A stretch of DNA of 46,050 bases from a virus. The position numbers and the translations under genes are program-made. The stretch's first letter is position 1; the number at the start of each line of letters is the position of its first letter. Shown here one piece after another: positions 1 to 46,050 of this stretch. The DNA is taken from IMG/VR virus record IMGVR_UViG_3300009537_000030, positions 1-46,050 of that record. One strand, given 5' to 3'. The notes beneath the pieces were generated by a model. It ran no database searches, was not told the origin of the DNA, and saw only the letters and a program-made list of their open reading frames with translations.

Positions 1-99
1 TCAGCACCTTCATCAAGTGCTTGCCTGACACCGGACCATCGACCTTTCTGTACCAGGCTTGACTTTGGATTGATAACAAACACATCGATACCTGCACTC
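1..99. repeat. 99-bp terminal direct repeat, identical to 45952..46050; circular-assembly overlap or short terminal redundancy
   Basis: Read directly: bases 1-99 (tcagcaccttcatcaagtgc...cctgcactc) recur exactly at 45952-46050 in the same orientation. Confidence 0.9.
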
Positions 100-185
100 A
101 TTGATGATGCAACTAATCGCATTAAACACATTGCAAAATGAGTGTGAACCATGTCACCTGATGGTACTACTATTGCTACTTTCAT
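1..185 (-). CDS. Glycosyltransferase family-2-like protein, N-terminal part; the gene wraps the circular junction and continues in 45558..45951
   Basis: ATG at 185-183 with GAGGTG upstream. MKVAIVVPSGDMVHTHFAMCLMRLV... runs off the left edge. Through the 99-bp overlap it is in frame with 45558..46050, giving 192 aa in total. Confidence 0.7.
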   Translation of the reverse strand, partial: MKVAIVVPSGDMVHTHFAMCLMRLVASSMSAGIDVFVINPKSSLVQKGRWSGVRQALDEGA

Positions 186-197
186 ATTATCACCTCT

Positions 198-229
198 AAA
201 AAGAGGTGCATAGATTTACTATGCACCTT
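198..229 (-). terminator. Rho-independent terminator after the Gp49-like gene
   Basis: Minus-strand hairpin GGTGCATAG-TAAAT-CTATGCACC (227..205) followed by TTTTT (202..198), just downstream of the stop at 236. Confidence 0.6.
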
Positions 230-235
230 ATAAAA

Positions 236-577
236 TTAACCTGTTGTATCACCTTCTTCAGGTTCAAAGTCAGTATTCCCGTCCGGTCCAGTATTATATA
301 AATGCTGCTTAAGTAGATAACCTTCAAGCATCCACACCTTATCTACTGCGTTACCTTTAGCAATTTTATTACCTATTGCTTCATCGTAGTTCTCAGGACT
401 TGCACAAGCAGATTCACCTGTAACTGTAAATCCATTCATTAATGTAAGAACACATACTGTTAGTACATCAGTTAGTTTATGATAATCAACTTTATTAATA
501 ACTGACTGTACATGTTCAGGTGTAACACGTGGTGCTGTTAAACCTTTGTCTTTAATCATTTGCTCTGTATCGCTCAT
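236..577 (-). CDS. Phage Gp49/Sf6 gp66-like protein
   Basis: 113-aa ORF. The TVCVLTLMNGFTVTGESACASPENYDEAIGNKIA...LEGYLL block matches my memory of the N4 Gp49 / Sf6 gene 66 family. SD-like AGGAG upstream. Confidence 0.65.
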   Translation of the reverse strand: MSDTEQMIKDKGLTAPRVTPEHVQSVINKVDYHKLTDVLTVCVLTLMNGFTVTGESACASPENYDEAIGNKIAKGNAVDKVWMLEGYLLKQHLYNTGPDGNTDFEPEEGDTTG

Positions 578-594
578 TTTTACTTCTCCTTTGG

Positions 595-3012
595 TTAAAA
601 AAAGTTTACTGTTAAATCATTGGTTGTAATACCATCACGGTATCTTTGTAGTGCTGCTTTCAATCCTTCTTCATCATCCGTCTTACGCTCAATAGCATCA
701 GCAACTGCAAGGTCAACTGTGTCATTGCATAATATTCTGATGATTGATACAGGGTGTGTCTGACCCTGACGGTCGATACGTCCATTCATTTGTAGATATA
801 ATTCAAGGGACCAATTGATACCGAACCATACAACAATGTGACCGTTATCCTGTAGACCATCAACACCATGTCCCATTGAATTATGTGAAACAAACACATC
901 ACCGTCAGCATTCTTAATTAAAAACCTATGACGTGGGCCGCAATCAACTAAGTCGTAGACCTTGCTTTTCTTTTTGCTTTGTTCTTCAGCGTCATGCTTT
1001 TCCCGTAAGGTGAATTGAGTGCGTCCTGTACTGCTTGATCCGCTGTCATCCCACGATTCAATCTCATGCGTAACATCATTTTGCTTACACCAGTTAAACG
1101 ACACAAACCTGCTAAATGTATTTTTGAACCTTTGTAAATTAGAATTCGATTCGTTCTCTTGTTTGATTGCTGGTCGAACATTGTCACCCAGGTGCAGTTT
1201 TCTTTCGAGTAACCTTTGTTCACATCCTTCCTTTCGATAGTTAAATCGTCCGAGTAACCCTTGTGCATATCTGCATAAAATACTGTGAAGTCTTCCCACT
1301 CTTTGCATACAGATATACCGCGACCACCGTAATTCTTGTCCAATATGTTCTTTGCTCGATTCTTTATACCCTGCCATGTCTGATACATCCGAGTACCGGT
1401 CATATTGTGATACGTATCTTTTATGCAATGGTGACAATGTTGACTTTTCTTCTTGTTGTGTTTCGCTACATTCTGTCTCATTATCTCGAACTGAGTGTTG
1501 CAGTTCAGGCATTCCGCTAATACTATCGACAAGCGTTTCCCATTGGTATATTGCTTCATTCCTATTTTCTTTATTATCTTCAACATGTTTCGCTTCTACC
1601 CATTCATCATTGATTAACAGTTTATGATCAGGTGTCATAGTTATACCGAATAATTCAACTACCTCTTTATAACCTGAATATGAACAACCTTTATGTGATA
1701 CGAACTCAACACCGTCATGAACTCGATCACCTTTTTCAACGTCAATTAGTTTAGTCCATCCATTCCATTCCGTCAACACTAGGGTGTCAGGGTGTAGGCA
1801 AGCAGGGTGACCGATGAGTAACTTAATTTCTCCACGGTTCCATTGGTCAATGACTTTCTCTGTATCTTTCGAGGGTGTCTTGGTCAGGTTAACAGGTTTA
1901 TATTTCTTGAACTTCTTCATGATACGTTCAGCATCTGCTCTGAATGAGTAGCTGCACAGCACCGGTGAACCACCTGCTTCTTCAAGTACTTCTTCAAGTG
2001 CATCAAGTTTAGCATCATGCAGTGCTTCAAATTCAGGTGACTCACTACTGAGATACGGTGACCCATTACAGAACTGCAGTGTCTTATTTGATATCGATGA
2101 CTTGCTGAATACTTCAACTTCACTACCACTATCAAGCTGCGTGAACATTTGTTTTTCAATTTCTTTGTATGCCTTACGCGCTGCTGCAGGTAGGTCAACC
2201 ATCATGTTATTGACTTTACAATCTGGTAAATCTAAATACTCACGTGCATCCATCTTCACTGTGATATCACTTATCTTATGCTCGATCCATTGCTTACCTA
2301 ATTCAGTCGGTGTGTAGGTCCATCCACTGTAGTCACTCATGAAGTAACTGTCTTTATAATGTGTGATGAATTCACCGAGTCGTTCACCACCATCGACTGC
2401 TAAGAATTGACCATGTAGATCCAGGTAACCATTTGATGCAGGTGTACCAGTGAGGCCGGTCCTGTATTTGAAGTGAGGTAATATCTTACGCCAGCCGGTG
2501 ACATTAATTTTATATGTTTCTCCGCGTTTATCTTTGCGGTCCCTGTTCCCACCTTTCATACGTAGCGTGGTGCTGTTCTTCAGCTTCGATACTTCATCAT
2601 AGACAACCATTTCAAACGGTAAGTCTTTACCCTGGGATATGTAGTAGTGGTCAAGCTGCTCCGCTAACCAATTCATATTCTCATAGTTGATAAGGTAGAT
2701 ATCAGCATCAGCAAACAATGCACGTGACCGTTTCTCTTTCACACCATGTATGACACTGAATCGTAGGTGTTTAGTGTGCTCCCACTTACGTGACTCACGC
2801 GCCCACACAGCTTGTATAACACGCAATGGCCCAAAGATAAGTGTCTTCTTCACCTGACCCGCACGCATTCTATCAACGATGGTGGTCAGTGTGACTGGTG
2901 TTTTACCGAGTCCCATACCGAGCCATAACATACTGTCATCATGACTGAGTTGATGCATGACGCAGGTGCGTTGGTACTCGAAGAGTTGTTGCGGGGTGAG
3001 CAGGTCAGTCAT
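595..3012 (-). CDS. SNF2-family helicase precursor interrupted by a 307-codon intein; spliced product about 498 aa
   Basis: Walker A GMGLGKT, DExx box VYDEVS, and C-terminal helicase motifs GHPA|SMGHGVDGLQ and GRIDRQGQ. The ORF is continuous over 805 aa. ATGA overlap with the upstream deformylase gene. Confidence 0.9.
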   Translation of the reverse strand: MTDLLTPQQLFEYQRTCVMHQLSHDDSMLWLGMGLGKTPVTLTTIVDRMRAGQVKKTLIFGPLRVIQAVWARESRKWEHTKHLRFSVIHGVKEKRSRALFADADIYLINYENMNWLAEQLDHYYISQGKDLPFEMVVYDEVSKLKNSTTLRMKGGNRDRKDKRGETYKINVTGWRKILPHFKYRTGLTGTPASNGYLDLHGQFLAVDGGERLGEFITHYKDSYFMSDYSGWTYTPTELGKQWIEHKISDITVKMDAREYLDLPDCKVNNMMVDLPAAARKAYKEIEKQMFTQLDSGSEVEVFSKSSISNKTLQFCNGSPYLSSESPEFEALHDAKLDALEEVLEEAGGSPVLCSYSFRADAERIMKKFKKYKPVNLTKTPSKDTEKVIDQWNRGEIKLLIGHPACLHPDTLVLTEWNGWTKLIDVEKGDRVHDGVEFVSHKGCSYSGYKEVVELFGITMTPDHKLLINDEWVEAKHVEDNKENRNEAIYQWETLVDSISGMPELQHSVRDNETECSETQQEEKSTLSPLHKRYVSQYDRYSDVSDMAGYKESSKEHIGQELRWSRYICMQRVGRLHSILCRYAQGLLGRFNYRKEGCEQRLLERKLHLGDNVRPAIKQENESNSNLQRFKNTFSRFVSFNWCKQNDVTHEIESWDDSGSSSTGRTQFTLREKHDAEEQSKKKSKVYDLVDCGPRHRFLIKNADGDVFVSHNSMGHGVDGLQDNGHIVVWFGINWSLELYLQMNGRIDRQGQTHPVSIIRILCNDTVDLAVADAIERKTDDEEGLKAALQRYRDGITTNDLTVNFF
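880..1800 (-). mobile_element. Intein (Hint domain) inserted in helicase motif V
   Basis: Starts Cys (codon 1800-1798) in CLHPDTLVL (block A) and has TPDH (block B). Ends VYDLV..HRF..VFVSHN (Asn codon 882-880) followed by Ser. The flanks rejoin to GHPASMGHG. Confidence 0.85.
948..1586 (-). CDS. Homing-endonuclease-like / DNA-binding protein nested in the intein in the +1 frame
   Basis: 212-aa ORF with its own ATG, lying entirely between intein blocks B and F. It has CLNC...CHHC, then TRMYQTWQGIKNR..YGGRGISVCKEW..FY.DM..NCTWV, alignable by eye to ORF 6521..6973, and an HTH-like C-terminus. Confidence 0.7.
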   Translation of the reverse strand: MLKIIKKIGMKQYTNGKRLSIVLAECLNCNTQFEIMRQNVAKHNKKKSQHCHHCIKDTYHNMTGTRMYQTWQGIKNRAKNILDKNYGGRGISVCKEWEDFTVFYADMHKGYSDDLTIERKDVNKGYSKENCTWVTMFDQQSNKRTNRILIYKGSKIHLAGLCRLTGVSKMMLRMRLNRGMTADQAVQDALNSPYGKSMTLKNKAKRKARSTT

Positions 3013-3440
3013 TGAATTAATTCACCATCGAGATGCGCTATTTCATGTTGGATTAATCGTGCCTCTAAGCCTTTGAATAATTTTTCTACCACGTTACCTT
3101 CTTCATTCCAGTAAGCAACCTTTACTTTGAACCACCGTTTAATTCGTACAGGGTGTTTCATTGATATGGGTACTGAGAAACATGACTCATGACCCCATGA
3201 ATATTTTCCCTTGGTGAGAATGATTACAGGGTTGACCATAATGGTTGTCTTAGCTTGAACATTCACCAGGATGATTCTTTTCTTATGACCTATCTGTGGT
3301 GCTGCTAACCCTGCACAATTATTCAATGTTGCAGCAGTATCTTTGAGGTCGGTGATAACTTCATGTTGCTCAGTTTCACTGTGCGACTCTTCACATATTT
3401 CAGATAGTATCTTCTTATCTGTTAATATTGGTCTAATCAT
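3009..3440 (-). CDS. def: Peptide deformylase (phage-type, short C-terminus)
   Basis: Three PDF motifs are present: GLAAPQIG, ESCFSVP (variant of EGCLS) and QHEIAHLDG (HExxH). 143 aa. Confidence 0.85.
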   Translation of the reverse strand: MIRPILTDKKILSEICEESHSETEQHEVITDLKDTAATLNNCAGLAAPQIGHKKRIILVNVQAKTTIMVNPVIILTKGKYSWGHESCFSVPISMKHPVRIKRWFKVKVAYWNEEGNVVEKLFKGLEARLIQHEIAHLDGELIQ

Positions 3441-3721
3441 TTCAATAATACCTCTCTAATCCAAGCATCAACACCTTCATGACCCCATACAGTATCAACA
3501 CAGGCACCCGCTTTAAGTAGTCTAGCGTGCTCACGTTCTTGACCTGGTTCATAACTACCGTCGATGGTTTTCACTTCAACAAAGATAACTTTACCTTTAT
3601 AAATAACAATTCTATCCGGCACACCATCACGCCCAGGTGATACCCATTTACGAGTGATACCCCCTAGCTTAGTGACTTCTTCATCAAGATAAGTCTCGAC
3701 TTTGTTTTCACGGACACCCAT
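3437..3721 (-). CDS. VRR-NUC domain nuclease
   Basis: GVPDRIVIY..VIFVEVKT..G...PGQ...LLKAGA.V pattern typical of VRR-NUC. 94 aa. Confidence 0.8.
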   Translation of the reverse strand: MGVRENKVETYLDEEVTKLGGITRKWVSPGRDGVPDRIVIYKGKVIFVEVKTIDGSYEPGQEREHARLLKAGACVDTVWGHEGVDAWIREVLLK

Positions 3722-4062
3722 TAACCTTCAACCATACCCGACTGGTGAGATGTCACTTCATTACTGAGTAACTGGATACATGCATTCAATGTTTCAATGA
3801 CAATGTTCATATCAGTAGCACTATCATCCTCATCAAGTAGCTTCTCAGCATTACGCTTCATCATCATCATGCTACCCATTGCTGCGATAGGGTTACCGGC
3901 GTACATCTTTGATACAGCTAGTTCTTCAACCTGACCCATATCACTGTGTAGCGTGGTGATGCTGAACATTTCACCTTCATTGATTAATGCTTCAAGTTCA
4001 TCACTGGCTACGAACTCACGTGTGCTACCGTTACTGTATGTTACTGTTACATTTGTGTTCAC
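3721..4062 (-). CDS. Hypothetical protein
   Basis: 113-aa ORF in the gene chain, overlapping its neighbours at start and stop. Confidence 0.55.
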   Translation of the reverse strand: MNTNVTVTYSNGSTREFVASDELEALINEGEMFSITTLHSDMGQVEELAVSKMYAGNPIAAMGSMMMMKRNAEKLLDEDDSATDMNIVIETLNACIQLLSNEVTSHQSGMVEG

Positions 4063-4442
4063 GATACTATCCTTTCAATTTTAATATTCATTCCAAAAAT
4101 TGTTGACCTTTTAAAAACATCTATCAACCCTTCTTCATCACGTGACAATAATACACGTGTCATTACATCGTATGGTTCTTTATCTTTAGTCATGTCACGA
4201 ATTTCTTCTAACAACTTAAACCCTTCATCAAAATTAAGTGATACTTTGTCAGGTCCCTTGTTGTTATTTTTAATGAACTCAGCACGCCCATCGATTAATT
4301 TTTGCGTCATACTCATGAATGTCACCTCGAATTTTAATTTATTTAATTGCCTAGTCAGATCACGATTTAATTTAATCAGTTTATTAATTCGACTACGCTG
4401 TTCAATCTCTAATACACTCATGACCTCACCTCTGTGTGACAA
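4059..4442 (-). CDS. Hypothetical protein; likely start at 4421
   Basis: ORF in the chain. The internal ATG at 4421 (MSVLEIEQ) is preceded by GAGGTGAGG. Confidence 0.55.
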   Translation of the reverse strand: MSHRGEVMSVLEIEQRSRINKLIKLNRDLTRQLNKLKFEVTFMSMTQKLIDGRAEFIKNNNKGPDKVSLNFDEGFKLLEEIRDMTKDKEPYDVMTRVLLSRDEEGLIDVFKRSTIFGMNIKIERIVS

Positions 4443-4451
4443 TGTAGCACG

Positions 4452-6548
4452 TCACATTGAACCTTGCAACAGTGGCTTCACAAGTTTCTCAGTTTCTTTT
4501 ATGTACCATTCGAGATTGATATCATCGAACGGTTCCCTATCATGCTTATCCCTGTGCGTGGTGTGAGCATGTACATCTAATTTATGTACATATAAATCAT
4601 TACACAGCTGCACTTTCCAACCTGTATTGATACCGACGCGACGTTCTTCATACGTTGATTTGTTCTTGGTGTGAATGCGTGCATCCCATACACCGATACC
4701 CACTTCAGCCATGACTGCATTGAAGGTGTCATCAGTTAAACTATTCGCACGTTTATATTCACCTGCAATACCTTTAGGGGGCATCACTTTTTCAAGTGGT
4801 CGTCCTTCTGTGCTGATATAGTATCGAACGATGTTGCTGACCTGCTCACCTCCCCACTCAAGCGTGCTGCTTCTTGGTACTTTTGTGCGTAGGAAAAAGT
4901 CAAATACATCGGTATGATTGCTAATAAACTCACGAACATCAGCACCGTTAACGAGTGCAGCTTCAGCTGCAATAGCCACAATCCTAGCTGACCAATCTTT
5001 ATGATAAGGTAACTCACGTGTTCCAGGGTTCTCTTCAGCGGTGACATGGGCGTATGCTCCTATTCGTTTTAATTTACCGTCAGTCTTTTCAGCAATGTAA
5101 CTATTTACATCACGTATGAACATGCGGCTATACAATGCTTCTTCTAGTTCTAAATTGGTTAAGTTCTCCCACCACTTACAGACAAGGCGGGTGTGCTCAA
5201 GATATTCATGTGGACATAAGTAAGTAATACCATCGGTGTTAGCTTGCACCATGCGTAACCCTGACACCTTCAACAGTTGTTCAACTAACATGCATAACAA
5301 CAGTTGACCGTTGATGGTGATACTCATGGTGTAATAAGGATCATAAAAAGGTGAGTACTCATTATTGCTACCACCATACGCACCGTTCAATGCTAACTTG
5401 AATGCTTCATTTTCAGGTGTGCCTTTGTCATAAGTTTTACGTGTATGATACACAGCTTCATAAGCGTCACAGAATTCAATACCTAAGTGTGCAGGGAAGA
5501 GTTTATTTTTAATACCAAGGTTCGGATAAAAAGAAGCAACATCAACATCAACAAGCTGATGGGTATCAGTGGTGTGCACAACCTGAGATTCGACTGATGC
5601 GTGTAACCCACCGGTACCGAAGTGGTAGCTGAAACCATCAATGTCAGCTGTGAGGTCTTTAAACACACCTTTCGTTTCGGTGATAACCTTTGATTGTAAG
5701 TAGCCCATGATGTTCTGGAATTCAATTCTTTCAAATTTAACGTAGGGAAATATGACCTGTGATAAATCGATTGACTCACGTTTGGTTTGACGTTTGACTT
5801 TCCGATTCCCTTGATATTCATAAATCTGTATACCTCTTTTTTCCATCTCGGTAGTTAGTATGACTTCACCGATTTTAACATCACTCATGTTCATCATGTT
5901 CTTATCGAAAGCTTTAGATAAACCTTCACGCATTTTAATCTGTGCTGCAGTTCTATCGTGAAACAAATCAGTTGCATCAATGTCATGCCACATGTAGCTG
6001 ATGAGCACATCAACCTGGTCACTGGTGAGCATTGTACCAACATCAAAAGGTAAGTCTTCAATGCTGTCCATACGCATGTTGAATTCTAATACTTTCAAAC
6101 TTGTTGCTTTAGATACATTATCGAAGTGATGAATTTTATACAGGTCAAGCTGGTCAACTTTCCAGTCAGATTCCCACACCATGTGAGCAAAACGTGCTGG
6201 ACCATGTGCACCGATGATACTCATTGCTTTATTGTAGATGTCAGTGACCGTGATACCTGCGTGTTGGTTCTGATAGATGAAGTGCATGACAGGATAATCG
6301 AACCCGATATTGTTATACCCAACAGCACGACAACCTTGCTCGCGCATGATGTCAATGAACTGACACAGCATATGCGTGTCATTACGTCTGAAGCTGATTT
6401 CAAACTGCCACTTACGACGTGTTGTTTTATGAAGGAACCCCACGGTAAACGCATTAGGGAAAGTTTCCGAGTCCATCACCACATCACCCTGTGTGATGCC
6501 GAATAAAAAATCTGGATTAATCATTTGTATTTTTTCTCTGACCAACAA
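4452..6548 (-). CDS. DNA polymerase with N-terminal 3'-5' exonuclease, family-B-like motifs; likely start at 6524
   Basis: Exo motifs MDSETF, GYNNIGFDYP and YMWHDIDATDLF. Palm motifs DVASFYPN (DxxSLYPS-like), KLALNGAYGG (KxxxNSxYG-like) and QANTDGI (DTD-like). The ATG at 6524 overlaps the stop of 6521..6973 (ATGA). Confidence 0.85.
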   Translation of the reverse strand: MLVREKIQMINPDFLFGITQGDVVMDSETFPNAFTVGFLHKTTRRKWQFEISFRRNDTHMLCQFIDIMREQGCRAVGYNNIGFDYPVMHFIYQNQHAGITVTDIYNKAMSIIGAHGPARFAHMVWESDWKVDQLDLYKIHHFDNVSKATSLKVLEFNMRMDSIEDLPFDVGTMLTSDQVDVLISYMWHDIDATDLFHDRTAAQIKMREGLSKAFDKNMMNMSDVKIGEVILTTEMEKRGIQIYEYQGNRKVKRQTKRESIDLSQVIFPYVKFERIEFQNIMGYLQSKVITETKGVFKDLTADIDGFSYHFGTGGLHASVESQVVHTTDTHQLVDVDVASFYPNLGIKNKLFPAHLGIEFCDAYEAVYHTRKTYDKGTPENEAFKLALNGAYGGSNNEYSPFYDPYYTMSITINGQLLLCMLVEQLLKVSGLRMVQANTDGITYLCPHEYLEHTRLVCKWWENLTNLELEEALYSRMFIRDVNSYIAEKTDGKLKRIGAYAHVTAEENPGTRELPYHKDWSARIVAIAAEAALVNGADVREFISNHTDVFDFFLRTKVPRSSTLEWGGEQVSNIVRYYISTEGRPLEKVMPPKGIAGEYKRANSLTDDTFNAVMAEVGIGVWDARIHTKNKSTYEERRVGINTGWKVQLCNDLYVHKLDVHAHTTHRDKHDREPFDDINLEWYIKETEKLVKPLLQGSM

Positions 6549-6973
6549 TTGTTTTTAGGCGGGTAGATATAACCACCGTCCGATCTACCTTCGCACCATG
6601 CTTTTATTCGTCCAGGTGATGAACCTAACACTGAAGAAGCGTGACCTAAACTGTCATACTTAACACCATCGATATACCACCATTTAGAGTCAACCCTATT
6701 CCTTACGTTACTAATTCTTTTAACCCATCTACAGTTACTTGGTGAGTAACCTTCATTATTATCTCTTCTATCAAGTTGGTCGTCTAACTCAGGTCGTGGA
6801 CACATGTCTTTATAGAACTCAGCAAAATCGTCACGCCATTTTTTACACACTGTTATTCCACGACCACCATAATATTTGTATGACTTGTTTTTTACATTGT
6901 AGCAACGACCTTTCATATTCAACCATAACTGATATTCAGGTTCGTATCTTAATCCATGTTTTATTTTTGCCAT
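6521..6973 (-). CDS. Free-standing homing-endonuclease-like protein, paralogue of the intein-nested ORF
   Basis: EYQLWLNMKGRC..YYGGRGITVCKKW..FAEFYKDM..LDRRDNNEGYSPSNCRWV. Same module as 948..1586. 150 aa. Confidence 0.7.
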   Translation of the reverse strand: MAKIKHGLRYEPEYQLWLNMKGRCYNVKNKSYKYYGGRGITVCKKWRDDFAEFYKDMCPRPELDDQLDRRDNNEGYSPSNCRWVKRISNVRNRVDSKWWYIDGVKYDSLGHASSVLGSSPGRIKAWCEGRSDGGYIYPPKNNCWSEKKYK

Positions 6974-7039
6974 ATTATGTACTCACGATGTCAATGGTTC
7001 CCTAAAGTAACACACAATGGGGAAAAGTAAAACATCATA

Positions 7040-7228
7040 CTAATACTTCTCCCACAAATCACTAAGTTTATTTAATTGGTTATCAGACAGGAACCCGCCT
7101 TTATCTGAATACTCTTTGATGCTTGCAATGAAACCCTTCTCCCAATCTGAAAGTTTAGGGTTGTGTGAAAGTTCGTTCATCACAAAGTCAATGCTTTTTA
7201 AATCATTGTTGAATGAATAACTACTCAT
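7040..7228 (-). CDS. Hypothetical small protein
   Basis: 62-aa ORF; its start overlaps the stop of the upstream ORF. Confidence 0.5.
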   Translation of the reverse strand: MSSYSFNNDLKSIDFVMNELSHNPKLSDWEKGFIASIKEYSDKGGFLSDNQLNKLSDLWEKY

Positions 7229-7458
7229 TACTTACACCCTACATGACGACCTGTACCATCGACACGTTTAGTCAATGCAGCAAAGTAACTTGCTTTGAGA
7301 TACTGACAACCTGTTAAATTGTCAGTGAACAACTGCATGTTACTTCGTTCACTGTTAGCAGCGTCATCAGTATCATCGTATGGTGTGTTATAGATACTAA
7401 TTAAAGTTATAATAAATGAAATAATAAAGATTAATGTTAATCGTGTCATAAGTGTCAC
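7228..7458 (-). CDS. Small membrane/secreted protein (GTG start)
   Basis: N-terminal hydrophobic helix LTLIFIISFIITLISIY. GAGGTG upstream of the GTG at 7458. Confidence 0.5.
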   Translation of the reverse strand: MTLMTRLTLIFIISFIITLISIYNTPYDDTDDAANSERSNMQLFTDNLTGCQYLKASYFAALTKRVDGTGRHVGCK

Positions 7459-7468
7459 CTCGTTGTTG

Positions 7469-7561
7469 TTTTTGATAGTAGCTCTACCGGTATCAAAACC
7501 GTTGACTTACTTATATTCTAACCCAACTATGGGAAGCCCTACATAGAGCTACTATCAAAAA
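7469..7561. repeat. 17-bp perfect inverted repeat with a 59-nt spacer
   Basis: TTTTTGATAGTAGCTCT (7469-7485) and AGAGCTACTATCAAAAA (7545-7561), read directly. Confidence 0.8.
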
Positions 7562-7565
7562 AATC

Positions 7566-7631
7566 TTTTAAATGCTGACTCCCATCAAGTAATCCCCCAC
7601 CTGATGTCATATAAAGAGTCAGCATTTAAAA
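7566..7631. repeat. 16-bp perfect inverted repeat with a 34-nt spacer; long stem-loop
   Basis: TTTTAAATGCTGACTC (7566-7581) and GAGTCAGCATTTAAAA (7616-7631), with an inner CATCA/TGATG pairing. Confidence 0.8.
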
Positions 7632-7655
7632 AAGCCCTACCGTAAAAGTACGGTA
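7628..7655 (-). terminator. Rho-independent terminator after the SSB gene
   Basis: Minus strand: TACCGTA-CTTT-TACGGTA (7655..7638), then GGGC and TTTTTT (7633..7628). About 20 nt after the stop at 7675. Confidence 0.6.
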
Positions 7656-7674
7656 AGACAAATACTACAATTGT

Positions 7675-8433
7675 TTAAGCGAATGAAGGTCGTATTGCTA
7701 AACCTTGTTCGATTAACATTTCTTCAGTCCAACCTGGTGTTGCTAGGTATTGCTGAAGTGTTACACCTTTTGCTGCTGCTGTCATTTGTAATGGAGCAGG
7801 GGGAGCAGCTGGTGCTACGGGGGGTGACATTGGTGCAGGTGCCACTGCTGGTGCTGCTACTGGTGCTGCTACTGGTGGTGCTGCAGTTACGCCAGGCATA
7901 GGTGCCATTGGTGCAGCTTGCGACACATCACCAAACATCTGTGCTGCAGTTGGGCGACCATCGATACGACCGAGTTCACCTTCTTCACCTGTTGGCATAA
8001 CACCATTCACATACGCACCCACACCTTTGTTAACAGGCATTGAGTACGCTTGAATACCAACTGATACCCATGCAACACAACCCGCGTAAATCAATGCAGG
8101 GTCCATCAATGGTCCAAGTGTAGCCATATCAACAACTTGTGGCTTATCTTTGTTGTTGGTACTTAACACCATGAAGTTGTGAAGTTTTGGATCACCACTG
8201 TAGCTAGGCTCAATTGCACAATCTTTCAAACAAAGTTTACCGTTAGCAGGGAACCCTGAAGGGAAACCGTTTGCTTTTTCCTGGTCAACTAATGCTTGAA
8301 CTTGTGCAAGTTGTGGATCATCTTTACGTATCAACACTGATGTTGAGTACTTAGGTTCAGCACCCGCTTCAATTGCGCGTGGTGTGAATAAATGTGGGTA
8401 CGATAAAATACCCTTGATTTTTAGTTGAGACAT
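7675..8433 (-). CDS. Single-stranded DNA-binding protein, DUF2815 / T7 gp2.5-like, with an Ala/Pro linker and an extra C-terminal domain
   Basis: N-terminus KGILSYPHLFTPRA....PKYSTSVLIRKDDP is typical of DUF2815. It sits next to a DUF2800 gene, as in known replication modules. Confidence 0.7.
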   Translation of the reverse strand: MSQLKIKGILSYPHLFTPRAIEAGAEPKYSTSVLIRKDDPQLAQVQALVDQEKANGFPSGFPANGKLCLKDCAIEPSYSGDPKLHNFMVLSTNNKDKPQVVDMATLGPLMDPALIYAGCVAWVSVGIQAYSMPVNKGVGAYVNGVMPTGEEGELGRIDGRPTAAQMFGDVSQAAPMAPMPGVTAAPPVAAPVAAPAVAPAPMSPPVAPAAPPAPLQMTAAAKGVTLQQYLATPGWTEEMLIEQGLAIRPSFA

Positions 8434-8447
8434 TTGTCACCTCGTTA

Positions 8448-9833
8448 TTAAAAAAATGAAACTTCTTTTTCGACAACCGGTGCTGTATCTAAAACATCAC
8501 CGAACATCATTTGACCTGATGATACATCATCTGTGGTACTTTGTGCAACAGAATGTGCAACTTTTTTCAAAGATAATTTACCCGCTGTGTACGTAATCAA
8601 ATCTTTCTTGATACGTTCTTTCTGTTCATCAGTCAGTTTGTCTAACTTCAGCACCTGTGCAGGTGTGATTAATTTTGGTGGATAGATGTCAGCAAGTTTT
8701 AAACGACGACTCTTCAACTTCTTAGCAATTTTATCTTCGTCTTCGTTCCAAACATTAGCACCTTTACCGGGCTGCATTGCATAGCCGGGTACCGTGATGC
8801 CTTGGTTAATACGTTCACGTATTTCTTTTTTCACTTTATCAAACACTGCTTGAATACCTTCTTCAGCATCAGCAAGTTCACTGAGTTGGTCTTCAGTTAA
8901 TGATTTTGGATCAGCAAGTACTGCACTGAAATATTCATGCAAGCCACTACCACCTGCAACCATTCGTCCTGCTTCTTGTTCTTCGCTCATAGTCTCCACC
9001 ACTTGTAAGGATTGATCTGATTTAGCAGTACAATGACCGCCACGTTTAGGGTTAGCTTTACACCATTGACAATGATCACCCGGTGTTAATGGTGCATTAG
9101 GATCATCTGTTGCATACGCTGCATCAGATAATTTATCAGCTGCTTCAATAACAGTGAGTGCGCTGACATCATCTTCTTGTCGTGTTGAACATTGGTAACG
9201 AACAACCGGGTTAGTTTTAGGTTGAATAATGGTCATACGAATACCACCTACATTAGCAGGTATAAACGGTCTAACTTTTTCAGGACCACTACCAACATAA
9301 TGTCGCATTTTACCGAAAAGATAACTGATGTTCTGTGTGTTGTTCTTTTCAGAAACATAACCACGACCATCTTTATAGTCAGCCACTTCAATAAAATAAA
9401 CTTCACCAGATAAAGGATGACGTGCAGTGATAGTAATATCACATGTACCCCACCAATCAGTACGACCGAACGCACCACCAGGGTTAGATTTAGACTCAGC
9501 TTCAACAGTTACATTGCAACCTTGAAACTGTTCTTTCAGTTCAGCAACACGACGTGAAATATAATCCAATGCCATTTGCACACGCTCGATTCTATCCGGT
9601 GCAACTAACCAACCGTTCGGGTTGTCATGGTGGTTAGCACCTATGATTTGTTGATCATAGGTGAATGCAGGTACATTGTTTTGCAAACACATCTCAAGTA
9701 ACAAGTGCGAACCTGTACCATCGATAGCTGCTTCACCTGCAACATCTTCATAGTTTTCTTCTTCACGCACTGACCCTGCACACATAGGCCAGCGTTTATT
9801 TGAAGGCCCTAATCGAGCGTGACCTTCACTCAT
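8448..9833 (-). CDS. DUF2800-type PD-(D/E)XK (Cas4-like) nuclease
   Basis: HARLGPSNKRWPMCAGS....DGTGSHLLLE N-terminus and a Cys cluster DHCQWCK...GGHC. 461 aa. Confidence 0.75.
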   Translation of the reverse strand: MSEGHARLGPSNKRWPMCAGSVREEENYEDVAGEAAIDGTGSHLLLEMCLQNNVPAFTYDQQIIGANHHDNPNGWLVAPDRIERVQMALDYISRRVAELKEQFQGCNVTVEAESKSNPGGAFGRTDWWGTCDITITARHPLSGEVYFIEVADYKDGRGYVSEKNNTQNISYLFGKMRHYVGSGPEKVRPFIPANVGGIRMTIIQPKTNPVVRYQCSTRQEDDVSALTVIEAADKLSDAAYATDDPNAPLTPGDHCQWCKANPKRGGHCTAKSDQSLQVVETMSEEQEAGRMVAGGSGLHEYFSAVLADPKSLTEDQLSELADAEEGIQAVFDKVKKEIRERINQGITVPGYAMQPGKGANVWNEDEDKIAKKLKSRRLKLADIYPPKLITPAQVLKLDKLTDEQKERIKKDLITYTAGKLSLKKVAHSVAQSTTDDVSSGQMMFGDVLDTAPVVEKEVSFF

Positions 9834-10267
9834 GCTGCACTCGGAATAGCAGCTACTGCAGCAATTAATGATTGCTGCTTATCAGCAGGTAAATCAGTCA
9901 CTGATATAACACCGAGTGTGCTCATTGCTGCATCAATAGGTGCACGATCACCGATACGCTTGAACTCTGATACTAAGAGGTTGTTCATCTCTTCAGGTGA
10001 TAAGGTGACCACGGGTGCTATCGTCGGCATAGGTGGTGATGTAACAGGCGGTGCCGCTACTGGTGCAGGTTGAGCAGGTGCTGCTGCAGGTGCTGCTGCA
10101 GGTGCTTCAGTTAATGCAGGTGCTGCTATGGGCGCAGCAACAACAGGTGCAGGTGCTTTAGATGTTGGTATCACATCAGCTGTTTTAATATCATACAACT
10201 TTTGCAGTATTTCAGTGTTAGCATTCAATGCTGCAGTGTTGTCTTTTAAATCTTTTTCAATAGCCAT
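9830..10267 (-). CDS. Hypothetical protein with a coiled-coil N-terminus and a long Ala/Pro linker
   Basis: 145-aa ORF overlapping the start of the downstream gene. Confidence 0.55.
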   Translation of the reverse strand: MAIEKDLKDNTAALNANTEILQKLYDIKTADVIPTSKAPAPVVAAPIAAPALTEAPAAAPAAAPAQPAPVAAPPVTSPPMPTIAPVVTLSPEEMNNLLVSEFKRIGDRAPIDAAMSTLGVISVTDLPADKQQSLIAAVAAIPSAA

Positions 10268-10294
10268 AATTTTTATTTCCTTCTTATATAAAAG

Positions 10295-10498
10295 TTAAAA
10301 TTTACTGTACAACTTCCCAGCCTGGTATTCTTCAGTTGGGATGATGCGTAATTTATCATCATTGAATGCTGTGATCATCTCACGCACTAATAATGAATAA
10401 TGTTTACCGGTGACACGTTTTGCTTTCGCTTTGAATATTTCAATTTCTTGTTCATCACAGCGTACTCGCAAATCACCGTTGAGTGCTTCTTCTGGCAT
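10295..10498 (-). CDS. Ribbon-helix-helix (Arc/CopG-like) putative regulator
   Basis: LRVRCDEQEIEIFKAKAKRVTGKHYSLLVREMITAF fits a strand-helix-helix layout. It is the first gene after the leftward promoter. Confidence 0.5.
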   Translation of the reverse strand: MPEEALNGDLRVRCDEQEIEIFKAKAKRVTGKHYSLLVREMITAFNDDKLRIIPTEEYQAGKLYSKF

Positions 10499-10530
10499 GT
10501 TATGTTCCTCGTTTAATATGTCACAATTGA

Positions 10531-10560
10531 ATAGTAGTTGAACAACGTATCATTTGTCAA
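10531..10560 (-). promoter_or_regulatory. Sigma70-like leftward promoter
   Basis: Minus strand: TTGACA (10560..10555), 18 nt, TACTAT (10536..10531). GAGGA RBS before the ATG at 10498. Confidence 0.5.
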
Positions 10561-10568
10561 CACTTTGT

Positions 10569-10597
10569 TTGACTTTGTTCTACACATGACATAATAT
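10569..10597 (+). promoter_or_regulatory. Sigma70-like rightward promoter
   Basis: TTGACT (10569-10574), 17 nt, TAATAT (10592-10597). Its -35 lies 8 bp from the leftward -35. Confidence 0.55.
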
Positions 10598-10669
10598 ACA
10601 GGCTGACAGAAATGTTGAGATGGTCTATTATTAAAGACCCCCGTAATTATAATAAAGAGAATATATTCT

Positions 10670-11185
10670 ATGGTGACACAAGAAGAACTCAAGCAATTGC
10701 TGCACTACAACCCTGATACTGGTTTGTTTACGTGGTTAGTGGATTGTGGTGCTGGTCGTCCTAATAAAGGTGATATGGCAGGCCGTATACAAAAGAAGAA
10801 AAGTGGGAAATGTTACCGCGATATTGGTATCAATGGTAAACGACACTATGCTCACAGACTTGCAGTTCTTTATATGACCGCCGAATGGCCTGAAGAAGTT
10901 GACCATGGTGACGGTGATGGTACGAATAACAAATGGTTGAACTTAAATAATGTTGATAAATTACAGAATAGTAAAAACATTAGAAAGAGAATTGACAATA
11001 GTTCAGGTTGTACTGGGGTACATCCTCATAAGAAGTCAGGAAAATGGCACGTTTATATAAATAAAAATAAGAATCGTTACAATATAGGTTTATACAACGA
11101 TTTCTTTGAAGCTGTATGTGCTCGTAAATCTGCTGAAAATCTTCACGGGTTCCATGAAAACCACGGGCAGGTGCGTCCACTATGA
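10670..11185 (+). CDS. HNH-AP2 homing endonuclease
   Basis: YNPDTGLFTW, HRLAVLYM...VDHGDGDGTNNKWLNL..LQNSKN (HNH), then the AP2 domain SGCTGVH..KSGKWHVYI..RYNIGLY. Confidence 0.85.
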   Translation: MVTQEELKQLLHYNPDTGLFTWLVDCGAGRPNKGDMAGRIQKKKSGKCYRDIGINGKRHYAHRLAVLYMTAEWPEEVDHGDGDGTNNKWLNLNNVDKLQNSKNIRKRIDNSSGCTGVHPHKKSGKWHVYINKNKNRYNIGLYNDFFEAVCARKSAENLHGFHENHGQVRPL

Positions 11186-13767
11186 TAAACATAACAGATG
11201 AAGAATTTCTTCAAGCTATTTTCGGTGCTGATACACCTTTTTGTCACGTGACAGATTTCCCTTATGATCCAAGTAACATACCTAAAGATAAACATCTTAT
11301 AAGTTGGAAAGGCGATTATTTTTCACGGTACCATTTTCAACCTAACACCAACCGGTATTTCACCATAAGTACATTTTACTGTGATGACACACAGCAAGCA
11401 CGTAGGCGTAAAGCATTATACCGTCAGACTCATTGCTTGGTGCTTGATGACGTTAGGGAAAAGTTGAGTGAAGCTGCTGCTGCTAAATTACCGCGCCCAT
11501 CGTGGATACTTGAAACATCAAAAGATTCATTTCAGTGGGGTTACATTTTTATAACACCGGTGACTGAAGCATCTAAAATTGACAACCTTAATGATGGTCT
11601 AATTGATAGTGAACTTGCACCTAAAGGAAAAGATCCAGGTCAAAAAGGTACAACCAGGTACGTAAAGCTACCATCGTCTATAAATAATAAAGCAGCTAAA
11701 CTTAATGCCGACGGTACTGCGTTTGTATCTAAGTTACATTTATGGGAGCCACAAAACAAAGTAACCATTGAACAATTAGCTGAACCTTTCAGTATAGATT
11801 TAAACAAAGTCAGACGTGAGTCACGTGTCGATGGTGCTGCAGATGTTTCTGATCATCCTTTGTTACATATTCCTGACATTATTAAAATCAAAGAGGTACG
11901 TTCTGATGGTAGATTTGAGGTTGTTTGTCCGTGGATTCACGAACACACCGGTCAAGAAGACAGTGGTGCAGCTATATTCACAAACGACGATGGATCAATC
12001 GGGTTTAAGTGCTTCCATGGTAGTTGTATCGAAAGAACGGGGCGTAACCTGCTACAGTTCATCGAAGGTAAGTCTGCAGGATTTACAAACACATATAAAA
12101 ACTGGCAAATCATTAGAGACTTTTCTTCAGTCGTTGAACCGGTCAGCTTCATGTCAGCACCTGCCAGCGTGGTTCCTGTAGAAGAACCAGTGAGCTTCAT
12201 GACACCAATAGTTGCACAGGTAGAAATGGCACCACTTGACGCTATTCAAATGTTGATGGATAAACTCAGACTTGTGAACCACCGTTCACCTGAAGCACGT
12301 CAACATGCTGCTGATGTACTGAAATACACTGATGACTTACCGAAGTTAGACAAGATGCAATGGCACAATGAAGTATGTGATGTCATGACGTGGACTAAAG
12401 CTGACTTCAAAGACATTTTAAAAGACTTACGTCAACAGTGGTACGGTGAGAAAGTACATAACGCTGAATTTTATGATGATGTTATTTTTGTTAAAGAGTT
12501 AAACCAGTTTTATGATTTCACTTCACGAATATTTTTCAGTGTTGAAGCATTCCAGAACTCATTCTCACATGAAGAAGTTGAAGCGAAGAAAATAGCATTA
12601 CAGGAAGGGCGTACTAAAAAAGTTGACCGGTTAGACTATGCACCTAAACACCCTCAAATATTCAAAGAGAATGACACCATTTACGGTAACACCTGGTCAG
12701 AAAAGTCACAGTCTAATGGTACACAAGGTGATATAGACAGGTGGCACGACCATTTCGATGCATTAGGTTGGGGTGAATACCGTAAACATATCGAACAATG
12801 GATGTCGTTCACATTACGTCACCCTGACAGAAAAATTAATCACATGTTGTTATTGGGTAGTGGTGAAGGTTGCGGTAAAGATTATCTACTGTACCCATTA
12901 ACTAAAGCCATGGGTGAGAACTACACTGTTATCAGTGGTGAAGAATTACTGCGTGACTTTGACGATCACCTTCTGTCTACAAAGTATTTACATGTAAATG
13001 AAGCAGAACTCGGTGACCGTCGTGAAGCAATGGCAATCAGTAACAAGTTAAAACCTCTTGCTGCTGCACCACCGGATACATTACGTGTGAATCAGAAAGG
13101 CATTAAGCCGATTAAAATCAGAAACATTCTCAATGCATCGATGACAACAAACAGTTTGCTGCCGTTGCGATTGAATGGCCCGTCACGACGTTTCTATGCG
13201 GTATGGTCAGACTTGAACCCGCGTGATGAACACGACAACATGAAACCTGAATGGCTTGAATATTGGGAAGACCGCTGGAATTGGATGAAAGGTGGTGGTT
13301 GGGAAGCTGTTGCACATCACCTGATGTATGAAGTGGACCTCAGTGACTTCAACCCAGCTGAAGCACCACCGATGACTGACTTCTTACGTGATATTAAAGA
13401 AGCATCTAAGTCACCAATGCAACAAACGATTGAAGGATTTATTGACAATCAATATGGTGTATTCAAATGTGACTTGCTTACCTCCCATGATATGTCTGAC
13501 ACATTACGCGGTGGTGCAGTGTTTGCACCTAATGAGATGTACCTTGATAGTAAATACTTCACACCGATAAAAGTCGGTATGGCAATAAAAGAAGCTAACA
13601 AGTATCAGCAGGTGCAGTGTTATGTTAACCGTCAACGTATCAGGTTGTGGGTATTACGTAACCAGAGTAAGTATGCATCACTGGATTCTAAAGCACTTTA
13701 TGCTGAATATGAGCGACAAATGACTGAAGTGCGTGGTTCAATTATTAATATGCGGGTGGTGAAGTGA
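11182..13767 (+). CDS. Primase-helicase (VirE/D5/P4-alpha-like SF3 NTPase with an N-terminal primase-like region)
   Basis: Walker A LLGSGEGCGKDYL, Walker B-like YLHVNEAE, Cys/His cluster CPWIHEHT...FKCFHGSC, acidic LVLDDV. 861 aa. ATGA overlap with the HNH gene. Confidence 0.8.
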   Translation: MINITDEEFLQAIFGADTPFCHVTDFPYDPSNIPKDKHLISWKGDYFSRYHFQPNTNRYFTISTFYCDDTQQARRRKALYRQTHCLVLDDVREKLSEAAAAKLPRPSWILETSKDSFQWGYIFITPVTEASKIDNLNDGLIDSELAPKGKDPGQKGTTRYVKLPSSINNKAAKLNADGTAFVSKLHLWEPQNKVTIEQLAEPFSIDLNKVRRESRVDGAADVSDHPLLHIPDIIKIKEVRSDGRFEVVCPWIHEHTGQEDSGAAIFTNDDGSIGFKCFHGSCIERTGRNLLQFIEGKSAGFTNTYKNWQIIRDFSSVVEPVSFMSAPASVVPVEEPVSFMTPIVAQVEMAPLDAIQMLMDKLRLVNHRSPEARQHAADVLKYTDDLPKLDKMQWHNEVCDVMTWTKADFKDILKDLRQQWYGEKVHNAEFYDDVIFVKELNQFYDFTSRIFFSVEAFQNSFSHEEVEAKKIALQEGRTKKVDRLDYAPKHPQIFKENDTIYGNTWSEKSQSNGTQGDIDRWHDHFDALGWGEYRKHIEQWMSFTLRHPDRKINHMLLLGSGEGCGKDYLLYPLTKAMGENYTVISGEELLRDFDDHLLSTKYLHVNEAELGDRREAMAISNKLKPLAAAPPDTLRVNQKGIKPIKIRNILNASMTTNSLLPLRLNGPSRRFYAVWSDLNPRDEHDNMKPEWLEYWEDRWNWMKGGGWEAVAHHLMYEVDLSDFNPAEAPPMTDFLRDIKEASKSPMQQTIEGFIDNQYGVFKCDLLTSHDMSDTLRGGAVFAPNEMYLDSKYFTPIKVGMAIKEANKYQQVQCYVNRQRIRLWVLRNQSKYASLDSKALYAEYERQMTEVRGSIINMRVVK

Positions 13768-13919
13768 CTGAAGAGTGGTGCTTAGTGTTCGACAAGGCTG
13801 ATGCTGCAGTGATAACAGCACGCAGTGATGCACGTGATTACGTGTGTGACCTGGACTACTTACAAGCTGAAGTGGATAAATTAATTGTTAAATGGAAAGA
13901 AGAGGTGATGTTCTTATGA
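13764..13919 (+). CDS. Small hypothetical protein (GTG start, 51 aa; not in the ORF track)
   Basis: Translated by hand: VTEEWCLVFDKADAAVITARSDARDYVCDLDYLQAEVDKLIVKWKEEVMFL. GTGA overlap with the primase stop and ATGA overlap with the next start. Confidence 0.4.
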   Translation: MTEEWCLVFDKADAAVITARSDARDYVCDLDYLQAEVDKLIVKWKEEVMFL

Positions 13920-14074
13920 GTGAACCATTGTGTTCGTTTTGCTTCAAAGCAAAGAGTGAAGTACTGGTACTGGTTAAATCAGCAAGTAAGCTAGTTTATA
14001 TCTGTAATGAGTGTGTTGAAGCATGTAAAAAGCAACTTGATAAGAAGGCCCCAATTAAGGAGCCTTTGGTTTAA
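13916..14074 (+). CDS. Stand-alone ClpX-type C4 zinc-finger (ZBD-like) mini-protein
   Basis: MSEPLCSFCFKAKSEVLVLV...LVYICNECVEACKKQL parallels the ClpX N-terminus CSFCGK...YICDECV..C. GAGGTG lies 8 nt upstream of the ATG at 13916; the track start at 13892 has no SD. Confidence 0.75.
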   Translation: MSEPLCSFCFKAKSEVLVLVKSASKLVYICNECVEACKKQLDKKAPIKEPLV

Positions 14075-14223
14075 CCCCACTTTTTCTTTTCACGTCTGCG
14101 TTTTCTGACTTCCTGTTTCTTTATCTCAGCCGCTTTACGATCATGCTGAATACCCGTGAAGCAGGTGTAACACATTTCATTGGTCCGGTTGCTGTGCTCT
14201 TTGTGACATTTTACGCATTTCAT
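14071..14223 (-). CDS. Small CxxC..CxxC zinc-ribbon protein with a basic tail (50 aa; not in the ORF track)
   Basis: Translated by hand: MKCVKCHKEHSNRTNEMCYTCFTGIQHDRKAAEIKKQEVRKRRREKKKWG. GGTGGGGTG upstream. Starts 4 nt after the stop of 14227..14739. Confidence 0.45.
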   Translation of the reverse strand: MKCVKCHKEHSNRTNEMCYTCFTGIQHDRKAAEIKKQEVRKRRREKKKWG

Positions 14224-14226
14224 AAC

Positions 14227-14739
14227 TTACACCCCACCAGTTTCATAGTCGTCAACCATGTCTTCTTCATCAATGCGAGACTTTAATTCACCCCATTTAG
14301 TGATGTTATCTGAACCACCTGATACTTCTTTATCATTAACATACATATTATCTTCATTAAACTGGTAAACCATTGCAAGGTCTTTACGTTCATCGAATGA
14401 TTTAACACCTGTGTCCGGTAAATTATCTAACACCATCCCATTCACTATCAATACCATGTGTGCTTCAGAGTCACCACCTGATGCGGTACCTTCACCTGGG
14501 TTACCTTTTTTACCACGCGAAAGTTTAACGTGACTGATACGCATGTCTTCAGGGCTATACCCCATACTTTTCAATTTGTAATATTTAGCAATGGCAAAAT
14601 CTTCACAGTCACCTGATCCATTCTCATAGAATTCTTTCGGTGTGTACCAGTTGTCTTTAGTGCCTGAGTTGGTTTTATCAGGTTCATACTTCACACCGTT
14701 AACTTCATCGTTGACTTTGTGTAGCTCGTCAATATTCAT
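14227..14739 (-). CDS. Transglutaminase-like cysteine protease (BTLCP-like), no signal peptide
   Basis: DNWYTPKEF...GSGDCEDFAIAKYY (Cys), EAHMVLIV (His), VLDNL (Asp): the order expected for the BTLCP catalytic triad. Confidence 0.7.
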   Translation of the reverse strand: MNIDELHKVNDEVNGVKYEPDKTNSGTKDNWYTPKEFYENGSGDCEDFAIAKYYKLKSMGYSPEDMRISHVKLSRGKKGNPGEGTASGGDSEAHMVLIVNGMVLDNLPDTGVKSFDERKDLAMVYQFNEDNMYVNDKEVSGGSDNITKWGELKSRIDEEDMVDDYETGGV

Positions 14740-14827
14740 AGCTTACTTTCCTTTTTGTTGTTTAACTTTTTTAGGTATGCATGACAATAAGAACATATCG
14801 AATGCATGTGTTAATGCTCGTTGCTGT

Positions 14828-15016
14828 TCACTCACGGTTCAAATTCTCCTTTATTGCAATTAATGCTCGGTTACCGATTGCACGATGCATTCGACCGCTT
14901 TCAACATTATACTGTTCTTCGCTTGTACGATGCGGATCAGCTTCATCAATGTCCCACTGTAACCCACAGCTGCAGTGGTACTGGTCATTCACTCTTTGTT
15001 TTTGGTGGTTCATCAC
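14828..15016 (-). CDS. Hypothetical small protein
   Basis: 62-aa ORF on the coding strand of this arm; GAGGTGAGTGA upstream. Confidence 0.45.
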   Translation of the reverse strand: MMNHQKQRVNDQYHCSCGLQWDIDEADPHRTSEEQYNVESGRMHRAIGNRALIAIKENLNRE

Positions 15017-15040
15017 TCACCTCTAGTTCGTTAGCTAAAA

Positions 15041-15301
15041 TTAATAATCTGGCTCGCCTTTAATCTGGTTTTCTAATCTTTCAGCGTATAGTTTTGAATT
15101 AGTTAACTCCTTCTCCAGCACCTTATTAGATTCTTTAAGCTCATCAATAAATCTAATTAACGATTCCGCATATTCAGCTTGCGAGTTAATCTCTTCATCC
15201 TTTTGCTCTAGCTGAGATTTAAGTTTTCTAATCTCAATATAGAAAGCATTAGCTTCACAAAAACCTTTTCCGCAAGGGGGCGGTCTGTCTAGTTCACTCA
15301 T
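15041..15301 (-). CDS. Coiled-coil hypothetical protein
   Basis: 86-aa ORF with heptad-like EIRKLKSQLEQKDEEI..LEKELTNSKLYAERLE. ATGA coupling with the upstream ORF. Confidence 0.55.
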   Translation of the reverse strand: MSELDRPPPCGKGFCEANAFYIEIRKLKSQLEQKDEEINSQAEYAESLIRFIDELKESNKVLEKELTNSKLYAERLENQIKGEPDY

Positions 15302-15459
15302 TGTTTAACCCATACTGTAGGGTCAACAAATACGGCACCGATGGAATTGGTTAAATTGCTTTCAATCATTCCGTTATCGTTCAGCCATATTTCTGCATCA
15401 CCACTCACCAATGTTTTACCGTCAAGTAGTACTTGGTATAATTCTCTATGATTATTCAT
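15298..15459 (-). CDS. Small hypothetical protein (53 aa; not in the ORF track)
   Basis: Translated by hand: MNNHRELYQVLLDGKTLVSGDAEIWLNDNGMIESNLTNSIGAVFVDPTVWVKQ. Its ATG lies inside the stop region of the HTH gene, and its stop overlaps the next ATG. Confidence 0.45.
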   Translation of the reverse strand: MNNHRELYQVLLDGKTLVSGDAEIWLNDNGMIESNLTNSIGAVFVDPTVWVKQ

Positions 15460-15694
15460 AATGTAAACCATCATTCCCGTTACGACCGATAATATCGATG
15501 CGTTCTTCAGTGGGCCACCTTAATTCAATAAAGTAGTCGTATAATTTATTCAAGGCTTCACGTGGAATACCGCGTTTACCGTTGATGTACATTGATACAT
15601 AAGGGTTTTTGACATCCAGCTTCTCAGCTAACATCCGTTGATTTAACCCTGCATCAAATAGTAATTGTTTGTATGTCTTCATAAGATGAACCAT
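15452..15694 (-). CDS. HTH (XRE/Cro-like) DNA-binding protein; likely start at 15682
   Basis: LNQRMLAEKLDVKNPYVSMYINGKRGIP helix-turn-helix. The ATG at 15682 is ATGA-coupled to a 34-codon ORF upstream. Confidence 0.65.
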   Translation of the reverse strand: MVHLMKTYKQLLFDAGLNQRMLAEKLDVKNPYVSMYINGKRGIPREALNKLYDYFIELRWPTEERIDIIGRNGNDGLHYE

Positions 15695-15779
15695 TTTATC
15701 GGTTTCTTGCGCTGACTATTAACAACGTCTTTATTCCATCGACGTTGTTTCATTTTTAAAATGTACGCTTTGATAGTCT

Positions 15780-15914
15780 TCATCTCGGTGGTAACTCAAC
15801 ACGTAAATACCACACACCTTCACGTCGAACTGCTGAACGCATGTAAAGACAACCCTGGTTCTTAGCTAACGCAACAACACCTTTCAGTGATTTACCTATA
15901 AGTTCTACTAACAT
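15780..15914 (-). CDS. Small hypothetical protein (44 aa; not in the ORF track)
   Basis: Translated by hand: MLVELIGKSLKGVVALAKNQGCLYMRSAVRREGVWYLRVELPPR. Strong AAGGAG 8 nt upstream. Confidence 0.45.
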   Translation of the reverse strand: MLVELIGKSLKGVVALAKNQGCLYMRSAVRREGVWYLRVELPPR

Positions 15915-15932
15915 GATCTTCTCCTTTCACTA

Positions 15933-15961
15933 TATTTACCTGCTAAGTAACCTACTGTCAA
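15933..15961 (-). promoter_or_regulatory. Candidate sigma70-like promoter for the small-ORF/HTH operon
   Basis: Minus strand: TTGACA (15961..15956), 17 nt, TAAATA (15938..15933). The leader to the RBS would be very short. Confidence 0.3.
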
Positions 15962-16020
15962 ACAGAGCACCACTGTTGCAGGGTAATTCCAGTTCCAATA
16001 CCATTGTAGGAGCCATTCAA

Positions 16021-16266
16021 TCATTCTACTTCTCGAATGGTATAACCAGCATCAAGTGCTGCTTGTGTGGCAATTTCTAATTTCTCACGTTTATCTTTAG
16101 CCATGTGACAGTTGTTAACTGTTAACTTCTCTAATACAAGTAGTCGCATATTATTAGAGATTGAACCCGTTCGCTTCAACGGGAAAAAGTTGAGCACCTT
16201 CAGGTTGTCACGCTTAATGCGATTCAGGTACATAATGGCTATCTGCTGCAGTGTGGCTTTACTCAT
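16021..16266 (-). CDS. Hypothetical protein (81 aa from the internal ATG of the 115-aa track ORF)
   Basis: The ATG at 16266 (MSKATLQQIAIMY) is preceded by AAAGGAG. The upstream part of the track ORF overlaps a better membrane ORF in another frame. Confidence 0.5.
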   Translation of the reverse strand: MSKATLQQIAIMYLNRIKRDNLKVLNFFPLKRTGSISNNMRLLVLEKLTVNNCHMAKDKREKLEIATQAALDAGYTIREVE

Positions 16267-16412
16267 GACTTCATTTCTCCTTTTACAATAAAAAATACAC
16301 GATGAGCACAGAATATCACTAGTGTAACGAAACTTGAGAACCACCATGTGTAGTCCTGTGTGCCGCATGTTACAAGTGCTGAGATTAAACTGATTATTAA
16401 TAACAGCCTCAC
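16263..16412 (-). CDS. Small membrane protein with a lipobox-like N-terminus (GTG start, 49 aa; not in the ORF track)
   Basis: Translated by hand: VRLLLIISLISALVTCGTQDYTWWFSSFVTLVIFCAHRVFFIVKGEMKS. GTGA and ATGA overlaps with both neighbours. Confidence 0.35.
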   Translation of the reverse strand: MRLLLIISLISALVTCGTQDYTWWFSSFVTLVIFCAHRVFFIVKGEMKS

Positions 16413-16750
16413 GACTTCACCTCTTTAATAAACTCATCAACTTGTGCTTCGAGTGCTTGATCACAGTCAGCAATGAACAGGTCTTCAGAGCACGCTTCAA
16501 GTAACTCGATTGCGCGGTTGAACTGTTGCTGTTCAGGTGATGTGAACTCTTTCATGATAATAGGTTTATCAATGGCGTTCTGCTGCATTGTTGATATTAA
16601 TTGACATTGTTGCTCAAACTCAGCCCACAACTCATATAGTTTCTTATCTATCGGCGCGTCAAGTAAATTTTTATGTGAAAGCCACCTACCGTATGGTGAT
16701 AATGCTGGTTTGTTATGGTCATTCATTGACTCTTTTATATTGTTACTCAT
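16409..16750 (-). CDS. Hypothetical acidic protein
   Basis: 113-aa ORF in the chain. Confidence 0.55.
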   Translation of the reverse strand: MSNNIKESMNDHNKPALSPYGRWLSHKNLLDAPIDKKLYELWAEFEQQCQLISTMQQNAIDKPIIMKEFTSPEQQQFNRAIELLEACSEDLFIADCDQALEAQVDEFIKEVKS

Positions 16751-17070
16751 GGTGCACCACCTATTAATAAATCAGTCAATAATTTATCTGCAAGCCAGTA
16801 GCATTCACAGCACTCATAAACAGGGTTACCTTGAATTGCAGGGACCTCATGTGCTGTTGTTGCCTCGCAACCTTCACAGAAGAAGCTAACCGGCTCGGTT
16901 TTACCTGAGTAATAATGCTCATTAGCAAACAGATTGATGAGCCACAGGTCACCAGGTGGGTTGTCGTCGTGACATGATTGCCACATTTGAGTGTGTTCTT
17001 GGTTCATTGGTTGCTTTAGAGATTTCCACTCTTTTGCAGGTATAGTGTGAACGGGATAATTAATACTCAT
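16747..17070 (-). CDS. Hypothetical Cys-rich protein
   Basis: 107-aa ORF with FFCEGCE....YECCECYW (possible zinc ribbon). Confidence 0.55.
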   Translation of the reverse strand: MSINYPVHTIPAKEWKSLKQPMNQEHTQMWQSCHDDNPPGDLWLINLFANEHYYSGKTEPVSFFCEGCEATTAHEVPAIQGNPVYECCECYWLADKLLTDLLIGGAP

Positions 17071-17186
17071 GCTGATGTCCCCAGGCAGCGAACGATACGG
17101 GTACCTTGTTGATGAGCATATTCAAGTGCATGACCAAGTGATTTGAACCACCGTGGTGTGATGGTGTTTTCTAATTCATAGTACAT
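17067..17186 (-). CDS. Small hypothetical protein (39 aa; not in the ORF track)
   Basis: Translated by hand: MYYELENTITPRWFKSLGHALEYAHQQGTRIVRCLGTSA. GAGGTG upstream; ATGA overlap downstream. Confidence 0.35.
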   Translation of the reverse strand: MYYELENTITPRWFKSLGHALEYAHQQGTRIVRCLGTSA

Positions 17187-17245
17187 AAGTGTCACCTCAG
17201 TTATTAATAGTATGTGTAGACTGTAGCACAGTGTTCTACAGTTGT

Positions 17246-17665
17246 CTAGCTTATCTCTGCAATTTTACGTGCTGCAATAGCATCATCTAAGTAAAAAAAT
17301 GCGCCGAGGTACTTCTTTTCACCATTTCTAGTGATAGTAGCAACCCATTTTTGTTCACGTTTACGCCAACCCACACCAGTGCAACCTGATACATTACGTC
17401 TGTTCATACCACGTGGCACGCTGAACGGTTCGTCTATCGTTAAGTTATTCCACGATAAATCATCAAGGCGACCGGTTCTTGTGAATACAGGTGTGAATAC
17501 GAAATCACCTGTCATGTACAACCAGATTAAAGTTTTCACGGGGTATATTGTGTTATCGACACACATATTTTCGTCTTTAATAACAGTATCATTTTCTATA
17601 TGAATTACTTCACCGGTGTGTCTGAAATAAACTATTACTTGTTTAATTCTACTTTGAGTTAGCAT
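17246..17665 (-). CDS. HNH-AP2-derived protein with a decayed HNH motif and an intact AP2 domain
   Basis: AP2 domain: SGCTGVGWRKREQKWVATITRNGEKKYLGAF. The position of DHxDG..NN..NL reads FTRTGRLDDLSWNNL, with no His. AGGAGG RBS. Confidence 0.65.
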   Translation of the reverse strand: MLTQSRIKQVIVYFRHTGEVIHIENDTVIKDENMCVDNTIYPVKTLIWLYMTGDFVFTPVFTRTGRLDDLSWNNLTIDEPFSVPRGMNRRNVSGCTGVGWRKREQKWVATITRNGEKKYLGAFFYLDDAIAARKIAEIS

Positions 17666-17693
17666 TATTATGTCCTCCTGTGGGTGTTTTAAG

Positions 17694-17702
17694 AGTATAA
17701 CA
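17694..17702 (-). promoter_or_regulatory. Candidate extended -10 promoter for the leftward early arm
   Basis: Minus strand: TGTTATACT (17702..17694), about 20 nt upstream of the AGGAGG RBS of 17665. A TTGACT 21 nt further up is too far to serve as a -35. Confidence 0.3.
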
Positions 17703-17870
17703 CAGTGGCAGTAATATGGAAGTCAACCCTGCGTAAAGGTTAGCGTTACGTTTGACGCACTCTAAAAGTAGGGTCAATATTGTTACTTTTTAACCGTGAC
17801 GCAGAGCGTGTTGATGCTGTGAAGCACAGTTGCAGGTTAAGTTACTGATATGTAAGGTAAAACGTCTACA

Positions 17871-18074
17871 GAGTGAACGCCAACCGCCGCCAACCTGCAG
17901 TCAACCTGTGTAGAAGGTTGGCGTTCGGAAACTGTTACTGGGTATAGCTTTTTTACCTATAACGCCAACCTACTAACCTAAAACGAATATTGGTAGAGGA
18001 TGAAAATGAACATGTCTTCACTTTAAACTTTGGACTTGGAAATATGGTTGGAGGTTGGCGGTTGGCGTTCACTC
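17871..18074. repeat. Iteron array: GGTTGGCGTT-type repeats arranged as two inverted clusters plus two internal copies
   Basis: GAGTGAACGCCAACC (17871-17885) is the exact reverse complement of GGTTGGCGTTCACTC (18060-18074). Further copies: CCAACC at 17890-95 and CAACC at 17902-06; GGTTGGCGTTC at 17916-26; AACGCCAACC at 17961-70; a GGTTGGN x3 tandem at 18046-18066; variant GGTTAGCGTT at 17738-47. Confidence 0.85.
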
Positions 18075-18221
18075 TCACAGCGTTTATGGTGAATGAACTA
18101 CTTTATATTGTAGGGTTATTCAGTGTTACATTGTGGCACGTAAGTGGGTGTTTCCCCTGCTAAAACAATACTTACGTGAGCACAGCGTTCAAAATTTTAC
18201 TGTTTCAATGGTAATTTGCTA

Positions 18222-18230
18222 TGCTATAGT
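18222..18230 (+). promoter_or_regulatory. Candidate extended -10 promoter for the late arm
   Basis: TGCTATAGT (TGnTATAGT) at 18222-18230. The -35 is weak (GTTTCA). Confidence 0.3.
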
Positions 18231-18294
18231 TAATTAGACCTGCAGTGGATTGAATCTTAAACACCACATTACGGTGTGCTGTAGGTCTAATTAA
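18230..18294 (+). other. 16-bp-arm palindrome / stem-loop between the candidate late promoter and the first late RBS
   Basis: TTAATTAGACCTGCAG (18230-45) pairs with CTGTAGGTCTAATTAA (18279-94) with one G-U. Inner hairpin ACACC/GGTGT. Confidence 0.7.
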
Positions 18295-18316
18295 TTTAAC
18301 TTAGGAGTAAATTGAA

Positions 18317-18559
18317 ATGCATTATAGAAATGGACGTGAAGCAAATAACGGTGACAAGATTGTTGATGTCTCGAATGGGATCGGTGTAGTCGGTGTTTTA
18401 TTTGATGCTGTACCAGGTAATGATTATTGTAATGGTTCTATTGCACCGATTCACGGCGGTAATGTGACAATGGCTTGCTTATGTGATTGTTTGCATGTCG
18501 ATGATATGAACACATTATTAGCTGATGCAGGTTTGAATAAGCGACCTGAAGGTAAGTAA
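18317..18559 (+). CDS. Hypothetical protein (first late gene)
   Basis: 80-aa ORF; AGGAG 8-9 nt upstream. Confidence 0.6.
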   Translation: MHYRNGREANNGDKIVDVSNGIGVVGVLFDAVPGNDYCNGSIAPIHGGNVTMACLCDCLHVDDMNTLLADAGLNKRPEGK

Positions 18560-18565
18560 TTAACC

Positions 18566-19012
18566 ATGCCACAAAGAATAACAATTGAGGACCTAACAGG
18601 TCTGAAGCCTAAAGAAGCAACCTTCGTCATCGAGGTTTCAAAAGATCATGATGCACGACGTGCTGCGCGTGCTGCAGGTTATGAACCGGACACGGGTTAT
18701 TCCTTGCTGAAGAAAGATCACATTGCATCAGCGTTGAATGTTATTTTGCAGCATCGACTTGAAGCAAGTCACATTGATGCAGAGTGGGTGTTGATGGAAG
18801 CAGTTGATAATCATCTGATTGCCAGGCAACAGGGGAACATATCAGCAAGCAACACATCACTGGGTATTGTTGCCAAGCACAAGATGGTTGACGCTTATGC
18901 TGCTGAGAAGATTGAAGTGAACTCAGATAAAGAAATAATGGCACGCTTGCAGAGAGGTCGTCAGAGGCTACATGAGGGTGATAAACCTGATGATGATGTT
19001 TCCTTCTTCTAA
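18566..19012 (+). CDS. terS: Terminase small subunit
   Basis: LKPKEATFVIEVSKDHDARRAARAAGYEPDTGYSLLKK matches the Terminase_2 pattern. It lies directly upstream of terL. Confidence 0.8.
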   Translation: MPQRITIEDLTGLKPKEATFVIEVSKDHDARRAARAAGYEPDTGYSLLKKDHIASALNVILQHRLEASHIDAEWVLMEAVDNHLIARQQGNISASNTSLGIVAKHKMVDAYAAEKIEVNSDKEIMARLQRGRQRLHEGDKPDDDVSFF

Positions 19013-19126
19013 TAAGCTGTGATACGCTGTCACCCTGTCTCATGGGGTGTCAGTTGCTTTATGTCCGTCACCACATACTGTGCGAGTACACTTCATGAGA
19101 CTCCTTATTAATTCACAGGTGATAAT

Positions 19127-20680
19127 GTGGCAACAATAAAATCTGCAATGACATCCAGTGGTGAATATGCCGTTGGTCAAATCGATTTACTCTTAGCTGA
19201 TGAATGCTCAAAGTATTACGCTGATCCGTATGGTTGGGTCCTGTGGGCCTTTGATTGGGGTTACGGTGAGCTTGAAGGTTTTGAAGGTCCTGATGCCTGG
19301 CAACGTGAAACACTCATTGATATCGGTAAGCAAGTATTAGAGCGTGGATTCAACGGTGTTAACCCGGTCGACCCTATACGTGAAGCAACTGCATCAGGTC
19401 ATGGTATCGGCAAGTCTGCACTGACTGCATGGCTGATACTGTGGATAATGTCCACCAGGCCATACGCAAAAGGTATCGTCACAGCAAATACATCTGATCA
19501 GTTACGCACGAAAACATGGGGTGAGCTTGGTAAGTGGCGGTCACGCTGTGTTGTTGGTCACTGGTTCGAGTACAATAACGGTCGTGCATCCATGTCGCTG
19601 TATCATCACAGCTGGCCTGAATCATGGCGTGTTGATGCTCAAACATGTCGTGAAGAGAACTCAGAAGCATTCGCCGGGTTACATTCAGCAAACTCAACAC
19701 CATTTTATTTGTTCGATGAAGCATCAGCTGTGCCTGACAAGATATGGGAAGTTGCTGAAGGTGGGCTGACTGATGGTGAGCCGATGTTCTTTGTGTTCGG
19801 CAATCCAACACGTAACACCGGTAAGTTCAGAGAATGCTTCAATCGAAGTAAACACAGATGGTCAACACGTCAGATTGACAGTCGCACTGCTAAGATGACC
19901 AACAAAAAATTGATTAACCAGTGGAAAGATGACTGGGGTGAAGATTCGGATTTCTTTAGAGTACGTGTGCTCGGTCGATTCCCACGTGCAGGTGATACTC
20001 AGTTCATACCGTCAGATGTTGTTTATGACGCACAGAAGCGGGGTATCGGTCGATATCTCGGTGATGATCCATTGATATGCGGTATCGATGTTGCACGTGG
20101 TGGTGATGATAACTGCATGATTTCATTCAGACGCGGTAAGGATGCTAAATCTGAGAAGACGTACAGAATACCTGGTGAGAAGTCACGCAACTCCATGGAA
20201 GTCATCAGCAAAATAGCTATGTTGCTTGATAGACACAAGCCTGACATGTCATTCCTTGATGAAACAGGGATGGGTGGTCCCATGCTGGATAGACTCAATC
20301 AGCTGGGTTACACCGTCGTGGGTGTCAATTTCGGTGGTAAAGCTGATGATGAGAAGCATTATGCAAATAAAACAGCTGAAATGGGTGCACGCTGTCGTCA
20401 ATGGCTCATGGATGGGGGTGCGATACCTGATGATCCTCAACTTGAAGAAGAACTCACATCACGTGATTACTGGCATGATGACAAGGATAAGCTGGTGCTT
20501 GAGAAGAAGAAAGACATGAAGAAGCGTATCCATTGCTCACCTGACTGGGCTGACTCACTGTATCTGACCTTTGCATATATGGTGCCAAAATTAGAATATC
20601 AACGTGGAATGATGGATGCTGCAGTGCCGATACGTAACCAGAGCAATGTTGATTATGACCCACTTGATTGCATGGACTAG
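19127..20680 (+). CDS. terL: Terminase large subunit (GTG start)
   Basis: Walker A ASGHGIGKSAL, Walker B YLFDEASAV, and a C-terminal nuclease region with GIDVARGGDD. AGGTGA upstream of the GTG. Confidence 0.9.
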   Translation: MATIKSAMTSSGEYAVGQIDLLLADECSKYYADPYGWVLWAFDWGYGELEGFEGPDAWQRETLIDIGKQVLERGFNGVNPVDPIREATASGHGIGKSALTAWLILWIMSTRPYAKGIVTANTSDQLRTKTWGELGKWRSRCVVGHWFEYNNGRASMSLYHHSWPESWRVDAQTCREENSEAFAGLHSANSTPFYLFDEASAVPDKIWEVAEGGLTDGEPMFFVFGNPTRNTGKFRECFNRSKHRWSTRQIDSRTAKMTNKKLINQWKDDWGEDSDFFRVRVLGRFPRAGDTQFIPSDVVYDAQKRGIGRYLGDDPLICGIDVARGGDDNCMISFRRGKDAKSEKTYRIPGEKSRNSMEVISKIAMLLDRHKPDMSFLDETGMGGPMLDRLNQLGYTVVGVNFGGKADDEKHYANKTAEMGARCRQWLMDGGAIPDDPQLEEELTSRDYWHDDKDKLVLEKKKDMKKRIHCSPDWADSLYLTFAYMVPKLEYQRGMMDAAVPIRNQSNVDYDPLDCMD

Positions 20681-20737
20681 AATATGTGATAGTATTAAAG
20701 TAATTAATTATATTACTGTAAGCATGAGGATAATATT

Positions 20738-20962
20738 ATGTGTGTAGGTCGCTCACCACAAGCAACACCACCACCGGAAAAAACACCTGAAGCGGCGCGT
20801 GCCCCTGTTGCACCGTCAATTGCAACAAGTCGAACGAGTGCAACAGATGACGCAGCACGTCGTCGTCGAGCAGGTGGTACCGGGACAGGTACAATTCTCA
20901 CCGGTGCACGTGGTATACAAGACGGTGCTGCACCTGTCGCAAAAACATTGTTAGGTCAATAA
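20738..20962 (+). CDS. Small Pro/Ala/Arg-rich protein ending TILTGARG...KTLLGQ
   Basis: 74-aa ORF; GAGGA RBS. Conspicuously GC-rich compared with its surroundings. Confidence 0.5.
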   Translation: MCVGRSPQATPPPEKTPEAARAPVAPSIATSRTSATDDAARRRRAGGTGTGTILTGARGIQDGAAPVAKTLLGQ

Positions 20963-20965
20963 TAC

Positions 20966-21757
20966 ATGCCTACAGTGTCAGTCAGCTTAGATAAAACGCA
21001 GTATGTTCAAGTGAACACTGCGTTGAACCCTATTACGTTACAGGCTAAACGTGATCAGGTACGCATTGCACTGAGTGCATTGAAACCTGCTGATGACACT
21101 GATAAATTCCATATTCTCGCCGGTAAAGATGCACCACTGCAATTCAACTCACTTGACACAAATGTATGGGTGCTGGCTATGTCAGAAGAGTCATCACTGA
21201 TTGTGAGTGAGACTGCACCTGTACTTACAGAAATTGTAGATACTAACGGTGACAGTGTTATCGAGCCGTATTCAGGCGCAGTCATAACAATAGAATCAGA
21301 ACACGCAAGGATTCACCAGGGTAAAGGTTTTCAATTATCAAACAAGATAACGGGCTTATTATCCACTGAATCACATTATTTTTTAATAGATCCATCTACT
21401 CCTATACATTGGAGAGACTACAAATTTCTTACTGATGGTGCGCCGGTAGATATCGAGCTTTTTGAAAACCCAACAATTACAGCCAACGGAACAGCATTAA
21501 CCCCATTAAATAGAAATAGACTTTCGGCCACAGTATCAACATCAGCTGTTTATGCAAACCCTACCGTAACAAGTGACGGGGACAGACTATATATTGACGG
21601 GATTGTGGGTAGCGGTGATAAGAAGTCAACAGGAAGTACAGAAGGAATAGCAGGAGAGTGGATTATCGACGGTGGAAACACTTATCTATTAAAGCTAACA
21701 AATAATGATACTGTAACAATTAATTATATTTATCAGTTCTTCTGGTATGAATTATGA
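20966..21757 (+). CDS. Hypothetical beta-rich protein
   Basis: 263-aa ORF between terL and the portal gene; no motif I can name. Confidence 0.6.
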   Translation: MPTVSVSLDKTQYVQVNTALNPITLQAKRDQVRIALSALKPADDTDKFHILAGKDAPLQFNSLDTNVWVLAMSEESSLIVSETAPVLTEIVDTNGDSVIEPYSGAVITIESEHARIHQGKGFQLSNKITGLLSTESHYFLIDPSTPIHWRDYKFLTDGAPVDIELFENPTITANGTALTPLNRNRLSATVSTSAVYANPTVTSDGDRLYIDGIVGSGDKKSTGSTEGIAGEWIIDGGNTYLLKLTNNDTVTINYIYQFFWYEL

Positions 21758-23450
21758 GGTTCACCTAATGGTTACAATTAAAAGTTATAACAAACGACTT
21801 GAAGCATTGAAGTCTGAACGTACATCGTTCTTACCTTTATGGCGTGAGTTATCAGACTATCACCTGGCACATCGTGGGCGATTCCTGACATCTGACCGTA
21901 ACAAAGGCTTCAAGCGCAATACTAAACAGATTAACAATACGTCACGTTTATCATCACGCACATTAGCGTCTGGTATGATGTCCGGTATCACATCACCTGC
22001 ACGACCATGGTTCAGATTAGGTTCAGGTGACAAGAAGCTGGATGACGTTACTGCAGTGAAGCAGTGGTTGTATGATGTTCAGAATGTGATGTACAAAGTA
22101 TTTTCTTCATCAAATTTTTATAACTCACTGCATCAATTGTATTCAGAACTCGGTGTGTTCGGTACCGCATCAATGGGTATCTATGAAGACTTTGAGAACG
22201 TCATCTGGTGTAAACCGTATACAGTGGGTAGTTATATGCTGGGTATGGATGGTCAGAACGTCAATGATACGTTATACCGTGAATATGAATTAAGTGTTGG
22301 TCAGGTTGTTAAGCAGTTCGGTATTGATAAAGTCAGTGAGTCTGTGAAGAAACAATGGGAAGACGGGAACACTGAAGCATGGGTGAAGATTGTCCATGCT
22401 ATTGAACCTAATGATGATCGTGACCGTCAAAGTGTTAAAGCATCTGATATGCCGTTTCGTTCTGTTTATTATGAGCATGACCAGGGTGCCAAGAATAAAG
22501 AAGGTCAATTCTTACGTGAATCAGGTTTCCAGGAATACCCTATTGTGTCACCACGTTGGGATGTTACCGGAGAAGATGTCTATGCTACAGACTGTCCCGG
22601 CATCACGACTATCGGTGATACAAAAGCATTGCAGCTGGCTGAACGTCGTAAGTATCAAGCGATTGATAAACTTGTAAGTCCACCATTACAGGGACCTTCA
22701 ACACTGAAGAACAAGATGAAGGGTGACCAATTACAACCGAATGAAATTGTATGGCATTCTGACTCTAATAACGGTGGTCTTCGTAGTGTGTATGAGCATT
22801 ACCGTCCTGAGATTGAGCAAATCAAAGAAGAAATATTTAATGTAGAGGATCGTGTTAAGCGTGGGTTCTATGAAGATTTATTCCTGATGCTGGCTAATAC
22901 TGACCGTCGTCAAATTACTGCACGTGAAGTTGCTGAGAAGCATGAAGAGAAATTGTTGATGTTAGGCCCGGTACTTGAGCGTTTACATACTGAGTTACTT
23001 GATCCTGCTATTGACCGTGTGTTCAACATTCTACAACGTAACGGTGTATTACCTATACCACCACCTGAGTTGCAAGATAAAGAACTTAATGTGGAATATG
23101 TATCAGTATTGGCACAAGCACAACGTCTTGTTAACACAGGTGCAATTGACCGTATGGCTGAATTTACAGCAGGTGTTGCAAACGTATGGCCTGAAGCACG
23201 TCATAAAATTAACATTAATCAAAGTGTTGATGACTATGCTGAAGCGTTGGGTGTTAATCCTTCAATGGTTGTCAGTGATGCTGATGCTGCAGCAGCTGCT
23301 CAAGCTGAAGCACAAATGCAACAACAAATGGCTGCAATGGAACAAACAGCACAAATGGCTGCAATGGCAAAGACAGCATCTGAAACACCTGTCGGTGAAG
23401 ACGGTACTGCCCTTGATGTGATGATGGAAGGTGCCGGGGTTGCGCCATGA
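21747..23450 (+). CDS. Portal (head-tail connector) protein; likely start at 21768
   Basis: Size, position after the terminase, and an N-terminus KRLEALKSERTSFLPLWRELSDY typical of podovirus connectors. TGAGG lies 8 nt before the ATG at 21768. Confidence 0.75.
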   Translation: MNYEVHLMVTIKSYNKRLEALKSERTSFLPLWRELSDYHLAHRGRFLTSDRNKGFKRNTKQINNTSRLSSRTLASGMMSGITSPARPWFRLGSGDKKLDDVTAVKQWLYDVQNVMYKVFSSSNFYNSLHQLYSELGVFGTASMGIYEDFENVIWCKPYTVGSYMLGMDGQNVNDTLYREYELSVGQVVKQFGIDKVSESVKKQWEDGNTEAWVKIVHAIEPNDDRDRQSVKASDMPFRSVYYEHDQGAKNKEGQFLRESGFQEYPIVSPRWDVTGEDVYATDCPGITTIGDTKALQLAERRKYQAIDKLVSPPLQGPSTLKNKMKGDQLQPNEIVWHSDSNNGGLRSVYEHYRPEIEQIKEEIFNVEDRVKRGFYEDLFLMLANTDRRQITAREVAEKHEEKLLMLGPVLERLHTELLDPAIDRVFNILQRNGVLPIPPPELQDKELNVEYVSVLAQAQRLVNTGAIDRMAEFTAGVANVWPEARHKININQSVDDYAEALGVNPSMVVSDADAAAAAQAEAQMQQQMAAMEQTAQMAAMAKTASETPVGEDGTALDVMMEGAGVAP

Positions 23451-23701
23451 GTGAAGAACACGCAAAAACACCGAATAACCCTGAAGAGTTAGCGGTGCAG
23501 AACCTTATGAAAAATGAGGGAATGCGTAACTATATGTGGAAACAGTTGCAAGAAGCCGGTGTTTTTGAGAACATATTCGATATGGACCCCATTAAGCATG
23601 CGTATAATGCGGGGAAGAGACAGAACGGGTTGCGACTTGATCAAGATTTGAAAGAGTATGCACCTGATATGTACATTAAAATGATGAAAGAAAATATTTA
23701 A
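23447..23701 (+). CDS. Hypothetical protein
   Basis: 84-aa ORF; ATGA overlap with the portal stop. Confidence 0.55.
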   Translation: MSEEHAKTPNNPEELAVQNLMKNEGMRNYMWKQLQEAGVFENIFDMDPIKHAYNAGKRQNGLRLDQDLKEYAPDMYIKMMKENI

Positions 23702-23722
23702 CAAGGTGACGGAGAAAACAAA

Positions 23723-24436
23723 ATGTTTACATACAGACAATTATTAGCACGTAAATACCGCGACGAGTCAACAGATGACAGTGACGGCGGTACACCTGCA
23801 GCAACTGCAGACGATTCAACAGTTTTAACCGGTGACGCTGGTACTGAAACAGGTACTGAAACGAAACTTGATGACGATGGTAACCCCATTGTTGATGGTG
23901 CAAAACTTGATGATGATGGTAACCCCATTGTTGATGGTGATGCAGATGCTGGTGCAGAAGGTAGTGATGTGGTTCCAGACACCTATGCCGACTTTGCTAT
24001 GCCTGAAGGAATGCAAATTGATGAGGCTGCTTTAACTGAAGCAATTCCAGTTTTTAAAGAACTAGGGTTGACTCAAGCGCAGTCTCAGCAAATTATTGAC
24101 CTTCAAGCAAAGTTAGTCCAGGCGGGTTCTGAGAAACAGGTCAACGACTTCAACCAGCTGATGACTGACTGGCGTACCCAAACTGAGAATGACAGTGAAA
24201 TCGGTGGAGACAGTTTCCCTGAAAATGTCAAAGTCGCACAAGCTGCTATTTCTCAATATGGAACACCAGAACTGAAACAGCTGCTGGAAGAACAAGGTGT
24301 GGGTAACCACCCTGAAGTCGTCCGGTTTATGGTTCGAGTTGGCAAGACGCTGAAAGAAGATGTACCGGGTTCACCTGGTGCTGCTACATCTCAAGCTAAA
24401 AGCCGAGTTGATTTGCTTTATCCAAACGATTCTTAA
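23723..24436 (+). CDS. Scaffolding protein (by position)
   Basis: Acidic 237-aa protein between portal and capsid genes, with an internal KLDDDGNPIVDG duplication. Confidence 0.55.
   Translation: MFTYRQLLARKYRDESTDDSDGGTPAATADDSTVLTGDAGTETGTETKLDDDGNPIVDGAKLDDDGNPIVDGDADAGAEGSDVVPDTYADFAMPEGMQIDEAALTEAIPVFKELGLTQAQSQQIIDLQAKLVQAGSEKQVNDFNQLMTDWRTQTENDSEIGGDSFPENVKVAQAAISQYGTPELKQLLEEQGVGNHPEVVRFMVRVGKTLKEDVPGSPGAATSQAKSRVDLLYPNDS
23864..23941 (+). repeat. Tandem 39-bp repeat x2 inside the scaffold gene
   Basis: aaacttgatgacgatggtaaccccattgttgatggtgca is repeated immediately. Three differences (23874, 23901 and 23902). Confidence 0.85.
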
Positions 24437-24456
24437 ATTAAAGAGGAACACACATT

Positions 24457-25455
24457 ATGGCTACTCTAGGAAATAGCTTTGTCGATTTAGTCGATATCTA
24501 TAAGTCACAAGACGGTCGCGGTCAATTTGTACCCGTGATTGAAATGTTGATGGAAATGACCCCAATGCTTGACGACGCGATTGCTGTCGAATGCAACAAG
24601 GGCACCACTCACCTGCACACAGTTCGTTCAGGTTTACCGTCTGTTACATGGGGTAAGTTGTATCAAGGTATCCCAAACAGCAAAGGCTTAAAGGCTCAAG
24701 TTGAAGACACCACTGGTTTTGTTGAAGGTTTAAGTACCGTTGACAAGCGTTTGTTGGAATTATCTACAAATGAAGGTGCTGTACGTTTATCTGAAGCTCA
24801 ATCGTATCTTGAAGCCATGGCTCAAGAAGTTGCGACTAAGCTGATTTACGGTAACAGTGCATCAGATCCAGAAGAATTCATGGGGCTTGCTCCACGATTC
24901 AATGACACAACTGCAGCTAATGGTAATCAGATTATCTTAGCAGGTGGTACAGGTTCTGATAACACGTCTATCTGGTTCGTTACCTGGGGTGATAACCAGT
25001 GTAACTTGTTGTATCCAAGCGGTACGAGTGCTGGTGTACAGCGTGATGACAAGGGTGAGCAACGTGTACTTGATAGTTCAGGTAATGCTTACTACGCGAA
25101 AGAAGAAATGTTCACATGGCACATTGGTCTTGCAGTTAAAGATTGGCGTTATGTGGCGCGTATTGCCAACATCGATGTATCAGCTATTGCAGCTGGTTCA
25201 ATTGCATTGTATGACTTCATGCGTAAGGCATACTACAAATTGCAGAACCGTCGTGTTGCAGGTGGTAAGATTTGTATCTACTGTAACCGTGATGTACTTG
25301 AAGCACTTGATGCATTATCTACAAATGCTGGTACTTCAGACAGTTTCGTACGGTTAAAGCCTATGGAAATCGAAGGTAAGGAAGTAATGACTTATCGCGG
25401 TATTCCAATTCGTGAAACCGATGCAATCATCAACACTGAAGCGTTAGTAGCTTAA
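24457..25455 (+). CDS. Major capsid protein (HK97-fold type)
   Basis: 332 aa; strong AGAGGA RBS; terminator hairpin downstream. ECNKGTTHLHTVRSGLPSVTWGKLYQGIPNSKG resembles capsid families of BPP-1-like podophages. Confidence 0.8.
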   Translation: MATLGNSFVDLVDIYKSQDGRGQFVPVIEMLMEMTPMLDDAIAVECNKGTTHLHTVRSGLPSVTWGKLYQGIPNSKGLKAQVEDTTGFVEGLSTVDKRLLELSTNEGAVRLSEAQSYLEAMAQEVATKLIYGNSASDPEEFMGLAPRFNDTTAANGNQIILAGGTGSDNTSIWFVTWGDNQCNLLYPSGTSAGVQRDDKGEQRVLDSSGNAYYAKEEMFTWHIGLAVKDWRYVARIANIDVSAIAAGSIALYDFMRKAYYKLQNRRVAGGKICIYCNRDVLEALDALSTNAGTSDSFVRLKPMEIEGKEVMTYRGIPIRETDAIINTEALVA

Positions 25456-25471
25456 GTATTGGTACATCAGT

Positions 25472-25496
25472 GGTAGGGGAAACCCTACCTACTTTT
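25472..25496 (+). terminator. Rho-independent terminator after the capsid gene
   Basis: GGTAGGG-GAAA-CCCTACC (25472-25489), then TACTTTT. Confidence 0.65.
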
Positions 25497-25518
25497 AAAA
25501 ATTAAGGAGATCATAATT

Positions 25519-25974
25519 ATGATTTTTTCAGCTCAACAAATATTTTCTGATGACCAAGCAATCACAGCTACTGCGATTTCTACAAATGTCATCGACCTTG
25601 GCGTAGCTGGCACACCGTATGGTGCTGCTGCTGCATTGAATCAAGACGTGGGTAAGGGTAACCCCATTCCACTTTTAATTCAGGTCACCGCAGATCTGAG
25701 TAATGCTGCTGATGATGGTACAGTAACTTTTACCGTTGAATGTGACAGTACTGCTAACTTAGCTACCTCACCTACGGTTCTATATAGTTCAGGGGTTATT
25801 GCAGAAGCAGACTTGGTAGCAGGGTATCAGATACCAGTGCAGGTTCTTCCAAATGAATGTACTGCTCGTTATCTGGGTATCCGCTACACTGTTGGTGGTA
25901 CCGGAAACTTGAATGCAGGTACAGTCACAGCAGGTATCGTCATGGGTGTCCAGACTAACGTCACGGGTGCTTAA
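25519..25974 (+). CDS. Capsid decoration/cement-like protein
   Basis: 151-aa Gly/Thr/Ala-rich beta-type protein immediately after the capsid gene; AAGGAG RBS. Confidence 0.45.
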   Translation: MIFSAQQIFSDDQAITATAISTNVIDLGVAGTPYGAAAALNQDVGKGNPIPLLIQVTADLSNAADDGTVTFTVECDSTANLATSPTVLYSSGVIAEADLVAGYQIPVQVLPNECTARYLGIRYTVGGTGNLNAGTVTAGIVMGVQTNVTGA

Positions 25975-26063
25975 TCAGTAAATAGATGACAGGTGCTACG
26001 CAATAACTAGCTGACGCTTAATTACCCACAAGGGGTAGCCTGTTTTTCTTTTAATAATTTGGA

Positions 26064-26402
26064 GTGATAAACATGCCACAATATAAAGTTTTAGAAAAAG
26101 GTTTTTACAACGGTATGATGTATGACCCACGGGGTAAACGTCCTGTATTGACTACAGATAAACCGTTCACAAAAAAGAACCCGATGCCGAAATGGTTAGG
26201 TCCAATGCCTAAAGAGTCAGCTGACCTTAAAGCGAAGCGTGAAGCTGCTGAAAAAGCTCAAGAAGCACTTGATAAAGCGAAAGCTGAAGAAGATGAAGAA
26301 GAACTTAAAGCTGCATCAACTGAAGGTGGTGAAGGTGAGACTTCGTTCTTAGGTAAAGTGAAAGATGCTATTACTGGGAAGTCTAACGTAGAAACACTTT
26401 AA
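26064..26402 (+). CDS. Hypothetical virion-module protein; likely start at 26073
   Basis: GGAG lies 8 nt before the ATG at 26073 (MPQYKVLEKGFY). Charged coiled C-terminus. Confidence 0.55.
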   Translation: MINMPQYKVLEKGFYNGMMYDPRGKRPVLTTDKPFTKKNPMPKWLGPMPKESADLKAKREAAEKAQEALDKAKAEEDEEELKAASTEGGEGETSFLGKVKDAITGKSNVETL

Positions 26403-26412
26403 GAGGTGTACC

Positions 26413-26727
26413 ATGCCTGATGATTTAATTGATATTAAGAAAAATAAGTCAGAGTCAACTGCGTTATGTTGTCCTGATAACGAAAATTATCCTTACGGGA
26501 CCAGCATCAGCTTCGATGATGACATGGTTGATTCTTTGGGTTTAGGTAAACTTGCAGTCGGTGATGTTGTTGAAGTGCGTGGGCTTGCTTATGTTCAAAG
26601 TAAATCTGAGCATGACAGTGAAGAACATTCAAGTAAATCTGTGTCATTACAGTTAACTGCAGTGAACACGACTACAAATAACGATACCCGCGTGAATAAA
26701 ATGTACGGTGATAATAATGACAAGTGA
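26413..26727 (+). CDS. Hypothetical virion-module protein
   Basis: 104-aa ORF; GAGGTG RBS. Confidence 0.55.
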   Translation: MPDDLIDIKKNKSESTALCCPDNENYPYGTSISFDDDMVDSLGLGKLAVGDVVEVRGLAYVQSKSEHDSEEHSSKSVSLQLTAVNTTTNNDTRVNKMYGDNNDK

Positions 26728-27367
26728 AGTTGAAATCTGCAACATGGCTTTGTCTAATATTAGAGCCGGTAGCATCAACAGTCTTGATGAGGCTAGTCTA
26801 CCGGCACAAATATGTAAATTAAAATACAACATCATTCGTGACATGTTGCTCACTGAAGTGCCGTGGGGGTTTGCACATAAGATTAAAGGGTTGTCTTTAT
26901 TGACCACTGAAATATTCAATTGGGTGTATGCTTATCAATATCCGGTCGATTGTTTTAAAATCAATCGTTTAATTGGAGCACAAGAACAATTACTCAATGC
27001 TGATGCTGATTCAGTTTCAAGAGCATTAGACAGTCAATTATTACCGTATAGACGTATACAAGTGTCTTACGAGATATTCAACTTCGACAATAATAAAGTC
27101 ATCGGTGCTAATGAGTCAGACTTGCGTATTGATTATATTGCAAACATTACTGATCCAAACTTATTTTCAAACAATTTCATATTAGCATTCTCTCATTTAC
27201 TTGCATCTGAGATAGCGGTACCTATTGTCGGTGTTGAAAAAGGCAGACAGTTACGCAGTGATTCATTGCAGATGTATAAAGAATATCTTGCAACAGCTGA
27301 AGCTGATGATCTCAATGAACAATATTTTGCACCGGATTTAAGTGAATTTGAAACAATCAGGAGATAA
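26708..27367 (+). CDS. Head-tail adaptor / tail tubular protein A (T7 gp11-like); likely start at 26717
   Basis: EVEICNMALSNIRAGSINSLDEAS....IIRDMLLTEVPWGFA parallels the gp11-type N-terminus. Confidence 0.6.
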   Translation: MIIMTSEVEICNMALSNIRAGSINSLDEASLPAQICKLKYNIIRDMLLTEVPWGFAHKIKGLSLLTTEIFNWVYAYQYPVDCFKINRLIGAQEQLLNADADSVSRALDSQLLPYRRIQVSYEIFNFDNNKVIGANESDLRIDYIANITDPNLFSNNFILAFSHLLASEIAVPIVGVEKGRQLRSDSLQMYKEYLATAEADDLNEQYFAPDLSEFETIRR

Positions 27368-27369
27368 TT

Positions 27370-29919
27370 GTGCCTCAAACTATTCAACGTAGTTTTACAG
27401 CGGGTGAACTATCCCCTTCATTACAAGCCAGAGCAGATATTGCAAAATACACTAATGGTCTGAACCTATGTGAAAATTTCTTTGTACGTTCACAAGGGGG
27501 TGTGTATTCACGACCTGGGTTCCGTTTCACCGGTGAGTTAGATGACTCATCAAAAGTAGGGCGGTTAATTCCTTTCAGCTTCAACACTGAACAAACTTAC
27601 ATACTTGTATTTGAACATTTGAAAATGCGTGTCATCAAAGATGGTGGTTACGTGTTAGCGGGTGCAGGTCCTGCTTTATTTGAGTTAGTAACTCCTTATA
27701 CTGAAGCTCAGTTATCACGATTAAGTTATACACAATCTGCTGATGTGATGACCATTGCTCATCCAAGTCATGATGATGCTAATTTAAACAGATTAGCTGA
27801 CGACAACTGGACATTAGTTTCGAATAATTATGCATCAACAGTCACTGCACCCACGTTCCCTAGTAGTCTTGCTAAGACCATCACAGGTATTACACAAGCT
27901 AATCCTGCTGTTGTGACTGCTACAGGACACACTTTTTCTACAGGTAACACCGTCGATATCTCCGGTGTTGTCGGCATGACAGAAGTTAATGGTCGATCAT
28001 TTAAAATCACAGTATTGGATGCAAACACTTTCGAGTTAGTCGATGAAGATTCTACGACTCACACTGCTTATACATCAGGCGGCACTGCAACTCGTACAGG
28101 AGGTGTAACAACCATCGGTTCAGGTTTCAGTGCTTTTGAGAAAACATACACTTATGTAATTACAGCTGTTGATGCTAACGGTATTGAGTCATTAGCGTCA
28201 GCTGAAGTAACAATCACCACGGGGTCATTATCAACAACCGGTGGTATTCGCCTAGATTGGAACGCTGTCGCGGGTGCTGATTATTACCGTGTTTACAAAG
28301 ACCCATCGAACGATACACAAATTTATGGTTGGATCGGTGATTCTAATAACACCAGCTTTGAAGATTATAATACTGCACCAATTACAAGTGATGCACCACC
28401 GCAAGACCGTCAACCTTTTACTGGTGCTGACAATAAACCGGCTGTTGTTACTTATTTTCAACAACGTAGGATATATGCTAATACTAATAATGAACCGCAA
28501 TCTGTGTTCACAACACAAGTAGCTAATTTTAATTCGTTACGCACTTCAAATCCTGCGCGTGATGATGATGCAATCACATTCACTATTGCTGCACAGCAGG
28601 TTAATGAGATACGACATTTATTAGCACTCGATATATTAATTGCATTGACATCAGGCGGTGAATGGATCGCAAGCGAAGGTCAAGATAAAGTATTAACACC
28701 ATCGACGATTGGTATCAGACCACAATCTTATAACGGTGCATCATGGGTTAAACCTGTTGTTATCAACAGTACTGCACTGTACCTGCAAGAAAAAGGTGCA
28801 CGCTTACGTGACCTGGGGTACCAGTTCAGTAGTGATAAATACACCGGTAATGATTTATCTATAATGTCAGAACATTTGTTTGAAGGTCACACCATAATTG
28901 AAATGGCGTATGCTAACGAACCCTATGGTATTTTGTGGTGTGTTCGTGACGACGGTGTGCTGTTAGGGCTTACTTACCAACGTGAACACGAAGTATGGGG
29001 TTGGCATCAACACGTTACCGATGGTGAATTTGAATCCGTTGCAACAATAAGTGAAGATGGTCGTGATGCTCTGTATGCTATTGTTAAACGTACTGTTAAC
29101 GGTTCCACTGTTCGTTATGTTGAAAGACTCGAGAAACGTGAACAAACGACTGTTGAAGATTGTTTTTACGTTGACTCAGGTTTATCTTACAACGGTGTAA
29201 CTGCGACTATATCCGGTGCAACACAGGCTAATCCTGTTGTTATCACTGCCACAGCACACCCGTTCGTCAATGGTGACAGTGTTCGTATTGAAGACGTAGC
29301 GGGTATGACTGAGTTAAATGACAATGTTTATGTCGTTGCGAATGCTGCTACTAATACTTTTGAGCTAACAACCACCGATGGTACCGCTTTCACAGCATAT
29401 ACTTCAGGTGGTACAGTACTCAAAGTGATAACAACAGTATCAGGATTAGACCACCTTGAAGCAAAAGATGTGGTTATATTGGCTGACGGTCTTGTTGTTG
29501 AGGATAAAACAGTAGCGTCCGGGTCCATAACTCTTGATGAACCAGCGAACAAAATTCATATTGGCTTACAGTATATACCTGCTATTGAATTACTTGACCT
29601 TGATATTGCATCAGCCACTGATACCTTGAAAGCAAAATCAGTGTCAGTGTCTAAAGTTTACATTGAAGTGGAGAAGTCACGCGGCGGCTGGGTTGGTGCG
29701 CGGGTTGATTTGACCAGCGATACCACCGTGAACTATCAAGAAATTAAACCACGATTTGAGTCAGATGATTATGGTGTCATACCACTCAGAACATTCAAGC
29801 AAGAAGTGATTATTGACCCACAATGGAGCAAAGGCGGCGGGGTTCGTATTGAGCAACGTGATCCTTTACCCATGGCGATATTGTCTGTAATTCCAGAGGT
29901 TGATGTGGGTGACAGTTAA
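27370..29919 (+). CDS. Large tail tube/nozzle protein (T7 gp12-like position) with two FCCH-like inserts and an FN3-like insert
   Basis: GTG start after AGGAG. FTAGELSPSLQARADIAKYTNGL N-terminus. About 70-aa repeats at 27880-28089 and 29209-29418. Confidence 0.6.
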   Translation: MPQTIQRSFTAGELSPSLQARADIAKYTNGLNLCENFFVRSQGGVYSRPGFRFTGELDDSSKVGRLIPFSFNTEQTYILVFEHLKMRVIKDGGYVLAGAGPALFELVTPYTEAQLSRLSYTQSADVMTIAHPSHDDANLNRLADDNWTLVSNNYASTVTAPTFPSSLAKTITGITQANPAVVTATGHTFSTGNTVDISGVVGMTEVNGRSFKITVLDANTFELVDEDSTTHTAYTSGGTATRTGGVTTIGSGFSAFEKTYTYVITAVDANGIESLASAEVTITTGSLSTTGGIRLDWNAVAGADYYRVYKDPSNDTQIYGWIGDSNNTSFEDYNTAPITSDAPPQDRQPFTGADNKPAVVTYFQQRRIYANTNNEPQSVFTTQVANFNSLRTSNPARDDDAITFTIAAQQVNEIRHLLALDILIALTSGGEWIASEGQDKVLTPSTIGIRPQSYNGASWVKPVVINSTALYLQEKGARLRDLGYQFSSDKYTGNDLSIMSEHLFEGHTIIEMAYANEPYGILWCVRDDGVLLGLTYQREHEVWGWHQHVTDGEFESVATISEDGRDALYAIVKRTVNGSTVRYVERLEKREQTTVEDCFYVDSGLSYNGVTATISGATQANPVVITATAHPFVNGDSVRIEDVAGMTELNDNVYVVANAATNTFELTTTDGTAFTAYTSGGTVLKVITTVSGLDHLEAKDVVILADGLVVEDKTVASGSITLDEPANKIHIGLQYIPAIELLDLDIASATDTLKAKSVSVSKVYIEVEKSRGGWVGARVDLTSDTTVNYQEIKPRFESDDYGVIPLRTFKQEVIIDPQWSKGGGVRIEQRDPLPMAILSVIPEVDVGDS

Positions 29920-30370
29920 ATATGTCAAACCCACCGTTGAATTGGTGGAAGAGATTGCGAGAAACATGCGTCAGGCTGATGTTGAAGAAGTCTGGGCTTC
30001 AGATAACTTCACACCATTAGAGGCCCTGATGAGCAGCTGGAAGATGTCAGAGTACACGGTGGTGATCACTATAAATGACGAACCTTGTGTTATGATGGGG
30101 TTAGTAATACGTGACATACTATCTGGAAACGGTATACCATGGATGTTAGGAACCGATACCGCGTTAAAGTATAAGAAGAAATTCTTTACTGAGGTCCCAG
30201 ATGTAATGACTCAGATGTTGAGTATTTGCCCTAGATTGTATAATTATGTACATTCTAAGAATGAAGTCAGCATTAAATGGCTCAAGTGGATAGGGTTTAT
30301 TTTATGTGACCCTGAACCATACGGGTGTGAGAAAGAACTTTTTCATAAATTTTATATTGAGAGAACATAA
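29900..30370 (+). CDS. Internal-virion-protein-A-like (DUF2833/GNAT-fold-like) protein
   Basis: IARNMRQADVEEVWA...GIPWMLGT...VHSKNEVSIKWLKWIGF pattern. Likely ATG at 29903. Confidence 0.45.
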   Translation: MMWVTVKYVKPTVELVEEIARNMRQADVEEVWASDNFTPLEALMSSWKMSEYTVVITINDEPCVMMGLVIRDILSGNGIPWMLGTDTALKYKKKFFTEVPDVMTQMLSICPRLYNYVHSKNEVSIKWLKWIGFILCDPEPYGCEKELFHKFYIERT

Positions 30371-30373
30371 GTC

Positions 30374-30877
30374 ATGTGTACACCAACGGCAATGATATTA
30401 ACAACAATAGCTTCAACTGCTATGCAGATGAAAGCATCAAGTGACCAGGCTGACTTTGAACAAGGTAAAGCTGAGTACAATGCGCGTGTGAGTGAAAACA
30501 CAGCGCAAAAAGTTGTCGATGTAGGTGTTGAAAAAGAGAACGTATTACGACTAAAAACTGCACGACTTCAAGCACAACAAAAAGCACAACTTGGTGCACT
30601 CAATGTCGATGTCGGTTCAGGTACAGCATTCCAGTTACAAGAAGACACAGCCACACTCGGTGAAGCAGATGCATTACGTATTCGCAGTGGTGCACTTGAC
30701 CAAGCGGGTTCATTGATGACTCAATCAAAATTAACTCGAAGTGAAGGTGAGTACGCACAAATAGCTGGAAAGAATAAAGCATTTGGTAGTTTACTCAAAG
30801 GCGGGTCAAGTATTGCCAGCACAGGTGTGGCTGATAAATGGCTCACACCTGATAGTTCAGCAATCAAAGTAGGATAA
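30374..30877 (+). CDS. Internal virion protein (by position)
   Basis: 167 aa, hydrophobic N-terminus, Ala/Gln-rich helices. Confidence 0.4.
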   Translation: MCTPTAMILTTIASTAMQMKASSDQADFEQGKAEYNARVSENTAQKVVDVGVEKENVLRLKTARLQAQQKAQLGALNVDVGSGTAFQLQEDTATLGEADALRIRSGALDQAGSLMTQSKLTRSEGEYAQIAGKNKAFGSLLKGGSSIASTGVADKWLTPDSSAIKVG

Positions 30878-30880
30878 ATC

Positions 30881-32536
30881 ATGCCTAAGATAGTTCAATA
30901 CGAACCTAGTCAAGTACAGTCACAAGTTGTAGCAGGTCCTACAGCACGCAGTGCACCTACTGCTGCATTCGGTGGCGACGTTGCCACGGGTCTTGCTGCT
31001 GCAGCTGAAGCTACCTTCAACATAAAAACTCGAATTGATACCACATCAGCTGAAGAAGCTGTGATGAATTTTGAACGTGATAAAAATGATACGTTCTTTA
31101 ACCCTGATACCGGTTACTTTAATACCCAGGGTAAGAATGCTTATGATAATTCAATAGCAACAACAAAAACACTTGAAGAATTAAAAAAGACTTACGGTGA
31201 CTCATTAAATCCAGAAGCTAAAAAAATGTTCAATGCTGTTGCTGATAAACATATTGCAAAAAGCAATGTTGATATTGCACGTCATGCATCAAAAGGTTTG
31301 AAAGCATGGGAGATATCCACCATTGAAGCACAAGTTGAAAATTCACTTGAGAACTCTTCATTGTATTGGGATGATCCTAAAGCATTAGGTGTTCAACGTG
31401 TGTTAGGAAGACAGGCTATTATTGATGCATCTGACATGCTGGGTGATAGTGTTGAAGCTAAAGCTGAGAAATTACAAACATTTGAATCAGCTTTTGCAAG
31501 CTCAACTATTAAAGCTGCTACAGCGAGTAGTGCAGCATTAGGTAAGGAAGCATTAGAAAAATACGGATCTAAATTAGAAGGTCCTGATAAAGTCAAAATT
31601 GAAACTGCAATCCAGAAGAAAGCAAAACTTGAAAAGACTCAAACTGATGCAACTGCTGCAACATTAACCGCTAACCGGTTAGTTGACCAATATGACAGTA
31701 AAAATCAAATCATTGATGAAGTGAAAAAGATTAAAGATCCTGAACTTCAGAAGAAAACAATGACTGAATCAATGACACAATACAATCGTAAGGTGCAAGC
31801 TGACAAAGAACTTCAGCTTAAAAACTATGAACAAGGTATTGAGCACTTTAATAAAGGTGGTACTGCAGGTGAGTTTCAAGCACAGAATCCTGTAGCATGG
31901 GAAGGTATGTCATCTAAACAACGTAACAATTTATTAGCCGGTAAACATACAACGACTGACCAAATTAAATTTAATACCGTAATGACATTACCGCGTAATC
32001 AGCTTAAAGATGTTAATGCCACTGACTATGCTGATGTTTTTGCACCTGCAGATGTTTCTAAACTACGGGCTGCTGTTGATAAAGCTAAGAAAGGTCAAAG
32101 TGTGACATCAGTACAAACTGCTTCACAGAAAACCAATTTGATTGCTGAACAGTTTTTCGGTAAAAAATCTACATGGAAAGGTAATAAAGCTAAATCTGAA
32201 AAAGTCCAAGGGTTGATGACTACTGTTCAAGGTTCCATTGAAGAAGCTGAAAACCTTAAAGGCGGTAAGTTAACACCTACTGAAGTTGATGCGGTACTTG
32301 CTGACTTCAGTCGTCGATTCGTTGTTGAGCGTTCTGCATTAGGATTTGATTTCTTAGCCTTTGATATTGACATTGATTTGAGTAACACACCACCAGAGCA
32401 AGTTTCTGAATTGTCTAAATTTGTTACTCAACATGGTGAAGAATCGTTCCAAGAAGTAACAAATATATTGGAATCAAAAGATAAACCTGTAACAATTGAT
32501 ACAATTCTTAGCACATACAGACAGGCGACAAAATAA
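30881..32536 (+). CDS. Internal virion protein (by position)
   Basis: 551-aa helical Lys/Ala-rich protein between the tail and giant ejection protein genes. Confidence 0.4.
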   Translation: MPKIVQYEPSQVQSQVVAGPTARSAPTAAFGGDVATGLAAAAEATFNIKTRIDTTSAEEAVMNFERDKNDTFFNPDTGYFNTQGKNAYDNSIATTKTLEELKKTYGDSLNPEAKKMFNAVADKHIAKSNVDIARHASKGLKAWEISTIEAQVENSLENSSLYWDDPKALGVQRVLGRQAIIDASDMLGDSVEAKAEKLQTFESAFASSTIKAATASSAALGKEALEKYGSKLEGPDKVKIETAIQKKAKLEKTQTDATAATLTANRLVDQYDSKNQIIDEVKKIKDPELQKKTMTESMTQYNRKVQADKELQLKNYEQGIEHFNKGGTAGEFQAQNPVAWEGMSSKQRNNLLAGKHTTTDQIKFNTVMTLPRNQLKDVNATDYADVFAPADVSKLRAAVDKAKKGQSVTSVQTASQKTNLIAEQFFGKKSTWKGNKAKSEKVQGLMTTVQGSIEEAENLKGGKLTPTEVDAVLADFSRRFVVERSALGFDFLAFDIDIDLSNTPPEQVSELSKFVTQHGEESFQEVTNILESKDKPVTIDTILSTYRQATK

Positions 32537-35500
32537 TGGCAATGAATTTTGAATCAGTGGATTTTGATAATATTGAAACTCTAAGTGACGAAAACGACAA
32601 GAACACGCTTCAGTCGAATATGAGTGAAGCAATGAAAATCAATCCTGATCAACATGCTAAACAACGTCAGCTGTCTAAAGACACCGGTGTACCTGCGTTT
32701 GCAGTTGATGAAAGTGTTGAACAAAAATTCAATCTTGATAAAGTTGATTTTAGCAATGTCACAGAACGTAGCCCAAAGACTACGGGATTTTTAAGTAACT
32801 TCGATAATTCTGTTGTTGCCCAGGATGATGTTGATATTTTGCAGTCGATTGAAGAGATATTCGATTTCAGTAAAACATTCCAGAACCTCGGTGAAACATC
32901 GAAGCTAGGTTTTGAAACACAAGCTAAAGGTCTTTTATTAGCAGGTGCTGATAAAACACCTGACCGTAGAAAAGATTTAATGCCATTCGATATGTTCCCA
33001 CCTGGCGCGGGTATCAGTCCTCAAGAAGCTCAGATGATGTCTGTTGAATACGCTAAGGGTTTTGGCATTGAAACGGATGAGCAGCTTGCACAAGCTAAAG
33101 AAGAAGGTGTTAATAAACTCATTACTGATATTCGTACAATACAAGAAAAAACAAAACAGTTATCACCTGATGATCTTAATCTACTTGAGCAAGGTGTCAG
33201 GGGTGGTGTTGAATCACTTATCAATATGGCACCTGGTATGGGGCTTATGCTCTTATCGGGTGGTCGTGCTGCTCCATTACTCATGTCAATGGGTGTTCAG
33301 ACTTACGGTGCTTCTTATGCTGATGCACGTGCTGAAGGGTTAGAGCCTGATAAAGCACAATGGTTTGGTGCTATCGATGCGGCTATTGAAGTGGGTACCG
33401 AATTGTTACCTACAGGTGTTCTTGAGAAAATCCTGACCGGAAAAAGCACCGGGTTGAAGAAATCTGCATTAGAATTTTTAGTCAAAGAAATGGGTACAGA
33501 GCAAATTGCAACATTGGGTCAGTCTATAAATGCATATAATTTCGGTCTTGATAAAGAGATGGAAGCAGCTGAGTCAATTGAAGACATGATTAACATTCAA
33601 GCACGTCGTCAAGCTGTTACTGCCATTGCTACTGTTGTGGCAGGTGGTGCACAAATAGCAGCGGCGACTGGTGTTCGTAAAGGTATTGAGTCATTAACAC
33701 AAGATACACAGAAGAAAGAAACAAAAGGTGATATTGAGCAAAATAAAATTGATGAACTTAATGCTAAATCTACTGAATCAAAATTACGTGAACGTGATAA
33801 AGAGTCATTTAAACAATTTGTTCAAGAAGCTGACGGTGATAATAACACTAATGTATTCATCGATGGTGCACAGACTTCATTGTACATGCAGACGTTCACC
33901 ACTGAAGAGATTGAAGCTGATGCTGCGTTAACATTATTAGATCAGCAAGTACGTGAAGCATCCGAGCAAGGTAATGATATTCAAATACCGGTTGCTGATT
34001 TTGCTACTGATGTTGCAGGTACTGAACACTTTGATGCATTGCGTGACAGCATGACCATGAGTGGTGAGACTGTTGCACCGTTTCGCCAGGAACAAGTGAA
34101 GCAAGAACAAGAAAATTACATCAAGAATTTGATGGAAGAAGCACAGACTAACACCAGTGAGTACGTACAGGCTCAAGAGATATTCACACAGGTACGCGAC
34201 CAGCTGGTTGACACGGGTGCTGTGACACCTGCGAATGCATCAATCATGGCTCAAATCGTCCCTGCATGGGCCACTGCTCAAGCTAAACGTACTGGTAAAA
34301 CAGTTGAGCAAGTTTACAGTGATGCAGGTTTAGTTATTGAAGGACCACAGACAGGTGAAGTTGCACGTCAAGCCGGTGAGATGGTGTTGAGTCAGGAACC
34401 TACTGACTTTGTAGCTGAAGAATTAGGCGGTGAAATTCGTACCCGTAGAACTGATGAAGATTTAGGTGAAATATCTGAAATTGTTTTCGATGATGCTGTT
34501 GTTCAGTTGGATGTCAGAGATGAACCTGATGCTACCTATGTCACTGGTATTGCTACTAAAACACCTGATGACTTAGCAGTTGTAGCTGAAGGTACAGGTC
34601 GCGGTACACAAGTTTTAGAAGCACTTAAAAAACAAGCTGATTTAACAGGTAAAACTTTATCAGTTGTTGATGTAACTACATCTGCTGAACCGTTCTATAA
34701 AAAAATTGAATGGCTTAATAAGGAAGATGTGACACTTCAATTTGAAGGTAAACCTTATACTCCACCTATCAGCTACACTTATGTTCCACAACGTGCTACA
34801 ATATTAGAACAACCAGGAGTAACTGAAGATGAAATACTTGAACGAGAAGATGGAGATCGTGGACGAAGAGTTACCGGTGACCAAGCCATTATCGAAGAAG
34901 CGAAAGCAAGAACTGACGAACAAGCTTTATCCGAGTTCAACAGAGCAGAACGTGGAGAAGAAGTCACCGTCGTTCATCGAGCGCACGACGCAGAAGGTAA
35001 GCTCAACGATCAAAAACTTGATGAAGTAATTGATAAGAAAACACCGTCAGCATACTTCGGTCATTACACCGGTACCGCTGATGTTGGTAATGCTGCACGT
35101 CATGGTAACGATGTTACTGTTCATAAAGTTCAATTAAAAAACCCACTTGTTATCAGTGCAGAAACATTTGAAAGTGTTACTGATGGTATGACAGCTGAAG
35201 AAGCTATTGCTAAACGTGAGTTCTTCAAAGCTGAAGGTCATGACGGTTTATTGGTTCAAGGTTTGAACTGGGTTGTTGCATTTGAAAGTGACACGTTGAC
35301 TGAACTTCAAGAAGAGTTCGGTGATGTTGCTGAGATGTTTGCACAGGAACCTGTATCAACTGAGACTGAAGCATTTAAGAAATGGTCAGGTGGGGGTGAA
35401 GTTGTTGAGTCTGATGATATTAATGACTATGTGTTCAAAGCTGACACCCCTACTGTTGTAAAAGTATTTCACGGTACAACTCATGACTTTGATGTGTTCG

Positions 35501-38500
35501 ATGCTAAACGTGGGAATTTAGAAGGTCAGTTCGGCGCAATCAATTACTTCACCAGTTCAGAGCAAGATGCATCTGATAATTATGCGGGTGAAGGTCCTGA
35601 TTTAACAAGTCGCATTGAGCAACGTGCTGAACGCATTGAGCAAGAACAAGAAATAGAAATGGATGAAGCACGTGATATTGCACGTGAAGAATTATCCGGT
35701 GGTGTTGATCAAACAATGGAACTTTTCGTGCGTGTCGATAATCCTTTTGTCATCGGTGAAAATGCAGAATGGGTTGAGTTTGTTGATAATGAAGCTATTC
35801 AGACTGATGCAATGGAGCAGGTTGCTGAAGACAATGATATTACTGTTGAAGAATTAGAAGAACGTCGTGATGAATTTGAAGATGAAATTGATGAAAAACG
35901 ATGGGAAATAGAATCTGAAACACCTAATGAATTAGCTGAAGCAATCCAAACTGTAGCAAGTCGTAATGGCGTTGAAGCTGCTGAACTATCAGGTTCAGTT
36001 TATGACTTAGGTAGTGAAGCAACACCTGAAGCAATTGAAAATCTTTTACGTAGTAGTGAAGACTATGCTTATGCTGAAGATGCTGAGACAGGTGAGATAA
36101 TAGGTTTTCAGATGATTGCTGAAGTCATTGAAGAGATGGGGTTCGATTCTATCATCTTAAAGAATGCTGAAGCACGATTTGAAACAATGAACATGTCACC
36201 CGATACGGCACACGTTCATATTTTTGATAGTAATAAAACCAATATCAAATCAACCGAGAACATCGGTACATTCGATCCAACTGATCCGAGTATATTTAAA
36301 CAAGAAGCACGCGGTTATTATGACCCTGCTAACAGCGTCATTCGTCTGACTGAAGCTGCTGATCTGAGTACCTTCTTACATGAGTTTGCACACTTCATGT
36401 ATGAGATGGAAGTGGACGGTAACACTGACATGCTGCAATCAATCAACAACTGGTACAAACGCAATGCTGAAGATGTTGCTGCAGAGGCTAATGATTACGC
36501 ACCGAACACTACCATCTTACCGAGTCATGTAGTTGCTTTCCTTGATGAAGGTACTGCAGGTGATAAAGAACGTGATGATGGTATCCGTCGTGCTGTACAT
36601 GAACAGTTCGCACGCGGATTTGAAACATACCTCATGGAAGGTAAAGCACCTTCAATTGAATTGCGTAATGCATTCAGAACTTTTGCACGCTGGTTAGCAC
36701 GTATTTACCAGTCAATGAAAGGTAAGTTGAACGTCAACCTGGATGCTGAGATGCGTGCAGTGTTCGACCGTTTGGTTGCAACTGAAGATCAGATTGCTGC
36801 AGCTGAAGCACGTGCTCATGTTGAACCTATGTTCACTGATGCTGCTATGGCAGGTATGACTGAAGAAGAGTTCATCAAATACAAACAGCAACAAGAAAAA
36901 GTAAAAGATGTGCAGTCTGAAACACTGCGTAACAAACTAATTAAGCAACTCACACGTCAAACTAAGAAATGGTGGAAGGAAGAAAAGTCTGACATTATTG
37001 ATGAAGAAATCGACGCGCTGAAAAAAGAACGTGTTTATGCTGCACGTGAGCGATTGAAAGCACCATCAACACAAGGTGAATTCAAGAAAATTACTGCTGA
37101 GTTAGATAAAGAACTTGGTGATATTAATAAGCAAGTTAAAAAACTCATTAAAGAAAATGATACCGTCGGTCAATTCTTATCTAAACAAGGTGGGTTGAAT
37201 CGTGAGTCAATGCTGGCTGAAGGTGTTGACCCTGAACACTTCAAAGATAAAGTTAAAGTATTCGGTAAACCTTTGTTTCCAAAAAAAGGCGGTATGACTG
37301 CAGATGATGTAGCTGAAAAGTTAAATCAAGAAGGTTACAAAGGTGGTAATTTATCTGCTAACGATGCACTTGAAGTTATCTTTGACATGTTATCTGAAGA
37401 CACTGACTTCGTTGATCAGGATGTAACTGCTGAATTAAATGCTTTAGCTTCAGTCAGTGAAACACTTGAGAAAGAAAAAATTGAAGTTGAAGAAACATCT
37501 CAGCAAGTAAATTTAAAACTTGACCATGCAACTGTTAAAGAAATGGCGGGTGAAGAGAAAACAAATAAGATAGGTAAAACATCTGTAGTCGTTCCACCGG
37601 CTTTAATCGGTATGACTGCAAAAGGTCAGCAAGGTGTTCACCCTGATGAAGCTGCAGCATTCCTCGGTTACAACTCAGGTTCTGAAATGATTGCTGACTT
37701 GATTAATGCACCGGCTATTAAAGTGCAAGCTGAAACAAATGCTGAAGCTAAAATGATTGAACGTCATGGTGACATCTTCACCGACGGTACCATTGAACGT
37801 GAAGCTGATGAAGCTGTGCAGAATGAAGAACGTGGTAAATTAATCCTTGCTGAATTAAAATCATTAGCTAAAGGTACGAATGCACCGACGATTGACAGAG
37901 CGACTATTAAAGAATTAGCAACTACTAACATAGGTAAGTTGGCATTCAGAGAAATTCACCCTGCTAAATACCGTCGTGCAGAAGTACGTGCAGCACAAGA
38001 TGCAGCGCGTGCATTAGCAGAAGGTAATAAAGAACTTGCTGCTGAAGCTAAGATGCGCCAGGTGATGAATTACTATCTCGGTATGGAAGCGACTAAAGCT
38101 AAAAATGAGACTGTGAAAATTGTTGACCGTATGAACCGGTACAATAAAAAGAAAGTCCGTGAAGAAGTGTTGAAAGCTGAAAACGGATACATGGATCAGA
38201 TTGATAAAATCCTCGGTCGTTTCGAGTTCAGAAAAGCAGCAACACTCAAACAAGTTGAAAGTATTAATTTATGGGTGAAAGAACGTACAGAAACAGACGG
38301 TGATGGATTAGTCATTGCTAATGTAGTATTGAATGAATCTTATGTTACTCATTGGAAAAATGTACCTTTCTCAGATTTACAAGGTATCAATGACTCTGTG
38401 AAGAACATCGAACATGTTGCACGTTATGCTAATAAAATTAAAATGCAGCAAGAAGAGATTGACTTCAAAAAATTGAAGGACCAATGGACTGACCATATTA

Positions 38501-40587
38501 ACGTGCAAGATGCACGATTCAGCACGAAGTCAAGTCGCAGTCGCACTGATGATGCGCGTAAAGCTACTGCTATGGAACACATCAGAAAGTGGGCTTCACA
38601 GCTTACTAAGGTACCGTTCTTAGCATCATGGTTAGATGGTGGTGAACGTGCAGGGATGAGTCACGATATACTGGTACAACCGTTCACAGACGCTCTCGAT
38701 GTCAAGATGAAAATGGTTGATGAAGTTGCGTTACCTGTAATTGAAGCAATTCGTAACAGGACTAAAGCTGACCAAAAACGTCACATGACTAAAATCTGGA
38801 TACCTGAGATTGAAGATCATTTATTAGGTCACCAGGTACTTGCTGTTGCATTGAATGTGGGTAACCAAGGTAACATGAAGAAGATGTTACTCGGTGAAGG
38901 TTGGGCTGATCCAGATGTTGATACTGACATCAGTATTGATAATGCTAAGTTACAAGCTGTACTGAAACACATGAACAAAAATGACTGGGAATTAGTTCAG
39001 CAAATATGGGACCAGATGGATATCTTGTACCCGCAATTAGCTGAAGTTCACCGTCGCACTACCGGGTTAACACCACCAAAAGTTGAAGCTGTTCCTATTG
39101 AAAATGAGTTCGGTACATTCAGAGGTGGCTACTACCCAGTAAAATACTCACCTAAACGCTCTCATAAAGCTGAGAAAAATGCTGAGAAGCGTGAAGCTGA
39201 AACTGAGTCAATGTTCAACAACACTGCAAGCATTCAATCGTCAGTGAATGCAGGTGCCACAAATGAACGTACAGGGTTTTATGACCGTATCAATTTATCT
39301 TTGGAAGTTGTACCTGAACACTTCAATGAGACTATTCATTATATTACCCATCATGATGCAGTGCGCCAGGTTAATCGATTGATACAAGCACCTGATGTGG
39401 CTGATGCTATATCCGGTGTACTCGGTGAAGAAGAGTTCAAACAACTCAAACCATGGTTGAATGATATTGCTAAAGACGGTCGTCAGCAGCCTGTGAAGAC
39501 GTATATTGATTCGATATTTCAACGGTTACGTTTCGGTACAACACTCGGTATCATGGGCTTTAAAGCGTCCACAGGCATCATGCAGGTGTATGGCTTACTG
39601 ACTACAGCTGCAGAATTAGGTGTGGGCCCTACCGTGAAAGGCATCTATACAACAATCGGTCGCAGCTGGTACATGAAAGCAGTGCGTGATGTATTAGGAA
39701 GTACTGATACTATGCAGTCAGGTTGGGAATTTGCAGCTGAGAAATCTAAAGTTATGAACCATCGTGTTAAAACAATGGATCGTGAAATCAGAAATGCAAT
39801 GAATGTAATTCAAGGTAAGCATGGTTTCATGGCTGCAGTGCAGGAAGCATCAATGAAACATATCGCACTGATTCAGACCTACATCGTTGATTTACCTACC
39901 TGGCACGCTGCTTATTCTAAAGAATTGAGTGAGTCAGGTGATGAGTCGAAAGCTGTTAATTATGCTGATTGGGCTGTTGAGAACCTGCAGGGGTCAGGTG
40001 CCACTAAAGACATGGCAACGATTCTCAGAAATCAAAGCAAGCTGCTTACCACCATGACAATGTTCATGACGTTTTTCAGTTCACTCGGTAATTTAGGACG
40101 TGATGTGGTGAAAGGTAGTCGTAGCGGATTATATTCAGGTACAACTGTTGCAGCTAAGTTGATGTTTTTATACACATTACCCGTGTTCTTTGAAATGTTA
40201 ATGCGCGGTGAATTGGGTGAACCTGATGATGAAGATGAGCGTCTGAGTAAATTTTTAACTCAAACAGCATTATACCCGTTGACATCAATTCCTTTCGTTC
40301 GTGATGCTGCTGGTGGTTTACTCGGTGACTATGGTTACAACAGTTCACCGGTCGCGTCTGTGATTGAGAAAGGTATTCAGGGGTATAAACAAATCGGTGA
40401 GCGCATGTTCACTGATGATGAGGTTACAAAGAGTGCTGTTAAAAATGCCAGCAAGCTAACCGGTGTTGCATTAGCGGTACCGGGGGTCAGCCAGGCATGG
40501 GCTTCAGGTGAACATTTATATGATGTTATTGAAGAAGGTGAAGAATTTACCGTGAGAGAATTACTATTTGGTCCAACCAGAAAGTAG
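32536..40587 (+). CDS. Giant polyvalent internal virion / ejection protein (2683 aa)
   Basis: ATGA-type overlap with the previous gene. It carries a zincin HEFAH at 36379-36393 followed by HEQFARGFETYLMEGKAPS. There are two tandem modules (VVHRAH..AYFGHYT..LKNPLVI..GHDGLLV and VFHGTTHDFDVF..NYFTS..VDNPFVI..GFDSIILK). EGTGRGTQVLEAL is GNAT-like. C-terminal segments are hydrophobic. Confidence 0.8.
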   Translation: MAMNFESVDFDNIETLSDENDKNTLQSNMSEAMKINPDQHAKQRQLSKDTGVPAFAVDESVEQKFNLDKVDFSNVTERSPKTTGFLSNFDNSVVAQDDVDILQSIEEIFDFSKTFQNLGETSKLGFETQAKGLLLAGADKTPDRRKDLMPFDMFPPGAGISPQEAQMMSVEYAKGFGIETDEQLAQAKEEGVNKLITDIRTIQEKTKQLSPDDLNLLEQGVRGGVESLINMAPGMGLMLLSGGRAAPLLMSMGVQTYGASYADARAEGLEPDKAQWFGAIDAAIEVGTELLPTGVLEKILTGKSTGLKKSALEFLVKEMGTEQIATLGQSINAYNFGLDKEMEAAESIEDMINIQARRQAVTAIATVVAGGAQIAAATGVRKGIESLTQDTQKKETKGDIEQNKIDELNAKSTESKLRERDKESFKQFVQEADGDNNTNVFIDGAQTSLYMQTFTTEEIEADAALTLLDQQVREASEQGNDIQIPVADFATDVAGTEHFDALRDSMTMSGETVAPFRQEQVKQEQENYIKNLMEEAQTNTSEYVQAQEIFTQVRDQLVDTGAVTPANASIMAQIVPAWATAQAKRTGKTVEQVYSDAGLVIEGPQTGEVARQAGEMVLSQEPTDFVAEELGGEIRTRRTDEDLGEISEIVFDDAVVQLDVRDEPDATYVTGIATKTPDDLAVVAEGTGRGTQVLEALKKQADLTGKTLSVVDVTTSAEPFYKKIEWLNKEDVTLQFEGKPYTPPISYTYVPQRATILEQPGVTEDEILEREDGDRGRRVTGDQAIIEEAKARTDEQALSEFNRAERGEEVTVVHRAHDAEGKLNDQKLDEVIDKKTPSAYFGHYTGTADVGNAARHGNDVTVHKVQLKNPLVISAETFESVTDGMTAEEAIAKREFFKAEGHDGLLVQGLNWVVAFESDTLTELQEEFGDVAEMFAQEPVSTETEAFKKWSGGGEVVESDDINDYVFKADTPTVVKVFHGTTHDFDVFDAKRGNLEGQFGAINYFTSSEQDASDNYAGEGPDLTSRIEQRAERIEQEQEIEMDEARDIAREELSGGVDQTMELFVRVDNPFVIGENAEWVEFVDNEAIQTDAMEQVAEDNDITVEELEERRDEFEDEIDEKRWEIESETPNELAEAIQTVASRNGVEAAELSGSVYDLGSEATPEAIENLLRSSEDYAYAEDAETGEIIGFQMIAEVIEEMGFDSIILKNAEARFETMNMSPDTAHVHIFDSNKTNIKSTENIGTFDPTDPSIFKQEARGYYDPANSVIRLTEAADLSTFLHEFAHFMYEMEVDGNTDMLQSINNWYKRNAEDVAAEANDYAPNTTILPSHVVAFLDEGTAGDKERDDGIRRAVHEQFARGFETYLMEGKAPSIELRNAFRTFARWLARIYQSMKGKLNVNLDAEMRAVFDRLVATEDQIAAAEARAHVEPMFTDAAMAGMTEEEFIKYKQQQEKVKDVQSETLRNKLIKQLTRQTKKWWKEEKSDIIDEEIDALKKERVYAARERLKAPSTQGEFKKITAELDKELGDINKQVKKLIKENDTVGQFLSKQGGLNRESMLAEGVDPEHFKDKVKVFGKPLFPKKGGMTADDVAEKLNQEGYKGGNLSANDALEVIFDMLSEDTDFVDQDVTAELNALASVSETLEKEKIEVEETSQQVNLKLDHATVKEMAGEEKTNKIGKTSVVVPPALIGMTAKGQQGVHPDEAAAFLGYNSGSEMIADLINAPAIKVQAETNAEAKMIERHGDIFTDGTIEREADEAVQNEERGKLILAELKSLAKGTNAPTIDRATIKELATTNIGKLAFREIHPAKYRRAEVRAAQDAARALAEGNKELAAEAKMRQVMNYYLGMEATKAKNETVKIVDRMNRYNKKKVREEVLKAENGYMDQIDKILGRFEFRKAATLKQVESINLWVKERTETDGDGLVIANVVLNESYVTHWKNVPFSDLQGINDSVKNIEHVARYANKIKMQQEEIDFKKLKDQWTDHINVQDARFSTKSSRSRTDDARKATAMEHIRKWASQLTKVPFLASWLDGGERAGMSHDILVQPFTDALDVKMKMVDEVALPVIEAIRNRTKADQKRHMTKIWIPEIEDHLLGHQVLAVALNVGNQGNMKKMLLGEGWADPDVDTDISIDNAKLQAVLKHMNKNDWELVQQIWDQMDILYPQLAEVHRRTTGLTPPKVEAVPIENEFGTFRGGYYPVKYSPKRSHKAEKNAEKREAETESMFNNTASIQSSVNAGATNERTGFYDRINLSLEVVPEHFNETIHYITHHDAVRQVNRLIQAPDVADAISGVLGEEEFKQLKPWLNDIAKDGRQQPVKTYIDSIFQRLRFGTTLGIMGFKASTGIMQVYGLLTTAAELGVGPTVKGIYTTIGRSWYMKAVRDVLGSTDTMQSGWEFAAEKSKVMNHRVKTMDREIRNAMNVIQGKHGFMAAVQEASMKHIALIQTYIVDLPTWHAAYSKELSESGDESKAVNYADWAVENLQGSGATKDMATILRNQSKLLTTMTMFMTFFSSLGNLGRDVVKGSRSGLYSGTTVAAKLMFLYTLPVFFEMLMRGELGEPDDEDERLSKFLTQTALYPLTSIPFVRDAAGGLLGDYGYNSSPVASVIEKGIQGYKQIGERMFTDDEVTKSAVKNASKLTGVALAVPGVSQAWASGEHLYDVIEEGEEFTVRELLFGPTRK

Positions 40588-40621
40588 TGGTAGACTCACA
40601 TTATCGAATTGAGGATTAGTT

Positions 40622-43102
40622 ATGACTATTAATACCGTTAATATAACAAGTGGACCGTACACCGGGAACAACACTACCGATCAATATTCATACGGTTTCA
40701 AAGTTGTTGATAAAACTCAACTGCAGGTTTATGAAACAACTGCAGCAGGTGTACGGTCTTTATTAGTAGTTGACACTGATTACACTGTTGCAAATATAGG
40801 TAATGCCGCAGGCGGTATCATTACACGTGTTGCAGGTAACTTGCCGACGGGTGCCATTTGGTACATTCGTGCAAATTATGCAGAGACACAGCTGACTGCT
40901 TTCCGTAGTCAAGGCGGGTTCAAGCCACAAGTCCATGAAGATGCAATGGATAAGATGACGATCTTAATCCAACAGAAAAATGATTTTAAAGATCGTGCAC
41001 TCCGATTATCTGATGAAATTGATATTGATGGTGATTTTACCATTGATAAAAATGCCGCAAATCGCGCAGGTAAACATTTAAGTTTCGATACTGCAGGTGA
41101 TTTACAAGTATCAGCAGCACCACAACTTCTTACAGCAGATGGTATTTATGACAGTGTAGCTTTGATGAAAGCAGACTCATTAGCTGCGGGTTTATATATA
41201 CAAACACGCGGTTATTACGCTGCAGGTGATGGAGGTGCCGCAACTTATTTAATTGTAGCCCCGCAAGCATTTGATGGTTATGGTGATCATGAATTAGCGA
41301 ATGGTAATATTGCTGTATTGCAAAATGGAAACACTATTATCCCTGCTCAATATGGTGTGAAACAAGACGGTACGGATGCTTCAGATGTTTTTGATGCCAT
41401 ACAAGTTGTCATTGAATCGGTATATACTGATTTATTAATGGGTGCTGCGGACTCTTATACTAATTACTCTGGGTTAACTGTTGATTTAACTGGTGAGACT
41501 GCAATATCAAGAACACTTGTTTTATATAACGGTGTTGATTATGTTTTACCAAATGGTTCATATATAAAAGCATTAACAACCGGTATGACGATGGTGCGCA
41601 ATGCTAATAATGCAGAACGAACCGCGGCTTCGGGTACTTCTCGATACAGTTGCAACGATTTGTCGTTCGTGGGTGGTGGTATCATTGATGGCGACGATAA
41701 GGCGCGACACGGTGTGATATGTGACACTGTTGCTGCTCATAGCAAAATAGAAGTAACAATTATTCAGTGTACTGACCAATCAACGCCAACTACAGGGACA
41801 GGTTCAATAGGCACAAACACCTTAACATTAGCAAGTACCACAGGGATTGATGACAACAGCATCTTATATATCGCCACTGAAACAATATTCCAGTTTTATC
41901 AGGTTATTTCTCTATCTGGCTCTGTTGCTACTCTATCCAATAATTTACAAGCCAATGTTTCCTCTGCCGCTGTATATGCTCGCGGTGTCGGCTTCCTTGG
42001 TCGTATGATGCAACAATCCGATGTTGATATTTCATGCAGTGAAAACGATCTCGGTGAAGTGTGGGGTGAAAATACCGATGGTATTCAATGTACCGATATA
42101 CGTGGTTTGGGTATTAATCAAAAAAATAATCACGGGTTTGTCAATTTTGGCATGTCTGGATCTAACTTTGACGAAAAAAGGATACAGCATTCATTCGGTG
42201 AAGAAATTATCTCGACGCAAGGTGTCGGGGTTATGTTCGATGGACTTTACATCGAAACGCTCGGAGCAACCGAAGCGGATAATCAAACACCCCCGACCGG
42301 CGGTTCACCGATAACTTCGGCGGTCCTAGCTACTAAACCATTGATTGATATTCGCGGTGATGGTACTAAAGCAATGGGATTCACAAATTTAAGATTCCCA
42401 CAAGGTGCGGATCTTTTCCGGCGATTAGTGAGAAATGAAGGTACATCTAATTTCATAGATGGTGTGTCACTTAATACGGGTGCATTACTCGTCAATCCTA
42501 GTCGTGCCGGTGATTACGCGTTGGTTGAGCAGAACAGCGCAAGTGGCAGTTTCAAGCTCGCTGGTGTATCTGGATTTGATGATGTAAGTGGAGCGGGTAA
42601 ACCGTGGGTTGTAGGTGCTGCGAATGGGTTAATAGTCGACGAGTCCGGTAATCTACCTTCTGACGTAAGATACGGGTGGTCTATCGAGTCGTTTGGTGAC
42701 AGCATGACAGGCGGAATGGTTCATACTGTCCGAGCTGACCCAACAACTAAAAAAGCCTTTAGGGTTTATGATAATGATGATGCAGAACCTACAATTGAAA
42801 TACGCTCTGATGGTGTTCACATGGGTGCAGGTGGCGCTAGTGCAACTGATGTTAAAATACGCAGAAAAGATGCTGAATCATTTGAAATATGGAACGGCGC
42901 AGAATGGGAAAGAGTAGTAGGAGCAAATAACGCTACTGATGCAGAGTTAAATGATATAACTAATGTAATAAATACAGGATTGAAGTATCAAGGCAGAAGA
43001 GTTTTTAACACAACTATCGAAAAGCCTGTTTATGCTGCTGATGCAACTGCTGCTGGTTTATGGAAAGATGCACAAGCTACGCTAACTAACACCCCAGTTT
43101 AA
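40622..43102 (+). CDS. Tail fibre / tailspike with a beta-helix (pectate-lyase-like) depolymerase body
   Basis: N-terminal adaptor-like domain (YSYGFKV..QLQVY...DYTV...RANYAETQLT..F...HEDAMDKMT). RGYYAAGDGGAATY motif. Gly/Asn/Thr-rich repeats. Confidence 0.7.
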   Translation: MTINTVNITSGPYTGNNTTDQYSYGFKVVDKTQLQVYETTAAGVRSLLVVDTDYTVANIGNAAGGIITRVAGNLPTGAIWYIRANYAETQLTAFRSQGGFKPQVHEDAMDKMTILIQQKNDFKDRALRLSDEIDIDGDFTIDKNAANRAGKHLSFDTAGDLQVSAAPQLLTADGIYDSVALMKADSLAAGLYIQTRGYYAAGDGGAATYLIVAPQAFDGYGDHELANGNIAVLQNGNTIIPAQYGVKQDGTDASDVFDAIQVVIESVYTDLLMGAADSYTNYSGLTVDLTGETAISRTLVLYNGVDYVLPNGSYIKALTTGMTMVRNANNAERTAASGTSRYSCNDLSFVGGGIIDGDDKARHGVICDTVAAHSKIEVTIIQCTDQSTPTTGTGSIGTNTLTLASTTGIDDNSILYIATETIFQFYQVISLSGSVATLSNNLQANVSSAAVYARGVGFLGRMMQQSDVDISCSENDLGEVWGENTDGIQCTDIRGLGINQKNNHGFVNFGMSGSNFDEKRIQHSFGEEIISTQGVGVMFDGLYIETLGATEADNQTPPTGGSPITSAVLATKPLIDIRGDGTKAMGFTNLRFPQGADLFRRLVRNEGTSNFIDGVSLNTGALLVNPSRAGDYALVEQNSASGSFKLAGVSGFDDVSGAGKPWVVGAANGLIVDESGNLPSDVRYGWSIESFGDSMTGGMVHTVRADPTTKKAFRVYDNDDAEPTIEIRSDGVHMGAGGASATDVKIRRKDAESFEIWNGAEWERVVGANNATDAELNDITNVINTGLKYQGRRVFNTTIEKPVYAADATAAGLWKDAQATLTNTPV

Positions 43103-43111
43103 GAGGTCAAT

Positions 43112-43810
43112 ATGGAACTTATATCAATGGGAGAAGATAAAGCAATGGGTAATATCCCGCTGAAATTTCTCCCCTCACAAGTAGCCGATTTGAAACTATG
43201 GTTTAGATTTAACACCGGCATAACTGTGACGGGTTCTGGCGTTAGTCAGTGGGATGATCAAAGCGGTAATGGTTATCATTTAAAACAGGCTAATGATGCT
43301 AACAGAATGACCAAAGAGGCTGATGGGTCTATTCTAGGTAACGGAATAGACCAATTTTTAGTGACTGATGCTTTTACTGAATTATCGCAACCGAACACCA
43401 TTATTATGCTATTCAATCCGATAACATGGACGAACACCGATAATGTTTATGATGGAATCAGTGCAACAAAAAGACACTCTCTATTTCAAACTAACGTCAC
43501 GCCACAAATGAAAATCAACGCAGGGTCATCAACAGCTAGTGCTATAGCCCCAGCTCTCGGGTCTGACGTAATCGTGTCCTTAGCGTATAACGGCGCAAGC
43601 AGCTCTATGCAGGTGAATAATGAGACTCCTGTAACGGGTGATGCAGGAACTAATGGTTTAACAGGTTTAACGTTGGGTGCAAAAAACGACCTTACTCAGC
43701 TTTCTAATATTAAAGTAAAAGAATTTATTTTGTTTGATGGTATTCTTAGCGCAGAAGATTTAGCAAAAAATATAAAACACCTTGCTCAAGTTGGCGGGTT
43801 ATCAATTTAA
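43112..43810 (+). CDS. LamG/concanavalin-like lectin-fold protein (tail accessory)
   Basis: LKLWFRFNTG...VSQWDDQSGNGYHLKQ is typical of Laminin_G_3-type phage proteins. Confidence 0.6.
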   Translation: MELISMGEDKAMGNIPLKFLPSQVADLKLWFRFNTGITVTGSGVSQWDDQSGNGYHLKQANDANRMTKEADGSILGNGIDQFLVTDAFTELSQPNTIIMLFNPITWTNTDNVYDGISATKRHSLFQTNVTPQMKINAGSSTASAIAPALGSDVIVSLAYNGASSSMQVNNETPVTGDAGTNGLTGLTLGAKNDLTQLSNIKVKEFILFDGILSAEDLAKNIKHLAQVGGLSI

Positions 43811-43825
43811 AAAGAGGAACATATT

Positions 43826-44137
43826 ATGTCTACAATGTACATAACTGAATACGCGGAAATGACCAAGATAACAATGGACAGCATAAAAGGTATTGCACAA
43901 GTACCGAAACAACCACCAATTACCACGCAGAAAAAAACTACAGGCGGTGCATCGGTTGCATCAGATGCATTTGATGAGCGAACTAAATTTATCAGCATCC
44001 AATTAAGTGCGAATGGTCATGTTCATTTTGCTGATACACCAACCGCAACAGACGCAACCAGTCACTTATATGAAGCGAATGCAATATCGTTTCACGGTGT
44101 TGAAGCTGGGTCAAAAGTTGCAGCGATAGACGCTTAA
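43826..44137 (+). CDS. Hypothetical protein
   Basis: 103-aa ORF; AGAGGA RBS. Confidence 0.55.
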   Translation: MSTMYITEYAEMTKITMDSIKGIAQVPKQPPITTQKKTTGGASVASDAFDERTKFISIQLSANGHVHFADTPTATDATSHLYEANAISFHGVEAGSKVAAIDA

Positions 44138-44155
44138 CAATAAGGAAGGTGACTA

Positions 44156-44587
44156 ATGAATATTTTATTAAAGCGTTTTATCTCAACTGATCTCGGTACT
44201 TTCGGTATATTAACATTTGATAATAAAAGTTATTTCACCGTTGAAAAACCCTGGGTGAATAACACACCTGAAATATCCTGCATTCCTACAGGTGATTACA
44301 CACTTGCACCACATGAGTCGCATAAATACGGTAACGTGTTGTGCATGGTGAATGATGATATGCATATTACTCATTTTAAGAATGCTGAATCTAAGCGTTT
44401 TGCTTGCCTCATTCACACTGCTAACTATGAGAAAGATGTTATAGGTTGCATTGGTCTAGGTGAAAAGTACCTCGGCCACATGGTGACGAACTCACGTAAA
44501 TCCATCAAAGAATTTTATGGGTTAGTTGATCCTAAAGAAACACACCATCTTACAATCGAGTGGGGTGAGCGTGATGAAGTTAATTAA
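44156..44587 (+). CDS. DUF5675-like protein in the endolysin position
   Basis: TFGIL...YFTVEKP....SCIPTGDYTL....CLIHTANYEKDVIGCIGLG resembles DUF5675. First gene of the lysis cassette; AAGGAAGG RBS. Confidence 0.5.
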   Translation: MNILLKRFISTDLGTFGILTFDNKSYFTVEKPWVNNTPEISCIPTGDYTLAPHESHKYGNVLCMVNDDMHITHFKNAESKRFACLIHTANYEKDVIGCIGLGEKYLGHMVTNSRKSIKEFYGLVDPKETHHLTIEWGERDEVN

Positions 44588-44768
44588 TTCAACTACTTTT
44601 CAAATGTGTATCATAGTACTGTTCATTGGTGCAATGGCTGCAGGGTTCACTAAAGATGTAACCTGGTTACAGTGGTTTGAAAAAGCATTAGAAGCTGTCT
44701 TCATATACGCAGCAAAAGAAAGTGTTAAATATGGTGCGTCTGCTTACTCAGGTAAAAAAGATGAATAA
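44574..44768 (+). CDS. Holin candidate (64 aa)
   Basis: The ATG at 44574 overlaps the end of the previous gene. TM segment FQMCIIVLFIGAMAAGF and a charged C-terminus. Confidence 0.45.
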   Translation: MKLINSTTFQMCIIVLFIGAMAAGFTKDVTWLQWFEKALEAVFIYAAKESVKYGASAYSGKKDE

Positions 44769-45048
44769 ACTATACATATATTTTGTAGTCTTTATCCTAC
44801 TTATCGGCTTCATTAAATGGGGTCACACTCAGGTTTATAACCAGGGTTACAATGCTCACAAAGCTGAAGTTGCTGACATCAAAGATGAGTCAGTTAAAGA
44901 TGATGTTGCTGATGTTAAAACAATTATTAAGTGGCGTGAAAAAGAAAAGGTGGTGTACCGTGATAAAATTAAATACATTGATTCAGTCAAAGATGCTACG
45001 GGTTGTGCTGATATTAAGCTCACTGATATGGGTTTCCGGGTGCAGTAG
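44761..45048 (+). CDS. i-spanin (Rz-like)
   Basis: MNKLYIYFVVFILLIGFI N-terminal TM, then a charged helical periplasmic part. It overlaps the o-spanin gene. Confidence 0.65.
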   Translation: MNKLYIYFVVFILLIGFIKWGHTQVYNQGYNAHKAEVADIKDESVKDDVADVKTIIKWREKEKVVYRDKIKYIDSVKDATGCADIKLTDMGFRVQ

Positions 45049-45211
45049 TACCGGTGATGTTGTTAGAAAACCTGATGGTGCGTTAACACTACCAATGAAT
45101 TATGAAGAACGCACTGAGTCTGATACCATACGCTCATTGCTTCGTAAGTTTGAGTCAAACATTAAAGAAATAAAAGACGGTAATTTCAGATTTAAAAAAA
45201 TAAGGGAATAA
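44993..45211 (+). CDS. o-spanin (Rz1-like lipoprotein), overlapped arrangement
   Basis: MLRVVLILSSLIWVSGCSS has a signal peptide plus lipobox (VSGC). It starts inside the 3' end of the i-spanin gene in another frame. Confidence 0.7.
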   Translation: MLRVVLILSSLIWVSGCSSTGDVVRKPDGALTLPMNYEERTESDTIRSLLRKFESNIKEIKDGNFRFKKIRE

Positions 45212-45215
45212 CAAC

Positions 45216-45557
45216 ATGGTAACCAAGACTGAAAATGATCCGATGTTCATGTTAAAGCAAAGAGTTGACAACCATATTGAACGATATGAAGAACATGAAC
45301 TTGCAGTCGGTGGTAAGTTTGACAAGCTCGTTGATGCTCAAAGAGTTAACACTGAAGCCATATCAACATTGACAGTAGCAGTATCAACCTTAGTACAAGA
45401 TACCAGTTCAATTGTTCAGTTACATAAAGACTTCCAAGGTGCTGCGCGTATTGGTGGTAGTGTGCAAGGGTTTATGATCTGGTGCCTTAAATGGGGTGCA
45501 GTCGGTGTAGGTGTATCAACTGCACTAACCTGGTTAATCAATCATTTCGGTAAATAA
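45216..45557 (+). CDS. Membrane protein with a C-terminal TM (possible holin/antiholin partner)
   Basis: 113 aa; C-terminal FMIWCLKWGAVGVGVSTALTWLINHF. Confidence 0.45.
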   Translation: MVTKTENDPMFMLKQRVDNHIERYEEHELAVGGKFDKLVDAQRVNTEAISTLTVAVSTLVQDTSSIVQLHKDFQGAARIGGSVQGFMIWCLKWGAVGVGVSTALTWLINHFGK

Positions 45558-46050
45558 TTAAATATAAGTCTTAACACCAATGTGACCTATCTCTTTAGTC
45601 AGGTCAGCATCTACGTATGTGACATAACCTTGTTCAGCTGCAGCATGGCAGAATGATTCATCTTCACTTATCCACTGTTCATTTTCAAATGTTACATTGA
45701 ACCACGGTTCAGGTATCTCTTTGAACAATTCAACATTAATCAAGCTGAATGCAAAACCAGTACTTGCTACTTTCCGTAACCCTGAATAGTGCGACATATT
45801 AATACGTTCACCTAACGCACTACGTACAGCATACTCAACCTTCTCTTGTCTCAATCGACATGTTGCACTGACGAACTTCTTATTATGGTTCAGCAACCTG
45901 ATGAGTGCGTTAGATGGGAATGTTTGATCACTATCAATGAAGAGTACTTTGTCAGCACCTTCATCAAGTGCTTGCCTGACACCGGACCATCGACCTTTCT
46001 GTACCAGGCTTGACTTTGGATTGATAACAAACACATCGATACCTGCACTC
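45558..46050 (-). CDS. Glycosyltransferase family-2-like protein, C-terminal part (N-terminus at 1..185 across the junction)
   Basis: VLFIDSDQTFP (DxD), GFAFSLINVELFKEIPEPWF and SEDESFCHAAAEQGY...GHIG are typical GT2-type motifs. Confidence 0.7.
   Translation of the reverse strand, partial: SAGIDVFVINPKSSLVQKGRWSGVRQALDEGADKVLFIDSDQTFPSNALIRLLNHNKKFVSATCRLRQEKVEYAVRSALGERINMSHYSGLRKVASTGFAFSLINVELFKEIPEPWFNVTFENEQWISEDESFCHAAAEQGYVTYVDADLTKEIGHIGVKTYI
45952..46050. repeat. Second copy of the 99-bp terminal repeat
   Basis: Identical to 1..99. Confidence 0.9.

Follow-up and report, generated by a model that had tools for sequence, protein, structure and literature searches.

Homing endonucleases encoded out of frame within inteins have been described by the Gogarten laboratory (bioRxiv 10.1101/2025.01.02.630785 and 10.64898/2026.09.14.751524). 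In the inteins of the first preprint, the splicing blocks enclose a same-strand endonuclease (HEN) ORF that is read in a different frame, and the intein frame remains open. Only the HEN frame gives a good predicted structure, and the arrangement is proposed to have arisen when a free-standing HEN invaded an intein. The HEN is endonuclease VII-like (IPR004211), the nested gene occupies frame 3, the hosts are terminase, capsid, polymerase and thymidylate synthase genes of actinophages, and the arrangement is called rare. The second preprint (Phillips, DeSimone and Gogarten) concerns a cyanobacterial dnaX intein, first noted, according to its authors, by Gorbalenya in 1998, with an out-of-frame LAGLIDADG homing endonuclease (HE) in the '+2 ORF' of this cellular gene. 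There, splicing and homing each have a frame of their own within the overlap, the linker read in the intein frame is disordered, and selection is frame-dependent with the HE frame constrained; the authors propose that a mini-intein was secondarily invaded.

Related architectures are known from other systems. In fractured genes, split inteins surround a free-standing homing endonuclease gene (HEG) of the VSR/EDxHD-like type, and the host gene consists of two ORFs rejoined by trans-splicing (Dassa et al. 2009, PMC2677866). The ShiLan-type insertion in phage DNA methylases (Arsenault et al. 2025, PMC11855218) carries an out-of-frame HNH nuclease ORF, which is nested in an insertion with an open host frame, stops at the insertion's very end, and is accompanied by no detectable splicing domain. 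An intein has also been described in the P45 DNA polymerase of APSE bacteriophage (van der Wilk et al.).

Here we analyse a 46,050-nt stretch of viral DNA (the window; IMG/VR record IMGVR_UViG_3300009537_000030) in which positions 880..1800 very probably hold a mobile class-1 intein with an HEG overprinted in the +1 frame. The locus has in common with the inteins of the first preprint the nested same-strand ORF between splicing blocks, the open intein frame, the good predicted structure confined to the nuclease frame and a proposed origin by invasion. With the dnaX intein it shares the predicted assignment of splicing and homing to separate overlapping frames, a disordered intein-frame linker, constraint on the nuclease frame and the proposed invasion of a mini-intein. 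It differs from the former in its nested protein, a member of the phrog_3377 'YGGRGI...NCxW' family, in the +1 frame, and in its hosts, SNF2 helicases and DNA polymerases of marine and proteobacterial phages; against an arrangement called rare, at least 117 relatives are present in IMG/VR. It differs from the dnaX intein in nuclease family, in frame, in residing in phage genes and in occupying several insertion sites. The first-pass annotation of this DNA knew of no intein with an overprinted, out-of-frame HEG, a view that the two preprints have put out of date. The kind of arrangement is already known; what is new here is a variant with a different nuclease family, a large variant that has gone unannotated.

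Results

An SNF2 helicase gene is interrupted by a divergent intein

The features of the locus are collected in Table 1. The helicase ORF matches the Pfam models SNF2-rel_dom (E 1.2e-14) and Helicase_C (E 1.6e-6), and its exteins show purifying selection in the frame-0 phase when diversity is resolved by codon position. An intein-less allele was found in Vibrio phage 1.185.O. This helicase is exactly 498 aa long, is identical at 423 of 498 positions (85%) in a global alignment, and leaves a gap of exactly 307 aa between GHPA and SMGHG.

Table 1. Features of the overprinted intein locus and of the related free-standing gene (window coordinates)
Feature	Position	Strand	Description	Basis
SNF2-family helicase precursor ORF	595..3012	-	805 aa, extein + intein	ORF list, Pfam
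N-extein	1801..3012	-	404 aa, ends ...LLIGHPA	Alignment to Vibrio phage 1.185.O helicase
Class-1 intein	880..1800	-	307 codons; helicase residues 405-711, between GHPA and SMGHG	
Intein motifs			Cys1 (CLHPDTLVL start), block B TPDH, block F VYDLVDCGPRHRF, terminal His-Asn, then extein Ser	
N-terminal Hint splicing region	1587..1800	-	Intein residues 1-71; frame 0 coding only	
Shine-Dalgarno-like GGGTAGAAG	1593..1601	-	From intein codons W-V-E; 6 nt upstream of HEG ATG	
Nested homing-endonuclease-like gene (HEG)	948..1586	-	212 aa, ATG start, +1 offset to helicase frame	
Frame-0 reading of HEG DNA (intein 'linker')	961..1583	-	About residues 73-280; stop-free, otherwise unconstrained	
C-terminal Hint splicing region	880..960	-	Intein residues 281-307; blocks F and G	
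C-extein	595..879	-	94 aa + stop, begins SMGHGVDGLQ (helicase motif V region)	Alignment to intein-less allele
Free-standing HEG paralogue	6521..6973	-	150 aa	ORF list, BLASTP, PHROG

Block B corresponds to intein residues 56-59, and the C-terminal end reads VYDLV..HRF..VFVSHN, followed by Ser. T56, H59 and N307 are invariant among 16 homologues, all of them metagenomic, and the C-terminal junction of relatives is HN/S or HN/C (slash, junction). In an AlphaFold2 (AF2) model, residues 1-85 and 278-307 are predicted with pLDDT 92-95 (about 95 in the N-terminal Hint region). A Foldseek search of the PDB returned inteins, bacterial intein-like (BIL) or Vint domains as 41 of the best 44 matches; a trapped precursor of a DnaE intein and autoprocessing domains of hedgehog proteins make up the other three. 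The highest-ranked intein matches (7cfv, 6bs8, 6qaz, 1mi8, 2in9) have a Foldseek probability of 1.0. Among curated intein HMMs, Pfam Vint (E 0.033, 14.4 bits against a cut-off of 27) and TIGR01445 (18.4 bits against 24.5) matched only below cut-off. The intein is thus of a divergent lineage, and its class-1 assignment is carried by fold and motifs. Diversity at frame-0 codon positions 1/2/3 is 0.28/0.21/0.57 in the N-terminal Hint region, an ordinary coding phase, and 0.26/0.10/0.61, likewise phased to frame 0, in the C-terminal region. The 307-codon intein proposed by the first-pass annotation is upheld by its motifs, its Hint fold and the exact gap against the 498-aa allele.

An open frame 0 is by itself no proof of splicing, and ShiLan sets a precedent for an out-of-frame HNH insertion that leaves the host frame open without splicing domains, so the helicase might tolerate the insert, unspliced, as a loop on its surface. 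We consider this very improbable. Unlike the ShiLan insertion, the insert has a Hint domain flanking the HEG with all class-1 catalytic residues (Cys1, TxxH, His-Asn/Ser+1), its Hint blocks are under strong frame-0 purifying selection, and its 307 residues are placed immediately ahead of helicase motif V. The non-splicing loop was rejected on the fold, the catalytic residues and the selection on the Hint blocks. A fractured gene was also rejected, frame 0 being unbroken over the full 805-aa ORF. Since frame 0 is continuous, with no stops, splicing here would be in cis, unlike that of fractured genes.

The nested ORF belongs to a phage family annotated as endonucleases

The first-pass annotation placed a 212-aa ORF with its own ATG between blocks B and F in the +1 frame, and these coordinates check out. 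The ATG lies within intein codons 72/73, 13 codons past block B, the stop codon (948..950) falls inside the VYDL codons of the intein, and the entire ORF is dual-coded with the intein linker. In the product, an N-terminal CxxC..CxxC beta domain is followed by a YGGRGI...NCxW core and, at the C-terminus, a helix-turn-helix. It matches phrog_3377 (E 2.7e-42) and phrog_374 (E 1.2e-38), both of which carry 'HNH endonuclease' labels, and 449 homologues were collected. The window HEG has full family length and retains 10 of 10 invariant and 14 of 14 near-invariant family residues. Its AF2 model has a mean pLDDT of 90.1 and matches, with E-values down to 7e-16 in BFVD, the folds of phage proteins annotated as endonucleases; some relatives bear NUMOD1 or I-HmuI-like DNA-binding modules.

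We found no Pfam match to the window HEG at E<0.1, no matching NCBIfam HNH model, no Endonuclease_7, LAGLIDADG or Pfam HNH domain across 66 family members, and nothing in a PDB sequence search. The best Foldseek match in the PDB had E 0.25, with no nuclease among the matches. AF2 predicts a strand-strand-helix unit at residues 115-141, and R119, N130, Q139 and N142 are conserved in this region, with no His. We are confident in assigning the HEG to a phage family annotated as homing or HNH endonucleases. Since it matches neither the Pfam models for HNH and Endonuclease_7 nor any nuclease of solved structure, the nuclease chemistry is inferred from PHROG and UniProt labels together with the behaviour of the gene, and the name HNH or homing endonuclease follows family annotation. 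Of the original designation as homing-endonuclease-like, family membership is well founded, and a link to Pfam HNH or to a solved nuclease fold was not found.

The two frames are under different kinds of selection

Within 948..1586, frame 0 contains no stops, the HEG frame only its own, and the third frame 27. When HEG codons were resampled synonymously with the codon usage of the window (20,000 trials), 21.3 frame-0 stops were expected, and the lowest count in any trial was 10. This avoidance is visible at the level of single codons: of the 68 HEG codons followed by a codon starting with AA, AG or GA, not one ends in T, compared with 307 of 646 such sites (47%) in other minus-strand ORFs. The claim that both frames are open over 639 nt beyond chance therefore holds, and the probability of 4e-5 given for it in the first-pass annotation was conservative.

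The same signature extends across the family. The 73 IMG/VR loci contribute 75 nested ORFs, with no frame-0 stops and 1317 third-frame stops in all, and T-ending codons occur at 0 of 4618 risky sites, compared with 24.8% elsewhere. Within HEG codons, diversity is 0.39/0.34/0.59 at positions 1/2/3 and so peaks at position 3, and the codon-position phase of diversity changes over exactly at the overlap. At the amino-acid level, identity reaches 0.494 for the HEG frame, compared with 0.289 for frame 0 and 0.287 for the third frame, which is non-coding. The HEG frame is the one under purifying selection, and the frame-0 linker, which is predicted to be disordered (AF2 pLDDT 30-55), is no more conserved than a non-coding frame. 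Frame 0 is held open by selection, and this selection acts against stops only, because a stop would kill the helicase. The first-pass proposal that frame 0 is selected to stay open and the +1 frame encodes a protein is thus borne out. Amino-acid constraint applies to the HEG frame; in the frame-0 linker, only stops are avoided.

These counts also bear on whether two compensating indels, introduced by sequencing or assembly, mask an in-frame endonuclease. Some metagenomic relatives do contain single frameshifts or ambiguous bases: L046 and L054 have one frameshift each, and the contig of L074, which shows eight frame-0 stops, has an ambiguous base and a frameshift; all three only seem to depart from the +1 rule. 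In the window, an unread frame 0 would hold about 21 stops in place of none, and avoidance of T at the risky HEG codons is complete (0 of 68). Moreover, the identical arrangement recurs without frame-0 stops in all 75 ORFs of these independently assembled loci, and in the GenBank phages APSE-5 and Caulobacter GB2A. The probability of a paired-indel artefact is negligible; stop avoidance and recurrence refute it in practice.

The arrangement recurs at several sites, with intact and broken copies

In every locus, the HEG frame is +1 relative to the intein and the HEG terminates at its own stop inside block F. The intein has at least 117 relatives in IMG/VR. The composite also sits at other host-gene sites, and the helicase site is occupied by full, partly deleted and mini-intein forms. 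The APSE P45 intein has a homologous Hint domain (26% identity over all 307 residues) and, like the window, a +1 nested ORF with a YGGRGI..NCHW core; its host is a DNA polymerase (site .../C...VHN/CEN) in place of an SNF2 helicase. In APSE-5 this ORF is accompanied by 0 frame-0 stops and 25 third-frame stops. It is without annotation in the APSE-5 record (EU794055), and we found no paper that mentions it. In both phages checked, APSE-5 and Caulobacter GB2A, the nested gene was missed by gene callers and GenBank records. A scan of species-representative genomes yielded only five loci, all in metagenome-assembled genomes, and the element looks phage-borne.

Some copies are broken. In addition to the frameshifted L046 and L054, L084/P0067 has a deletion through which the HEG frame runs on into the intein's C-terminal block, so individual copies can be dead. 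A further protein, P0073, is an HEG-IntC fusion.

A conserved start site points to independent initiation of the HEG

Among 40 distinct upstream sequences, the HEG start codon is ATG in 37, and the family consensus upstream is tGGgtGGAGGc, with G at -15/-14 and GAGG at -10..-7; this GGAGG-like site, 6 nt ahead of the start codon, is formed by the Hint codons W-V-E-A. A promoter and terminator scan of 500..3300 gave no excess over shuffles, and no promoter-like excess within the helicase gene. The conserved ATG and the GGAGG-like site upstream of it point to independent initiation of the HEG.

These signals were weighed against programmed ribosomal frameshifting, in which a +1 and then a -1 shift would give an in-frame Hint-HEG-Hint bifunctional intein. 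With both frames open on one strand this is formally possible, and we give it very little credence. Besides the signs of an independent start, a second shift would be needed just ahead of the HEG stop in block F in every locus, and the total avoidance of frame-0 stops would be needless if frame 0 were not read through. Programmed frameshifting was rejected on the start signals, the HEG's own stop and the stop avoidance.

A less remote alternative is that the intein splices and the HEG is a relic, untranslated or inactive, its frame open only because too little time has passed, which would place it at an early stage of decay in the homing cycle. Compared with the GGAGG of the family consensus, the window GGGTAGAAG is indeed weaker; alleles that are partly deleted or reduced to mini-inteins occupy the same site, and broken variants such as L084 exist. 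A relic is nonetheless unlikely: the ORF is intact and of full family length, all 10 invariant and 14 near-invariant residues are kept, and substitutions across the family indicate ongoing purifying selection on the HEG frame.

Discussion

We are able to propose a model for an active overprinted intein. Translation of the helicase mRNA in frame 0 would yield an 805-aa precursor, in which two Hint halves (residues 1-~85 and ~278-307) would be connected by an unstructured linker of about 200 residues whose sequence would be a mere frame-0 reading of the HEG. The halves would co-fold and splice, releasing a 498-aa SNF2 helicase with ...GHPA-SMGHG... restored. Separately, ribosomes would start at ATG 1586, behind the Shine-Dalgarno-like site contributed by the W-V-E-A codons, and produce a 212-aa, ~24-kDa DNA-binding nuclease. 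This protein would cleave intein-less helicase alleles of co-infecting phages, and repair of the cut would copy in the intein together with the HEG (homing). The composite probably arose when a free-standing HEG of the phrog_3377-type family invaded a mini-intein. It would then have spread as a unit through many phages, in their genes for SNF2 helicases and DNA polymerases, decaying to mini-inteins through in-frame deletions.

Within the lineage, identity falls to ~25% in the intein frame and to ~30% in the HEG. This looks like an old composite element that retained its +1 overlap during divergence. We favour, with some reserve, the view that, among inteins with a homing endonuclease overprinted on the same strand, it forms a third and independent lineage, by far the largest. 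The composite may have moved among five or more insertion sites, all in SNF2 helicases or DNA polymerases of phages; its ribosome-binding site may have been recruited from Hint-domain codons, and its nuclease may represent an uncharacterised family without canonical HNH histidines. On this reading the element resides, unannotated, in APSE of Hamiltonella and in the Caulobacter phages GB2A, RW, RLK and KcrB. If this is true, overprinting would be a stable design for a mobile intein and not a rare transient state.

The locus offers a case in which two proteins are specified by 639 nt of one strand and each frame is under a measurable, different kind of selection, at the amino-acid level in one and against stops alone in the other. 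It supports the model in which the splicing domain comes first and the endonuclease invades later, and it connects mini-inteins, full inteins and fractured genes. Since the phages that carry the family include some with named hosts, splicing over a 200-residue disordered linker, the internal start and the nuclease target are directly testable. Possible tools could include inteins that tolerate long linkers and new site-specific nucleases.

Finally, the window contains a free-standing relative of the nested gene, as the first-pass annotation had noticed. The product of 6521..6973 is 37% identical to the nested HEG (BLASTP, E 9e-20) and matches phrog_3377 (E 4.6e-38). This gene adjoins the start of a 698-aa ORF (4452..6548) that has no match in a Pfam search and that we read, from its position, as a DNA polymerase.

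An intein with a second gene in its +1 frame

The insert in the SNF2 helicase ORF begins CLHPDTLVL, carries TPDH at residues 56-59 and ends VYDLVDCGPRHRF...VFVSHN, followed by Ser. The nested ATG falls within intein codons 72/73 and the nested stop codon inside the VYDL codons. Over the 639 nt of overlap, frame 0 (the helicase/intein frame) has no stop, the nested frame only its own, and the third frame 27. ORF coordinates, motifs and stop counts by frame all bear out what the first-pass annotation had observed in describing an intein with a nested +1 ORF.

Coordinates of features in the window and in relative loci
Feature	Source	Position	Strand	Remark
SNF2/Helicase_C-domain helicase ORF, 805 aa	Window	595..3012	-	ORF list and Pfam domains
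Insert, helicase residues 405-711, 307 codons	Window	880..1800	-	Coordinates from locus analysis
Nested ORF, 212 aa, ATG start, offset +1	Window	948..1586	-	Same strand as helicase ORF
Counterpart of upstream consensus	Window	1601..1593		GGGTAGAAG; weaker than consensus
Peptide deformylase gene	Window	3009..3440	-	Directly upstream of helicase; Pfam Pep_deformylase, E 9.4e-32
698-aa ORF, listed TTG start	Window	4452..6548	-	No Pfam hit at E<=0.001
Free-standing paralogue of nested HEG, 150 aa	Window	6521..6973	-	37% identical to nested protein
One helicase gene with two inteins	L001, ENA contig ERZ23493706 scaffold_405	103..1866 and 1863..3290
+1 HEGs of these inteins	L001	920..1582 and 2269..2940
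'CRISPR spacer' ncRNA features (four)	L083, Vibrio phage 1.185.O, MG592551	4366..4583		Inside hypothetical gene NVP1185O_27
HEG frame running on	L084 (P0067)	175..921
P45 DNA polymerase intein containing a +1 nested ORF	L085, APSE-5, EU794055	1165..2082
Nested ORF, 213 aa, +1, ATG start	L086, Caulobacter phage GB2A, OR260089	2703..3344		Within 983-aa polymerase

The nearest GenBank relatives are Vibrio phages, and Vibrio phage 1.185.O has an intein-less allele. Its 498-aa helicase aligns to the window protein with 423/498 identities; the alignment is broken once only, by a gap of exactly 307 aa that separates GHPA from SMGHG, and the intein-less site reads GGTCATCCCGCT↓TCAATGGGTCATGGT (arrows, here and below, mark intein boundaries). 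This gap and the Hint splicing fold predicted at both ends identify the insert as an intein. AlphaFold2 models residues 1-85 and 278-307 with pLDDT 92-95 and residues 89-274 with pLDDT 30-55, and of the 44 best Foldseek matches in the PDB, 41 fall to inteins, BIL or Vint domains, including the DnaX mini-intein, DnaB, gp41-1 and RecA. Agreement at the level of fold did not extend to curated intein HMMs, against which the insert scores below threshold only, and we therefore regard it as a divergent Hint lineage. At the peptide deformylase position, Vibrio phage 1.185.O has just a 60-aa hypothetical protein. The spacers annotated near its helicase look like a repeat array in a coding region.

Frame 0 is cleared of stops

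When the nested protein was fixed and synonymous codons were resampled with window codon usage (20,000 trials), frame 0 acquired a mean of 21.3 stops and a minimum of 10, against none observed. A frame-0 stop requires a nested codon ending in T followed by one starting AA, AG or GA. There are 68 nested codons in this context and not one ends in T, compared with 307/646 (47%) at such sites in the other minus-strand ORFs of the window; elsewhere in the nested ORF, 46/144 codons do. Chance is excluded as the cause of the open frame, and the earlier proposal that selection maintains it is upheld. A paired-indel artefact hiding an in-frame endonuclease is likewise ruled out by this complete avoidance, since nothing would clear stops from a frame that is not read.

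Recurrence in relatives also removes the paired-indel doubt. An IMG/VR scan gave 117 relatives, from which 80 loci were kept, each with an HEG homologue in the +1 frame of the intein. In the 75 nested ORFs that reach 180 aa or more, from 73 loci, frame 0 contains no stops and the third frame 1317; codons ending in T precede AA, AG or GA codons in 0/4618 cases, against 24.8% elsewhere. L074, alone in seeming to break the rule, was rejected as an exception, its contig having an ambiguous base and a frameshift. Species-representative genomes held five loci only, all in metagenome-assembled genomes. The frame-0 insert itself has 16 metagenomic protein homologues. Full-length ones share 35-51% identity across the whole 307 residues, P0007, P0012 and P0013 are partly deleted, and P0009, P0010 and P0014 are mini-inteins; these last still carry frame-0 remnants of both nested-ORF ends and are therefore deletion derivatives.

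Selection and expression signal of the nested gene

Among 39 unique close homologues, pairwise nucleotide difference at nested codon positions 1/2/3 is 0.39/0.34/0.59. By region, the coding phase passes to the nested frame precisely where the two ORFs overlap.

Diversity at frame-0 codon positions by region
Region	Positions 1/2/3
N-extein	0.46/0.35/0.63
N-terminal Hint	0.28/0.21/0.57
HEG overlap	0.59/0.39/0.34
C-terminal Hint	0.26/0.10/0.61
C-extein	0.38/0.27/0.62

Constraint at the amino-acid level was found in the HEG frame, with a mean identity of 0.494 in the 39 homologues; the frame-0 linker (0.289) matches the non-coding third frame (0.287) and is conserved in openness only. The linker is thus a passenger, its sole constraint being to stay open.

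The nested start codon, in 40 distinct upstream sequences, is ATG in 37, GTG in two and TTG in one. It is preceded, at a spacing of 6 nt, by the consensus tGGgtGGAGGc, a site made up of the codons for the conserved Hint residues W-V-E-A. A signal scan of the helicase region gave no promoter-like excess.

The +1 ORF encodes a genuine protein, from a mobile family with nuclease annotation. Among PHROGs it hits phrog_3377 'HNH endonuclease' (E 2.7e-42) and, below E 1e-10, four others. At E<=1e-5 the protein has 449 homologues, and it retains every invariant family residue. The AlphaFold model (mean pLDDT 90) predicts three parts: a beta domain at the N-terminus that bears CxxC..CxxC, a core with YGGRGI...NCxW, and a three-helix module at the C-terminus. 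Fold matches in BFVD reach E 7e-16 and are to phage proteins annotated as HNH endonuclease, HTH homing endonuclease, PVL ORF-50-like or AP2/ERF; DNA-binding modules of the NUMOD1 or I-HmuI-like kind occur in some relatives. The first-pass description of the ORF as homing-endonuclease-like therefore stands as far as family annotation goes, but no HNH model of Pfam or NCBIfam and no solved structure (PDB sequence search, Foldseek) matches the protein. Because of this, and because the core conserves Arg, Asn and Gln, not His, 'endonuclease' is a putative, annotation-based assignment.

The free-standing gene said to share this module is indeed a paralogue. It adjoins, and slightly overlaps, the start of the 698-aa ORF, which we read as a DNA polymerase by position. 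Such placement abutting a neighbour gene is typical for free-standing HEGs.

Proposed mechanism and origin, and known systems

Hint fold, frame-specific selection and the nuclease-annotated +1 family together support the interpretation as an HEG overprinted in a helicase intein. Very probably, the frame-0 precursor would cis-splice across its unstructured linker, the nested nuclease would be translated independently of the helicase frame, and its product would cleave a presumed target and so drive homing into intein-less alleles. We infer that the element originated when a free-standing HEG invaded a mini-intein, since a start signal of its own precedes the nested gene, free-standing members abound in the family (the paralogue in this genome among them), and the more than 80 loci yielded no in-frame version.

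The first-pass annotation was aware of no intein whose HEG is out of frame; two recent preprints report the kind. Gosselin, Arsenault and Gogarten describe inteins of actinophages in which an endonuclease VII-like HEN lies 'in frame 3', and antisense LAGLIDADG and VSR-like HENs (bioRxiv 10.1101/2025.01.02.630785). Phillips, DeSimone and Gogarten describe a LAGLIDADG HE in the '+2 ORF' of a cyanobacterial dnaX intein, with frame-dependent omega (bioRxiv 10.64898/2026.09.14.751524). The logic is common to all; the present element differs in nuclease family, frame, host genes and phage groups, and abundance. Related cases are ShiLan, where the out-of-frame HNH comes with no splicing domain (PMC11855218), and the fractured genes (PMC2677866). 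In the literature searched, no paper describes the present family or the nested ORF of the APSE intein, an absence that is no proof. While this 2025-2026 work anticipates the concept, the phage intein with a +1 HEG is a real, very clean and widespread dual-coding mobile element, open to test in phages with named hosts.

Insertion sites, named phages and aberrant variants

The window intein occupies the SNF2 site HPA↓C...HN↓S(M/A)GHG. A second SNF2 site, LQF↓C...HN↓CNGSPY, is occupied in L001 within the same gene, whose other intein lies at HPA↓C..HN↓SMGHG. DNA polymerases are entered in two registers, YGGK..EN↓C...VHN↓CVQ and YGGKL↓C...VHN↓CEN, and there are several further sites. In L060, two composite copies share one 1557-aa ORF.

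Two polymerase loci belong to phages with named hosts, and in both GenBank annotates the polymerase alone. In APSE-5, frame 0 has no stops and the +2 frame 25; the +1 ORF bears YGGRGITVCKRW...NCHW, and no ATG stands out at its 5' end. The other is Caulobacter phage GB2A; the Caulobacter phages RW, RLK and KcrB give the same match by tblastn alone. More than 100 Salmonella phage records of an 'intein-containing DNA polymerase precursor' have an N-terminal Hint block 37-38% identical to the window intein, the identity being confined to intein residues 1-84 and the middle region different; these inteins may hold another endonuclease type or arrangement. The same hit group (H14-H35) covers Salmonella, Proteus and Pseudomonas phages of ~43 kb.

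In P0073 (JGI 3300047160, 11.3-kb contig, gene 2894-3838) and L084, the HEG frame runs into the C-terminal intein block and C-extein. A deletion in L084 took out VYDLVDCGPRH, and frame 0 then meets a stop; the P0073 contig has no N-terminal helicase gene upstream. These variants may represent dead alleles, errors of assembly, or steps on the way to split or in-frame forms. P0016 (284 aa, Logan contig of 5744 nt) comprises an IntC block (VYDLVDCGPNQRF..VHN↓C), ~100 aa of extein and an IntN block (C↓IAEGTLVVT..). Its parent gene is either fractured by two split inteins, with P0016 as the middle piece, or carries two inteins, with P0016 as a fragment.
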